Assembly: GCA_964372275.1 (NCBI GenBank)
Contig: CAYJRR010000028.1
Coordinates: 1 to 39,647 of the forward strand
Length of the DNA: 39,647 nucleotides
Direction: 5' to 3'
Source: an uncultured bacterium
GTDB taxonomy: Bacteria > CAYJRR01
The notes under the pieces are model-generated. The model did no database searches, was not told where the DNA came from, and was given only the letters and a program-made list of their open reading frames with translations. The position numbers and the translations under genes were made by a program. This document shows positions 1-39,647 of this stretch, piece by piece (within the stretch, counting starts at the first letter, position 1; the number at the start of each line of letters is the position of its first letter).

Positions 1-695
1 GGTTTGCTCGGGGCGCGGTGCTCGGTGAAGCCGGCCTCGCGGTGGCGCGCTTCGGGAAGGTGGCTGTCCCAGCAGGCGGTGGAGCAGAAGGTGAGCGCCA
101 GCCGGTTGCGGTTGCAGGTGGAGACGGTGCACTTGTACCAGCTCTGGCCCCAGGCGATCTCCTTCTTGCAGACCGAGCAGCGCATGTAGAAGAGGCGCCC
201 GGCGCCGTCGCCGGCGATCGCGCCCGACTTGGGGGGCGCGCGTTCGGGGAGGTCGCGGTGCAGCGCGAAGTAGCGCGCGACGACCGCCGCCACCTTCTTC
301 ACCTCCTCGAGGTCGGCGTCGGCGAACCCCGACCGGGTGTGGCTCTCGGCGTCGATCACGCCGTAGATCGTCTCGCCGGTCTTGATCAGCACCGCGAGCT
401 GGGCCTTCACGTCGAGGTTGTGCGCGACGTAGCCGGCGGCCTTGGCGACGTCGTCGATCCGTTGGTCGGCTCGCTGCGAGAGGGCCTGTCCACAGACCCC
501 CTTTCCCAGTGGAAGCCGCATCTGCTCGGTTGGCCTCCCGATGAACGACCGCAGGACGAGCTCGTTCCCCTCGACCGCGTAGACGCCGGTCCAGTCGAAA
601 CGGGGGCGGTCCTTGAGATAGGCGACCGCCAGCCCGTACGCCTTCTCCCGCGAGTTGGCGCCGACCAGCTTCTGCTCGAACTCTTCGTAGGTCAC
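1..695 (-). CDS. GAF domain (fRMsr/MsrC-like fold) fused to a ZZ-type Cys/His zinc finger; partial, runs off the left edge
   Basis: Not in the ORF track because there is no stop inside the window. Hand translation from GTG at 695 (RBS AAGAGGAG): MTYEEFEQKL...FDWTGVYAVEGNELVLRSFIGRPTEQMRLPLGKGVCGQAL...IYGVIDAESH (GAF), then MRCSVCKKEIAWGQSWYKCTVSTCNRNRLALTFCSTACWDSHLPEARHREAG (CxxC, Cx4C, Cx3C, Hx5H). Open for 231 codons. Confidence 0.85.
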   Translation of the reverse strand, partial: MTYEEFEQKLVGANSREKAYGLAVAYLKDRPRFDWTGVYAVEGNELVLRSFIGRPTEQMRLPLGKGVCGQALSQRADQRIDDVAKAAGYVAHNLDVKAQLAVLIKTGETIYGVIDAESHTRSGFADADLEEVKKVAAVVARYFALHRDLPERAPPKSGAIAGDGAGRLFYMRCSVCKKEIAWGQSWYKCTVSTCNRNRLALTFCSTACWDSHLPEARHREAGFTEHRAPSK

Positions 696-713
696 GGGAC
701 GAACGCTCCTCTT

Positions 714-2630
714 CTATCGACGCAGCTCGCCGGGGACCTTGGCCCCGTCGGCCGCGGCCAGCAGCCTCTCGTGCTCCGTCTCGAGACGCTTCGCCTCCGC
801 CTCCGACTCGCCGGAGATCCGGATCGCGGCGAGATAGACGGTGCGAAACGCCCGCTTGGCCTCGGCCGTGCTGCCGGCCGGTGGCGTCTTGTCTCCTGGA
901 GCGAAGCCGTACCGTTGTCGGAGGTAGCGGACCGTCCGGTCGGCGTCCGCGGCGCGCGCCTTCGCCGCGCGGAGCCGTTCCTGTCCATCGCGGAACCGGT
1001 CGATCCACCACGCGGCCGGCTTGTCCCCGAATCGCGGTCCGGCGTCGACGCCGTCGAGCCGGGCGCGGGCCGCGGATGCCGCGAGACGGACCGATGGGTC
1101 GCCGTGACGGGAGGCGATCCCGGCGAGCGCTTCCCGCGCGCCGGTGGCGTCCGGCCGGGCGGCGAGGGAGGAGATCGCCTGCCTGGCGACGTCGCCGTCC
1201 GCATCGCCGAGCGCCTGGATCAGCGGCGCCGCCGCAGAGCCCTCCCGGATCCGCCCGAGCGCCCAGGTGGCGCGCGACCGCACGCGCGGATCGGGATCGC
1301 GGAGCGCGAGGTCGGAAAGGAGCGGAAGCGTTTCGGGCAGCGCCAACTTTCCGAAGGTCGCGGCGGCGCGGGCGCGCCGGGCCGGTTCGCTCGACGCGAT
1401 CTCCGCGCGGGCGCGATCCACTTCGCCGGGTGCGGGCAGCAAGGGGTTCACGGAGTCCCCGACGTGGCCCGGCGGGCGATGAACGTCCCTCGCCTCGCGC
1501 GTGGCGCCGATTCCTTCGACGGAGGAGGCGCCCGTCGAGGCGGCCGTGCGGCCATCCCGCTCGCCGTCGCCCGACGTGCGCGCCGCGTCGGCGCGCTCGT
1601 CAGGCGCCGTCGCGCCGCCGTCGCCTCCACGGAACGCCCCCAGCGCGGCCCACAGTCCCCCCATCAGCGCCAGTCCCGACACGAAGTAGATCCACGCCGG
1701 CCGCGCGATGTCGGGCCGGACACGGGTGCGCGGTTCGGGGGCGTGCGCCGGCGCCAGTCCCGCCTGCACGGCCTCGAGGTCCTCGATCAGCTCCTCGTAC
1801 TCCTGGTAGCGGTCGTTCGGCTCCTTCTCCAGGCAGCGCTCGACGATCGCCCGCACCGCCTCCGGGATCGCGGGGTTCAATCGCCGAAGGTCGGGGATCG
1901 GATCCTTGACGTGCTTGATGATCAGCGAGACCGGGTTCTGCGCCTCGTAGGGCGTGAAGCCGGTGATCATGTGGTAGAAGGTCGCTCCCAGCGAATAGAG
2001 ATCGCTGCGGTGGTCGATCGCCTGACCCTGTCCCTGCTCCGGGCTCATGTAGTACGGGGTCCCCATCACGATCCCCGACTGTGTGAGGTGCCCGTCCCCC
2101 TCGGCGATCTTGGCCAGACCGAAGTCGGAGATCTTGACCGTGCCGTCGGCGTCGATCAGGAGGTTGTTCGGCTTGATGTCACGGTGGACGATCCCGGCGC
2201 GGCGCGCCGCGGAGAGCCCCTTCGCCGCCTGCACGATGATGTCGATCGAGTCCTCGACCGGCAGCACCCCCTTGTGTCGGAGCAGGTCGTAGACCGAGAC
2301 CCCTTCCGGGATGTACTCCATCGCGAAGCAGGGATACCCGTCGAACTCGCCCGTCCAGAAGATGCGGATGGCGTTGGCGTGGGCGAGCTTCGCCAGCGCC
2401 TTCGCCTCCTGCTCGAAGCGGCGGACGTTCTGCGGCTCGTCGACCTCGAACAGGATCTTCAGCGCGACGACGCGGTCAAGCAGCCGGTCGACCGCCTTGT
2501 AGACGACCCCCATGCCGCCTTCGCCGAGCTTTTCCTGGATGCGGTAGGGACCGACGTCGACGCCGATCAGCGGAGCCCCCGGTGCCCTCGCGCCCAAGCG
2601 GGTGGGACCCTTCTCCTGCCGGTGCTCCAT
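714..2630 (-). CDS. Membrane Ser/Thr protein kinase (Hanks type) with C-terminal HEAT repeats
   Basis: LGEGGMGVVY, VALK, HRDIKPNN, DFGLAK and GTPYYMSPEQ motifs; TM segment WIYFVSGLALMGGLWAALG; HEAT-like DPDPRVRSRATWALG and DADGDVARQAISSL. Start taken at ATG 2630 (MEHRQ). Confidence 0.92.
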   Translation of the reverse strand: MEHRQEKGPTRLGARAPGAPLIGVDVGPYRIQEKLGEGGMGVVYKAVDRLLDRVVALKILFEVDEPQNVRRFEQEAKALAKLAHANAIRIFWTGEFDGYPCFAMEYIPEGVSVYDLLRHKGVLPVEDSIDIIVQAAKGLSAARRAGIVHRDIKPNNLLIDADGTVKISDFGLAKIAEGDGHLTQSGIVMGTPYYMSPEQGQGQAIDHRSDLYSLGATFYHMITGFTPYEAQNPVSLIIKHVKDPIPDLRRLNPAIPEAVRAIVERCLEKEPNDRYQEYEELIEDLEAVQAGLAPAHAPEPRTRVRPDIARPAWIYFVSGLALMGGLWAALGAFRGGDGGATAPDERADAARTSGDGERDGRTAASTGASSVEGIGATREARDVHRPPGHVGDSVNPLLPAPGEVDRARAEIASSEPARRARAAATFGKLALPETLPLLSDLALRDPDPRVRSRATWALGRIREGSAAAPLIQALGDADGDVARQAISSLAARPDATGAREALAGIASRHGDPSVRLAASAARARLDGVDAGPRFGDKPAAWWIDRFRDGQERLRAAKARAADADRTVRYLRQRYGFAPGDKTPPAGSTAEAKRAFRTVYLAAIRISGESEAEAKRLETEHERLLAAADGAKVPGELRR

Positions 2631-2790
2631 CTGGTCGGAGTGTATTACGCGCGGCGGGAGGTGGCTACAGCCAGACTCAGCAGCGGCGTCGTCACACGTC
2701 GGTAAGCGGAGCACTCACTTCGTCGCCGCATCGTTCGGGGCGGCGGATGGCAACCCCGCGTAATGCCACATCGCGGGCGGTGGCCGGGCG

Positions 2791-2806
2791 AGGCACGGTC
2801 GTTGCC
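2791..2806 (+). promoter_or_regulatory. Putative sigma-54 (-24/-12) promoter
   Basis: AGGCACG-GTCG-TTGCC matches GGCAC-N5-TTGC with correct spacing; intergenic, ending 14 nt before ATG 2821. Confidence 0.5.
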
Positions 2807-2820
2807 CCTTGATCGCTCGA

Positions 2821-3660
2821 ATGAACGCGACGGTCCGGGCGGCGACGATCCTGATCGGTCTTCTGGCGGCGCGCGATCTCTTCGCCGCGCCCCGCGAGGT
2901 GTGCCACACCGACGGCGAGATCACGCTCCACGCCGACCGGTCGATCCACGCGCCGGCGGTCGGATCGTTGCGCGAGGGGGCGCCGGTCGATTACCGCCGG
3001 CTCTCGCGCGACCGGCGGTGGGTCGAGGTTCGGACGCGCGACGGCCGGCGCGGGTGGATCCAACGCAGCTACGTCTGCTACCGCGATGGCGCCCCGCTCC
3101 AACGCGAGCCGGCGGTGACGCCCTGGCCCGGGATCTGCCGCGGGAGGCGCGGCTTCGGCGTGCACATGCATCCGATCGCGCGTCAGCGGCGCTTCCACGA
3201 CGGTCAGGACTACGGCGCGCCGCAGGGGACGCCTCTACGGGCGCCGTTCGCCGGGACGGTCGTCCGCGCTGGGCGGACCCGCGGCTACGGCTACGCCGTG
3301 ACGATCCGCCGCGACAACGCCGACGGATCGGCCGACTTCTTCCTCTTCGGCCACCTGTGTTGCGGCCACCGGTTCCGGTACGGCCGTTCGTCGATCCGGG
3401 TGAAGCCCGGGCAGCACGTCGACGCCGGACAGGTGATCGGGCAGGTCGGGGACACCGGCTACTCGAAAGGCTCGCACCTCCACCTGCTCACGCGCCACGT
3501 GCCCGCCGGCGCCGCCTCGGCCTACCGCAATCCCGCCACCCGCGCCTTCTTTTCCCGCCGCTATGCCGTCGATCCCAACCGGCTGCTGAAGGTCCCCTCC
3601 TGCGGCGGCGAGCGCGTCGCCCGCGCGAAACGCGGCGGCGGGCGCTACCTCCGCCCGTAG
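2821..3660 (+). CDS. Secreted SH3b + M23 family metallopeptidase (peptidoglycan hydrolase-like)
   Basis: Signal peptide; WVEVRTRDGRRGWIQRSYV (SH3b); HDGQDY (HxxxD), GQVGDTGYSKGSHLH (HxH). Alternative start TTG 2809. Confidence 0.85.
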   Translation: MNATVRAATILIGLLAARDLFAAPREVCHTDGEITLHADRSIHAPAVGSLREGAPVDYRRLSRDRRWVEVRTRDGRRGWIQRSYVCYRDGAPLQREPAVTPWPGICRGRRGFGVHMHPIARQRRFHDGQDYGAPQGTPLRAPFAGTVVRAGRTRGYGYAVTIRRDNADGSADFFLFGHLCCGHRFRYGRSSIRVKPGQHVDAGQVIGQVGDTGYSKGSHLHLLTRHVPAGAASAYRNPATRAFFSRRYAVDPNRLLKVPSCGGERVARAKRGGGRYLRP

Positions 3661-3798
3661 TCCGCGCCGTTGGGACAGGTTGTAACCACCCCCTTCCCGC
3701 AAATCCGCTCCGAAAGCCGGTTTTCGGGCTCTTCCGCTTTACCCGATGCCGCGGTGCGTGATAGAAACGCCGCCTCTTTTTTTCGGGTGGAGGCCTGG

Positions 3799-5634
3799 TT
3801 GATCAATCGGATCCGGAGCTCGCTGGCGCTCTCGACGCTGCTTCTCGCGTCGGTGGCGGGCTGCCGGACGATCCAGGGGGCCAATCCCGTCCTCGACGGG
3901 CAGGACGTTCGCCTCACCGTGCTGCACACCTCCGACTTCCACTCCCGCCTGCTTCCCTACGCCTTCTCTCCGGGGCTCACCGACCGGGACCTTGGACTCG
4001 ACACCGACCGGTCGGAGCAGGGCGGGGTGGGCGGCGTCGATCGGCTCGCGTACCTGGTGGCCCGCGAGCGGGCGCGATCGGCGCGGGTGTTCCATGTCGA
4101 CAGCGGCGACTGCTTCCAGGGGGCGCCGATCTTCAACCTCTACCAGGGGGAGCCGGAGATCCGCTCGATGTCGATGCTGGGGATGGACGCGGCGGTCGTC
4201 GGCAACCACGAGTTCGACCAGGGGGCTGCCAACTACGCGGAGCAGATCGAGCGCTGGCGCACCTTCCCCCTCCTCGCGGGGAACTACCTGTTCGAGGATG
4301 AGCGCTTCCCCTGGAACAACACCCTCAATCGCAACGTGCAGCCCTACACCATTCTCAACGTGCAGGGCCTGAAGGTCGGGGTGATCGGGGTGGGGAACCT
4401 CTCGTCGCTCAACAGCCTTCCCGAGCAGGGGAACTCGCTGGGGATCATCGCCACCGAGACGATCGAGACGGTGCAGATGTGGGTGAACGAGCTCAAACCC
4501 CAGGTCGACCTGGTCACGCTGGTGACGCACATCGGTCGTAGCGAGGACGAGGAGATTGCCGAGTCGGTCCGCGGGATCGACATCATCTTCGGCGGGCACC
4601 TGCACATCGTCCTGAACCCGCCGATGCAGGTGACCGACCCCGACGGCCGCACCGTGTTGATCACCCACTCCGGGGCGTTCCTCAAGTACCTCGGCCGGCT
4701 CGACGTGGTGCTGCGCAAGTCGTCCGATACGGAGGAGGCGGCGCGGAACGGATTCGAGGTCGTCTCCCACCGCTATCGCGTCTTCCCGATCGACAGCCTG
4801 GTCGACGATGAGATCTTCCAAGATGCAGAGAAGGATGCGGCGCAGCTCGCCGGGGTCGCGGCCTGGGCGCGGATGCGGGAGATGCTCGAGCCCTACGAGC
4901 GCGGGATCGCCGAGCGGATCGATCTAGACCGCACCGTCGGCTGCCAGCTCGAGGACGCGCTTCCCCGCTTCGGCAGCGGCGGCGGCGACAGCCCGCTCGG
5001 CAACCTGGTCGCCGAGGCGCTGCAGCTCGAGCCTCGGATCCAGACCGACTTCGCGGTGACGAATTCGCCCGGCATTCGGGATGATCTCCGCGGCGTGCAG
5101 CGGAGCGAGCCGGGTCGCGCCTGTTTTGACGCCGATGGCGACCCGATCTACTCCGTCTCGGCGGAGAGCCTGTTCAACGTGCTCCCCTTCGAGAACACGA
5201 TCTCGACGATGTTCCTCTCCGGCCGCGAGGTGCAGGAGCTGCTCGACTACAACGCCGGCCGCTCGGCGGGGCGCGGCTGCCAGAGCCAGCTGCAGGTCTC
5301 GGGAATCACCTTCACCATGGTCTGCCGTGGCGACGAGCACGGAAACTTCGCGCACGCCGATGACGTCGAGATCGGAGGCTCGCCGATCTCGTTCGACGCC
5401 ACCTACGAGATGGCGACCAACGACTACATCGCCGGAGGCGGATCCGGGTTCCAGGTGTTGCGACGGAACACCACCCAGATCAACAGCTTCATCCCGATGC
5501 GGGAGGCGGTGGTCGGGTACCTCCAATCGGTCGGCGTGGTGCCGTGTAACGACGACGACCCGTCGTTGCCGGAATGTCCGGGGAGCGTCGTCGCGGCGGG
5601 CGTGGAGGACGGGCGCATCGTGGCCCAGTTCTAG
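3799..5634 (+). CDS. 5'-nucleotidase / UDP-sugar hydrolase family lipoprotein
   Basis: Metallophosphoesterase motifs HTSDFH, DSGD, GNHEFD, THIG and GGHLH; C-terminal domain SPLGNLVAEA, NSPGIR, LPFENT, ATNDYIAGGGSGF. TTG start after GGAGG gives lipobox VAGC. Confidence 0.92.
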   Translation: MINRIRSSLALSTLLLASVAGCRTIQGANPVLDGQDVRLTVLHTSDFHSRLLPYAFSPGLTDRDLGLDTDRSEQGGVGGVDRLAYLVARERARSARVFHVDSGDCFQGAPIFNLYQGEPEIRSMSMLGMDAAVVGNHEFDQGAANYAEQIERWRTFPLLAGNYLFEDERFPWNNTLNRNVQPYTILNVQGLKVGVIGVGNLSSLNSLPEQGNSLGIIATETIETVQMWVNELKPQVDLVTLVTHIGRSEDEEIAESVRGIDIIFGGHLHIVLNPPMQVTDPDGRTVLITHSGAFLKYLGRLDVVLRKSSDTEEAARNGFEVVSHRYRVFPIDSLVDDEIFQDAEKDAAQLAGVAAWARMREMLEPYERGIAERIDLDRTVGCQLEDALPRFGSGGGDSPLGNLVAEALQLEPRIQTDFAVTNSPGIRDDLRGVQRSEPGRACFDADGDPIYSVSAESLFNVLPFENTISTMFLSGREVQELLDYNAGRSAGRGCQSQLQVSGITFTMVCRGDEHGNFAHADDVEIGGSPISFDATYEMATNDYIAGGGSGFQVLRRNTTQINSFIPMREAVVGYLQSVGVVPCNDDDPSLPECPGSVVAAGVEDGRIVAQF

Positions 5635-5635
5635 G

Positions 5636-6739
5636 ATGATCACGGGACTCCCACGACGAGCGATCGGAACCGGCGCCGCGATGGCGGTGGGAGCGGCGCT
5701 GTCGGCCGGATGCGAGTCGAAGAAGGGGTTCGACCTCGACCGCACCAGCTCCTTCCGGGTGGAGATCCTCGCCGGCGGCACCGGGTCGGAGCAATCGCCG
5801 ATGCCGTTCGAGTCGACCGGCGCGGAGTTCACGCTGCGCATCACGGCGATCGACGGGCGCGGCGAGACGAAGGAGTCGTTCGCGGGCGAGGTGGAGATCT
5901 CCTCCGAGCCCGGCGACGTCGACGGGGACGACGTCACCTTCGTCGACGGCGTCGCCACCGCGACGGTGACGCTCAACAAGGCGTTCGGTCCGACGCGCAT
6001 CTGGGTCGAGGACCCCGAGACCTACGCCACCGGCGTGACCGACGCCATCTGGTACCGGGGTCCTGCGATCGACGACGTCCAGACCTCGACCACCACCGTC
6101 TCCTCGCCGTTCGAGGGGGAACGGGTCGAGATCGACGACACCACGAACCTGGTCGTCACCTCGGTGGCGCGCGACGGCTTCTACGTCACCGACGTCGACG
6201 TCGCCGGCGGCGCCTTCGCCTCGGTCTTCGCCTACACCTTCGGCGCCCCGCAGGGGCTCGGGATCGGCGACCGGCTGACCAGCCTGTCGGGGCGCGTCTC
6301 GGAGTTTCTCGGATTCACCGAGCTCAACAACCCCTCCTGGGACGCCGAGGGGACGCTGGCCCTGCCGGAGCCGGCGATGCTCACCTGCGCCGAGATCGCC
6401 GACTCCGAGCCGAACCTCTCGATGGAGGCCCGCGAGGCGTCCCTGGTCGCGATCGAGGACGCGACGATCGCGATCTGCTCCTCCTACCCGAACTGCCCCG
6501 ATTTCGACGAATACCGCCAGTGGACGGTGACGCTCGCCGGCGGTTGCGAGATCAACGTCGTCAGCCGCTACACGCTGGGCAACTTCGACCCCGAAGAGAA
6601 CGAAGGCGAAGCGGTCCCGAGGATGAGCGGGACGTTGCGCCACATCCAGTTCGCCGATCCGCAGTGGATCCTGGAGCCCCGCGATGCCGCGGACGTCTGC
6701 TGCCCGACCTGTTCCCCCGCCCTGAACCAAGGTTGCTAG
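5636..6739 (+). CDS. Lipoprotein with Ig-like region and ExeM/YhcR-type OB-fold module
   Basis: ATG 1 nt after the upstream stop; lipobox SAGC; IDDVQ..SPFEGERV..VVTSVARDGFYVTD..GDRLTSLSGRVSEFLGFTEL resembles OB folds of extracellular nucleases; ends WILEPRDAADV plus a Cys-rich tail. Confidence 0.75.
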   Translation: MITGLPRRAIGTGAAMAVGAALSAGCESKKGFDLDRTSSFRVEILAGGTGSEQSPMPFESTGAEFTLRITAIDGRGETKESFAGEVEISSEPGDVDGDDVTFVDGVATATVTLNKAFGPTRIWVEDPETYATGVTDAIWYRGPAIDDVQTSTTTVSSPFEGERVEIDDTTNLVVTSVARDGFYVTDVDVAGGAFASVFAYTFGAPQGLGIGDRLTSLSGRVSEFLGFTELNNPSWDAEGTLALPEPAMLTCAEIADSEPNLSMEAREASLVAIEDATIAICSSYPNCPDFDEYRQWTVTLAGGCEINVVSRYTLGNFDPEENEGEAVPRMSGTLRHIQFADPQWILEPRDAADVCCPTCSPALNQGC

Positions 6740-6767
6740 AGCCCACGAAGATTCGAAGGAGAGCGTC

Positions 6768-8159
6768 ATGAAGAAGAAGATCCACCTGTTCACCCTCGCC
6801 GCCCTGGCCGCCCTCGCGATCGCCTGCGGGGCGACCGACAACGGAACCGGCAACGGCGACGACGACGTCGGCGATGACGACGACGACGGGAACACCGGCG
6901 GGGTGACCGTCGCCGACATCCAGCAGGGGGAGATCGACGTCGACGCGGTGGTGACCCTGGAAGGCCTGATCGTCACCGCGGTCGACGTGGAGGGGGCGGG
7001 GGTCGACTTCTGGGCGCAGGACGCAGGGGGAGGCGCCTGGTCCGGGATCTACTTCTACGACAAGGACGGCGTGACGCCGGCGGAGATCGCCATCGGCGAC
7101 GAGATCACCGTCACCGGGAAGTACAGCGAATACCCCTGGGACGCGGAGGAGGGGATCAGCGAGATCACCCCGTCGGCGGTCGAGATCACCGACAGCGGGC
7201 TGACGCCCACGATCGACGCCATCGCCGCCGCCGACATCGGCACGGAGCTGGCGGGCGACGAGGCCGAGAAGTGGGAGGGCTGCCTGATCGAGATCGACGG
7301 CTCGTTGACGGTCGCCGACCTGGCGGTCGGCTACGGCGAGTACGTCGTCGCCAACGGCGACTCGGGCCTGCTTTTCGTCGACGACGAGATCTTCGACTCG
7401 CTCGAGGGTCGCTTCGACGACGAGACGATCGAGTACCTGGCCGGGATCTTCCACTTCGCCTTCGAGGCGTTCAAGATCGAGCCCCGCTCCGCGCAGGACG
7501 TGATCGGCTCCGACCCGATCCCCGCGGCGGCGGTCCCGGTGGCGAAGATCACCGACCAAACGGCCTCCGACCATCCGGCGGTCGAGACGGTGCTCGACGT
7601 GGAGGGGGTGACGGTCGTCGCGATCTACACCAGCGCCGGCAACACCAAGCGGAACTTCTGGGTGCAACAAGGGGCCGGTCCGTGGAACGGCATCCTGGTC
7701 TACGACGATGCCGGCCTCTATCCGACGATTGCGGTCGGGGACGTGATCAACCTCCGTGACGTCAACTACACCGAGTTCAAGTTCTCCAGCTGGACCGACA
7801 CCGTCGCCGAGCTGGAGCTCACCGACAACTCGGTGATCGAGCCGGTCTCGACGGGAGCGACCCCGGCGATCACCGAGGTCTCGATGGCCGACCTCCTCGC
7901 CTCGCCGGAGCAGTACGAAGGGGTGCTGATCAAGCTGTCCGACGCGAGCGTGACGGTCAACAGCCTCAACCCGGACGCGCCGTCGGACTACAAGGAGTAC
8001 ACCGTCACCGACGGGACGAACTCCCTCCGGATCAACGACACGCTGTTCGACAGCCGAACCGGCAAGACGCTGAGCCAGTCGCTGACGACGGTGCAGGGGG
8101 TCCTCAACTACTTCGTCCAGTACAAGCTCGAGCCGCGCTCGGCGGCCGACGCGCAATAG
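6768..8159 (+). CDS. Acidic lipoprotein with two tandem OB-fold modules
   Basis: RBS AAGGAGAG; lipobox AIAC; internal duplication (FWAQD..WSGIYFYD..GDEI..WEGCLI..KIEPRSAQD versus FWVQQ..WNGILVYD..GDVI..YEGVLI..KLEPRSAAD). Confidence 0.8.
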   Translation: MKKKIHLFTLAALAALAIACGATDNGTGNGDDDVGDDDDDGNTGGVTVADIQQGEIDVDAVVTLEGLIVTAVDVEGAGVDFWAQDAGGGAWSGIYFYDKDGVTPAEIAIGDEITVTGKYSEYPWDAEEGISEITPSAVEITDSGLTPTIDAIAAADIGTELAGDEAEKWEGCLIEIDGSLTVADLAVGYGEYVVANGDSGLLFVDDEIFDSLEGRFDDETIEYLAGIFHFAFEAFKIEPRSAQDVIGSDPIPAAAVPVAKITDQTASDHPAVETVLDVEGVTVVAIYTSAGNTKRNFWVQQGAGPWNGILVYDDAGLYPTIAVGDVINLRDVNYTEFKFSSWTDTVAELELTDNSVIEPVSTGATPAITEVSMADLLASPEQYEGVLIKLSDASVTVNSLNPDAPSDYKEYTVTDGTNSLRINDTLFDSRTGKTLSQSLTTVQGVLNYFVQYKLEPRSAADAQ

Positions 8160-8177
8160 CTCGAGAGGAAACGAGAT

Positions 8178-8210
8178 CGGCGCCGGACCGCGGGGGGCGG
8201 ACCGGCGCCG
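8178..8210 (+). other. Intergenic GC-rich stem-loop (possible mRNA processing or stabilising element)
   Basis: CGGCGCCGG-A-CCGC-GGGGG-GCGG-A-CCGGCGCCG inverted repeat, no U-tract, between co-oriented genes. Confidence 0.4.
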
Positions 8211-8223
8211 GCAGGAGTCGCCG

Positions 8224-9828
8224 GTGAAACCGAACCCACCCCCCCCGAGACAGCCCGCCCCCGGCCGTTGGGCTGGCGCGGGCATCGCCGGGGTCCGTAC
8301 GGCGGCCGCGACGTTCGCGTACGACGCGCACGCGGCCCTGCTCGGGGCCGCTCCGGCGCGGGCGTCCGACTTCATCGACACCCGGATCACCTTCCTCTTC
8401 TCGGACGACAACGTCCTCGCCGGACCGGCCGACTTCTCCCCGCAGCCCGACTTCACGCAACGGCCGGGGGTGAACACCTTTTTTGACAACTACAACACCC
8501 GCGACACGGGTCAGGAGACCAAGACCGACCTGGCGCTCTACCGGCGCATGGCGGGATGGCACCCGCGGCTCGAGACCGAAGCGGCGTTCCTGGTGCGGGT
8601 CGACCTCTTCGCCGACGACGTCACCGGCAAGGGGGGACAGAAGTTCGCCGACGACGGCACCTACGTGCAGGTGAACTGGCTCGCCGGCGACGTCTCGCAA
8701 CCGCGCGGAGCCGGAAAGCCGCCGCGCGCCTACTTCCTCGCTTTCCCGTTCAACGCCGACCGGTTTCGCCTCGGCTACTCCTACGGGATCACCTGGGGTG
8801 GTCGCGAGATCTTCCCCAAGAACACCGGTCCGGTGCCGGGGGTGAAGTTCGGCTACGACGGCGAGCGCGGATACGTCTTCGGCGGGGTGAAGACCCACCG
8901 GCAGCTCAACGACAACACCAACAACATCGAGGCGGTCTACGCCTTCCTCGCGGGGGCCGGCATCGACGTCACGCCGCTCCTGCGGATCGAGGCCGGGGCG
9001 GGGCGCTTCCAGAAGGGGGCGCTGCCGCCGATCGGGCCGGGGGACACGCTCGCCGGCGAGCGGATCGACGCCAACGGCGTCTCGGGCCAGGTGGTGCTCC
9101 ACAAGGGGCTGCCGATCCAGACCTCGGTCGACCTGCGCCTCTATCGCAACGACCCCGACGCGCCGTTCCAGGCCTTCCGCAAGGAGGAGTACGGGCCCGG
9201 CCTGTCGTGGCTCGTCTCCGCCGAGGCGAGCTACCTGAACCAGAACCTGCGGGACCCGGACACCTTCGGGCAGACCGTGATGCAGCCGGCGATGGCGGCC
9301 GACGTCAACGCCAAGGTCAAGGCCGGTTACGCGCGCTTCCTGTTCGACTTCGTCTACCGCGATCTGTCGTTCCTGCTGTTCAACGTCCCGTCGTTCACTC
9401 CGTACTACGCCTTCCCGGGGAGCGCCGACGTCACCGGGATGTGGTTCGTCGACGTCGGGGCCGATCTCCACATCCCGTCGTTGCACATGACGCCGGGGTT
9501 CACCTTCGGTTACGACAGCCCGGCGACCTACACCGGCGAGACCGGCGGGGCCGGCATCGACGGCACGAACACGGTCGTGGTGCGGCGGCAGGGGGACTTC
9601 GACATCCTGCCGCCGGGGCAGGCGGCCTACGACATCCTCTCCACGCGCGTCTACGACCGGATCGAGCTGTCGGAGATGATGAGCCTCATCACCCAGGTGA
9701 CCTACACGCTCGACAAGAATTCGACCCGGCTGGTGCGCGACTCGGGCGGCTTCCCGCGCCGCGTCTTCGACGACGCGAACGTCACCAACCAGCTCGCCTT
9801 CGCGGTGATCTTCCAGAGCCGATTCTGA
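8224..9828 (+). CDS. Putative outer-membrane beta-barrel protein
   Basis: RBS CAGGAG; A-x-A cleavage site (APARA|SDF) with an atypical h-region; many amphipathic, aromatic-rich beta strands; C-terminal ..AVIFQSRF (BAM-type terminal Phe). Confidence 0.7.
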   Translation: MKPNPPPPRQPAPGRWAGAGIAGVRTAAATFAYDAHAALLGAAPARASDFIDTRITFLFSDDNVLAGPADFSPQPDFTQRPGVNTFFDNYNTRDTGQETKTDLALYRRMAGWHPRLETEAAFLVRVDLFADDVTGKGGQKFADDGTYVQVNWLAGDVSQPRGAGKPPRAYFLAFPFNADRFRLGYSYGITWGGREIFPKNTGPVPGVKFGYDGERGYVFGGVKTHRQLNDNTNNIEAVYAFLAGAGIDVTPLLRIEAGAGRFQKGALPPIGPGDTLAGERIDANGVSGQVVLHKGLPIQTSVDLRLYRNDPDAPFQAFRKEEYGPGLSWLVSAEASYLNQNLRDPDTFGQTVMQPAMAADVNAKVKAGYARFLFDFVYRDLSFLLFNVPSFTPYYAFPGSADVTGMWFVDVGADLHIPSLHMTPGFTFGYDSPATYTGETGGAGIDGTNTVVVRRQGDFDILPPGQAAYDILSTRVYDRIELSEMMSLITQVTYTLDKNSTRLVRDSGGFPRRVFDDANVTNQLAFAVIFQSRF

Positions 9829-9838
9829 CCGGCGTGCA

Positions 9839-11032
9839 TCAGCCGGACTCGGCACAGAGCCACGCGGTCGCGTTCAGGAAGAAGGCCGCGTTGTCCTCGG
9901 ACTCGTCGTGCCAGCTGTCGTAGATGTTGGAGTTGCCCGGACTGGCCGTGCCATCGTCCGCGGGCGACGAGTCGCCGATCAGCACCACGCGGCCGAGCCC
10001 GAACCAGCCGGCCGCCACCAGCAGGCCGGCGTCGCCGTCCTGGTTGGGACGCCAGGCGATCCCCCGCAGCCGCGGGTTGACTTCGCGATCGATGGAGAGC
10101 GTCGTCGCCCCGTAAAACCCGATCGCGCCGACGTCGCCGTACGGACCGTGCAGGAGCGGCTCGCGCGGGTCGGCCACCAGCCCGTCCAGCGCCGGGAACG
10201 ACGCGAAGGACGCCGGATCGAGCTCGAACCCCCACGCGGGGGAGTCGGCCGGCAGCTCGTTCAGGACGGAGTACGACTCCCAACCGTCGTTGTCCCGGTC
10301 GGACCCCTCGTGGTTGGCGATCAGGAAGGCGCCTCCTCCGTGCGCGACGAAGTCGGCCAGGGCCGAGATCTCGGACGCTGATAGCCGGTTGTTCGGCTCG
10401 GGGAGGACGACGGCGTGGAAGTTCGCCAGGTCTTGCGTTCCGGACGAGCCGAAGGTGAAGCTCTCACCGGGCGGAAGGGTCTCGACGAGGTAGCGGCCGG
10501 TCTCGAACAGGGCGAAGCCCCAGGCGGAGTAGGCCCCCGACCAGCCCGACTCGGTGGCGGGCGAGGCGGGCGCCGGCGCCGGTTGGTCGTTGTCGATCAC
10601 CCAGTCGGCGTTCCCGGCCTGCTCGCCGTGCGCGTTGTCGAACAGGACGCGAAACGGGGCCGAGGGGGCGTCGAGCGTCTCGACGTCGGTCGTTCCGGTG
10701 ACGCCGGTACCCTCGCCCACCCGCACGTCGTAGACGGTTCCGGGCTGAAGACCGTGTATCACGAGGCGGTGTTCGATCGCGGTCTCGGCGGCGGCGACGA
10801 CGATCGCCGGTCCGTCCTCGGCCTCGACCGCGGCCGCCGAGGGGAGGGGCGCGTCGGTGTCGTAGCGGACTTCGACGGCGAACGGCGAGAGCGCGACGGC
10901 GGTCGGCGTGACCGTCGACATCGGCGTCGGCGCGCCGCCGGAGCCCGGTTCCGGCCGGCACGCGACCGCGGCGACGAGCAGGGCGGCGTACCCCGCCCAG
11001 AACGCCGATCGAGGTGCCGGGCGCACGGCCAT
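9839..11032 (-). CDS. Lipoprotein with FN3-like domain and class I glutamine-amidotransferase-like (DUF4350-like) domain
   Basis: Lipobox AVAC; EHRLVIHGLQPGTVYDVRV (FN3); VLFDNAHGEQAGNADWVID, VLPEPN, FLIANHEGSDRDNDG and GRVVLIGDSSPADDGT. Confidence 0.7.
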   Translation of the reverse strand: MAVRPAPRSAFWAGYAALLVAAVACRPEPGSGGAPTPMSTVTPTAVALSPFAVEVRYDTDAPLPSAAAVEAEDGPAIVVAAAETAIEHRLVIHGLQPGTVYDVRVGEGTGVTGTTDVETLDAPSAPFRVLFDNAHGEQAGNADWVIDNDQPAPAPASPATESGWSGAYSAWGFALFETGRYLVETLPPGESFTFGSSGTQDLANFHAVVLPEPNNRLSASEISALADFVAHGGGAFLIANHEGSDRDNDGWESYSVLNELPADSPAWGFELDPASFASFPALDGLVADPREPLLHGPYGDVGAIGFYGATTLSIDREVNPRLRGIAWRPNQDGDAGLLVAAGWFGLGRVVLIGDSSPADDGTASPGNSNIYDSWHDESEDNAAFFLNATAWLCAESG

Positions 11033-11046
11033 CGCAAGAGCCTATC

Positions 11047-13006
11047 ATGCGGTTGACGGAGTCCCGTCGGCGCACGATCCTCCTCCATTCGATGACCGGA
11101 AACGCCGCGCGCGCACGTTGGAATCTACCCGCGGGAATCCGGGGGGCGCGACGGACCGGAGGACTGTTCCTGTCCGCCTCGGTCCTCGCGGCGATCCTCC
11201 TGGCCCGTTGGCAGTTGATGCCGACGCCGGTCCCGTCGATGCCGCAGATTGCGGATCGCGAAGCGCTCCTCGACTACGCGCGTGCGCGGATCCTCGCTCC
11301 GGAGGACGCTCCGTCCACCGGGACGGCGGCGAGCGCGCCCACCGTCGCGCGGCTTCCCGGAGTCCGCGGGGTGATCGTCACCGCGTATCGGCACGGGCTG
11401 GGGATCCTCGGAATATCGGTCTGGCGCGACGTCGAAGGGTCGGACGTCGTCCAGGCGATCGGGGACGCGGCCGCGCAGGCGGGTCACAACTGGCAGCGAC
11501 AAGGGTGGCGCGGGGGGGTCGAGACGCTCCGCGTGCGGATCGATCTGACCGGTCCCGAGCGGCGCGTCCTGCGGAGGACCGATCGCTACCTGTCACGGGT
11601 CCTCGACCCCGGCGTCGACGGGCTCACGACGCGCGGGACGGCGTTCGAGTACGTCGCGCCGTCGGTCGCCGTCGAGCACTCGGTCGAGCCCGGGCGGCTG
11701 GCCGACGGCCTGGCCAAGCGCGCCGGTCTCGCGTCGCGTGACGACCTGCCGAACCTCTACCGCTTTCGCGCCGCGAGCTTCGTCGAAGGGCCGGGAGGGG
11801 AGGGGAACCACGTCGTCGTCCGCGGCAACGTGCCGCCGCCGTTCCCGCCGACGCCGGCCGACCTGCGCGCGGCGTGCGACGCGGGGGCGCGGTTCCTCGC
11901 GGCCAAGCAGGCGGCTAGCGGACGGTTCACCTACCAGTACGAGGCGCAGCAGAATCGATCCGAAGGGGGGTACAACCTCCTGCGGCACGCCGGCACCGCC
12001 ATGTCGCTGTTCCAGGTTCACCGCGCGACGGGGAACCCGGAGGCGCGCACCGCCGGGCTCGCCGCCCTCGACCACCTGATCCGGGGGTCGGTGTACCGGG
12101 ATCCGGCGCATCCGGAGGCCGCCTTCCTGATCGAACCGAACGCCACGAAGCGAGGGCAGCTCAAGCTCGGCGCGCTCGGGCTCGGCGTATTGGCGCTGCT
12201 CGCCGCGGTCGACGCCGGGGTGGCGCTCCCGCCGGAGCACGAGGAGCTGACGCGCGCGCTCGGCCGCGGGATCCTCACGATGCAGCTCCCCAGCGGCGAG
12301 CTCAAGTCCTATCACGTCACGCACGACGACCCCGGATCGACCCGCCGCTCGATCTACTACCCGGGTGAGGCGACGCTGGCGTTGGTGCGTCTCCATCGCT
12401 GGGATCGCGATCCGGCGTGGCTGGAGGCGGCGCGGCGGTCCGCCGACTTCCAGATCGAACGCCGCTGGCGATGGGGCGGCTTCGAGCTGATGATCCCGCC
12501 CGACGCGTGGCTCACCCAGGCGCTGGAGGGCCTGTCTCCTGGTTGTCCCTCATTCCCTGCCTGGNNNNNNNNNNACGAAGGACGAGCGGCACCGGCGCTA
12601 CGCCTTCCGGCTCGCCGACGAGCTGGTGCGCACGACGATGTTGGGTCGCGGCCACCCCCCCGACCTCTACGGCGCCACCTTCACCGGGCAGCGCTCCGCC
12701 CGGACGACGCCGACCTCCAGCCGCAACGAGGCGATCGTCGCGGCGGCGAGGCTCGCGCGGAGGACGGGCGAGACGGCGCGGGAGAGGCGATACCTGGAGG
12801 CGGCGACCGCCTCGGCCTGGTTCTCGCTCTCGCAGCAGTTCCGAGCCGAAAACGACTACTTCGTGCAGAACCCGCGAAACGCGCGCGGGGGGATCCGCGA
12901 GGGGGTGACCGACAACTCGGTCCGGATCGACGGCGTGCAGCACGCCGTCACCGGACTTCTCGGACTGGCAGACCTTCTCGAACCGCATCGGGGGACGACG
13001 CCGTGA
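11047..13006 (+). CDS. Membrane-anchored AMMECR1-like + (alpha/alpha)-barrel protein; one gene interrupted by the assembly gap
   Basis: N-terminal TM; GVDGL; GRFTYQY..GYNLLRHAGT, KLG and YYPGEATLAL motifs. After the Ns the reading continues in another frame (TKDERHRRYAFRLADEL..GGIREGVTDNSVRIDGVQHAV) to TGA 13006. Start uncertain (11047 or 11092). Confidence 0.65.
12565..12574. other. Assembly gap (10 N)
   Basis: Run of N; about 30 nt just before it have atypical T-ending codons and look like low-quality sequence. Confidence 0.99.
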
Positions 13007-13410
13007 CGCCGTCCGGAGAGTCGATCGCCACGTGGGTGTCGAGGGTCGGCGGCGTCGTCGGCGCCGTCTGCCTTTTCCAGTTCGTGCGCGGGATCGCCTC
13101 CTACCGCGACCTGTGGGACGTGTCGGCGTTCGTCCTGCTCCTGCACCTCGGGCTCGTCTCCAGCCTGTCTGCGGTCGCGGCCTTTCGATGGCGGCACCGG
13201 CGTTCGGCGTCGCCGACCTCCGACGGGGAGCCGGGGGGACGGCTGCCCTCGGCCGATCTTCTCGTCCGGATGGCCGCGAGCTTCTGTCTCGTCGCCTACC
13301 TCGCGCTGTACGCCCACGCACTGTCGCCGGCCGCGCGCTCCCTTGCGGTCGCCGTCGAGCGCCGTGCCGTCTTCCTCGGGATGGCCCGGGACCTGCCCGG
13401 ACCCCGGTGA
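13003..13410 (+). CDS. Small hypothetical membrane protein (about 3 TM)
   Basis: GTGA overlap with the upstream stop; three hydrophobic segments. This is the tail of the artefactual 11014..13410 ORF. Confidence 0.6.
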   Translation: MTPSGESIATWVSRVGGVVGAVCLFQFVRGIASYRDLWDVSAFVLLLHLGLVSSLSAVAAFRWRHRRSASPTSDGEPGGRLPSADLLVRMAASFCLVAYLALYAHALSPAARSLAVAVERRAVFLGMARDLPGPR

Positions 13411-13426
13411 TACGATCGCCTTGGCC

Positions 13427-14110
13427 GTGACCGCCGAGTCTCGACGTTTCGCGTTCGCGTTCGTTTTCGCCGTCGCGGCCTGCTCGCGCGGTCCCGAAAC
13501 GGCCGCGCCGGCCGGAGACGCCCCGGCCGTGGCGGCCGCGACCTCCGCATCCACGCGCGAGAACAATCCTCCCGGCGTGATGCGGGTGACGATCGAGCCG
13601 GTCGGAGTTCCGGCCGACGCGGTCCATCCCCATCGCGGCGACACGCTCAAGGCGAGCGCCCGGGCGCGCGACCTCGACGGAGACGGCATCATCTTTCTCT
13701 GGCAGTGGCTCGTGAACGGAGTGCCGGTGCCGGGGGCGGTCACCGACACCCTCGGCCCCGGGCCGTTCAAGAAGGGGGACCGTGTCGGCGTCGACGTGCG
13801 CGCCCGCGACAACCGGGGGACGATCTCCGAGCCGCCGCTGCGCGGGGAGATCGTCATCCGCAACCGGCCGCCGGTGCTCACCAGTCAGCCCGGCCCGCGA
13901 CTGGACGGGTATCGCGCGACGGCGATCGACGAGGACGGCGATCCGCTCGTCTACACGTTGGAGTCGTCTGCTCGCGGCTTTTCCATCTCGCCCGACGGAG
14001 TGGTTCGATACGACGCCACGGTCGGGCAGGGCTCGGGCGGCCAGGTGGTGATCGTGGTGAAGGATCCGGAAGGGGCGAACGCCAAGCAGACGATCGGGGT
14101 CGGCTTCTGA
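13427..14110 (+). CDS. Lipoprotein with Ig/cadherin-like domains
   Basis: FAFAFVFAVAAC lipobox; ARDLDGDGI..WQWLVNG and NRPPVLTS..ATAIDEDGDPLVYTL. Start TTG 13421 or GTG 13427. Confidence 0.75.
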   Translation: MTAESRRFAFAFVFAVAACSRGPETAAPAGDAPAVAAATSASTRENNPPGVMRVTIEPVGVPADAVHPHRGDTLKASARARDLDGDGIIFLWQWLVNGVPVPGAVTDTLGPGPFKKGDRVGVDVRARDNRGTISEPPLRGEIVIRNRPPVLTSQPGPRLDGYRATAIDEDGDPLVYTLESSARGFSISPDGVVRYDATVGQGSGGQVVIVVKDPEGANAKQTIGVGF

Positions 14111-14907
14111 TGAAGGGGACGCTCTCCCGGATCCGGAAGAGGCTCGACGCCTGGCCGGTGTGGGGCGTCGTCCTGCTCAACGCAGGGGTACTGGCCCTTT
14201 GGACGGTCGACCTGCGCGCGATCGATCCCCTGCCGTTCCTGGACGAGATCTTCGTCGGCGGAGTGATGGCCGGGTCGGCCTACTACCTCTGGAACCGGCT
14301 GTTCGGCCCGCCGACGGCGCTCGCGGCCGAGAGCCGGCGCCGGTTGGCGGAGGTGGAGACGCTGTTCGGCGAGTGCGAGGCGGCCGCCCGTGGATCGGAG
14401 ATCGCCGGGGCCGAAGTCGCGCGGATGAGCGGGCTCCTCGACCGCGTGCGGGCGATCGAGCAACGGATCGAGCAGGCGGAGCTCGTCCTCGGGACGCCCC
14501 AATATTCGGTCGGCGCGGCGGAGGCCGAGGTGGCGCGGCTGGAACGGGCGCACGCCGAGGCGTCCGATGCCGCTCGCCCGCACCTGGCCGGCGCGCTCGA
14601 GGAGGCGCGGCGACACCGCGAGAACATCGGACGGATCCGCGCCACGCGCGACGAGCTGGGTGCGGCATTCGAGCGGATCTTCCAGCTCGTGCGCCGGATC
14701 CATTCGCAGATCCTCGGACTGGGGCTGACCGACGGCGCGTCCGCGGAGCTCGCATCGTCGGTCTCCGAGCTCGGCGCCACGCTGGACGCCTACGAGCGCG
14801 ACCGCAAGGCCGCCGAGGAGGCCGCGGCGCTCGTCGACCGCGAGCTCGAACAGGCCAGGGCCCGCTCCACGGAGCGAAGGGACGCCGAGCGCGCGCGAAC
14901 GAGCTGA
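14110..14907 (+). CDS. Two-TM membrane protein with long coiled coil
   Basis: TGATG coupling; TM-IDPLPFLDE-TM hairpin, then a heptad-rich helical region. Confidence 0.75.
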   Translation: MKGTLSRIRKRLDAWPVWGVVLLNAGVLALWTVDLRAIDPLPFLDEIFVGGVMAGSAYYLWNRLFGPPTALAAESRRRLAEVETLFGECEAAARGSEIAGAEVARMSGLLDRVRAIEQRIEQAELVLGTPQYSVGAAEAEVARLERAHAEASDAARPHLAGALEEARRHRENIGRIRATRDELGAAFERIFQLVRRIHSQILGLGLTDGASAELASSVSELGATLDAYERDRKAAEEAAALVDRELEQARARSTERRDAERARTS

Positions 14908-14963
14908 CGGTACCGTCGGGACGGCTCCGGCCGCCGGCGACGTCACGGTGCGGCTCGCCGCCG

Positions 14964-15662
14964 TCAGCTTCCGCGGAGGATGACCACTTCGCAGCCGAGC
15001 GCGGCGAGGAATCCTGCGGCGCGATAGAGGGCGCCCGGCGAGGCGCCGGCGGCGGCGAGCGCGATCGATTCGTGGGCGCGGCAGCCCTCCGGCAACAGGC
15101 TTCTCGCCTCCTCCGGCGGGACGTCCCGCCGCGCCGCGCCGAGCTCGATCCGGCCGTCGGCGCGAACCGTCGCCCGTATCAACGCCGGGGGCGCGGCGCG
15201 GGGGGCCGGCGCGGGGAGCGTCGCGGCGGAGGCCTGGACGCGAGCCACGACGAACCAGCCGCGCGAGCGCGCGATCTCGTCCACGTCGACCAGGCGGCCG
15301 ATCGCGGCCTCGGTCGGGGCGCAGGTCGTCGTCAGCCAGCGCGGAGTGCCGTCGTCGAGCGCGGCGAGCTCCTCGGCGCGGGCGAGGGGCTCCTCGCGGC
15401 TGCCGACGAAGATCCGCCCGTCGGGGGCGATCGTGACCCGCTCGAAGGAGCGGGCGGGTCGCGGAAGGTCGACCGTACGAGGCGCCGGGGCGTCGGCGGA
15501 AGGCGGCGCGGGGCGTGGCCCGCAGGCGGCAGCGCCAAGGGAAAGCGACAGGAACGCACGCCGGATAGACCGCGGCCGGAAAAATTGAGAATTGGGAATT
15601 GGAAATGAAAAACCGACAGTCGCATCATTGTCGGTTTTCCATTTCCAACTTCCAATTTTCAA
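14964..15662 (-). CDS. Hypothetical lipoprotein with two ExbD/TolR-periplasmic-like repeats; start uncertain
   Basis: LSLSLGAAAC lipobox; repeats VTIAPDGRIFVG and ATVRADGRIELG. The only canonical start upstream of the lipobox is TTG 15662, which reads through the AT-rich hairpin. Confidence 0.45.
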   Translation of the reverse strand: MKIGSWKWKTDNDATVGFSFPIPNSQFFRPRSIRRAFLSLSLGAAACGPRPAPPSADAPAPRTVDLPRPARSFERVTIAPDGRIFVGSREEPLARAEELAALDDGTPRWLTTTCAPTEAAIGRLVDVDEIARSRGWFVVARVQASAATLPAPAPRAAPPALIRATVRADGRIELGAARRDVPPEEARSLLPEGCRAHESIALAAAGASPGALYRAAGFLAALGCEVVILRGS

Positions 15663-15665
15663 TTT
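15582..15665. repeat. AT-rich 37-bp inverted repeat built of heptamer units (hairpin, terminator-like)
   Basis: Arms 15582-15618 and 15629-15665 match at 33 of 37 positions with a 10-nt loop; GAATTGG/AAATTGA-like heptamers; begins 1 nt after the dehydrogenase stop. Confidence 0.85.
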
Positions 15666-15666
15666 C

Positions 15667-16791
15667 TTAGGCTCCGTCGCGCCGGAACTCCAGCTGCCGT
15701 AGCGGCCCCGGATTCATCCCCAGGAATGCCCTCCGCGACCGCGCCACCGTCTCGATCCGCTCCTCCGCCATCCGGTCGGCGGCTCGGTTCGTCGGGATGT
15801 CGTGCCTCTTCGCGATCTCGAACGTCTTGAGCAGGTTGTAGTAGATCCCCCGCGTCATGCGGAGCGAGCGCTCCCGGTTGTACCCCTCGAGCTCGCTGTA
15901 GACGTTGATCAGTCCGCCGGCGTTGATCACGTAGTCGGGTGCGTAGAGGATCCCACGCTCCTTGAGCTTCGCGCCGTGCCGGTCGTCCTTGAGCTGGTTG
16001 TTGGCGCCTCCCGCCACGATCTTGCACTTGAGTCGCGGCAGCGAATCGTCGTTGATGATCGCCCCCATCGCGCACGGCGCCAGCACGTCGACGTTCGCGG
16101 AGAGGATCGATTCCGGCGAGACGATCTCCACGCCCCGGTGCTCCTTCGCGACCCTCTCGCAGCGTTCGCGGTCGATGTCGGTCGCGACGACCGTCGCCCC
16201 CTCGTCGAGCAGGTGCTTGAGCAGGTTGTGGCCGACGTTGCCCAGGCCCTGGATCGCGACCGACATCCCCCGGAGCGAATCCTCGCCGCGCGTCTCGTGG
16301 ACGCAGGCCTTGATCCCCTGCAGCACGCCGTAGGCGGTGACCGGCGAGGGGTCCCCCGACCCGCCGTGCGCCGGCGCGACGCCGGTGACGAAACGGGTCT
16401 CCATGTAGACGTACTCCATGTCGTTGACGTCGGTGCCGACGTCCTCTGCCGTGATGTAGCGGCCGTTGAGGCTCTCGACGAATCGCCCGAAGGCGCGAAA
16501 CAGCCCCTCCGACTTGGCGTGCTTCGGATCGCCGACGATCACCGCCTTGCCGCCGCCGAGGTTCAGCCCCGCCGCGGCCGCCTTGTAGGTCATCCCCCGA
16601 GAAAGTCGCAGCGCGTCCTCGATCGCCTCGAGATCGTTGGAGTAGGTCCACATCCGGCAGCCGCCGAGCGCGGGGCCGAGTGTGGTGCTGTGGATTGCGA
16701 CGATGGCGCGCAGGCCGACGTCCTTGTTGGTGAACAGCACCAGCTCCTCGTGCCCGTACTGCTCGAGGTTCTGGAACACTTCCAGCGCCAT
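15667..16791 (-). CDS. ldh: Leucine dehydrogenase (Glu/Leu/Phe/Val dehydrogenase family)
   Basis: [65 protein letters not shown] and [19 protein letters not shown]. Confidence 0.95.
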
Positions 16792-17021
16792 CACCGCTCC
16801 TCCCGCGGACGGAAATAACTCGCCGCGTCAATGACTTACGTTTTGGGGCGCGGATCCTAGCAACCTCCCGGAACGTCCGTCAACGAGGCGCGGCGCCGCA
16901 CGGCGGGCGCGGGGACAGGCGCGTCACAATTCGCCATGTCGATTCAACACGGACGAGCCGAGTCGAATCCTGAATTCGACGCGCACGCAACGACATGGTC
17001 GGTTCATTCGATTCGATTCGA

Positions 17022-17037
17022 CGGCATGCGCATTGCT
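17022..17037 (+). promoter_or_regulatory. Putative sigma-54 promoter
   Basis: CGGCATG-CGCA-TTGCT, near-consensus, ending 14 nt before ATG 17052. Confidence 0.6.
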
Positions 17038-17051
17038 CAGCGGCGCCAAGC

Positions 17052-18020
17052 ATGAAACGCCATTCCCTTCTCGTATTCGTCCTGACCGCGTTGCCGCTTG
17101 CCGCTTCCGCGCAAGAGTGCCCCGGGGATTCACCGACCGGATTGGTGGAGTTCGGTGAGACGGTGGAGGCGGCGTCCGGATTGAGCCGTTCCGGCTACTA
17201 CCGGCGTTATTCCCGCCTGGCCGAGCGTGAGCGGACCCTGCGGGAGAGGGTGCGGGAGACCCACGGTCGCACCCGACGCCGATTCGAGCGGCGGCTCGCC
17301 GAGAGCAAGGAGGCGCGGCGCGAGCTGCGGCGCGACGCGCGCGAGCACGGCATCCCCTTCGATCCGACGCGGTACCGGACCCTCGAAAAGAGGATGGACG
17401 GGATCCGCGAAGGGATCTGGCGGGAGGAGTCGCGCATGGGTGGCTACGTCCGTCGCGGCAACGTCGACGCGGTACGCGAGTCGAGCGCCACGATCCTGAC
17501 GTCCCACGAGCGCCTGGAGCGCGTGCGGGAGCGGCTGCGGAGCCTCCGCCGCGGACCGGCCGTCGCACCGAGCGACGCCCCGATCTCGCCGGAGGTCGCG
17601 CGACGGCGATTGCGGTCCCTTTCCCGCCGGCTGCGGCATGGCAGGGATCGGCTCGAGACCCTTCACCTGCGGTCGTCTTCCGCCTACTCCAATCTGAGCG
17701 GCGGCTACGCCGAGGCGACGGCCGCGTCCTACGAAGTCCCGACCGTTCTCACATTGCGGCGTCTGAGCCGGATCGAGGCGAGGATGGCCGCCATCCGGCG
17801 TCGAATCTCACCGCCGCCGACGGTCATCGAGCCCGCTCCGCTTGCGAGCGAGGAGATGCCGTTCGCCGAGACCCCCGACCCGTTGGAGATCGAGCTCGCC
17901 GAAATCGAGGCGGAGTCGGAGCGCCTCGATTCGCTCGGGGCGGCCGCTCCGCCGGACGAGCTCGCGCGGCTCGCCGAGCGGGTCGCGGCCTTCGAAGCTA
18001 TCGCCGGTTCCCGACCTTGA
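17052..18020 (+). CDS. Secreted Arg/Glu-rich coiled-coil hypothetical protein
   Basis: Signal peptide MKRHSLLVFVLTALPLAASA|QE; 3' end overlaps the convergent AAA gene by 23 nt. Confidence 0.6.
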   Translation: MKRHSLLVFVLTALPLAASAQECPGDSPTGLVEFGETVEAASGLSRSGYYRRYSRLAERERTLRERVRETHGRTRRRFERRLAESKEARRELRRDAREHGIPFDPTRYRTLEKRMDGIREGIWREESRMGGYVRRGNVDAVRESSATILTSHERLERVRERLRSLRRGPAVAPSDAPISPEVARRRLRSLSRRLRHGRDRLETLHLRSSSAYSNLSGGYAEATAASYEVPTVLTLRRLSRIEARMAAIRRRISPPPTVIEPAPLASEEMPFAETPDPLEIELAEIEAESERLDSLGAAAPPDELARLAERVAAFEAIAGSRP

Positions 18021-19842
18021 TTCGCGCGGCGGCGAGGCGCTCGGAGAGCTCGTCGGCGGTCAGGTCGGCGTACTTCTTCGGAAGCATGCTGCGGTTCGAG
18101 GCTTCGAAGACGGCGAGAAGCTCCATGAACTCGAGGATGGCGACGTCGCGGGACGGGAGGTAGTCGGCGACCGCCTTGGCGAGGTCCTCGGCGGCCGGGC
18201 TCTGTGCGCGCCCCGCGGAGTCGGCCAGCGAAGCGGCGAGCATCACCACCCCTTCGATGTCGGCGTTCGAGTAGCCGACCAGCTTCGCCGAGATCTCCGC
18301 CCGCTTCGACTTCAGGTCGAAGCCGGGCGTCAGCTTGTGGCGCTTGAGGAGCGCGCCGAGGATCGGCTCCACCTCCGCCGCTTCCTGCGCGTAGAAGAAC
18401 GGGATCTTCCGGTCGAGCCGCCCGGTTCGCTTGATGTCGGTGTCGAGGCGGTCGGGGCGGTTGGTCATCAGCACGAACAGGATCCGTCCCCGGTTGCGCG
18501 TGTCGGACATGAACTCCTTGAGCCGCGCGATCACCCGGCTCTCGGTGCCGCCATCGCTGCTCCCGTCCTGCCCGGCCAGCGCGCGATCGACCTCGTCGAT
18601 GAAGACGATCACCTGCCCCATCGCCCCGAGCACCGCCAGTATCCGCTCCAGATTGGCCTCGGTCGCGCCGACCCACTTCGACCGGAAGCTGCCGAACTTC
18701 ACCGCGGTGAGTCCGGACTCCTTGGCGAACGCCTCGGCGACGAAGGTCTTCCCCGTCCCCATCGGCCCCACGAAGAGGAATCCCATCGGGACGTGAGACG
18801 TGTCGCCGGAGCGAATCGCCTTGGCGACGCGCGCAAGCTCCCGCTTGACCTCCTCCATCCCCCCGACCGCCTCGAACCCGTGCTTGGGTCGGACGAACTC
18901 GAGGAGCCCGGAGCACTCCCGTTCGATGATGTCGCGCTTGTGCTTGGCGACCATCTCCTCCATCTCCACGGTGATCCCGGCGGACGGGAGGGTCGCGGTC
19001 GGCGCGACCATGCGGCGGATCTCCTCCGGATCCATCCCCTTGGTCATCCCCGCCAGGCCGTCGATGCGGTCCTGCGGCGCCTCCTTGCCGAGGAGCTCGC
19101 GGATCAGGCTCTTTCGCTCCTCGAGGTCGGGCTCGGCGTCCTGCGGTTTGAGGATCCCGCGGATCTGCACCAGCTTCAGGCCCGCAGTGATCTCCGCCAG
19201 CTTGTCGACCGACGCCGGATCGAAGTGAGGGACGAGGTGGCGAATCAACCCCTTCCGGTCCTCTTCGTCCGGGATCGGGACGCGGATCGCCGCCACCCGG
19301 GCGTTGTTGACGATGCGCGGGTGCAGCTCGGAAAGATTTTCGGTCAGGAGCAGGATGACGTTGTCGGCGTGCTCCAGTGACGGCAGCGACGCCCAGCGGT
19401 GGAGGGTGATCAGCGTGGCGCGGTCGACGTCGCCGTACATCGAGAGGTCGGCGGCGGGGCAGAGCGTCTCGGCGTACTCCAGGAGCAGCGCGAACCGGTC
19501 CTCGGTCAGGAGCAACCGCTCGAGCACGGGGATCACCTTTTCGCGCGATCGGGAAAGCGTCAGCTCGTCGACCCCCGGCAGCCGATCGCGGCGCTTGGCG
19601 AAGCGCACGCCGTTCGCCGTGTTGTAGATGGCGACCGAGTCCTTGTTCCCGGCCAGCATCACGTTGCACAGGAACTCGTCGACCATCGTCGCCTGGCCGC
19701 GATGGAGGACCAGGTCGTGGACGTTTCCGTGGAGGATGAACTGCGATGCCTCGCCGCGCAGGTAGCGGCGCTTCAGCTCCTCCGCCCAGGCGGGCAGCTT
19801 GGCGTCGGTGGACTCCGGACTCCTGGCGGGTGCGGTGCTCAT
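17998..19842 (-). CDS. AAA+ ATPase (degenerate N-terminal AAA module plus active classical-clade AAA module)
   Basis: ATGA overlap start MSTAPAR. Walker A GPMGTGKT, pore loop SKWVGATE, Walker [29 protein letters not shown]. The N-module has FILHGNVHD in place of Walker A. Confidence 0.92.
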
Positions 19843-20630
19843 CGGGCCTCCGAAACGAGCAAGCGGTCGGCTTCGCGCGCCGTCTGCCGGACCGCCTCGA
19901 CGCCGTCGATCAGGTCGTCGAGCTGGCCGGCGAGCTCCTGCGGGCTTCGCATCGAGACGATCTGGTCGGCCAGGAGGCCGAACGAGTTCTCGATCAGGTC
20001 GAGCTGGCCGCCGGCGCGGTCGCAGAAGGAGCGGATTTCGCGCAGGCGTTCCAGACGGCGCATCACGATCTCCAGGTTCTTCTTCGCCAGGTCCCGGGCG
20101 TGCTCCTGGGCGCCGGCCGCCTCCTTCTCGTACGCGCGGGCCAGGCGTTCGACCTCCGCGATGTCCTCGCGGTCCAGGTACTCCGAGTAGCGGGCCGATG
20201 TCGAGGCGAGCTCGACGAACGAATCGACCAGGCGGTCGAGCTTGCGGATCTCCACGCGCACCAGCTCGCCGCCGAAGGTGGGATTCTCGGCCGCGAGCTT
20301 CGCGATCTGCGCGCGCTTGGTGAGCAGCGCCATGCAGCGGACCTGCTCCCCGCGGGTGAGCGCGGCGATGGCGGTCTCCCGTCTCTTCTTCGCCGCGTCG
20401 GCCTCCTCGCGGTCGATCGCCTTGTCCAGGAGATGGCGGACGGGGGGGGAGTCCGGCGCGTAGAGCATGAAGAGCGCCTCGGCGGCGCCGGCGGCGAGCA
20501 GGATCCACCAGTCGCCGGAGACGGCGGCAGTCGCCGCCGCACCGCCGAGCAACATGTAGTTGTAGAAGTTGTTGAACAGCCGCTTGGCGTAGGTCCGGGT
20601 GGTACGCGGCGGTCTCGACTCGTCGGCCAT
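19839..20630 (-). CDS. Two-TM-anchored coiled-coil protein (PspM-like architecture)
   Basis: Hydrophobic hairpin YMLLGGAAATAAVSGDWWILLAAGAAEALFMLY, then long heptads; coupled to both neighbours. Confidence 0.8.
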   Translation of the reverse strand: MADESRPPRTTRTYAKRLFNNFYNYMLLGGAAATAAVSGDWWILLAAGAAEALFMLYAPDSPPVRHLLDKAIDREEADAAKKRRETAIAALTRGEQVRCMALLTKRAQIAKLAAENPTFGGELVRVEIRKLDRLVDSFVELASTSARYSEYLDREDIAEVERLARAYEKEAAGAQEHARDLAKKNLEIVMRRLERLREIRSFCDRAGGQLDLIENSFGLLADQIVSMRSPQELAGQLDDLIDGVEAVRQTAREADRLLVSEAR

Positions 20631-21443
20631 CTAGTTCTTCGCGTAGAGCCGCTCCAGCAGCTCCTTCTCCACCGCCCGGAACTCGGGGGCCGCCTTGAGC
20701 GATGCGCTCCGCTCCTGGAACGTCGGCACGCCGATCCTCGCCAGGACCCGCGTCGGACGCGGCGCCAGCACGTAGCAGGCGTCGCCGACGTAGACCGCTT
20801 CGCTCACGTCGTGCGTGACCAGCACGATGGTGTTGTCCTCGGTCTTGGCGATCTCCAGCAGCATCGACTGCATCTCCCAGCGCGTCTGCGGGTCGAGCGC
20901 GCCGAACGGTTCGTCCATCAGCACCAGCCGAGGCCGGTTGATCAGCGTGCGGGCGATCGCCACCCGCTGCTTCATCCCCCCGGATAGGCTCTTCGGATAC
21001 TGCTCGGCGAACTCGAACAGACCCACCAGCTTCAAATAACGATCGACCCGCTGCCGCCGCTCCTCGGGTGGAACGCCGGCGAGCTTCAAGCCGTACTCGA
21101 CGTTCTGCCGGACCGTCAGCCAGCCGAACGAGGTGTACTGCTGGAAGACCATCCCCCGATCGCGACCGACGCCGTCGACCTCGACCCCGCCCACCTTGAC
21201 GCTCCCCTTCGTCGGGCGGAGGAGACCAGCGATGCACTTCAGGATCGTCGACTTGCCGCAACCGGACGGACCGAGCAGGACGACGATCTCGCCGATCCCG
21301 GGCTTGTCGGGGATCGTCAACTCGAGCCCGCGGACCGCGTCGATCGCCGAGCCGTCGCGGCCGACGTACGTGACGTCGAGGCTCTCGATCGAGAGCTTGG
21401 GGGTGCCCGATGCCGCGGGTGCCTTGGCCGGCGCCGCCGTCAC
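20631..21443 (-). CDS. ABC transporter ATP-binding protein (SsuB/TauB/NrtD-like)
   Basis: GPSGCGKST, MVFQ, LSGGMKQR, LMDEPFGALD and LVTHD; GTGA overlap start. Confidence 0.95.
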   Translation of the reverse strand: MTAAPAKAPAASGTPKLSIESLDVTYVGRDGSAIDAVRGLELTIPDKPGIGEIVVLLGPSGCGKSTILKCIAGLLRPTKGSVKVGGVEVDGVGRDRGMVFQQYTSFGWLTVRQNVEYGLKLAGVPPEERRQRVDRYLKLVGLFEFAEQYPKSLSGGMKQRVAIARTLINRPRLVLMDEPFGALDPQTRWEMQSMLLEIAKTEDNTIVLVTHDVSEAVYVGDACYVLAPRPTRVLARIGVPTFQERSASLKAAPEFRAVEKELLERLYAKN

Positions 21444-22237
21444 GCCGCCTCCCGCCAACGGAACAGGAGCCGCGAGGCCGACTTGATCACGAAGTCGGTG
21501 GCCAGGCCGATCCCGCCGATCACGATCAAGCCGGCGAAGCTCCAGGACGGCTTGTGGTGGGTACGCGCCAGCTCGACCATGTAACCGAGTCCGTGCTCGG
21601 CGTTCACCGCCTCCGCCAGGATGACGTAGGTCCAGGCGATGGCGTTCATCACCCGGAAGCTGTCGAAGATCTCCGGCAGGGCGGCCGGGATCAGGACGCT
21701 GACGATTACCTGCCGGCGGCCGGCCCCCAGGGTCAGCGCCGTCTGCACCAGCTCCTCCGGGACGGCGCGGATCGCGGACACCACGACCGGGAGCAGGTAG
21801 ACGAACGTTCCGAGGAACAGGAACGCGATCTTCTCCCGCTCGAAGATCCCGAACCACAGGATCAGCAGCGGGATGAAGGCGGAGATCGGCATGTAGCGTA
21901 AGGGAGCCACGATCGGGTTGAAAAACGCCTCCACGGGCGTGAAGGCCCCCATCAGGATCCCCAGCGGGAACGCGACCGCCGACGCCAACCCGAAGGCGAT
22001 CAAGATCCGTCGCGTGGAGACCCAGACGGCGTAGAGCAGATCGTGCTCGTAGACGAGCTGGAGGATCCCGCGCAGCGTGTCGAGCGGCGTCGGCAGGAAC
22101 TCCTTCGGCGTGATCCCCCCGAACGACAGCACGCACCAGGCGGCGAGCACGAGCGCCGGCGAGAGGATCGTCAGCCAGGTGCGCGTCGTGCGGGAGAGCG
22201 GTCCGCGGATCGCGAGTGCGTCGTCCGGCCGGGCCAT
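21440..22237 (-). CDS. ABC transporter permease (SsuC/TauC-like)
   Basis: LPTP, RYMPISAFIPLLILWFGI, EAA loop EELVQTALTLGA, AWTYVILAE..GLGY; TGATG overlap start MARPDD. Confidence 0.93.
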   Translation of the reverse strand: MARPDDALAIRGPLSRTTRTWLTILSPALVLAAWCVLSFGGITPKEFLPTPLDTLRGILQLVYEHDLLYAVWVSTRRILIAFGLASAVAFPLGILMGAFTPVEAFFNPIVAPLRYMPISAFIPLLILWFGIFEREKIAFLFLGTFVYLLPVVVSAIRAVPEELVQTALTLGAGRRQVIVSVLIPAALPEIFDSFRVMNAIAWTYVILAEAVNAEHGLGYMVELARTHHKPSWSFAGLIVIGGIGLATDFVIKSASRLLFRWREAA

Positions 22238-23883
22238 CAGTTCGTCGCCAGGACCACCCGGATGTCGGTGCGGCGATTCATTTGCCGCCCGGCCTCGGTT
22301 TCGTTGGAGGCGATCGGCTTCGATTCGCCGTAGCCGGTCGTCTGGTACCGGCTCGGCTGGATCTGCGGGAACTCCTTCTGCAGGTAGCGCGTCACCGCGA
22401 GCGCCCGCTTCTGGGAGAGGGTCAGGTTCACCTCCGCCGATCCGACGGCGTCGGTGTTCCCCTCCACGCGGAGGTAGGTGTTCCCGAAAGAGACCATCAA
22501 CTCGCCGAGCGAATCGAGGACGAAGAACGAGCCGTCCATGATGCGGTCGGAGCCCGGCGTGAAGTGGATCTGGATCTGCTTGTTGAGGATCGCGCGGTCC
22601 TTCAGGCTCGGCGCCTTCGACGCCATCGCCGGCTCGACCACCTTCTGCCCCGGGAAGTGCGGCGCGAGGCTTCGCAGGAAGCGGGTGTCGACCCAGTCGG
22701 ACGCCGTCACCGGCCGGGTGACGAGCCCCTTCTTCCGCCAAATGACGAACGCGGTGTCGAACAGCGTCTCGTAGTGCGGCTTGGCGCCGGTGAGGCCGTA
22801 GAAGACGGCGTTGTCGGCGAAGGGGGTGAGCTTCAAGCCCGAGAGCATCCCGCTCACCGTCTCCTCGTCGAGCTTGAGCGCGTCGCCGACGATCTTGTTC
22901 GAGCCGGCCGGGTCTTCGCGCATCCGCTCGATCCCGTTGAGCCACCCGAGGACGAAGGCCTGGACGGTCTCCGGCGCCCGCTCGATCAAGTCGTTGCGCG
23001 CGACGAGCGTGTCGGCGATGACGTTGGTCGCCGCCGCGGTCGAGACCAGCACGTGCGCCTCCTGCCCCCTGGCCTCGACCGCCGCCGAGAGGTCGGGCTC
23101 CCAGGTGACCGCCGCGTCGACCTGCTTGGCCTTGAACATCGCCGCCGCCGCCGGCGCGTCGAGACTGAAGACCACCTTGCTCTCGATCTCCTTGCGATCC
23201 GCCGGCGACAGCCCCGACTGCGAGAGCAGGTAGAGGAGCAGGAAGTGCGAGGGGGTGAACTGGGTGCAGGCGATCCGCTTCCCCTTCAGGTCCTCGACCG
23301 ACTGGATCGACGAGAGCGAAACGATCCCGTCGCCGCCGCGCGACCAGTCCTGGAGGAGGATCGACTTTCCGCCGACCGAGGTCTCGGAGAGGACCGACGC
23401 CTCGCGCGCCCAGTTGTCGACGGTGTTCCACATCACGTCGACGTCCCCCTTCTGGAACGCCGCCAGCTTCGCCGCCGGATCCTCCAACAGCACGAACTTC
23501 ACCTCGATCCCGAGCTCCTTCTTGTAGAGCGAGGCTGCGCCCGGATCCATCCCGCGGTTGTAGACGATCCCCGGCGCGTGCCCGGCCCAGGTGTTGATCC
23601 CCACCACCAGCGGCCGGGTGAGCTTGCCCTTTGCCACCTCGGCGGCGGTGACGCCGCCGGCCCCCGCCTTGCGGTCGGGATCGGGGGGCGCTTCCGCCAG
23701 CCGGGAGAAGTCGCTCTTGTCGAGCGCGTCCGCTCCGGCGGCGGCGCCCGCCGACGGCGCCCCGGCCGGCTTGCCGGTGGCCCACGAACGGATCTTGTCG
23801 CCGTGGTGGCGGTAGGCGGCGAAGCCGACGACGGCGAGGACGACGACGGTGAGGAAGAACTTGGCGAACGGTGTCAGTTTCAT
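22237..23883 (-). CDS. Membrane-anchored ABC substrate-binding protein (SsuA/NMT1-like) fused to an OmpA-like peptidoglycan-binding domain
   Basis: N-terminal TM; GINTWAGH, DWSRGGDGIV, DLKGKRIA and AAVTWEP (SBP); IHFTPGS..VEGNTDAVGS..NLTLSQKRA..GYGESKP..NRRTD (OmpA C-like). Confidence 0.92.
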   Translation of the reverse strand: MKLTPFAKFFLTVVVLAVVGFAAYRHHGDKIRSWATGKPAGAPSAGAAAGADALDKSDFSRLAEAPPDPDRKAGAGGVTAAEVAKGKLTRPLVVGINTWAGHAPGIVYNRGMDPGAASLYKKELGIEVKFVLLEDPAAKLAAFQKGDVDVMWNTVDNWAREASVLSETSVGGKSILLQDWSRGGDGIVSLSSIQSVEDLKGKRIACTQFTPSHFLLLYLLSQSGLSPADRKEIESKVVFSLDAPAAAAMFKAKQVDAAVTWEPDLSAAVEARGQEAHVLVSTAAATNVIADTLVARNDLIERAPETVQAFVLGWLNGIERMREDPAGSNKIVGDALKLDEETVSGMLSGLKLTPFADNAVFYGLTGAKPHYETLFDTAFVIWRKKGLVTRPVTASDWVDTRFLRSLAPHFPGQKVVEPAMASKAPSLKDRAILNKQIQIHFTPGSDRIMDGSFFVLDSLGELMVSFGNTYLRVEGNTDAVGSAEVNLTLSQKRALAVTRYLQKEFPQIQPSRYQTTGYGESKPIASNETEAGRQMNRRTDIRVVLATN

Positions 23884-23893
23884 CGTGATCGAC

Positions 23894-24601
23894 TCACATG
23901 CTCTTGGTGGTCGACTTCTGCTGGGCGCGGGCCGCCTTCAACTTCTCCCACTCGTCGTTGGCGGTGACGCTGCCGGCGCTCTGGCGCAGCTTCGCCAGCC
24001 GCTGGTCGAGGTCGGAGTCCTTGAGCTCCTGTCCCAGATTCGCCTCGGCGACGGTGTTCTTGATGTGGGTCCGGACGTTGTCGAGCGCCTTCACTTCGGC
24101 GTCGACCGACAGTCCGTCGAGCTGCTCCTGGATCTTGAGCCGTGCCTGGGCGCTGGCCATCTTCGCCAGCATCCGGTCCTTCTCGTCCTTGAGCTTGGTG
24201 ATCTCGGTCTGCACCGACATCAGGCCGGCCTTGGCGTCCTCGGCGTCCTTCTGCGCCTGGCCGAGCTCCTTCTCCAGCTCGGCGACGTCGGTCGCGAGCG
24301 CCGTCTTCTTCTGGATCAGCACCACGCCGAGGTCCTTCTGATCGGTGGAGATCGCGACCTCGAGGTCCCGGTCGACCTGGGCGAGCTCGGCGCGCGACTT
24401 CTCCAACCGCGCGGTGATCTCCTCGCGCCGGCGGATGATGGCGGCGGTCGCCTTCTTCAGCTGGGAGTACTTCATCACCATCGAATTGATGGCGTTCTCG
24501 TAGGCGATCTCCGGATGGTTCCGCTCGACGTCGGAGATCCAGAGGCTCCAGAACCCCTTCCACAGATTCGAAAGACGCGCGAAGAATCCGCCTTCGGCCA
24601 C
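23894..24601 (-). CDS. pspA: PspA/IM30 family protein (bacterial ESCRT-III homolog)
   Basis: GTG after [37 protein letters not shown] (amphipathic helix 0 plus Pro), long coiled coil, [18 protein letters not shown]-terminal [10 protein letters not shown]. Confidence 0.85.
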
Positions 24602-24825
24602 GTGGTCCTCCCTTGAAGTCGGGCGTGATCGCCCGCAAGTCGGAGGAAATGATATGGGGAAAGCGGGGTTAGACACCAAATTTCCGCGCGGGCGCCCCAC
24701 CGCGAGCCGCCGGAGACGGGACCGGCGGTGTCGGCACGATGGGGCGGGGCGCGAGCGTCTCCTCCGGCTACGCGTCAACCCGGCGCGGGTTCGCCCAAAG
24801 CGTCGTGTTTCCCGCGATTTGGCGA

Positions 24826-24841
24826 TGGCACGAGCCGTGTA
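24826..24841 (+). promoter_or_regulatory. Possible sigma-54 promoter (imperfect -12)
   Basis: TGGCACG-AGCC-GTGTA: perfect -24 box, but the -12 box lacks the conserved C. Confidence 0.3.
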
Positions 24842-24873
24842 GTTTTCCCCGCGATTCCAACACGGGGGAGACG

Positions 24874-25452
24874 ATGAAATCGGTCTTGAGCCTATCGATC
24901 CTGATCGCGTTCACCGGCGCGACGCTCCGCCCGGCCCATGCCGACGAGGAGCTCGTCCCGGACTGCGAGCCGGGAGTCGTCGAGCGATTTCCCGGCGCCT
25001 GCCGGAATGCCGACCTGCCGGGGATGTCCGACGAGCAGCTTCGCGTGGAGCGGGACCGCCTCGCGGCGTCGGTGCCCCGGGAGCGCCGGGAATCGCGGCG
25101 GCAGCACCGGATCGGCTCGGCGAAGCTGGTCGGTGGAATCGCGGTCACCTTCGTCGGGTCCGTCCTCACCGGTTCGCTCGTCGGAACGCCCGCGTGGCCG
25201 ATCGGCGCCGCCGTGGCGGTGTTCGGGTTCGGCATGGCGGTGCAGGGCGAGGGGAACGCGCGACGCGCGATCGAGCTCGGCCGGAAAGCGGACGACGACG
25301 CGGGCCGGTGGGGGAAGATCGAGGAGCTGTTGGCGCAGCGCTCCGTCGATCGGACGGGCTCCGACGTCGGTCGCGGCGCCGCCACCATCGGCGCGGCCGC
25401 ACCCGCCGGCTCGCCCGGCGCGGGGCAGCAGGGCGGCGGCCACGCGCGATAG
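24874..25452 (+). CDS. Exported hypothetical protein with hydrophobic glycine-zipper-like hairpin
   Basis: RBS GGGGGAG; signal peptide ending [41 protein letters not shown]. Confidence 0.6.
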
Positions 25453-25458
25453 GCCCCG

Positions 25459-27273
25459 CTATGCGCGGTCCGGCTTCGGCCGGCGGTTCTTCTCCAGGAC
25501 CACCTTCCGCAGGCGGATCGACTGTGGAGTCACCTCGATCAGCTCGTCCGGATTGATCCACTCGATCGCCTTCTCCAGCGTGAGCGGGATCGGGGGCACG
25601 AGCTTCACCAGGTCGTCGGAGCCGCTGGCGCGCATGTTGGTCAGCTTCTTCTCGCGGGTGACGTCGAAGTCGAGGTCGTGGATGCGGCTGTTCTCTCCGA
25701 CGATCATCCCCTCGTAGACCTGGATCCCGGGACCGACGAACAGCGCGGCGCGCTCCTGGATGGCGTTGATGGCGTACGGCGTCGACACCCCGGCGCGGTC
25801 GGCGACCAGCGCCCCGACGTCGCGCCGCTGCATCGGACCGAACCACGGCTCGTAGCCGTCGAGGATCGCGGTGGCGAGCCCGGTGCCGCGCGTCAGCGTG
25901 AGGAAGCGGTTGCGGAAGCCGATCAGCCCGCGGCTGGGCACCCGGAACTCGAGCCGCTGACGGCTCCCCTGGTCGGTCATCTTCACCATCTTCCCCTTGC
26001 GGGGCCCCAGGAATTCGGCGACCAATCCGACGAACTCGGTCGGCACGTCGACCACGAGCAGCTCGACCGGCTCCATCCGCTTCCCGTCGATCTCCTTGGT
26101 GACGATCTCTGGGGTTCCCGCCGCGACCTCGTACCCTTCCCGCCGCATCATCTCGATCAGCACGGCGAGCTGCAGCTCGCCCCGCCCGAAGACGGTGAAG
26201 GCGGCCGGGTCGTCGGTCGGCTGCACCCGGATGGCGACGTTCTTCATCGTCTCCTTCTTGAGACGGTCGCCCAGGTTGCGGCTGGTGACGTACTTGCCTT
26301 CGCGACCGGCGAAGGGGGAGTTGTTGACGCGGAAGAGCATCTTCAGCGTCGGCTCCTCGACCTTGATCCGCGGCAGCGCCTTCGGGTCCCCCTCGTCGGC
26401 GATGGTGTCGCCGATGTCGACGTTGGGGATCCCGGAGATCGCCACGATGTCGCCGGCACCGGCCTTCGACACCTCGGCGCGGGTGAAGCCGGCGAACTGC
26501 CAGATCCCGCCGACCTTCGCCCGGATCTGCGCCTCCTCCTTCATCAACGTGACGTAGCCCAGCGCTTCGATCGACCCCTCGACGATCCGCCCGATCGCCA
26601 GCCTCCCGACGTAGTCGTCGTGGTCGATGTGGTTGACCGTCATCTGCAGGGGCGCTTCGAGATCGCCCGAGGGTGGCGGCACCCGCGCCAGGATCGTCTC
26701 GAACAGGGGCCGAAGGTCGGCCGACTCCTGGTCGAGCGCCAGCGTGGCGATCTTCTTCCGCGCGTTGGTGTAGACGATCGGGAAGTCGATCTGCTCCTCG
26801 GTCGCCCCCAGGTCGATGAACAGGTCGTAGGTCTCGTTGATCACCTCTTGCACCCGGGCGTCCGCGCGGTCGATCTTGTTGACCACCAGCACCACCGGGA
26901 GCGAGAGCCCCAACGCCTTCCGCAGCACGAAGCGCGTCTGCGGGAGCGGACCTTCGGCGGCGTCGACGAGCAGCAGCGCGCCGTCGACCATGTTGAGGAT
27001 CCGCTCCACCTCCCCGCCGAAGTCGGCGTGCCCCGGCGTGTCGAGGATGTTGATCTTCACGCCCCCGTACCGCACGGCGGTGTTCTTCGCCATGATGGTG
27101 ATGCCGCGCTCCCGCTCGAGGTCGAGCTGGTCCATGGCGCGCTCGGGCAACGCCTCGTTCGCGCGGAAGATGTTCCCCTGTCGCAGCATCCCGTCGACGA
27201 GCGTCGTCTTGCCGTGGTCGACGTGCGCGATGATCGCGACGTTTCGCAGGTGGGGGAACGTCTGGCGGGCCAT
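25459..27273 (-). CDS. typA: Translational GTPase TypA/BipA
   Basis: [43 protein letters not shown] and [10 protein letters not shown]. Confidence 0.98.
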
Positions 27274-27345
27274 GAGGGCGCGGAATCCTAGCGGAGAGGC
27301 GGGCGGCGCGGAAGCGTCGTCTCGCCATCCGCGATCGGCTTCGGG

Positions 27346-28773
27346 TCACCAGATGCAGGCGTCGGCGGCGCCCTCTCCGAGGGGCTGGAAGAGGGTGAGC
27401 TTTCGCGCCAGCCACGGCGAGCGCGGCACCGCGTCCCGGCCGGCGACGAAGTGGCCGCTCTCTCCGTTCCGGCGGTACTCGACCTGTCCGGCCTCGGCTC
27501 GCGCGCAGAGCCGTGAGAACTCGAGGAAGGTGAGCTCCACCCCCTCCACGGCGTACGGCGCCAACGCGTCGATCGTGGTGGAGACCACCTGCACCCGATC
27601 GCGGAGGAGTCCCAGCAGGTCGGCGCTACGCGGGACGAGCCAGTGGTTCGACCGGTCCGCGTCCAGGTCGAGGTTCGAGTACATCGAGAAGGCCGTCCTC
27701 GTCTTCAGGCCGAGGTAGGGGCTCGAGCCGTTGAGGAACGCGAGCAGGACGAGGAGGATCGACGCCCGGCCGATCCGGAACGCGTGGTCCACCGGCCGCA
27801 GGCGCCGCTCGAACAGGCACCGCGCGCTCACCGCGATCACGGCCGATGCGTAGGCGAGCCATACCAGCTGGCGGGCATACCCCAACACCGGAATCGACGG
27901 GAGGCGCGCCATCGCCACCAGGTCGACCGGCATCACGACCGCCGCGATCCCGAGGAAGGCCGCGGCGAGGGCCCGCGAAAACCGCTCCGTGCGCCTCGCG
28001 GCGTCTCCCGCCCCGCCGAGACTCCGTTCGACCGCGTCGAGCGGCAGGAACAGGACCAGCCCGCAGGTCATCGCCGAGGAGAAGTCGAGAAAGTGCTTGA
28101 GGAAGTTCAGCGAGAGCCCGAAGTGGAACAGAAGCCCCAGGAAGACGCCGAAGGTGCGCGTCCGCCGGCCGAGGAGCAGCGGCACGAGCCCGCCTTCGAT
28201 CACGATCGCTCCCGCGATCGCGGCGGGGAAGAGGCGGTCGGGAAAGTAGGCGATGTCGCCGGCGAAGTCGGACGCGCAGCTGGTCGTGGGATCGGTGAAC
28301 GTCCCGTTGAGCTTGGCGAACGCGGCGAAGGCGTAGATCACGAGGACGAGCCAGCGACCGGTGGCGAAGGTCTCCCGCACCGTCGCGTCCCAGCCTCGTC
28401 GCGCCCGCGTCGCGTACGCGACGAGGAGGGCGAGCGCGACGAGCGTGATCGTCAGCCGGTGGTTGGGGACCTCGGGAAGCTCGTAGGCGGTGTTCACGAC
28501 GACGAGGGCGGCGACGGTTAACAGGCGGCCGGGCGCGTCCGGCCTGCGGAGTGACATCCATGCGGCGGCCGCCAACAGGGTCTGCAGCACGGCGCTGACG
28601 GGCGCCTGCACGAACGCGGCCGCCCAGTATTGGCTCGAGGTCAGGGAGAAGAGGACCGAGGCGGGGAGACAGATCGCGAGGAGCCGGCGCGCCAGAAGGT
28701 CGGTCGTGCCCGGGCTCGCGCCTTGGCTCGTGCGTTGGCCCGCGCCGGGGCTCGCGCTTTCGCCTTCCGCCAC
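27346..28773 (-). CDS. Polytopic membrane protein, HTTM-domain-like
   Basis: About 10 hydrophobic segments; PNH, YAFAAFAKLNGTF, GLLFH and SPYLGLKTRTAFSMYSNL. Start GTG 28773; the upstream part of the track ORF is antisense to real genes. Confidence 0.7.
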   Translation of the reverse strand: MAEGESASPGAGQRTSQGASPGTTDLLARRLLAICLPASVLFSLTSSQYWAAAFVQAPVSAVLQTLLAAAAWMSLRRPDAPGRLLTVAALVVVNTAYELPEVPNHRLTITLVALALLVAYATRARRGWDATVRETFATGRWLVLVIYAFAAFAKLNGTFTDPTTSCASDFAGDIAYFPDRLFPAAIAGAIVIEGGLVPLLLGRRTRTFGVFLGLLFHFGLSLNFLKHFLDFSSAMTCGLVLFLPLDAVERSLGGAGDAARRTERFSRALAAAFLGIAAVVMPVDLVAMARLPSIPVLGYARQLVWLAYASAVIAVSARCLFERRLRPVDHAFRIGRASILLVLLAFLNGSSPYLGLKTRTAFSMYSNLDLDADRSNHWLVPRSADLLGLLRDRVQVVSTTIDALAPYAVEGVELTFLEFSRLCARAEAGQVEYRRNGESGHFVAGRDAVPRSPWLARKLTLFQPLGEGAADACIW

Positions 28774-28797
28774 GCGGGCAGAGTATCCTACCGGCCG

Positions 28798-29379
28798 ATG
28801 GTCGAGGGCTGGAAGTTCCTCCAGATCTGGGAGCACACCGCCGTCCCGAAGTTGAAGGGGGCCGGCTACGCGGTGAAGGGGGACCACGCGTCGCGCAATC
28901 GATCGGGGATGCTCCAGCTCCTCTCGCTCAAACGCCAGGCGCCGTCCGGAGGGCACGGCGGTCGGTTCACCCTGCACCTCGCGGTGAGCCACGACTTCGC
29001 GCGCCGGTTCGAGGACGGCGGACCGATGCGCGGCGACGCCGTCGACGAGCAGGTCTTCCACGCCCGGCTCGGTCACCTGATGGAGGGCCGCGACGTCTGG
29101 TGGGAGTACGGCGCCGACGAGGCGGCCTGTGCGAAGACCGTCGCCGCCATCTCGGAGGTGGCGGTCGCCTACGCCGACGCCTGGTTCGAAAGCCTTTCCG
29201 ACGTCGGTTCGGCGTACCTCCTGCTCAAGAAGGGGGACCTCGGCCGGGAGAATCTGTGGAGTCTCGCTCTCTACGCGAAGGCGCTCGGGCACGCCGCCGA
29301 GGCCGTCGAGTGGCTCGACCGGATCGCGTCGCCGCCGGCGCACGTGTCGGCCCTGCGCCGGGAGTGGGCCCGTGCGTGA
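28798..29379 (+). CDS. Hypothetical protein, DUF4304-like
   Basis: AVPKLKGAGY..QLLSLKR..RFTLHLAV..ARLGHL..DVWWEY pattern, plus a short TPR-like tail. Confidence 0.55.
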   Translation: MVEGWKFLQIWEHTAVPKLKGAGYAVKGDHASRNRSGMLQLLSLKRQAPSGGHGGRFTLHLAVSHDFARRFEDGGPMRGDAVDEQVFHARLGHLMEGRDVWWEYGADEAACAKTVAAISEVAVAYADAWFESLSDVGSAYLLLKKGDLGRENLWSLALYAKALGHAAEAVEWLDRIASPPAHVSALRREWARA

Positions 29380-29890
29380 GTCGTCCCGACGCCGTGCCGG
29401 GCTCGCATTGGCGGTGGTGGCCGCCGCCGCGGTCACGCTCGCCGGATGCGATCCGGAGGAGGTCGAGCCGAACGTGCCGATCACCGGCTCGCTCACCAAC
29501 GCGTCGGGGAGCGGCGCGCCATTGGGGGACGGCACGGAGGTGGGGAGCGACTTCGACTTCGCCGCGGAGCTCGACGGCGAACCGGTCGTTCCGCTCACGG
29601 GAACGTGGCGTTGCTACTGGCCCGAACCGCCGGCGCACCCCAACTTCGACCTGGTCGGGACCAACTACGACACCTACGGCCTGTTCATCAGCATCGCCGT
29701 CGCGAAGTGGGGGACGGGAACGCTGACGATCGACAACGACGAGGTGCAGCTCGCGGTGATCGCCGCCGACCGCTTCGGCGTGGCGACGGCGGGGACGCTC
29801 ACGATCCTCTCCGCCCCGGATCCGGAGGTGGGGGGGGCGTGCGCCTTCGAGGTCGGCAGCCTTTCGTTGGTGGGCGAACGCGCCCCCTAG
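29372..29890 (+). CDS. Hypothetical lipoprotein
   Basis: GTG overlapping the upstream stop; RRRAGLALAVVAAAAVTLAGC lipobox; beta-rich mature part. Confidence 0.7.
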   Translation: MRESSRRRAGLALAVVAAAAVTLAGCDPEEVEPNVPITGSLTNASGSGAPLGDGTEVGSDFDFAAELDGEPVVPLTGTWRCYWPEPPAHPNFDLVGTNYDTYGLFISIAVAKWGTGTLTIDNDEVQLAVIAADRFGVATAGTLTILSAPDPEVGGACAFEVGSLSLVGERAP

Positions 29891-30014
29891 GACGCGGGAA
29901 CCGCACCGGTCCAGGAGTTCTCACCGGAGGCGATCCCCCCCGGCCGGTGGGCCCTGCGGACTCCGGTCGCCGCCGAACGCCGGCCGATTCTCCAATCGTT
30001 CCGCCCTCTCCGGG

Positions 30015-30030
30015 CGGCACGCCGGTTGCT
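30015..30030 (+). promoter_or_regulatory. Putative sigma-54 promoter
   Basis: CGGCACG-CCGG-TTGCT, near-consensus, ending 12 nt before GTG 30043. Confidence 0.6.
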
Positions 30031-30042
30031 GAATCCAGTGCC

Positions 30043-30852
30043 GTGGGCGAGGGGATCGGATCGACGCGTGCCGCCGCGTGCCTGCTTCTCGGTGTGCACC
30101 TCGCCGGTTGCGGACGGGCGGGTCTCCGCGACGATTCGACGTCCGCGGGGGACCCCGCGTCGCCGGCCGGCGGATCGGGTGACCGTAGCCTGGAGATCCT
30201 CTCGGTGGAGCCGGTCGATCCGGCTCCCCTCGCCTCTCACGATCCGAGCGAGGCGAACGACGTCGAGACCGCGGCGGCCGGGATCGAGGCGCCGTACGAC
30301 CGGTCGAGCCATCGAATCGCGAAACCGCGCGCGTTCGACGTGACGGTCGTCGCGCGGGACGGCGACTCCTCGTCCGCTCTCCTGGAGATCTTTCTCGGTC
30401 GCGAGACGGAGCCCGATCCGTCGGAGGAAGGGGATCTCCGGACCGAGCTGGATCTGTCGGATTCCGAGCCGCGGACCGTGACAATGTCCGTTCCCGACGC
30501 TCCGATCCAGACGCTCCACGGATTCGCGCGCGTCACCGGGAACGGCGAAGCGCACGTGTTCCCGTTCGACGCGCCGGCGGTCCATGACGAGGACTGGTAC
30601 CGGGTGGATGTGCGCGGACCGTTCGAGATCCGGCTCCGCGATCTTCCGGCGGACTACGACCTCCAGGTGTTGGCGTCCTCCGCGAGTCTCACGGTCAGTT
30701 CCGACGGGACCCAGGACGAGGAGATCCAGGTCTCGGTCGGCGGCTGCAACACCCCACGAACGATCGCCGTGCGCGTCTTCAGCCCGACGGGCCGCTCCTC
30801 GCCCGACCCCTATCGCCTGTCGATCCGGGATCGGATCGGCTGCGACGACTGA
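30043..30852 (+). CDS. Lipoprotein with C-terminal PPC (pre-peptidase C-terminal)-like domain
   Basis: LLLGVHLAGC lipobox; DPSEAND..DEDWYRVDV..LRDLPADYDLQV..DEEI..YRLSI. Confidence 0.65.
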   Translation: MGEGIGSTRAAACLLLGVHLAGCGRAGLRDDSTSAGDPASPAGGSGDRSLEILSVEPVDPAPLASHDPSEANDVETAAAGIEAPYDRSSHRIAKPRAFDVTVVARDGDSSSALLEIFLGRETEPDPSEEGDLRTELDLSDSEPRTVTMSVPDAPIQTLHGFARVTGNGEAHVFPFDAPAVHDEDWYRVDVRGPFEIRLRDLPADYDLQVLASSASLTVSSDGTQDEEIQVSVGGCNTPRTIAVRVFSPTGRSSPDPYRLSIRDRIGCDD

Positions 30853-30891
30853 ACCGTCGCGCCGGCGCACCGCCGGCGGTCAGACCGTTCA
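30850..30891 (-). promoter_or_regulatory. SECIS-like hairpin for the second UGA
   Basis: On the mRNA: UGA + 10 nt, then CGCCGGCG-GUG-CGCCGGCG; lower stem UGAAC.GUC pairs with GAC.GUUCA. Confidence 0.7.
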
Positions 30892-31107
30892 GGTGAAGCC
30901 GCTCCAGCCGATGCCGGCGAGCGTCCCCTCCCGGACGATCACCGGGACTTCGCGCACGCCGTTCGACCAGCGGAGCATCTCGTCGAGCCACTCCTTCTTG
31001 GCCCGGACGTTCCGGTAGTCCACGGTGTGACCCTCGGCCGCCAGCGATTCCCGGGCGGCCCGCGTGTGGGGTCAGGTGTCCTTGCCGTAGAGGACGATCT
31101 CGCTCAT
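30880..31107 (-). CDS. UXX-star family glutaredoxin-like selenoprotein (two Sec)
   Basis: Hand translation MSEIVLYGKDT-U-PHTRAARESLAAEGHTVDYRNVRAKKEWLDEMLRWSNGVREVPVIVREGTLAGIGWSGFT-U-TV*. TGA at 31074-31072 and 30891-30889; ATGA overlap with the SDR stop; cis-Pro VPVI and IG motifs of NrdH/glutaredoxin. Confidence 0.9.
31036..31060 (-). promoter_or_regulatory. SECIS-like hairpin for the first UGA
   Basis: GGCCGCC-CGGGAAUCGCU-GGCGGCC stem begins exactly 11 nt after the UGA. Confidence 0.7.
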
Positions 31108-31943
31108 GGCAGGGCGATCTTCTTGAAGTTCTCGGCGATCTCCGCGACCGCCGCCACGCCGTCCTTCGTCCAGCCGTCGTTCTGCGCCATCTTGTATTCG
31201 AAGAAACGGCCGCCTTGGCAGCCGAAGATCCGGCCGTTGATCTCCTTGGCGTGCTCACTGGCGAGGAACAGCACCATCGGCGTCACCCGCTCCGGCGCGA
31301 GCCCGTCCCCCGCCCCCTGCACCATCGGGATGTCCTCGGTCATGCGGGTGAGCGCCACCGGCGCGATCGCGTTCACCGTGATCCCGATCTTGGCGAGCTC
31401 CATGCTCGAGGTGCGGGTGAGGCCGTAGATCCCGGCCTTCGCCGCCGAGTAGTTCGCCTGGCCGAAGTTCCCGAGGAGCCCCGAGAGGCTGGTGGTGTTG
31501 ACGATCTTCCCGCCGCCCCCCTGCACCTTCACCTGCCGCGCGAAGGCCTGCGTGCAGAAGTAGGTCCCCTTGAGGTGGACGTCGAGCACGAGGTCGAACT
31601 CCGCCTGGCTCATGTTGAGCAGCGTCTTGTCCCGAAGGATGCCGGCGTTGTTCACCAGGACGTCGGCGCGGCCGTACTTGGCGAGCGCGCTCCACAGGAT
31701 CCGGTCGGCCCCTTCCACCGACGCGACCGAGTCGTAGTTCGCCACCGCGTCGCCGCCGGCGCCCTTGATCTCCTCGACCACCTTGTCGGCGGCCATGTTC
31801 CCCTTGCCGCCCCCCGCGCGGTCGCCGCCGAGGTCGTTGACGACCACCTTGGCCCCCTCCTTCGCGAAGGCCAGGGCGTGCGAGCGGCCGAGCCCGTTTC
31901 CACTTCCGGTGACGATGACGACCTTGCCGGCGAAAAGACCCAT
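31104..31943 (-). CDS. Short-chain dehydrogenase/reductase (MFE-2/HSD17B4-like 3-hydroxyacyl-CoA dehydrogenase)
   Basis: TGSGNGLG, VVVNDLG, NNAGILRD and GNFGQANYSAAK (YxxxK). Confidence 0.93.
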   Translation of the reverse strand: MGLFAGKVVIVTGSGNGLGRSHALAFAKEGAKVVVNDLGGDRAGGGKGNMAADKVVEEIKGAGGDAVANYDSVASVEGADRILWSALAKYGRADVLVNNAGILRDKTLLNMSQAEFDLVLDVHLKGTYFCTQAFARQVKVQGGGGKIVNTTSLSGLLGNFGQANYSAAKAGIYGLTRTSSMELAKIGITVNAIAPVALTRMTEDIPMVQGAGDGLAPERVTPMVLFLASEHAKEINGRIFGCQGGRFFEYKMAQNDGWTKDGVAAVAEIAENFKKIALP

Positions 31944-31953
31944 CGATGGCTCC

Positions 31954-32817
31954 CTATCCCTTCGCCACTTCGGCGAAGGCGTTCTTGATCACGATCGTTC
32001 CGTCCTGCTTCTTCGACTCGAGACCCAATCCCTGGACGCCGGGACCGTCGTCGACCCTCCAGGCGATCGTCGTCACCACGTCGTTGGGGAGGACCGGCCG
32101 CGCGTAGCGGACGCGCAGCCGCTTCAGCCTCGCCGGATCGCCGCCGCAGAACGAGTCGAGCACCGCCTTGGAGACGAAGGCCATGGTGCAGGAGCCTTGC
32201 AGGATGATCCCCGGGTGTCCGTAGAGGCGCGCCACGTTGTCGTCGGTATGGATCGGATTGCGGTCGCCACTCGTCTCGGCGTAGCGGATCGGCTGGTCGT
32301 GGGCGACCGGCATCTCGACCGCGGCGATCACCGGTCCGCGCGGCTGCTCGCTCGTGCCGGGGGCCTTGTCCCCTTTCTCGCGCGGCCCGTCGCCGCGCAC
32401 GAAGTAGCCGCACCCGACCCGCGCCACCTCGCGGCCATCGCGGCGCAGCGTCACGTCGACGCGGAGGAGCTCGCCGTTCGATTTCTTCTCGATCCCGGTG
32501 ACGACCGCGCTCGAAGCGAGCCGGTCGCCGGGGCGGATCACGTCCGACCAGACGACGTCGTTGTCGCCGCGCACCATCCGGCGGAAGAAGTCGGCGGACG
32601 GACCGGTCAGCTCCTCGTCGAACAACGGGAGCAGCTCCGAGGGGCCGCACGCCACCACCGCGTACATCGGCGGCGCGACCGGTCCCGACGGGGAGCCTTC
32701 GTCGACGAAACGCGGGTTGGGGTCGTTGTAGGAGAGGGCGTAGGCCCGCGCCGCCTCGGCGGTCACGGTCCAGGGCTGTTCGGGATATCGCTTGCCGACC
32801 AGTTTCTCGTTGAGCAC
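31954..32817 (-). CDS. MaoC-family double hot-dog (R)-specific enoyl-CoA hydratase
   Basis: YALSYNDPNP..VAPPMY; hydratase-2 motif YAETSGDRNPIHTD..IILQG; GTG start after GGAGG. Confidence 0.88.
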   Translation of the reverse strand: MLNEKLVGKRYPEQPWTVTAEAARAYALSYNDPNPRFVDEGSPSGPVAPPMYAVVACGPSELLPLFDEELTGPSADFFRRMVRGDNDVVWSDVIRPGDRLASSAVVTGIEKKSNGELLRVDVTLRRDGREVARVGCGYFVRGDGPREKGDKAPGTSEQPRGPVIAAVEMPVAHDQPIRYAETSGDRNPIHTDDNVARLYGHPGIILQGSCTMAFVSKAVLDSFCGGDPARLKRLRVRYARPVLPNDVVTTIAWRVDDGPGVQGLGLESKKQDGTIVIKNAFAEVAKG

Positions 32818-33007
32818 GGGGCCCTCCGATAGCGGATCCCGGAGGCCCTGTAAAGGCCGCGGGTTCGGACCGTTACCCGGCCTTCCGGACACGGAGGGCC
32901 GGGGGGAAGCGGGCACGCTGCCACGGGTGGCGCAGCGCGTCAAGCAAATATGATTGACGGGTCAGTCGAAAGGGGGGCGCTTCGGAAAGCGGTCCGGGTC
33001 TTCTAGG

Positions 33008-34060
33008 ATGCCGGCCGTGACGTCGTTCTTCCTGGCGCTCGCCCTCGCCGCCGGTCCCGTCGATCGGGCGGCGGCGCTCGAGGCGGCGGCCGACGCGGCG
33101 GCGGCGCGGGGGGACGCGGCGGCCGCCGCGGCCGACCTGTGGCGCGCCGGCGAGGCGGCCGACCACGAGGCGCGGGACTACGCCCGGGCGATCCGGCTCT
33201 ACGACCGCCTGATCGCGGAGCACCCCTCGGCCCGGCTCTCCCGGTCGGCGGCGGCGCGTCGCGAGGTCGTCGCGCGCGCCACGGCCTTCGGGGAGGAGCC
33301 GTTCCGCCGTTTCGAGTCGCTGCGCGCGCGATTCGCATCGCTCGAACGCGCGGCGGCGATCGCCGAGGCGGAGGCGATCGCCGAATCGTTCCCGGACTTC
33401 CCGTTGGGGGACGAGCTCGCGCTGTGGATCGCCGACCGCGCCGCGGAGGCTGGACGCGCCGGCGACGCGCGTCAGGGGTACGAACGGGTGATCGCGCGCT
33501 GGCCCGACGGAGCGGCCGCCGGCCATGCGCTGGCGGCTCTGGCGCGGCTTCATCTCGCGTCCGGGGAGTTCGCCTCTGCCGAGGCGACGTACCGGAGGCT
33601 GGCGGAGAGCGCGCTCCCGGGGGCCTCGACGGTGGCGACGCAGGAGCTGGCGGCGCTGCGGACGCGGGCGGCGCGGGACGCCCGTGGCCGAGCCGCGGGA
33701 TGGGTCGCGGTCGTGGCCGGGCTCATGGCCGCGGCGGCGATCGACCCTCGCCGTCTCCGGGGCGCGATCCGGCGATCGCTCGGTCGCGAGCTGCTCTACG
33801 TGGCGCCGATCCTCGGCGTGCTCGTGTGGCTCGCGCCGCCTCCGTCGCGGGGGGGCGTCGCCTGGCTCGCGCTCACCGGTCTGCTGCTCGTCTGGGCGGC
33901 GGTGGTGTGGGCCGAGTCGGCGCGACGCGCGTGGACGACGCCTCGCGGACGCGCCTGGTCGGCGGGAGGGGCCGCCCTGGCGTCGACGGGACTCCTGTTC
34001 GCCGTCCTGCATCGTCTGGATCTCGTCGCCGCGGTCGAGCGGTGGTGGGGGGCTCCATGA
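33008..34060 (+). CDS. Exported TPR protein with C-terminal multi-TM region
   Basis: Signal-like N-terminus; TPR-like DYARAIRLYDRLIAEHP and ARQGYERVIARWP; about 4 C-terminal TM segments. Confidence 0.7.
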   Translation: MPAVTSFFLALALAAGPVDRAAALEAAADAAAARGDAAAAAADLWRAGEAADHEARDYARAIRLYDRLIAEHPSARLSRSAAARREVVARATAFGEEPFRRFESLRARFASLERAAAIAEAEAIAESFPDFPLGDELALWIADRAAEAGRAGDARQGYERVIARWPDGAAAGHALAALARLHLASGEFASAEATYRRLAESALPGASTVATQELAALRTRAARDARGRAAGWVAVVAGLMAAAAIDPRRLRGAIRRSLGRELLYVAPILGVLVWLAPPPSRGGVAWLALTGLLLVWAAVVWAESARRAWTTPRGRAWSAGGAALASTGLLFAVLHRLDLVAAVERWWGAP

Positions 34061-34278
34061 CCCCCGCCGGCCGGAAGCGCCGCGGCCGCATCCGCTCGAT
34101 CCGCGCGGGCGTGCCCTCCTACAGCGGCTCGCTCGGATCGGACGTGACCGGCCTGGTCGCCGGCGGCGTGATCGCCACGCTCGTCGCGGTCACGATGTCG
34201 GTCTGGGTCCGTCTCGCGACGCGCTTCGGGAAGGGGGATCCGCACGGCGTACCGCCCTCCGCCGCGGAGGACGAGTGA
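34057..34278 (+). CDS. 73-aa membrane-anchored peptide, candidate radical SAM substrate
   Basis: ATGA and GTGA overlaps on both sides; MTPAGRKRRGRIRSIRAGVPSYSGSLGSD + TM + acidic tail. Confidence 0.7.
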   Translation: MTPAGRKRRGRIRSIRAGVPSYSGSLGSDVTGLVAGGVIATLVAVTMSVWVRLATRFGKGDPHGVPPSAAEDE

Positions 34279-35486
34279 CCGGCCGATTCCGCTACCGGGT
34301 GGAGCCGTTCGGCGGCCTCCTCCTTTTCGAGGAGCCGCCGATGCAGGTCTCGGTCGATCGCGCCTTCATGCGCGCCCGCCGGCTCGGCGAAGCGGGTCCG
34401 GCACGCGATGCGTTGTGGTCCGGTGAGGAGGTCGACGCCGAGCGGGCCGTTCCTCGATACGCGCGGCCGGTCGAGGCGCAGCTGGCGCTGTCGAACGCCT
34501 GCCCCGTCGCGTGCGCCCATTGCTTCGAAGGCGCGACGGCGGCCCCGCGACCGGGCACCGCAGCCGGGCTCGACGCGTCCGCCGCATCGGCGCGCCGCGC
34601 CGCGTTCGAGCGGATCGACCGGCTCGCCGACGGCGGCGTCTTCCAGATCGCCTTCGGCGGAGGCGAGCCGTTCCTCGTGCCGTGGCTGTTCGAGGCGGCA
34701 TCGCACGCGCGAAACCGCGGCGTCGTCCCGAGCGTCACCACGTCGGGGATCGGGGTCACCGAAGGGACGGCGGCGCGCGCGCGCGTTTTCGCCCGCGTCG
34801 ACGTCTCGCTCGACGCCGCCGAGCTTCGGGGCGCGTCCGCCTTCGCCCGCGCCGATCGCGCGATCCGGTTGTTGCGCGCCACCCGCCGGCGCGTCGGCCT
34901 GAACGCCGTCCTCACGCGGGAGTCGTACGAGGAACTCGACGATCTCGTCGCCTACGCCGCGCGACGGAAGCTCGACCGGGTGCAGCTCCTCCGGCTGAAG
35001 CCGACCGGACGGGCCCGGGCGATCTACCACGCGCACCGCACCACCGACGCGCAGAACCGGTCGCTCTACGCGCGGTTGAAACGGCTGGCGCGCCATCGCG
35101 TTCGCCTCGCCGTCGACTGTTCGCTCGCGCCGATGCTCGCCGCCGGCGGGGCCGACGCCGCCACCATGGCGCGGCTCGGCGTCGCCGGCTGCCACGGCGG
35201 CGACGCGCTGGTCTCGATCGACGCCTCCGGCCGCGCGCACCCCTGCTCCTTCGTCGCCGGGGACGGCTGGGTGCCGGTGGAGGCGCTCTCGCGGTGGCGC
35301 GCGCCCGAGACCTTCGCCGCGTTCCGCTCCGCGGCACGCGCCCCGCGGGCGCCGTGCGATCGGTGCGAACACCGGACGATCTGCCGCGGCGGATGTCGCT
35401 CGGTGGCCGAGTTCCTCACCGGCGATCCGGGCGCGCCGGACCCGGAGTGCCCCCTCGTCATCGACCGCGACCGATCGGTAGTATAA
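34275..35486 (+). CDS. Radical SAM/SPASM domain protein (MftC/PqqE-like)
   Basis: CPVACAHC, FGGGEP, SPASM GCHGG..HPCSF..CDRCEHRTICRGGC..DPEC; N-terminal YRVEPFGGLL is RRE/MftB-like. Confidence 0.9.
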   Translation: MTGRFRYRVEPFGGLLLFEEPPMQVSVDRAFMRARRLGEAGPARDALWSGEEVDAERAVPRYARPVEAQLALSNACPVACAHCFEGATAAPRPGTAAGLDASAASARRAAFERIDRLADGGVFQIAFGGGEPFLVPWLFEAASHARNRGVVPSVTTSGIGVTEGTAARARVFARVDVSLDAAELRGASAFARADRAIRLLRATRRRVGLNAVLTRESYEELDDLVAYAARRKLDRVQLLRLKPTGRARAIYHAHRTTDAQNRSLYARLKRLARHRVRLAVDCSLAPMLAAGGADAATMARLGVAGCHGGDALVSIDASGRAHPCSFVAGDGWVPVEALSRWRAPETFAAFRSAARAPRAPCDRCEHRTICRGGCRSVAEFLTGDPGAPDPECPLVIDRDRSVV

Positions 35487-35497
35487 GGGCGCTTCCC

Positions 35498-37123
35498 ATG
35501 CCCGCCCCCGACGCCGCGCGGATCCTGATCGTCGACGACGAGCGGGTGATCCGGGACATCCTCACCGACTTCCTGGAGATGGAGGGGTACTCGGTCCTGA
35601 CCGCGGCCGACGGCCAGGAGGCGACGCAGATCCTGGCGCGGGAGGCGGTGAACCTGGTCGTCACCGACCTGAAGATGCCGAACATGGGCGGCATCGAGCT
35701 GATCGACGTGATCGCGGCGATGAAGGAGCCGCCGGTGGTGCTGGTGATGACCGGATTCGGCACGGTGGAGACGGCCGTCGGGGCGATGAAGCGCGGCGCC
35801 TACGACTACATCCTCAAACCGTTCAAGGTCGAGGACGTGGTGCACATCGTCCGACGGGGCCTGGAGAAGAAGCGGCTGGAACGGGAGAACATCCAGCTCA
35901 AGGAGACGCTCTCGCTCTACACCATGAGCGAGGGCTTGAACCAAAGCCTATCGCTCGAGCGCATCCTGGGGATCATCCTCGACACGACGATGCGCGAAGT
36001 CGACTGCGACGTCGTCTCGTTGGTGCTCAAGGACGAAGAGACCGGGCGGCCCGAAGTCGTGGTGCAGCAGGTCTCGTTCGACGAGGCGCGCGACCTGAAG
36101 CAGGACCGGGTCGGGAGCCTCGCCGCCGACCGGTTGATGGCGCAGCTCGCGACGGAGCGCTCCCTGCTGTTGCACGGGGACGGCGCGTCGGAACCGTTCG
36201 ACCGCATGCCGGTTCGGCGACCGACCTGTTTCGTGGCGCTGCCGCTCCGGGTGGGCAACCGGCTTCTGGGCAGCCTCAACGCCTACGGCTTCGAGCCGGG
36301 GCGTCGCTTTTCCGAAGGGAAGCGCAAGCTGCTCTCGGTGCTCGCCGACCGCGCGGCGACGGCGATCGAGAACGCGCGCCTCTACGGCGGGATCAAACGC
36401 GTCTTCGGCGAGACGCTGCAGTCGCTGGTGCTCGCGCTGGAGGCGAAGGACCGCTACACCGCCGGCCACACCAAGCGCGTCACCGAGTACACCCGGATGG
36501 TGGTGGAGCGGATGGCCCTCCCGCCGGCGCAGGCCGAGGCCTTCTGTCAGGGAGCGATGCTCCACGACATCGGGAAGATCGGAATCGACCCGCAGAAGAT
36601 CAACAAGCCGGGGCGCCTCACCGAGGAGGAGATGGCGATGTTCCGATCGCACCCGTCGATCGGCCGCCGCATCCTGGAACCGATCAAGTTCCTCGCGGAG
36701 ATCATCCCCGCCGTCTACTACCACCACGAGAAGTTCGACGGGACGGGGTACCCGGAGGGACTGAAGGGGAAGGAGATCCCGCTCGGCGCGCGGATCGTCG
36801 CGGTGGCCGACACCTACGACGCGATGACTTCGACGCGCGCCTACCGGCGCGCCCTGACCCACAAGATCGCCATGGCGGAGCTCGCGCGGTGCGCCGGGAC
36901 GCAGTTCGACGCCGACATCGTCTCCGCGTTCTGCGCCGAGATCGAATCGCGACGCGACGCCGGCGCCGACGAGCGCGCCCGCGCCGCCGCCGACGCCGAC
37001 GAGGTGGCCCCCGAGTACGTCGCGCTCACCCAGTCGGGCGCCGCGCCGGCCGAGCCGGCGAGCCGGGAGACGACGGTCACCGCGACGCTCGATACCGGGC
37101 TGCGGCCCGTCCGCGAGAAGTAG
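35498..37123 (+). CDS. Response regulator REC-GAF-HD-GYP cyclic-dinucleotide phosphodiesterase
   Basis: ILIVDDE, TDLKMP, MTGF and KPF (REC); GAF; GHTKRV, LHDIGK, HHEKFDGTGYP and VADTYDAM. Confidence 0.93.
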   Translation: MPAPDAARILIVDDERVIRDILTDFLEMEGYSVLTAADGQEATQILAREAVNLVVTDLKMPNMGGIELIDVIAAMKEPPVVLVMTGFGTVETAVGAMKRGAYDYILKPFKVEDVVHIVRRGLEKKRLERENIQLKETLSLYTMSEGLNQSLSLERILGIILDTTMREVDCDVVSLVLKDEETGRPEVVVQQVSFDEARDLKQDRVGSLAADRLMAQLATERSLLLHGDGASEPFDRMPVRRPTCFVALPLRVGNRLLGSLNAYGFEPGRRFSEGKRKLLSVLADRAATAIENARLYGGIKRVFGETLQSLVLALEAKDRYTAGHTKRVTEYTRMVVERMALPPAQAEAFCQGAMLHDIGKIGIDPQKINKPGRLTEEEMAMFRSHPSIGRRILEPIKFLAEIIPAVYYHHEKFDGTGYPEGLKGKEIPLGARIVAVADTYDAMTSTRAYRRALTHKIAMAELARCAGTQFDADIVSAFCAEIESRRDAGADERARAAADADEVAPEYVALTQSGAAPAEPASRETTVTATLDTGLRPVREK

Positions 37124-37169
37124 CGCCGGCCCGTTCCCGGTGCTCCGCGCGTCTGATAAGGTCCGCGCC

Positions 37170-38540
37170 GTGCCGCCGCCCGCCGAGCCCTTGGCCCCCC
37201 ACGTCGACGCGCTCTACGCCGCCGGGGGACGGGTCTACGAGGTGGGCGGGGCGGTGCGCGATCGGATGCTCGGTCGCGAGTCGAAGGACGCCGACCTGCT
37301 GGTGACCGGGGTGCCGGTCGAGCGCATGAAGGAGATCCTGCAGCGGTTCGGTGCGGTCCACGCGGTGGGGATGAGCTTCGGCGTGCTCAAGTTCCAGCCG
37401 CGCGGTGCGTCCGGGGAACCGGTCGACGTGGCGCTTCCGCGCCTCGAACGTTCCACCGGGCCGGGCCACCGGGATTTCGACGTCCATTTCGACCACAACC
37501 TGCCGGTCGAGGCCGATCTCGGGCGCCGCGACTTCACCGTCAACGCCATCGCCGTCGAGACCCGGACGGGCGAGGTCGTCGATCCGCTCGGCGGGCGGGT
37601 CGACCTGGAGGCGCGACGGCTGCGGATGGTCTTCCCGCGCGCCTTCGAAGAGGACCCGCTGCGCATCCTGCGCGGAATCCAGTTCGCCGCGCGCTTCGCG
37701 CTCCGTGTCGAGCCCGAGACGCTCGCCGCGATGAAGCGCGACGCGGAGCGGGTCGCGACCGTCTCGTCGGAGCGGATCGTGCAGGAGCTGAAGAAGCTCC
37801 TGCTCGCGCCGAAACCCTCGGTCGGCTTCTACCTGATGCGCGAGGTCGACGTTCTCAAGTTCGTCGTCCCGGAGCTCCTGCCGCTGGTCGGGGTGACGCA
37901 GCCGGGGAAGAAGAACGTCGGAGACGCGTTCGACCACACCATGCGGGTCATCGACGCGGCGCGCGTCGATTCGGCGCTGGAGCACCCGGGCGACCTCGGA
38001 TTGCTCCTGGCGGCCCTGTTCCACGACGTCGGCAAGGCGACCACGCGCGCCGTCGACCCGAAGTCGGGACGGATCACCTTCCACGGACACCAGTTCGTCT
38101 CCAAGCGACTCACCCGCCGCCGCCTGGACGAGCTGAAGGTGAGCCAGATCGGGATCGACCCGAACGAGGTCCTGACCCTGGTCGAGAACCATATGTTCGA
38201 CATCGGGCCGAACTACTCGGACAAGGCGCTGCGCCGTTTCGCCAAGAAGATCGGACCGGAACGGGTGTTCAAGCAGATCGACCTGCGGATCGCCGACAAC
38301 CGCGGTGGGGCGCACCCGACCAACATCCACAAGCACGTCGCGCTGCGGAAGCGTCTGCGCGAGGAGCTGGAGAAGAAGCCGCCGTTCGGCCTGAAGGACC
38401 TGGCGATCGACGGCAACGACTTGCTGAAGGCCGGATACAAGCCGGGACCGGGGCTGGGGGCCAAGCTGAAGGAGCTGCTCGAGCTGGTGCTCGACGACCC
38501 GTCCCTCAACACCCGCGACGAGCTGATGAAGCGCATCTGA
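37170..38540 (+). CDS. cca: Class II tRNA nucleotidyltransferase (CCA-adding-like) with HD domain
   Basis: VGGAVRD..KDADL, DLGRRDFTVNA, EDPLRILR and FHDVGK; start approximate. CCA- versus A-adding specificity not resolved. Confidence 0.85.
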   Translation: MPPPAEPLAPHVDALYAAGGRVYEVGGAVRDRMLGRESKDADLLVTGVPVERMKEILQRFGAVHAVGMSFGVLKFQPRGASGEPVDVALPRLERSTGPGHRDFDVHFDHNLPVEADLGRRDFTVNAIAVETRTGEVVDPLGGRVDLEARRLRMVFPRAFEEDPLRILRGIQFAARFALRVEPETLAAMKRDAERVATVSSERIVQELKKLLLAPKPSVGFYLMREVDVLKFVVPELLPLVGVTQPGKKNVGDAFDHTMRVIDAARVDSALEHPGDLGLLLAALFHDVGKATTRAVDPKSGRITFHGHQFVSKRLTRRRLDELKVSQIGIDPNEVLTLVENHMFDIGPNYSDKALRRFAKKIGPERVFKQIDLRIADNRGGAHPTNIHKHVALRKRLREELEKKPPFGLKDLAIDGNDLLKAGYKPGPGLGAKLKELLELVLDDPSLNTRDELMKRI

Positions 38541-39502
38541 TGGCGGGCGACCGCGCCGGGCGCGACAAGGACGTGAAGCTCCGCGAGCGGCGGATGCGCG
38601 AGACGCGGCGCCTCCCCGACGTTTCCGACGGCGAGCTCGTTCTGCGCACCTCGCGCGGCCACGCCTGGCTCGCCGCGCGCGCGCCGGGTCCCGCCGAGCG
38701 CCACGTGCGCCTGCCGCGCTGGGCGCAGGTCGCGCCCGGCGACCGGGTGGCGGTCGACGCCGCGGGGCGCGTCGCCGGGCTCGTCCCCCGCCGCAGCGCG
38801 CTTCGCCGCAAGGCGGGACCGAAGGAGGAGGTGCTGGCCGCCAACCTCGACCAGGTGGCGATCGTCGTCGGTCCGGACAAGCTCCTCCGCGAGGGGTTCC
38901 TGAACCGCGCCCTCTGCGCCGTGCTGGCCGAGGGGCTCACGCCCCTGCTCGTCTTCCAGAAGGCCGATGTCGACGACCACGGCGAGCTGCGCGAGCGGGC
39001 GGAGCTCTACCGCCAGCTGGGCTTCTCCACCTTCGTCACCTCGGCGATCACGGGGGAGGGGACGAAGGACCTCGCCGCCGCGCTCGCCGGGCGCGCCACC
39101 GCGCTGCTCGGGCACTCGGGCGTCGGCAAGACCTCGCTCGTCAACCGGCTCTTCCCCGAGGCGCGACTCCGGACGGCCGAGGTCGACGCCTGGGGCCGCG
39201 GGAAGCACGCCACTACGCTCGCGCGGGTCCTGGTCGCCGGCGACGCGCGGTTGATCGACCTCCCCGGCGTGCGCGAGCTGGGCCTGGTGCGCCTCGATCC
39301 GCCGGTGCTCGACGCCGCGTTTCCGGAGGTGGCTCGTCTCGAGCCGACGTGTGCGGAGCGGGGCTGCACGCACGACGTCGAAGAGGGCTGCGCGGTGCAG
39401 GCGGCGGTTGAGCGCGACGAGATCGATCCGATCCGCGTCGAGTGCCGGGCGGCGATCGTCGCGTCCTACGCGGCCGGCACCGAGGGCGGCGGCCGACTTT
39501 GA
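38540..39502 (+). CDS. rsgA: Small ribosomal subunit biogenesis GTPase RsgA
   Basis: AANLDQ, permuted G4 QKAD, GHSGVGKTS, GKHATT, DLPGVRE and Zn motif C-AERG-C-T-H-DVEEG-C. Confidence 0.92.
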   Translation: MAGDRAGRDKDVKLRERRMRETRRLPDVSDGELVLRTSRGHAWLAARAPGPAERHVRLPRWAQVAPGDRVAVDAAGRVAGLVPRRSALRRKAGPKEEVLAANLDQVAIVVGPDKLLREGFLNRALCAVLAEGLTPLLVFQKADVDDHGELRERAELYRQLGFSTFVTSAITGEGTKDLAAALAGRATALLGHSGVGKTSLVNRLFPEARLRTAEVDAWGRGKHATTLARVLVAGDARLIDLPGVRELGLVRLDPPVLDAAFPEVARLEPTCAERGCTHDVEEGCAVQAAVERDEIDPIRVECRAAIVASYAAGTEGGGRL

Positions 39503-39506
39503 CGCG

Positions 39507-39647
39507 TCAGCGGGTGCGTCGTCGGAACGCCAGCAGAGAGACCAGCCCGCCGAGCATCGTGCCGATCCCCGCTGGACTCGCGCCGAAGCCGGCGACGTCG
39601 CAGGCGATCCCTTCGAGCTCGCCCCGGTCCTCGCCGTCGAGCTCCCA
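39507..39647 (-). CDS. C-terminal end of a surface protein with MYXO-CTERM-like sorting signal (partial)
   Basis: Hand translation ..WELDGEDRGELEGIACDVAGFGASPAGIGTMLGGLVSLLAFRRRTR*: Cys motif, Gly/Ser/Pro linker, TM and Arg cluster. Confidence 0.7.
   Translation of the reverse strand, partial: WELDGEDRGELEGIACDVAGFGASPAGIGTMLGGLVSLLAFRRRTR

What the first reader, a model, noticed from the sequence alone, without database searches (positions are those of the whole stretch)
1..695. Hidden edge gene: GAF sensor fused to the ZZ-type zinc finger typical of bacterial 'ZZ histones'
Seen: an ORF missed by the track encodes a GAF domain followed by CSVCKKEIAWGQSWYKCTVSTCNRNRLALTFCSTACWDSHLPEARHREAG (8 potential Zn ligands). 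Knowledge (from memory, unverified): this CxxC..CxVSTCN..FCSxxCWxxHxPxxRHR signature is the N-terminal domain of Bdellovibrionota/Myxococcota ZZ histones (Bd3044-like), where a linker and histone fold follow. Inference: this may be a GAF-ZZ-histone, i.e. a small-molecule-sensing bacterial chromatin protein. I do not know this architecture as described. The histone fold itself would lie outside the window and is not visible.
Basis: partly seen in the sequence, partly recalled or inferred. Interest (0 to 1): 0.85.

Follow-up and report, generated by a model that had tools for sequence, protein, structure and literature searches.

The report
Sulfoxide-reductase-like GAF protein with ZZ finger
The edge gene is real, but it is a short two-domain protein, a methionine-sulfoxide-reductase-type GAF domain tied to the zinc finger otherwise known from bacterial 'ZZ histones', and it ends without any histone part.

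Summary
The ORF (window 3..695, minus strand, 231 aa, cut by the contig end) exists as described. Its Cys/His-rich C-terminus is truly homologous to the N-terminal zinc finger of ZZ histones: their profile matches it at E 4.6e-30, and all eight metal ligands are invariant.

The headline idea, a GAF-ZZ-histone, fails. All 17 of 17 full-length homologues (233-245 aa) stop 4-6 residues after the window's last codon. No fused form of 127-2000 aa was found.

The GAF domain is not a generic sensor. [quoted passage not shown] All 17 homologues keep the catalytic Cys, Glu and Asp residues. The window copy alone has Cys92->His, Glu99->Gln and Asp117->Glu, on a branch four times the family median, so it is probably non-catalytic.

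The bacterial ZZ module is mobile. Among the 150 best cluster representatives, 56 are ZZ plus one or two histone folds, 46 are ZZ-only mini-proteins and 2 are GAF+ZZ.

A Ser/Thr kinase with HEAT repeats lies directly upstream here and in the one other visible locus. A separate 69-aa histone lies on another contig.

The gene after the ORF could not be read. This is a rare new domain architecture of moderate interest.

The parts
1..695 (-). GAF-ZZ gene. Coding frame 3..695 gives 231 aa. Bases 1-2 are the first two letters of the next codon (CC, fits Pro). About 4-6 codons and the stop lie beyond the contig end.
246..695 (-). Residues 1-150: GAF domain of the type II free-Met-R-sulfoxide reductase (fRMsr/MsrC) kind.
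   Evidence: PDB profile hits 3ksg, 4mmn, 1vhm, 1f5m and 3mmh at E 1.5e-26 to 3.7e-15. Foldseek top hits are fRMsr structures, TMt 0.75-0.84. pLDDT is about 90.
420..422 (-). Codon CAC = His92, at the position of the catalytic Cys (Thermoplasma Cys84). It is Cys in 17 of 17 homologues and 5 of 5 outgroup ORFs.
399..401 (-). Codon CAG = Gln99, at the position of the conserved catalytic or substrate-binding Glu (yeast Glu132). It is Glu in 17 of 17 homologues.
198..245 (-). Residues 151-166: variable, low-confidence linker (flexible tether).
   Evidence: pLDDT 53-57, with residues 156-165 under 50. Length-variable in alignment A1.
3..197 (-). Residues 167-231: bacterial ZZ-type zinc finger with two predicted Zn sites. 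C173/C176/C204/C208 form the C4 site and C189/C194/H212/H218 the C2H2 site.
   Evidence: A2 profile E 4.6e-30. Ligands invariant. Domain model pLDDT 91.1. ZZ domains rank top in both fold searches, though weakly. Ligand scheme from PMC11390915 passages.
706..713 (-). Shine-Dalgarno-like AAGAGGAG, 10 nt before the GTG start, inside the 18-nt gap after the kinase stop codon.
   Evidence: read directly. No terminator-like site on the minus strand between the genes.
714..2714 (-). Upstream gene, probably co-transcribed: Ser/Thr protein kinase (residues 57-304) with C-terminal HEAT repeats (439-518). It is syntenic in L042.
   Evidence: Pfam Pkinase E 2.3e-48 and HEAT_2 E 8.4e-16. 45% identity over 258 aa to the ORF upstream of the GAF-ZZ gene in L042.

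Best explanation
The gene encodes a cytoplasmic protein of about 236 aa with two independently folding domains joined by a flexible linker of roughly 16 residues. The N-terminal domain is a type II fRMsr/MsrC-like GAF domain. The C-terminal domain is a two-zinc ZZ-type finger homologous to the N-terminal domain of bacterial ZZ histones. The protein ends a few residues beyond the contig edge and has no histone fold. These points are shown.

The rest is inferred. In most family members the GAF domain is an active free-Met-R-sulfoxide reductase. The ZZ finger acts as a tethered targeting or interaction module that brings its cargo to a still unknown ZZ ligand. That cargo is an fRMsr here and a histone fold in ZZ histones. 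The finger's basic, conserved polar surface suggests an acidic partner or nucleic acid.

The window's own copy has replaced the nucleophilic Cys and the conserved Glu, while keeping the fold, Trp35, Tyr39, Asp115 and an intact ZZ. It therefore most likely no longer turns over substrate. It would act as a binding-only or scaffolding variant, possibly working with the co-oriented upstream Ser/Thr kinase.
For: Length and end: 17 of 17 full-length homologues are 233-245 aa and end 4-6 residues after the window's last residue.

fRMsr identity: PDB profile hits are fRMsr entries at E 1.5e-26 to 3.7e-15. Foldseek ranks 1-10, 12, 14 and 15 include fRMsr-titled entries (3ksf, 3ksg, 4mmn, 4mn7, 3mmh, 3rfb) and the YebR, yeast GAF and other GAF entries also found.

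Active-site mapping: Thermoplasma Cys60 and Cys84 align with family C68 and C92 (alignment; roles from the PMC6211008 passage). The yeast residue set is Trp66, Tyr70, Glu132, Asp149 and Asp151 (bioRxiv 2021.02.26.433065 passage). 17 of 17 homologues have W35, Y39, C68, C92, E99, D115 and D117. The window has H92, Q99 and E117, and is the lone deviant at 18 otherwise invariant columns, 15 of them in the GAF domain. Its end branch is 0.5 against a median of 0.12.

ZZ: E 4.6e-30 to the ZZ-histone profile; ligands invariant; ZZ identity to homologues is 65-77% against 53-69% for the GAF domain.

Tether: linker pLDDT 53-57.

Module mobility: of 150 representatives, 51 are ZZ+histone, 5 are ZZ+2 histone folds, 46 are ZZ-only and 2 are GAF+ZZ. 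Atlas clusters of 69-72 aa hold 80-145 members.

Kinase synteny.
Against: - No direct evidence shows what the ZZ finger binds.
- Stand-alone ZZ genes have no conserved neighbours.
- The fold match to eukaryotic ZZ domains is weak (Foldseek best E 0.074; VIA best Z 4.7). Pfam's ZZ model is not among the listed hits for any of the 50 bacterial ZZ sequences.
- Loss of catalysis in the window copy is inferred from residues only. A His at the nucleophile position could have another role.
- The inner forks of the family tree are mostly unresolved, so 'accelerated nested branch' rests on branch length and nearest-neighbour identity.
- Kinase linkage is seen in only 1 other locus.
- The window's own stop codon and downstream gene were not read.
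Confidence: 0.6

Rival explanations
1. One-component sensor or regulator. The fRMsr-type pocket senses free Met-R-sulfoxide or another small ligand as a read-out of oxidative stress. The basic ZZ finger is the output domain that binds DNA, RNA or the nucleoid.
For: - Sensor-plus-small-binding-domain is the usual bacterial one-component layout (general knowledge).
- The window copy keeps pocket residues W35, Y39 and D115 but lacks the nucleophile, as expected for a binder.
- By my own count from the translation, the ZZ domain has 11 Lys/Arg against 5 Asp/Glu.
- The same finger sits on DNA-binding histone folds.
- Weak fold hits include nucleic-acid-associated fingers such as L24e and YacG.
Against: - The linker is long, variable and predicted disordered. 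That fits tethering better than allosteric coupling.
- 17 of 17 homologues keep a complete catalytic set, which points to an enzyme.
- No DNA-binding test was possible.
Confidence: 0.2
2. Redox-relay enzyme. The zinc-thiolate finger supplies the resolving thiol that type II fRMsr lacks, or acts as a zinc redox switch. The fusion would then be a self-contained reductase or oxidation switch, and the window copy would still be functional in some form.
For: [quoted passage not shown]
- The family lacks a Cys at the Cys91(yeast)-equivalent position; it has H58.
- The ZZ finger carries six conserved Cys.
Against: - The same finger occurs on histones and alone, where no sulfenic acid needs resolving.
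- All Cys are predicted metal ligands.
- The window copy keeps the ZZ intact although its nucleophile is gone.
Confidence: 0.1
3. The window copy is simply a decaying gene (relaxed selection) in this genome, with no new role.
For: 18 lineage-specific changes at otherwise invariant positions and a long branch. MsrA and MsrB are present elsewhere in the genome.
Against: - The frame is open over all 231 visible codons with a good ribosome-binding site.
- 78 columns remain invariant including the window.
- All eight Zn ligands are intact, and only 2 deviant positions fall in the ZZ domain.
Confidence: 0.07
4. One reading: a GAF-ZZ-histone fusion whose histone fold lies just beyond the window.
For: The ZZ finger is homologous to that of ZZ histones. 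The window's stop codon itself is not visible.
Against: - 17 of 17 homologues stop 4-6 residues later.
- No hit of 246-405 aa combines GAF and ZZ, and none was found at 406-2000 aa.
- Only 2 of 150 ZZ representatives have a GAF domain, and neither has a histone hit.
Confidence: 0.03

Closest known systems
[quoted passage not shown] Thermoplasma acidophilum Ta0848 (PDB 4mmn)
   Same: - The GAF fold matches (Foldseek E 7.8e-11, TMt 0.84) and so does the sequence (E 3.3e-26).
- The motif layout is shared: W..Y, G.G.C, YLAC, SE.VV, IDIDS.
- There is no Cys at the first resolving position. Family members keep both functional Cys.
   Different: - It carries a C-terminal linker and a ZZ zinc finger that no characterised fRMsr has.
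- The window copy lacks the nucleophilic Cys (His92) and the conserved Glu (Gln99).
Bacterial ZZ histones
   Same: - The zinc finger is homologous (E 4.6e-30).
- Seven of the eight ligand positions given for D0LYE7 match at a constant offset of 153.
- A flexible linker joins the finger to a second domain.
   Different: - The finger is C-terminal, not N-terminal.
- The partner domain is an fRMsr-type GAF, not an alpha3 histone fold.
- No histone fold is present in 17 of 17 homologues.
Stand-alone bacterial ZZ mini-proteins (about 65-100 aa, mostly Myxococcota)
   Same: They are the closest relatives of the window's ZZ after its own family. Six of the eight next-best representatives (P0050-P0057) are ZZ-only. 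Atlas clusters score 0.96-0.97.
   Different: They have no second domain. As far as my searches show they are uncharacterised, and Pfam and NCBIfam have no model for them.
Eukaryotic ZZ domains (p62/SQSTM1, HERC2, ZZZ3, p300, Nbr1, Ada2)
   Same: The fold is the best-ranking class in two independent aligners, and both have a cross-brace two-zinc topology.
   Different: - Scores are weak (E >= 0.074; Z <= 4.7).
- There is no sequence match to Pfam ZZ among the listed families.
- Weak sequence hits go instead to FCS-type and MYND fingers.
- The published comparison says the N-terminus-binding pocket is not conserved in the bacterial form.

Membership tests
fRMsr / MsrC (free Met-R-sulfoxide reductase) | GAF fold of the fRMsr subfamily | tested here: met
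   Profile hits to solved fRMsr at E 1.5e-26 to 3.7e-15. Foldseek top ranks are fRMsr, TMt 0.75-0.84.
fRMsr / MsrC (free Met-R-sulfoxide reductase) | Catalytic nucleophile Cys (Ta Cys84 / yeast Cys125) | tested here: not met
   The window has His92. 17 of 17 homologues and 5 of 5 outgroup ORFs have Cys. The family as a whole meets this feature; the window copy does not.
fRMsr / MsrC (free Met-R-sulfoxide reductase) | Second functional Cys in the G.G.C motif (Ta Cys60 / yeast Cys101) | tested here: met
   C68 is invariant, window included.
fRMsr / MsrC (free Met-R-sulfoxide reductase) | Substrate-binding or catalytic Trp, Tyr, Glu, Asp, Asp (yeast 66, 70, 132, 149, 151) | tested here: inconclusive
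   W35, Y39 and D115 are kept. E99->Q and D117->E occur in the window only. The mapping to yeast numbers is by motif spacing, not by a printed alignment to 1f5m.
fRMsr / MsrC (free Met-R-sulfoxide reductase) | Reduction of free Met-R-sulfoxide | not testable with these tools
   Needs an enzyme assay.
ZZ histones | ZZ-type finger with C4 and C2H2 zinc sites | tested here: met
   A2 profile positions 5-67 at E 4.6e-30. Eight ligands are invariant. Scheme from PMC11390915.
ZZ histones | C-terminal alpha3 (bacterial-dimer-like) histone fold in the same protein | tested here: not met
   17 of 17 homologues end 4-6 aa after the ZZ. A histone HMM hits neither GAF+ZZ representative. The window's own last codons are not visible.
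ZZ histones | Finger at the N-terminus | tested here: not met
   The finger occupies residues 167-231 of about 236.
Eukaryote-type ZZ domain (Pfam PF00569) | Sequence match to the Pfam ZZ model | tested here: not met
   Not listed at E <= 1 for the window protein. Not among the 25 families shown, of 29 matched, for the 50 bacterial ZZ sequences.
Eukaryote-type ZZ domain (Pfam PF00569) | ZZ cross-brace fold | tested here: inconclusive
   ZZ domains rank top, but Foldseek best E is 0.074 and VIA best Z is 4.7 with none >= 5.
Eukaryote-type ZZ domain (Pfam PF00569) | Acidic pocket that binds a free protein N-terminus | not tested
   [quoted passage not shown] I did not check this myself.
GAF domain (Pfam PF01590) | Score over Pfam's gathering cut-off | tested here: met
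   27.8 bits against a cut-off of 22.4.

The most novel reading that the evidence does not exclude
The bacterial ZZ finger is a general nucleoid or partner-docking module, and the GAF-ZZ proteins couple methionine oxidation to chromatin. An fRMsr-type domain, catalytic in most lineages and reduced to a Met-sulfoxide-binding sensor in this one, would be docked by its ZZ finger onto the same target that ZZ histones engage. One candidate target is the invariant MAKK... tail of the lineage's stand-alone histone, by analogy with eukaryotic ZZ readers of the histone H3 N-terminus. That would make it a redox-responsive reader of bacterial chromatin under Ser/Thr-kinase control.
Probability: 0.08. Interest if true: 0.8.

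Novelty: new variant of a known kind. Interest (0 to 1): 0.4.

Why it matters
The function of the zinc finger on bacterial ZZ histones is unknown; the defining paper could only argue against tail binding. This gene shows that the same finger is a mobile module. It also occurs alone as an abundant mini-protein, and it is fused to a methionine-sulfoxide-reductase domain.

This separates the finger's function from the histone fold. It also gives two simpler proteins in which to study the finger. Finally, it gives a natural pair for asking what an fRMsr fold does once catalysis is lost: Cys-bearing homologues against the Cys-less window copy.

It does not add a new kind of bacterial chromatin protein.

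Tried and rejected
1. Extending the gene. The window starts at the contig end and no other G000 contig overlaps it. Laying contigs of three runs showed one contig in X1 (943 nt) running 286 nt past window position 1 and one in X3 running 97 nt past. The tool prints no letters beyond the stretch, so the stop codon and the next gene stay unread. No RNA holder was listed.
2. ZZ-histone binding in trans. Complex prediction with the G000 histone dimer (A5) and the ZZ domain (A4) scored 0.01. This is no verdict, neither for nor against.
3. Guilt by association for stand-alone ZZ genes. Neighbours in L019, L033, L039, L040 and L041 are unrelated housekeeping genes; L032's neighbours were listed but not scanned.
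4. The metagenome scan with a GAF-only alignment returned only 1 locus, because the patterns were too degenerate (595 raw matches). No full-length GAF-ZZ was found in the species-representative genomes: all 23 loci were ZZ-only matches.
5. The 156-aa ORF between the kinase and GAF-ZZ genes in L042 has no Pfam family and was not found in G000 with this query.
6. The second GAF hit in G000 (C8) is an ordinary tandem-GAF protein, not an fRMsr.
7. Primary fRMsr papers (PMC2915739, PMC1887594) are not held. Residue roles therefore come from a review passage and a preprint passage.
Supplementary figures of PMC11390915 (ZZ logo, pocket comparison) were not seen.

Full report
**Observation**

The minus strand of window 3..695 carries an open frame of 231 codons. 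It starts at a GTG at 695..693 and runs off the left edge. AAGAGGAG at 713..706 precedes the start, and the stop codon of the upstream gene lies at 716..714. The window is G000:C28:1-39647, so position 1 is a contig end, and no other contig of the 225-contig assembly overlaps it.

The quoted Cys/His stretch is present letter for letter. The frame is a real gene. 17 full-length homologues of 54-71% identity exist in metagenome-derived protein sets, and Pfam GAF scores over its cut-off.

**Where the protein ends**

The 17 full-length homologues are 233-245 aa long. Aligned to the window protein, all 17 end 4-6 residues after its last residue, with short basic tails. The two leftover bases at the window edge are CC, which fits the Pro that all 17 have at the next position.

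A GAF-ZZ-histone would be roughly 330-450 aa. In the 127-405 aa class no hit that covers both GAF and ZZ exceeds 245 aa. In the 406-2000 aa class nothing scored, which the tool itself calls weak evidence. The histone-fusion reading is therefore rejected for the family, and by inference for the window copy.

**The GAF domain**

A profile of the family hits solved free-methionine-R-sulfoxide reductases:
- Staphylococcus aureus 3ksg/3ksf, Thermoplasma Ta0848 (4mmn), E. coli YebR (1vhm), yeast (1f5m) and Neisseria (3mmh), at E 1.5e-26 to 3.7e-15.
- Ordinary cyclic-nucleotide or signalling GAF domains score only E 0.004 or worse.

The AlphaFold model (mean pLDDT 81.4, GAF blocks about 90) finds the same enzymes first in Foldseek, with TM normalised to the target of 0.75-0.84.

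For the Thermoplasma type II enzyme, a review passage states three things. Cys84 is the nucleophile, Cys60 is needed, and no intramolecular resolving Cys exists (PMC6211008). Counting along the printed alignment puts Cys60 on family C68 and Cys84 on family C92. A preprint passage lists yeast Cys125 in an H[IV]xCD motif plus Trp66, Tyr70, Glu132, Asp149 and Asp151 as strictly conserved. By motif spacing these correspond to C92, W35, Y39, E99, D115 and D117.

All 17 homologues carry this full set. The window protein has H92, Q99 and E117, and also Q58 for the family's H58. The window is the lone deviant at 18 columns that are otherwise invariant among 18 sequences, 15 of them in the GAF domain. 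No other sequence is the lone deviant at more than 5 columns.

Five stand-alone fRMsr-like ORFs from other genomes also keep the Cys, Glu and Asp set. In a maximum-likelihood tree the window's end branch is 0.5 against a median of 0.12. Its nearest neighbour, P0001, has a branch of 0.035. The inner forks are mostly unresolved, so I do not claim a precise position.

The codons were checked by eye: CAC at 422..420 and CAG at 401..399. G000 has MsrA and MsrB genes elsewhere. With this family's profile it has no other fRMsr-type match: the only other hit is a tandem-GAF protein on C8.

**The zinc finger**

Twenty-eight further hits (149-198 aa) match only the last 20-33% of the query. That C-terminal part matches the solved Bdellovibrio histone HBb at E 5.2e-19.

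These are the ZZ histones of Schwab et al. 2024. In passages of that paper I read the following (PMC11390915):
- the finger has a C4 and a C2H2 zinc site;
- it resembles the HERC2, p300 and ZZZ3 ZZ domains;
- it lacks their pocket residues;
- its function is unknown.

The ZZ-histone profile hits the window ORF at E 4.6e-30, and hits nothing else in G000 with its finger part. The eight ligands are invariant in the GAF-ZZ family. Seven of them coincide with the positions given for D0LYE7 at a constant offset of 153. The eighth is printed in the paper as C53, whereas the spacing in all my sequences corresponds to 55.

Modelled alone with 50 sequences, the domain reaches pLDDT 91.1. Foldseek gives no match at E <= 0.001. 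Its best rows are p62, HERC2, KCMF1 and BIG ZZ domains (best E 0.074), mixed with MYND, TRASH, YacG, NosL and L24e. An independent all-against-representatives alignment puts the ZZ domains of Rsc8, Nbr1, Ada2, ZZZ3, p300, HERC2 and p62 at Z 3.8-4.7, with none at 5 or more.

By sequence, Pfam's ZZ model is not among the listed hits. The sub-threshold hits are FCS-type and MYND fingers: zf-FCS in 14 of 50, zf-FLZ in 9 of 50 and zf-MYND in 8 of 50. NCBIfam has nothing. So homology to the ZZ-histone finger is firm, and 'ZZ' as a fold label is plausible but weakly scored.

**How widespread each architecture is**

The finger alone, searched against 1.84 billion cluster representatives, finds 250 at E <= 0.001 and 169 at E <= 1e-10. 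I classified the 150 listed with HMMs built from my alignments:

| Architecture | Representatives (of 150) |
|---|---|
| ZZ + one histone fold | 51 |
| ZZ + two histone folds | 5 |
| ZZ-only | 46 |
| ZZ + tail over 25 aa, no histone hit (some may be fragments) | 34 |
| C-terminal ZZ with more than 30 unexplained residues before it | 12 |
| GAF+ZZ (P0012, and the fragment P0049) | 2 |

Six of the eight representatives ranked just after the GAF-ZZ ones (P0050-P0057) are ZZ-only. The protein atlas places the window's finger next to clusters of 69-72 aa with 80-145 members, mostly Myxococcota where a phylum is known. The mini-proteins are therefore a real class.

In named species-representative genomes, all 23 loci found were ZZ-only matches from Myxococcota, Polyangiaceae and Bdellovibrionales MAGs. 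They include ZZ histones, double-histone forms (L028, L036) and mini-proteins. None was a GAF-ZZ.

**Context**

The gene directly upstream (714..2714, minus strand) is a Ser/Thr kinase with HEAT repeats. It is separated from the GAF-ZZ start by 18 nt, with no terminator-like site on that strand. In the only other locus where the upstream side is visible (L042, 1952 bp), the C-terminal 258 residues of the same kind of protein (45% identity, E 4e-47) lie upstream, with one extra 156-aa ORF in between.

G000 is the only genome of its phylum in the held set, and the 40 'relatives' offered share only the domain with it.

G000 does encode a histone: a 69-aa protein on contig C36 (L017 1600..1809). 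It matches solved bacterial histones (9qt0 at 1.2e-9, HBb at 2.8e-5). It has 20 close homologues, 19 of which begin MAKK or MATK and carry a Lys-rich tail. It lies about 7 kb from the end of its 36.4-kb contig, between unrelated genes. It is therefore not the gene next to GAF-ZZ.

**Mechanism**

Shown: there are two autonomous domains on a disordered, length-variable tether. The enzyme-type domain is intact in 17 of 17 relatives and degenerate here. The finger is more conserved than the GAF domain (65-77% against 53-69% identity to the window) and keeps all its ligands.

Inferred: the finger is a docking module shared with ZZ histones and the mini-proteins. The family enzyme reduces free Met-R-sulfoxide at whatever site the finger docks to. 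The window copy has become a non-catalytic binder or scaffold. The rivals, with my odds in the Rival explanations section, are a ligand-sensing regulator with the finger as nucleic-acid-binding output, a zinc-thiolate redox relay, and plain decay.

**Prior knowledge**

No paper in the searched library holds both 'ZZ domain' and 'GAF domain'. The ZZ-histone paper, in the passages I read, mentions neither stand-alone fingers nor GAF fusions; its supplements were not available. Database sources label homologues only as 'L-methionine (R)-S-oxide reductase' or 'GAF domain-containing protein'. Bd3044 is described as the longer, less conserved second histone of B. bacteriovorus (PMC10627809 passages).

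**Verdict**

The histone-fusion interpretation is rejected. What remains is a rare new domain architecture, an fRMsr-type GAF plus the bacterial ZZ finger, with a lineage-specific loss of the catalytic residues in this genome.

Noticed in passing
L017:1600-1809 (+) = G000 contig C36, about 28755-28964: A stand-alone 69-aa histone-fold protein with a Lys-rich N-terminal tail beginning MAKK. It matches solved bacterial histones (9qt0 at 1.2e-9, HBb at 2.8e-5). It has 20 homologue clusters at 62-83% identity, all from unbinned or unclassified bacteria.
   Followed up: partly
G000 as a whole: The parent genome (4.64 Mb, 225 contigs, 94.6% complete) is the only genome of its phylum in the held species set. 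All 40 'relatives' offered share only the domain with it.
   Followed up: partly
L028:5083-6660, L036:5959-6720; proteins P0071, P0073, P0124, P0173, P0186: ZZ finger followed by two histone folds in one chain (ZZ + double histone). Five of the 150 representatives have this form.
   Followed up: partly
L019, L032, L033, L040, L041; proteins such as P0052, P0054, P0057: Stand-alone ZZ mini-proteins of about 65-100 aa are as common as ZZ histones among the representatives (46 of 150). They form atlas clusters of 80-145 members. Their gene neighbourhoods are not conserved.
   Followed up: yes
window 2809..3660 (+): A divergently oriented gene for an M23 peptidase with a bacterial SH3 domain. The 94-nt gap 2715..2808 would hold the promoters of both transcription units.
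   Followed up: no
L042:847-1317 (+): A 156-aa ORF with no Pfam family lies between the kinase/HEAT gene and the GAF-ZZ gene in the one related metagenome locus. It was not found in G000 with this query.
   Followed up: partly
P0180 (245 aa): This representative combines a 43-residue ArgJ C-terminal fragment with an internal ZZ finger. It may be a gene-call artefact rather than a true fusion.
   Followed up: no
window 142: One assembly contig of run X1 reads G for C here (depth 4.85). This would change Ser185 to Thr at a variable position of the finger. It is probably strain variation or an error.
   Followed up: no
PMC11390915, Fig. 4 legend: The legend lists the fourth Cys of the C4 site of D0LYE7 as C53. 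The FCSxxC spacing in all ZZ sequences I aligned corresponds to position 55. This may be a misprint or a real difference in that protein.
   Followed up: no
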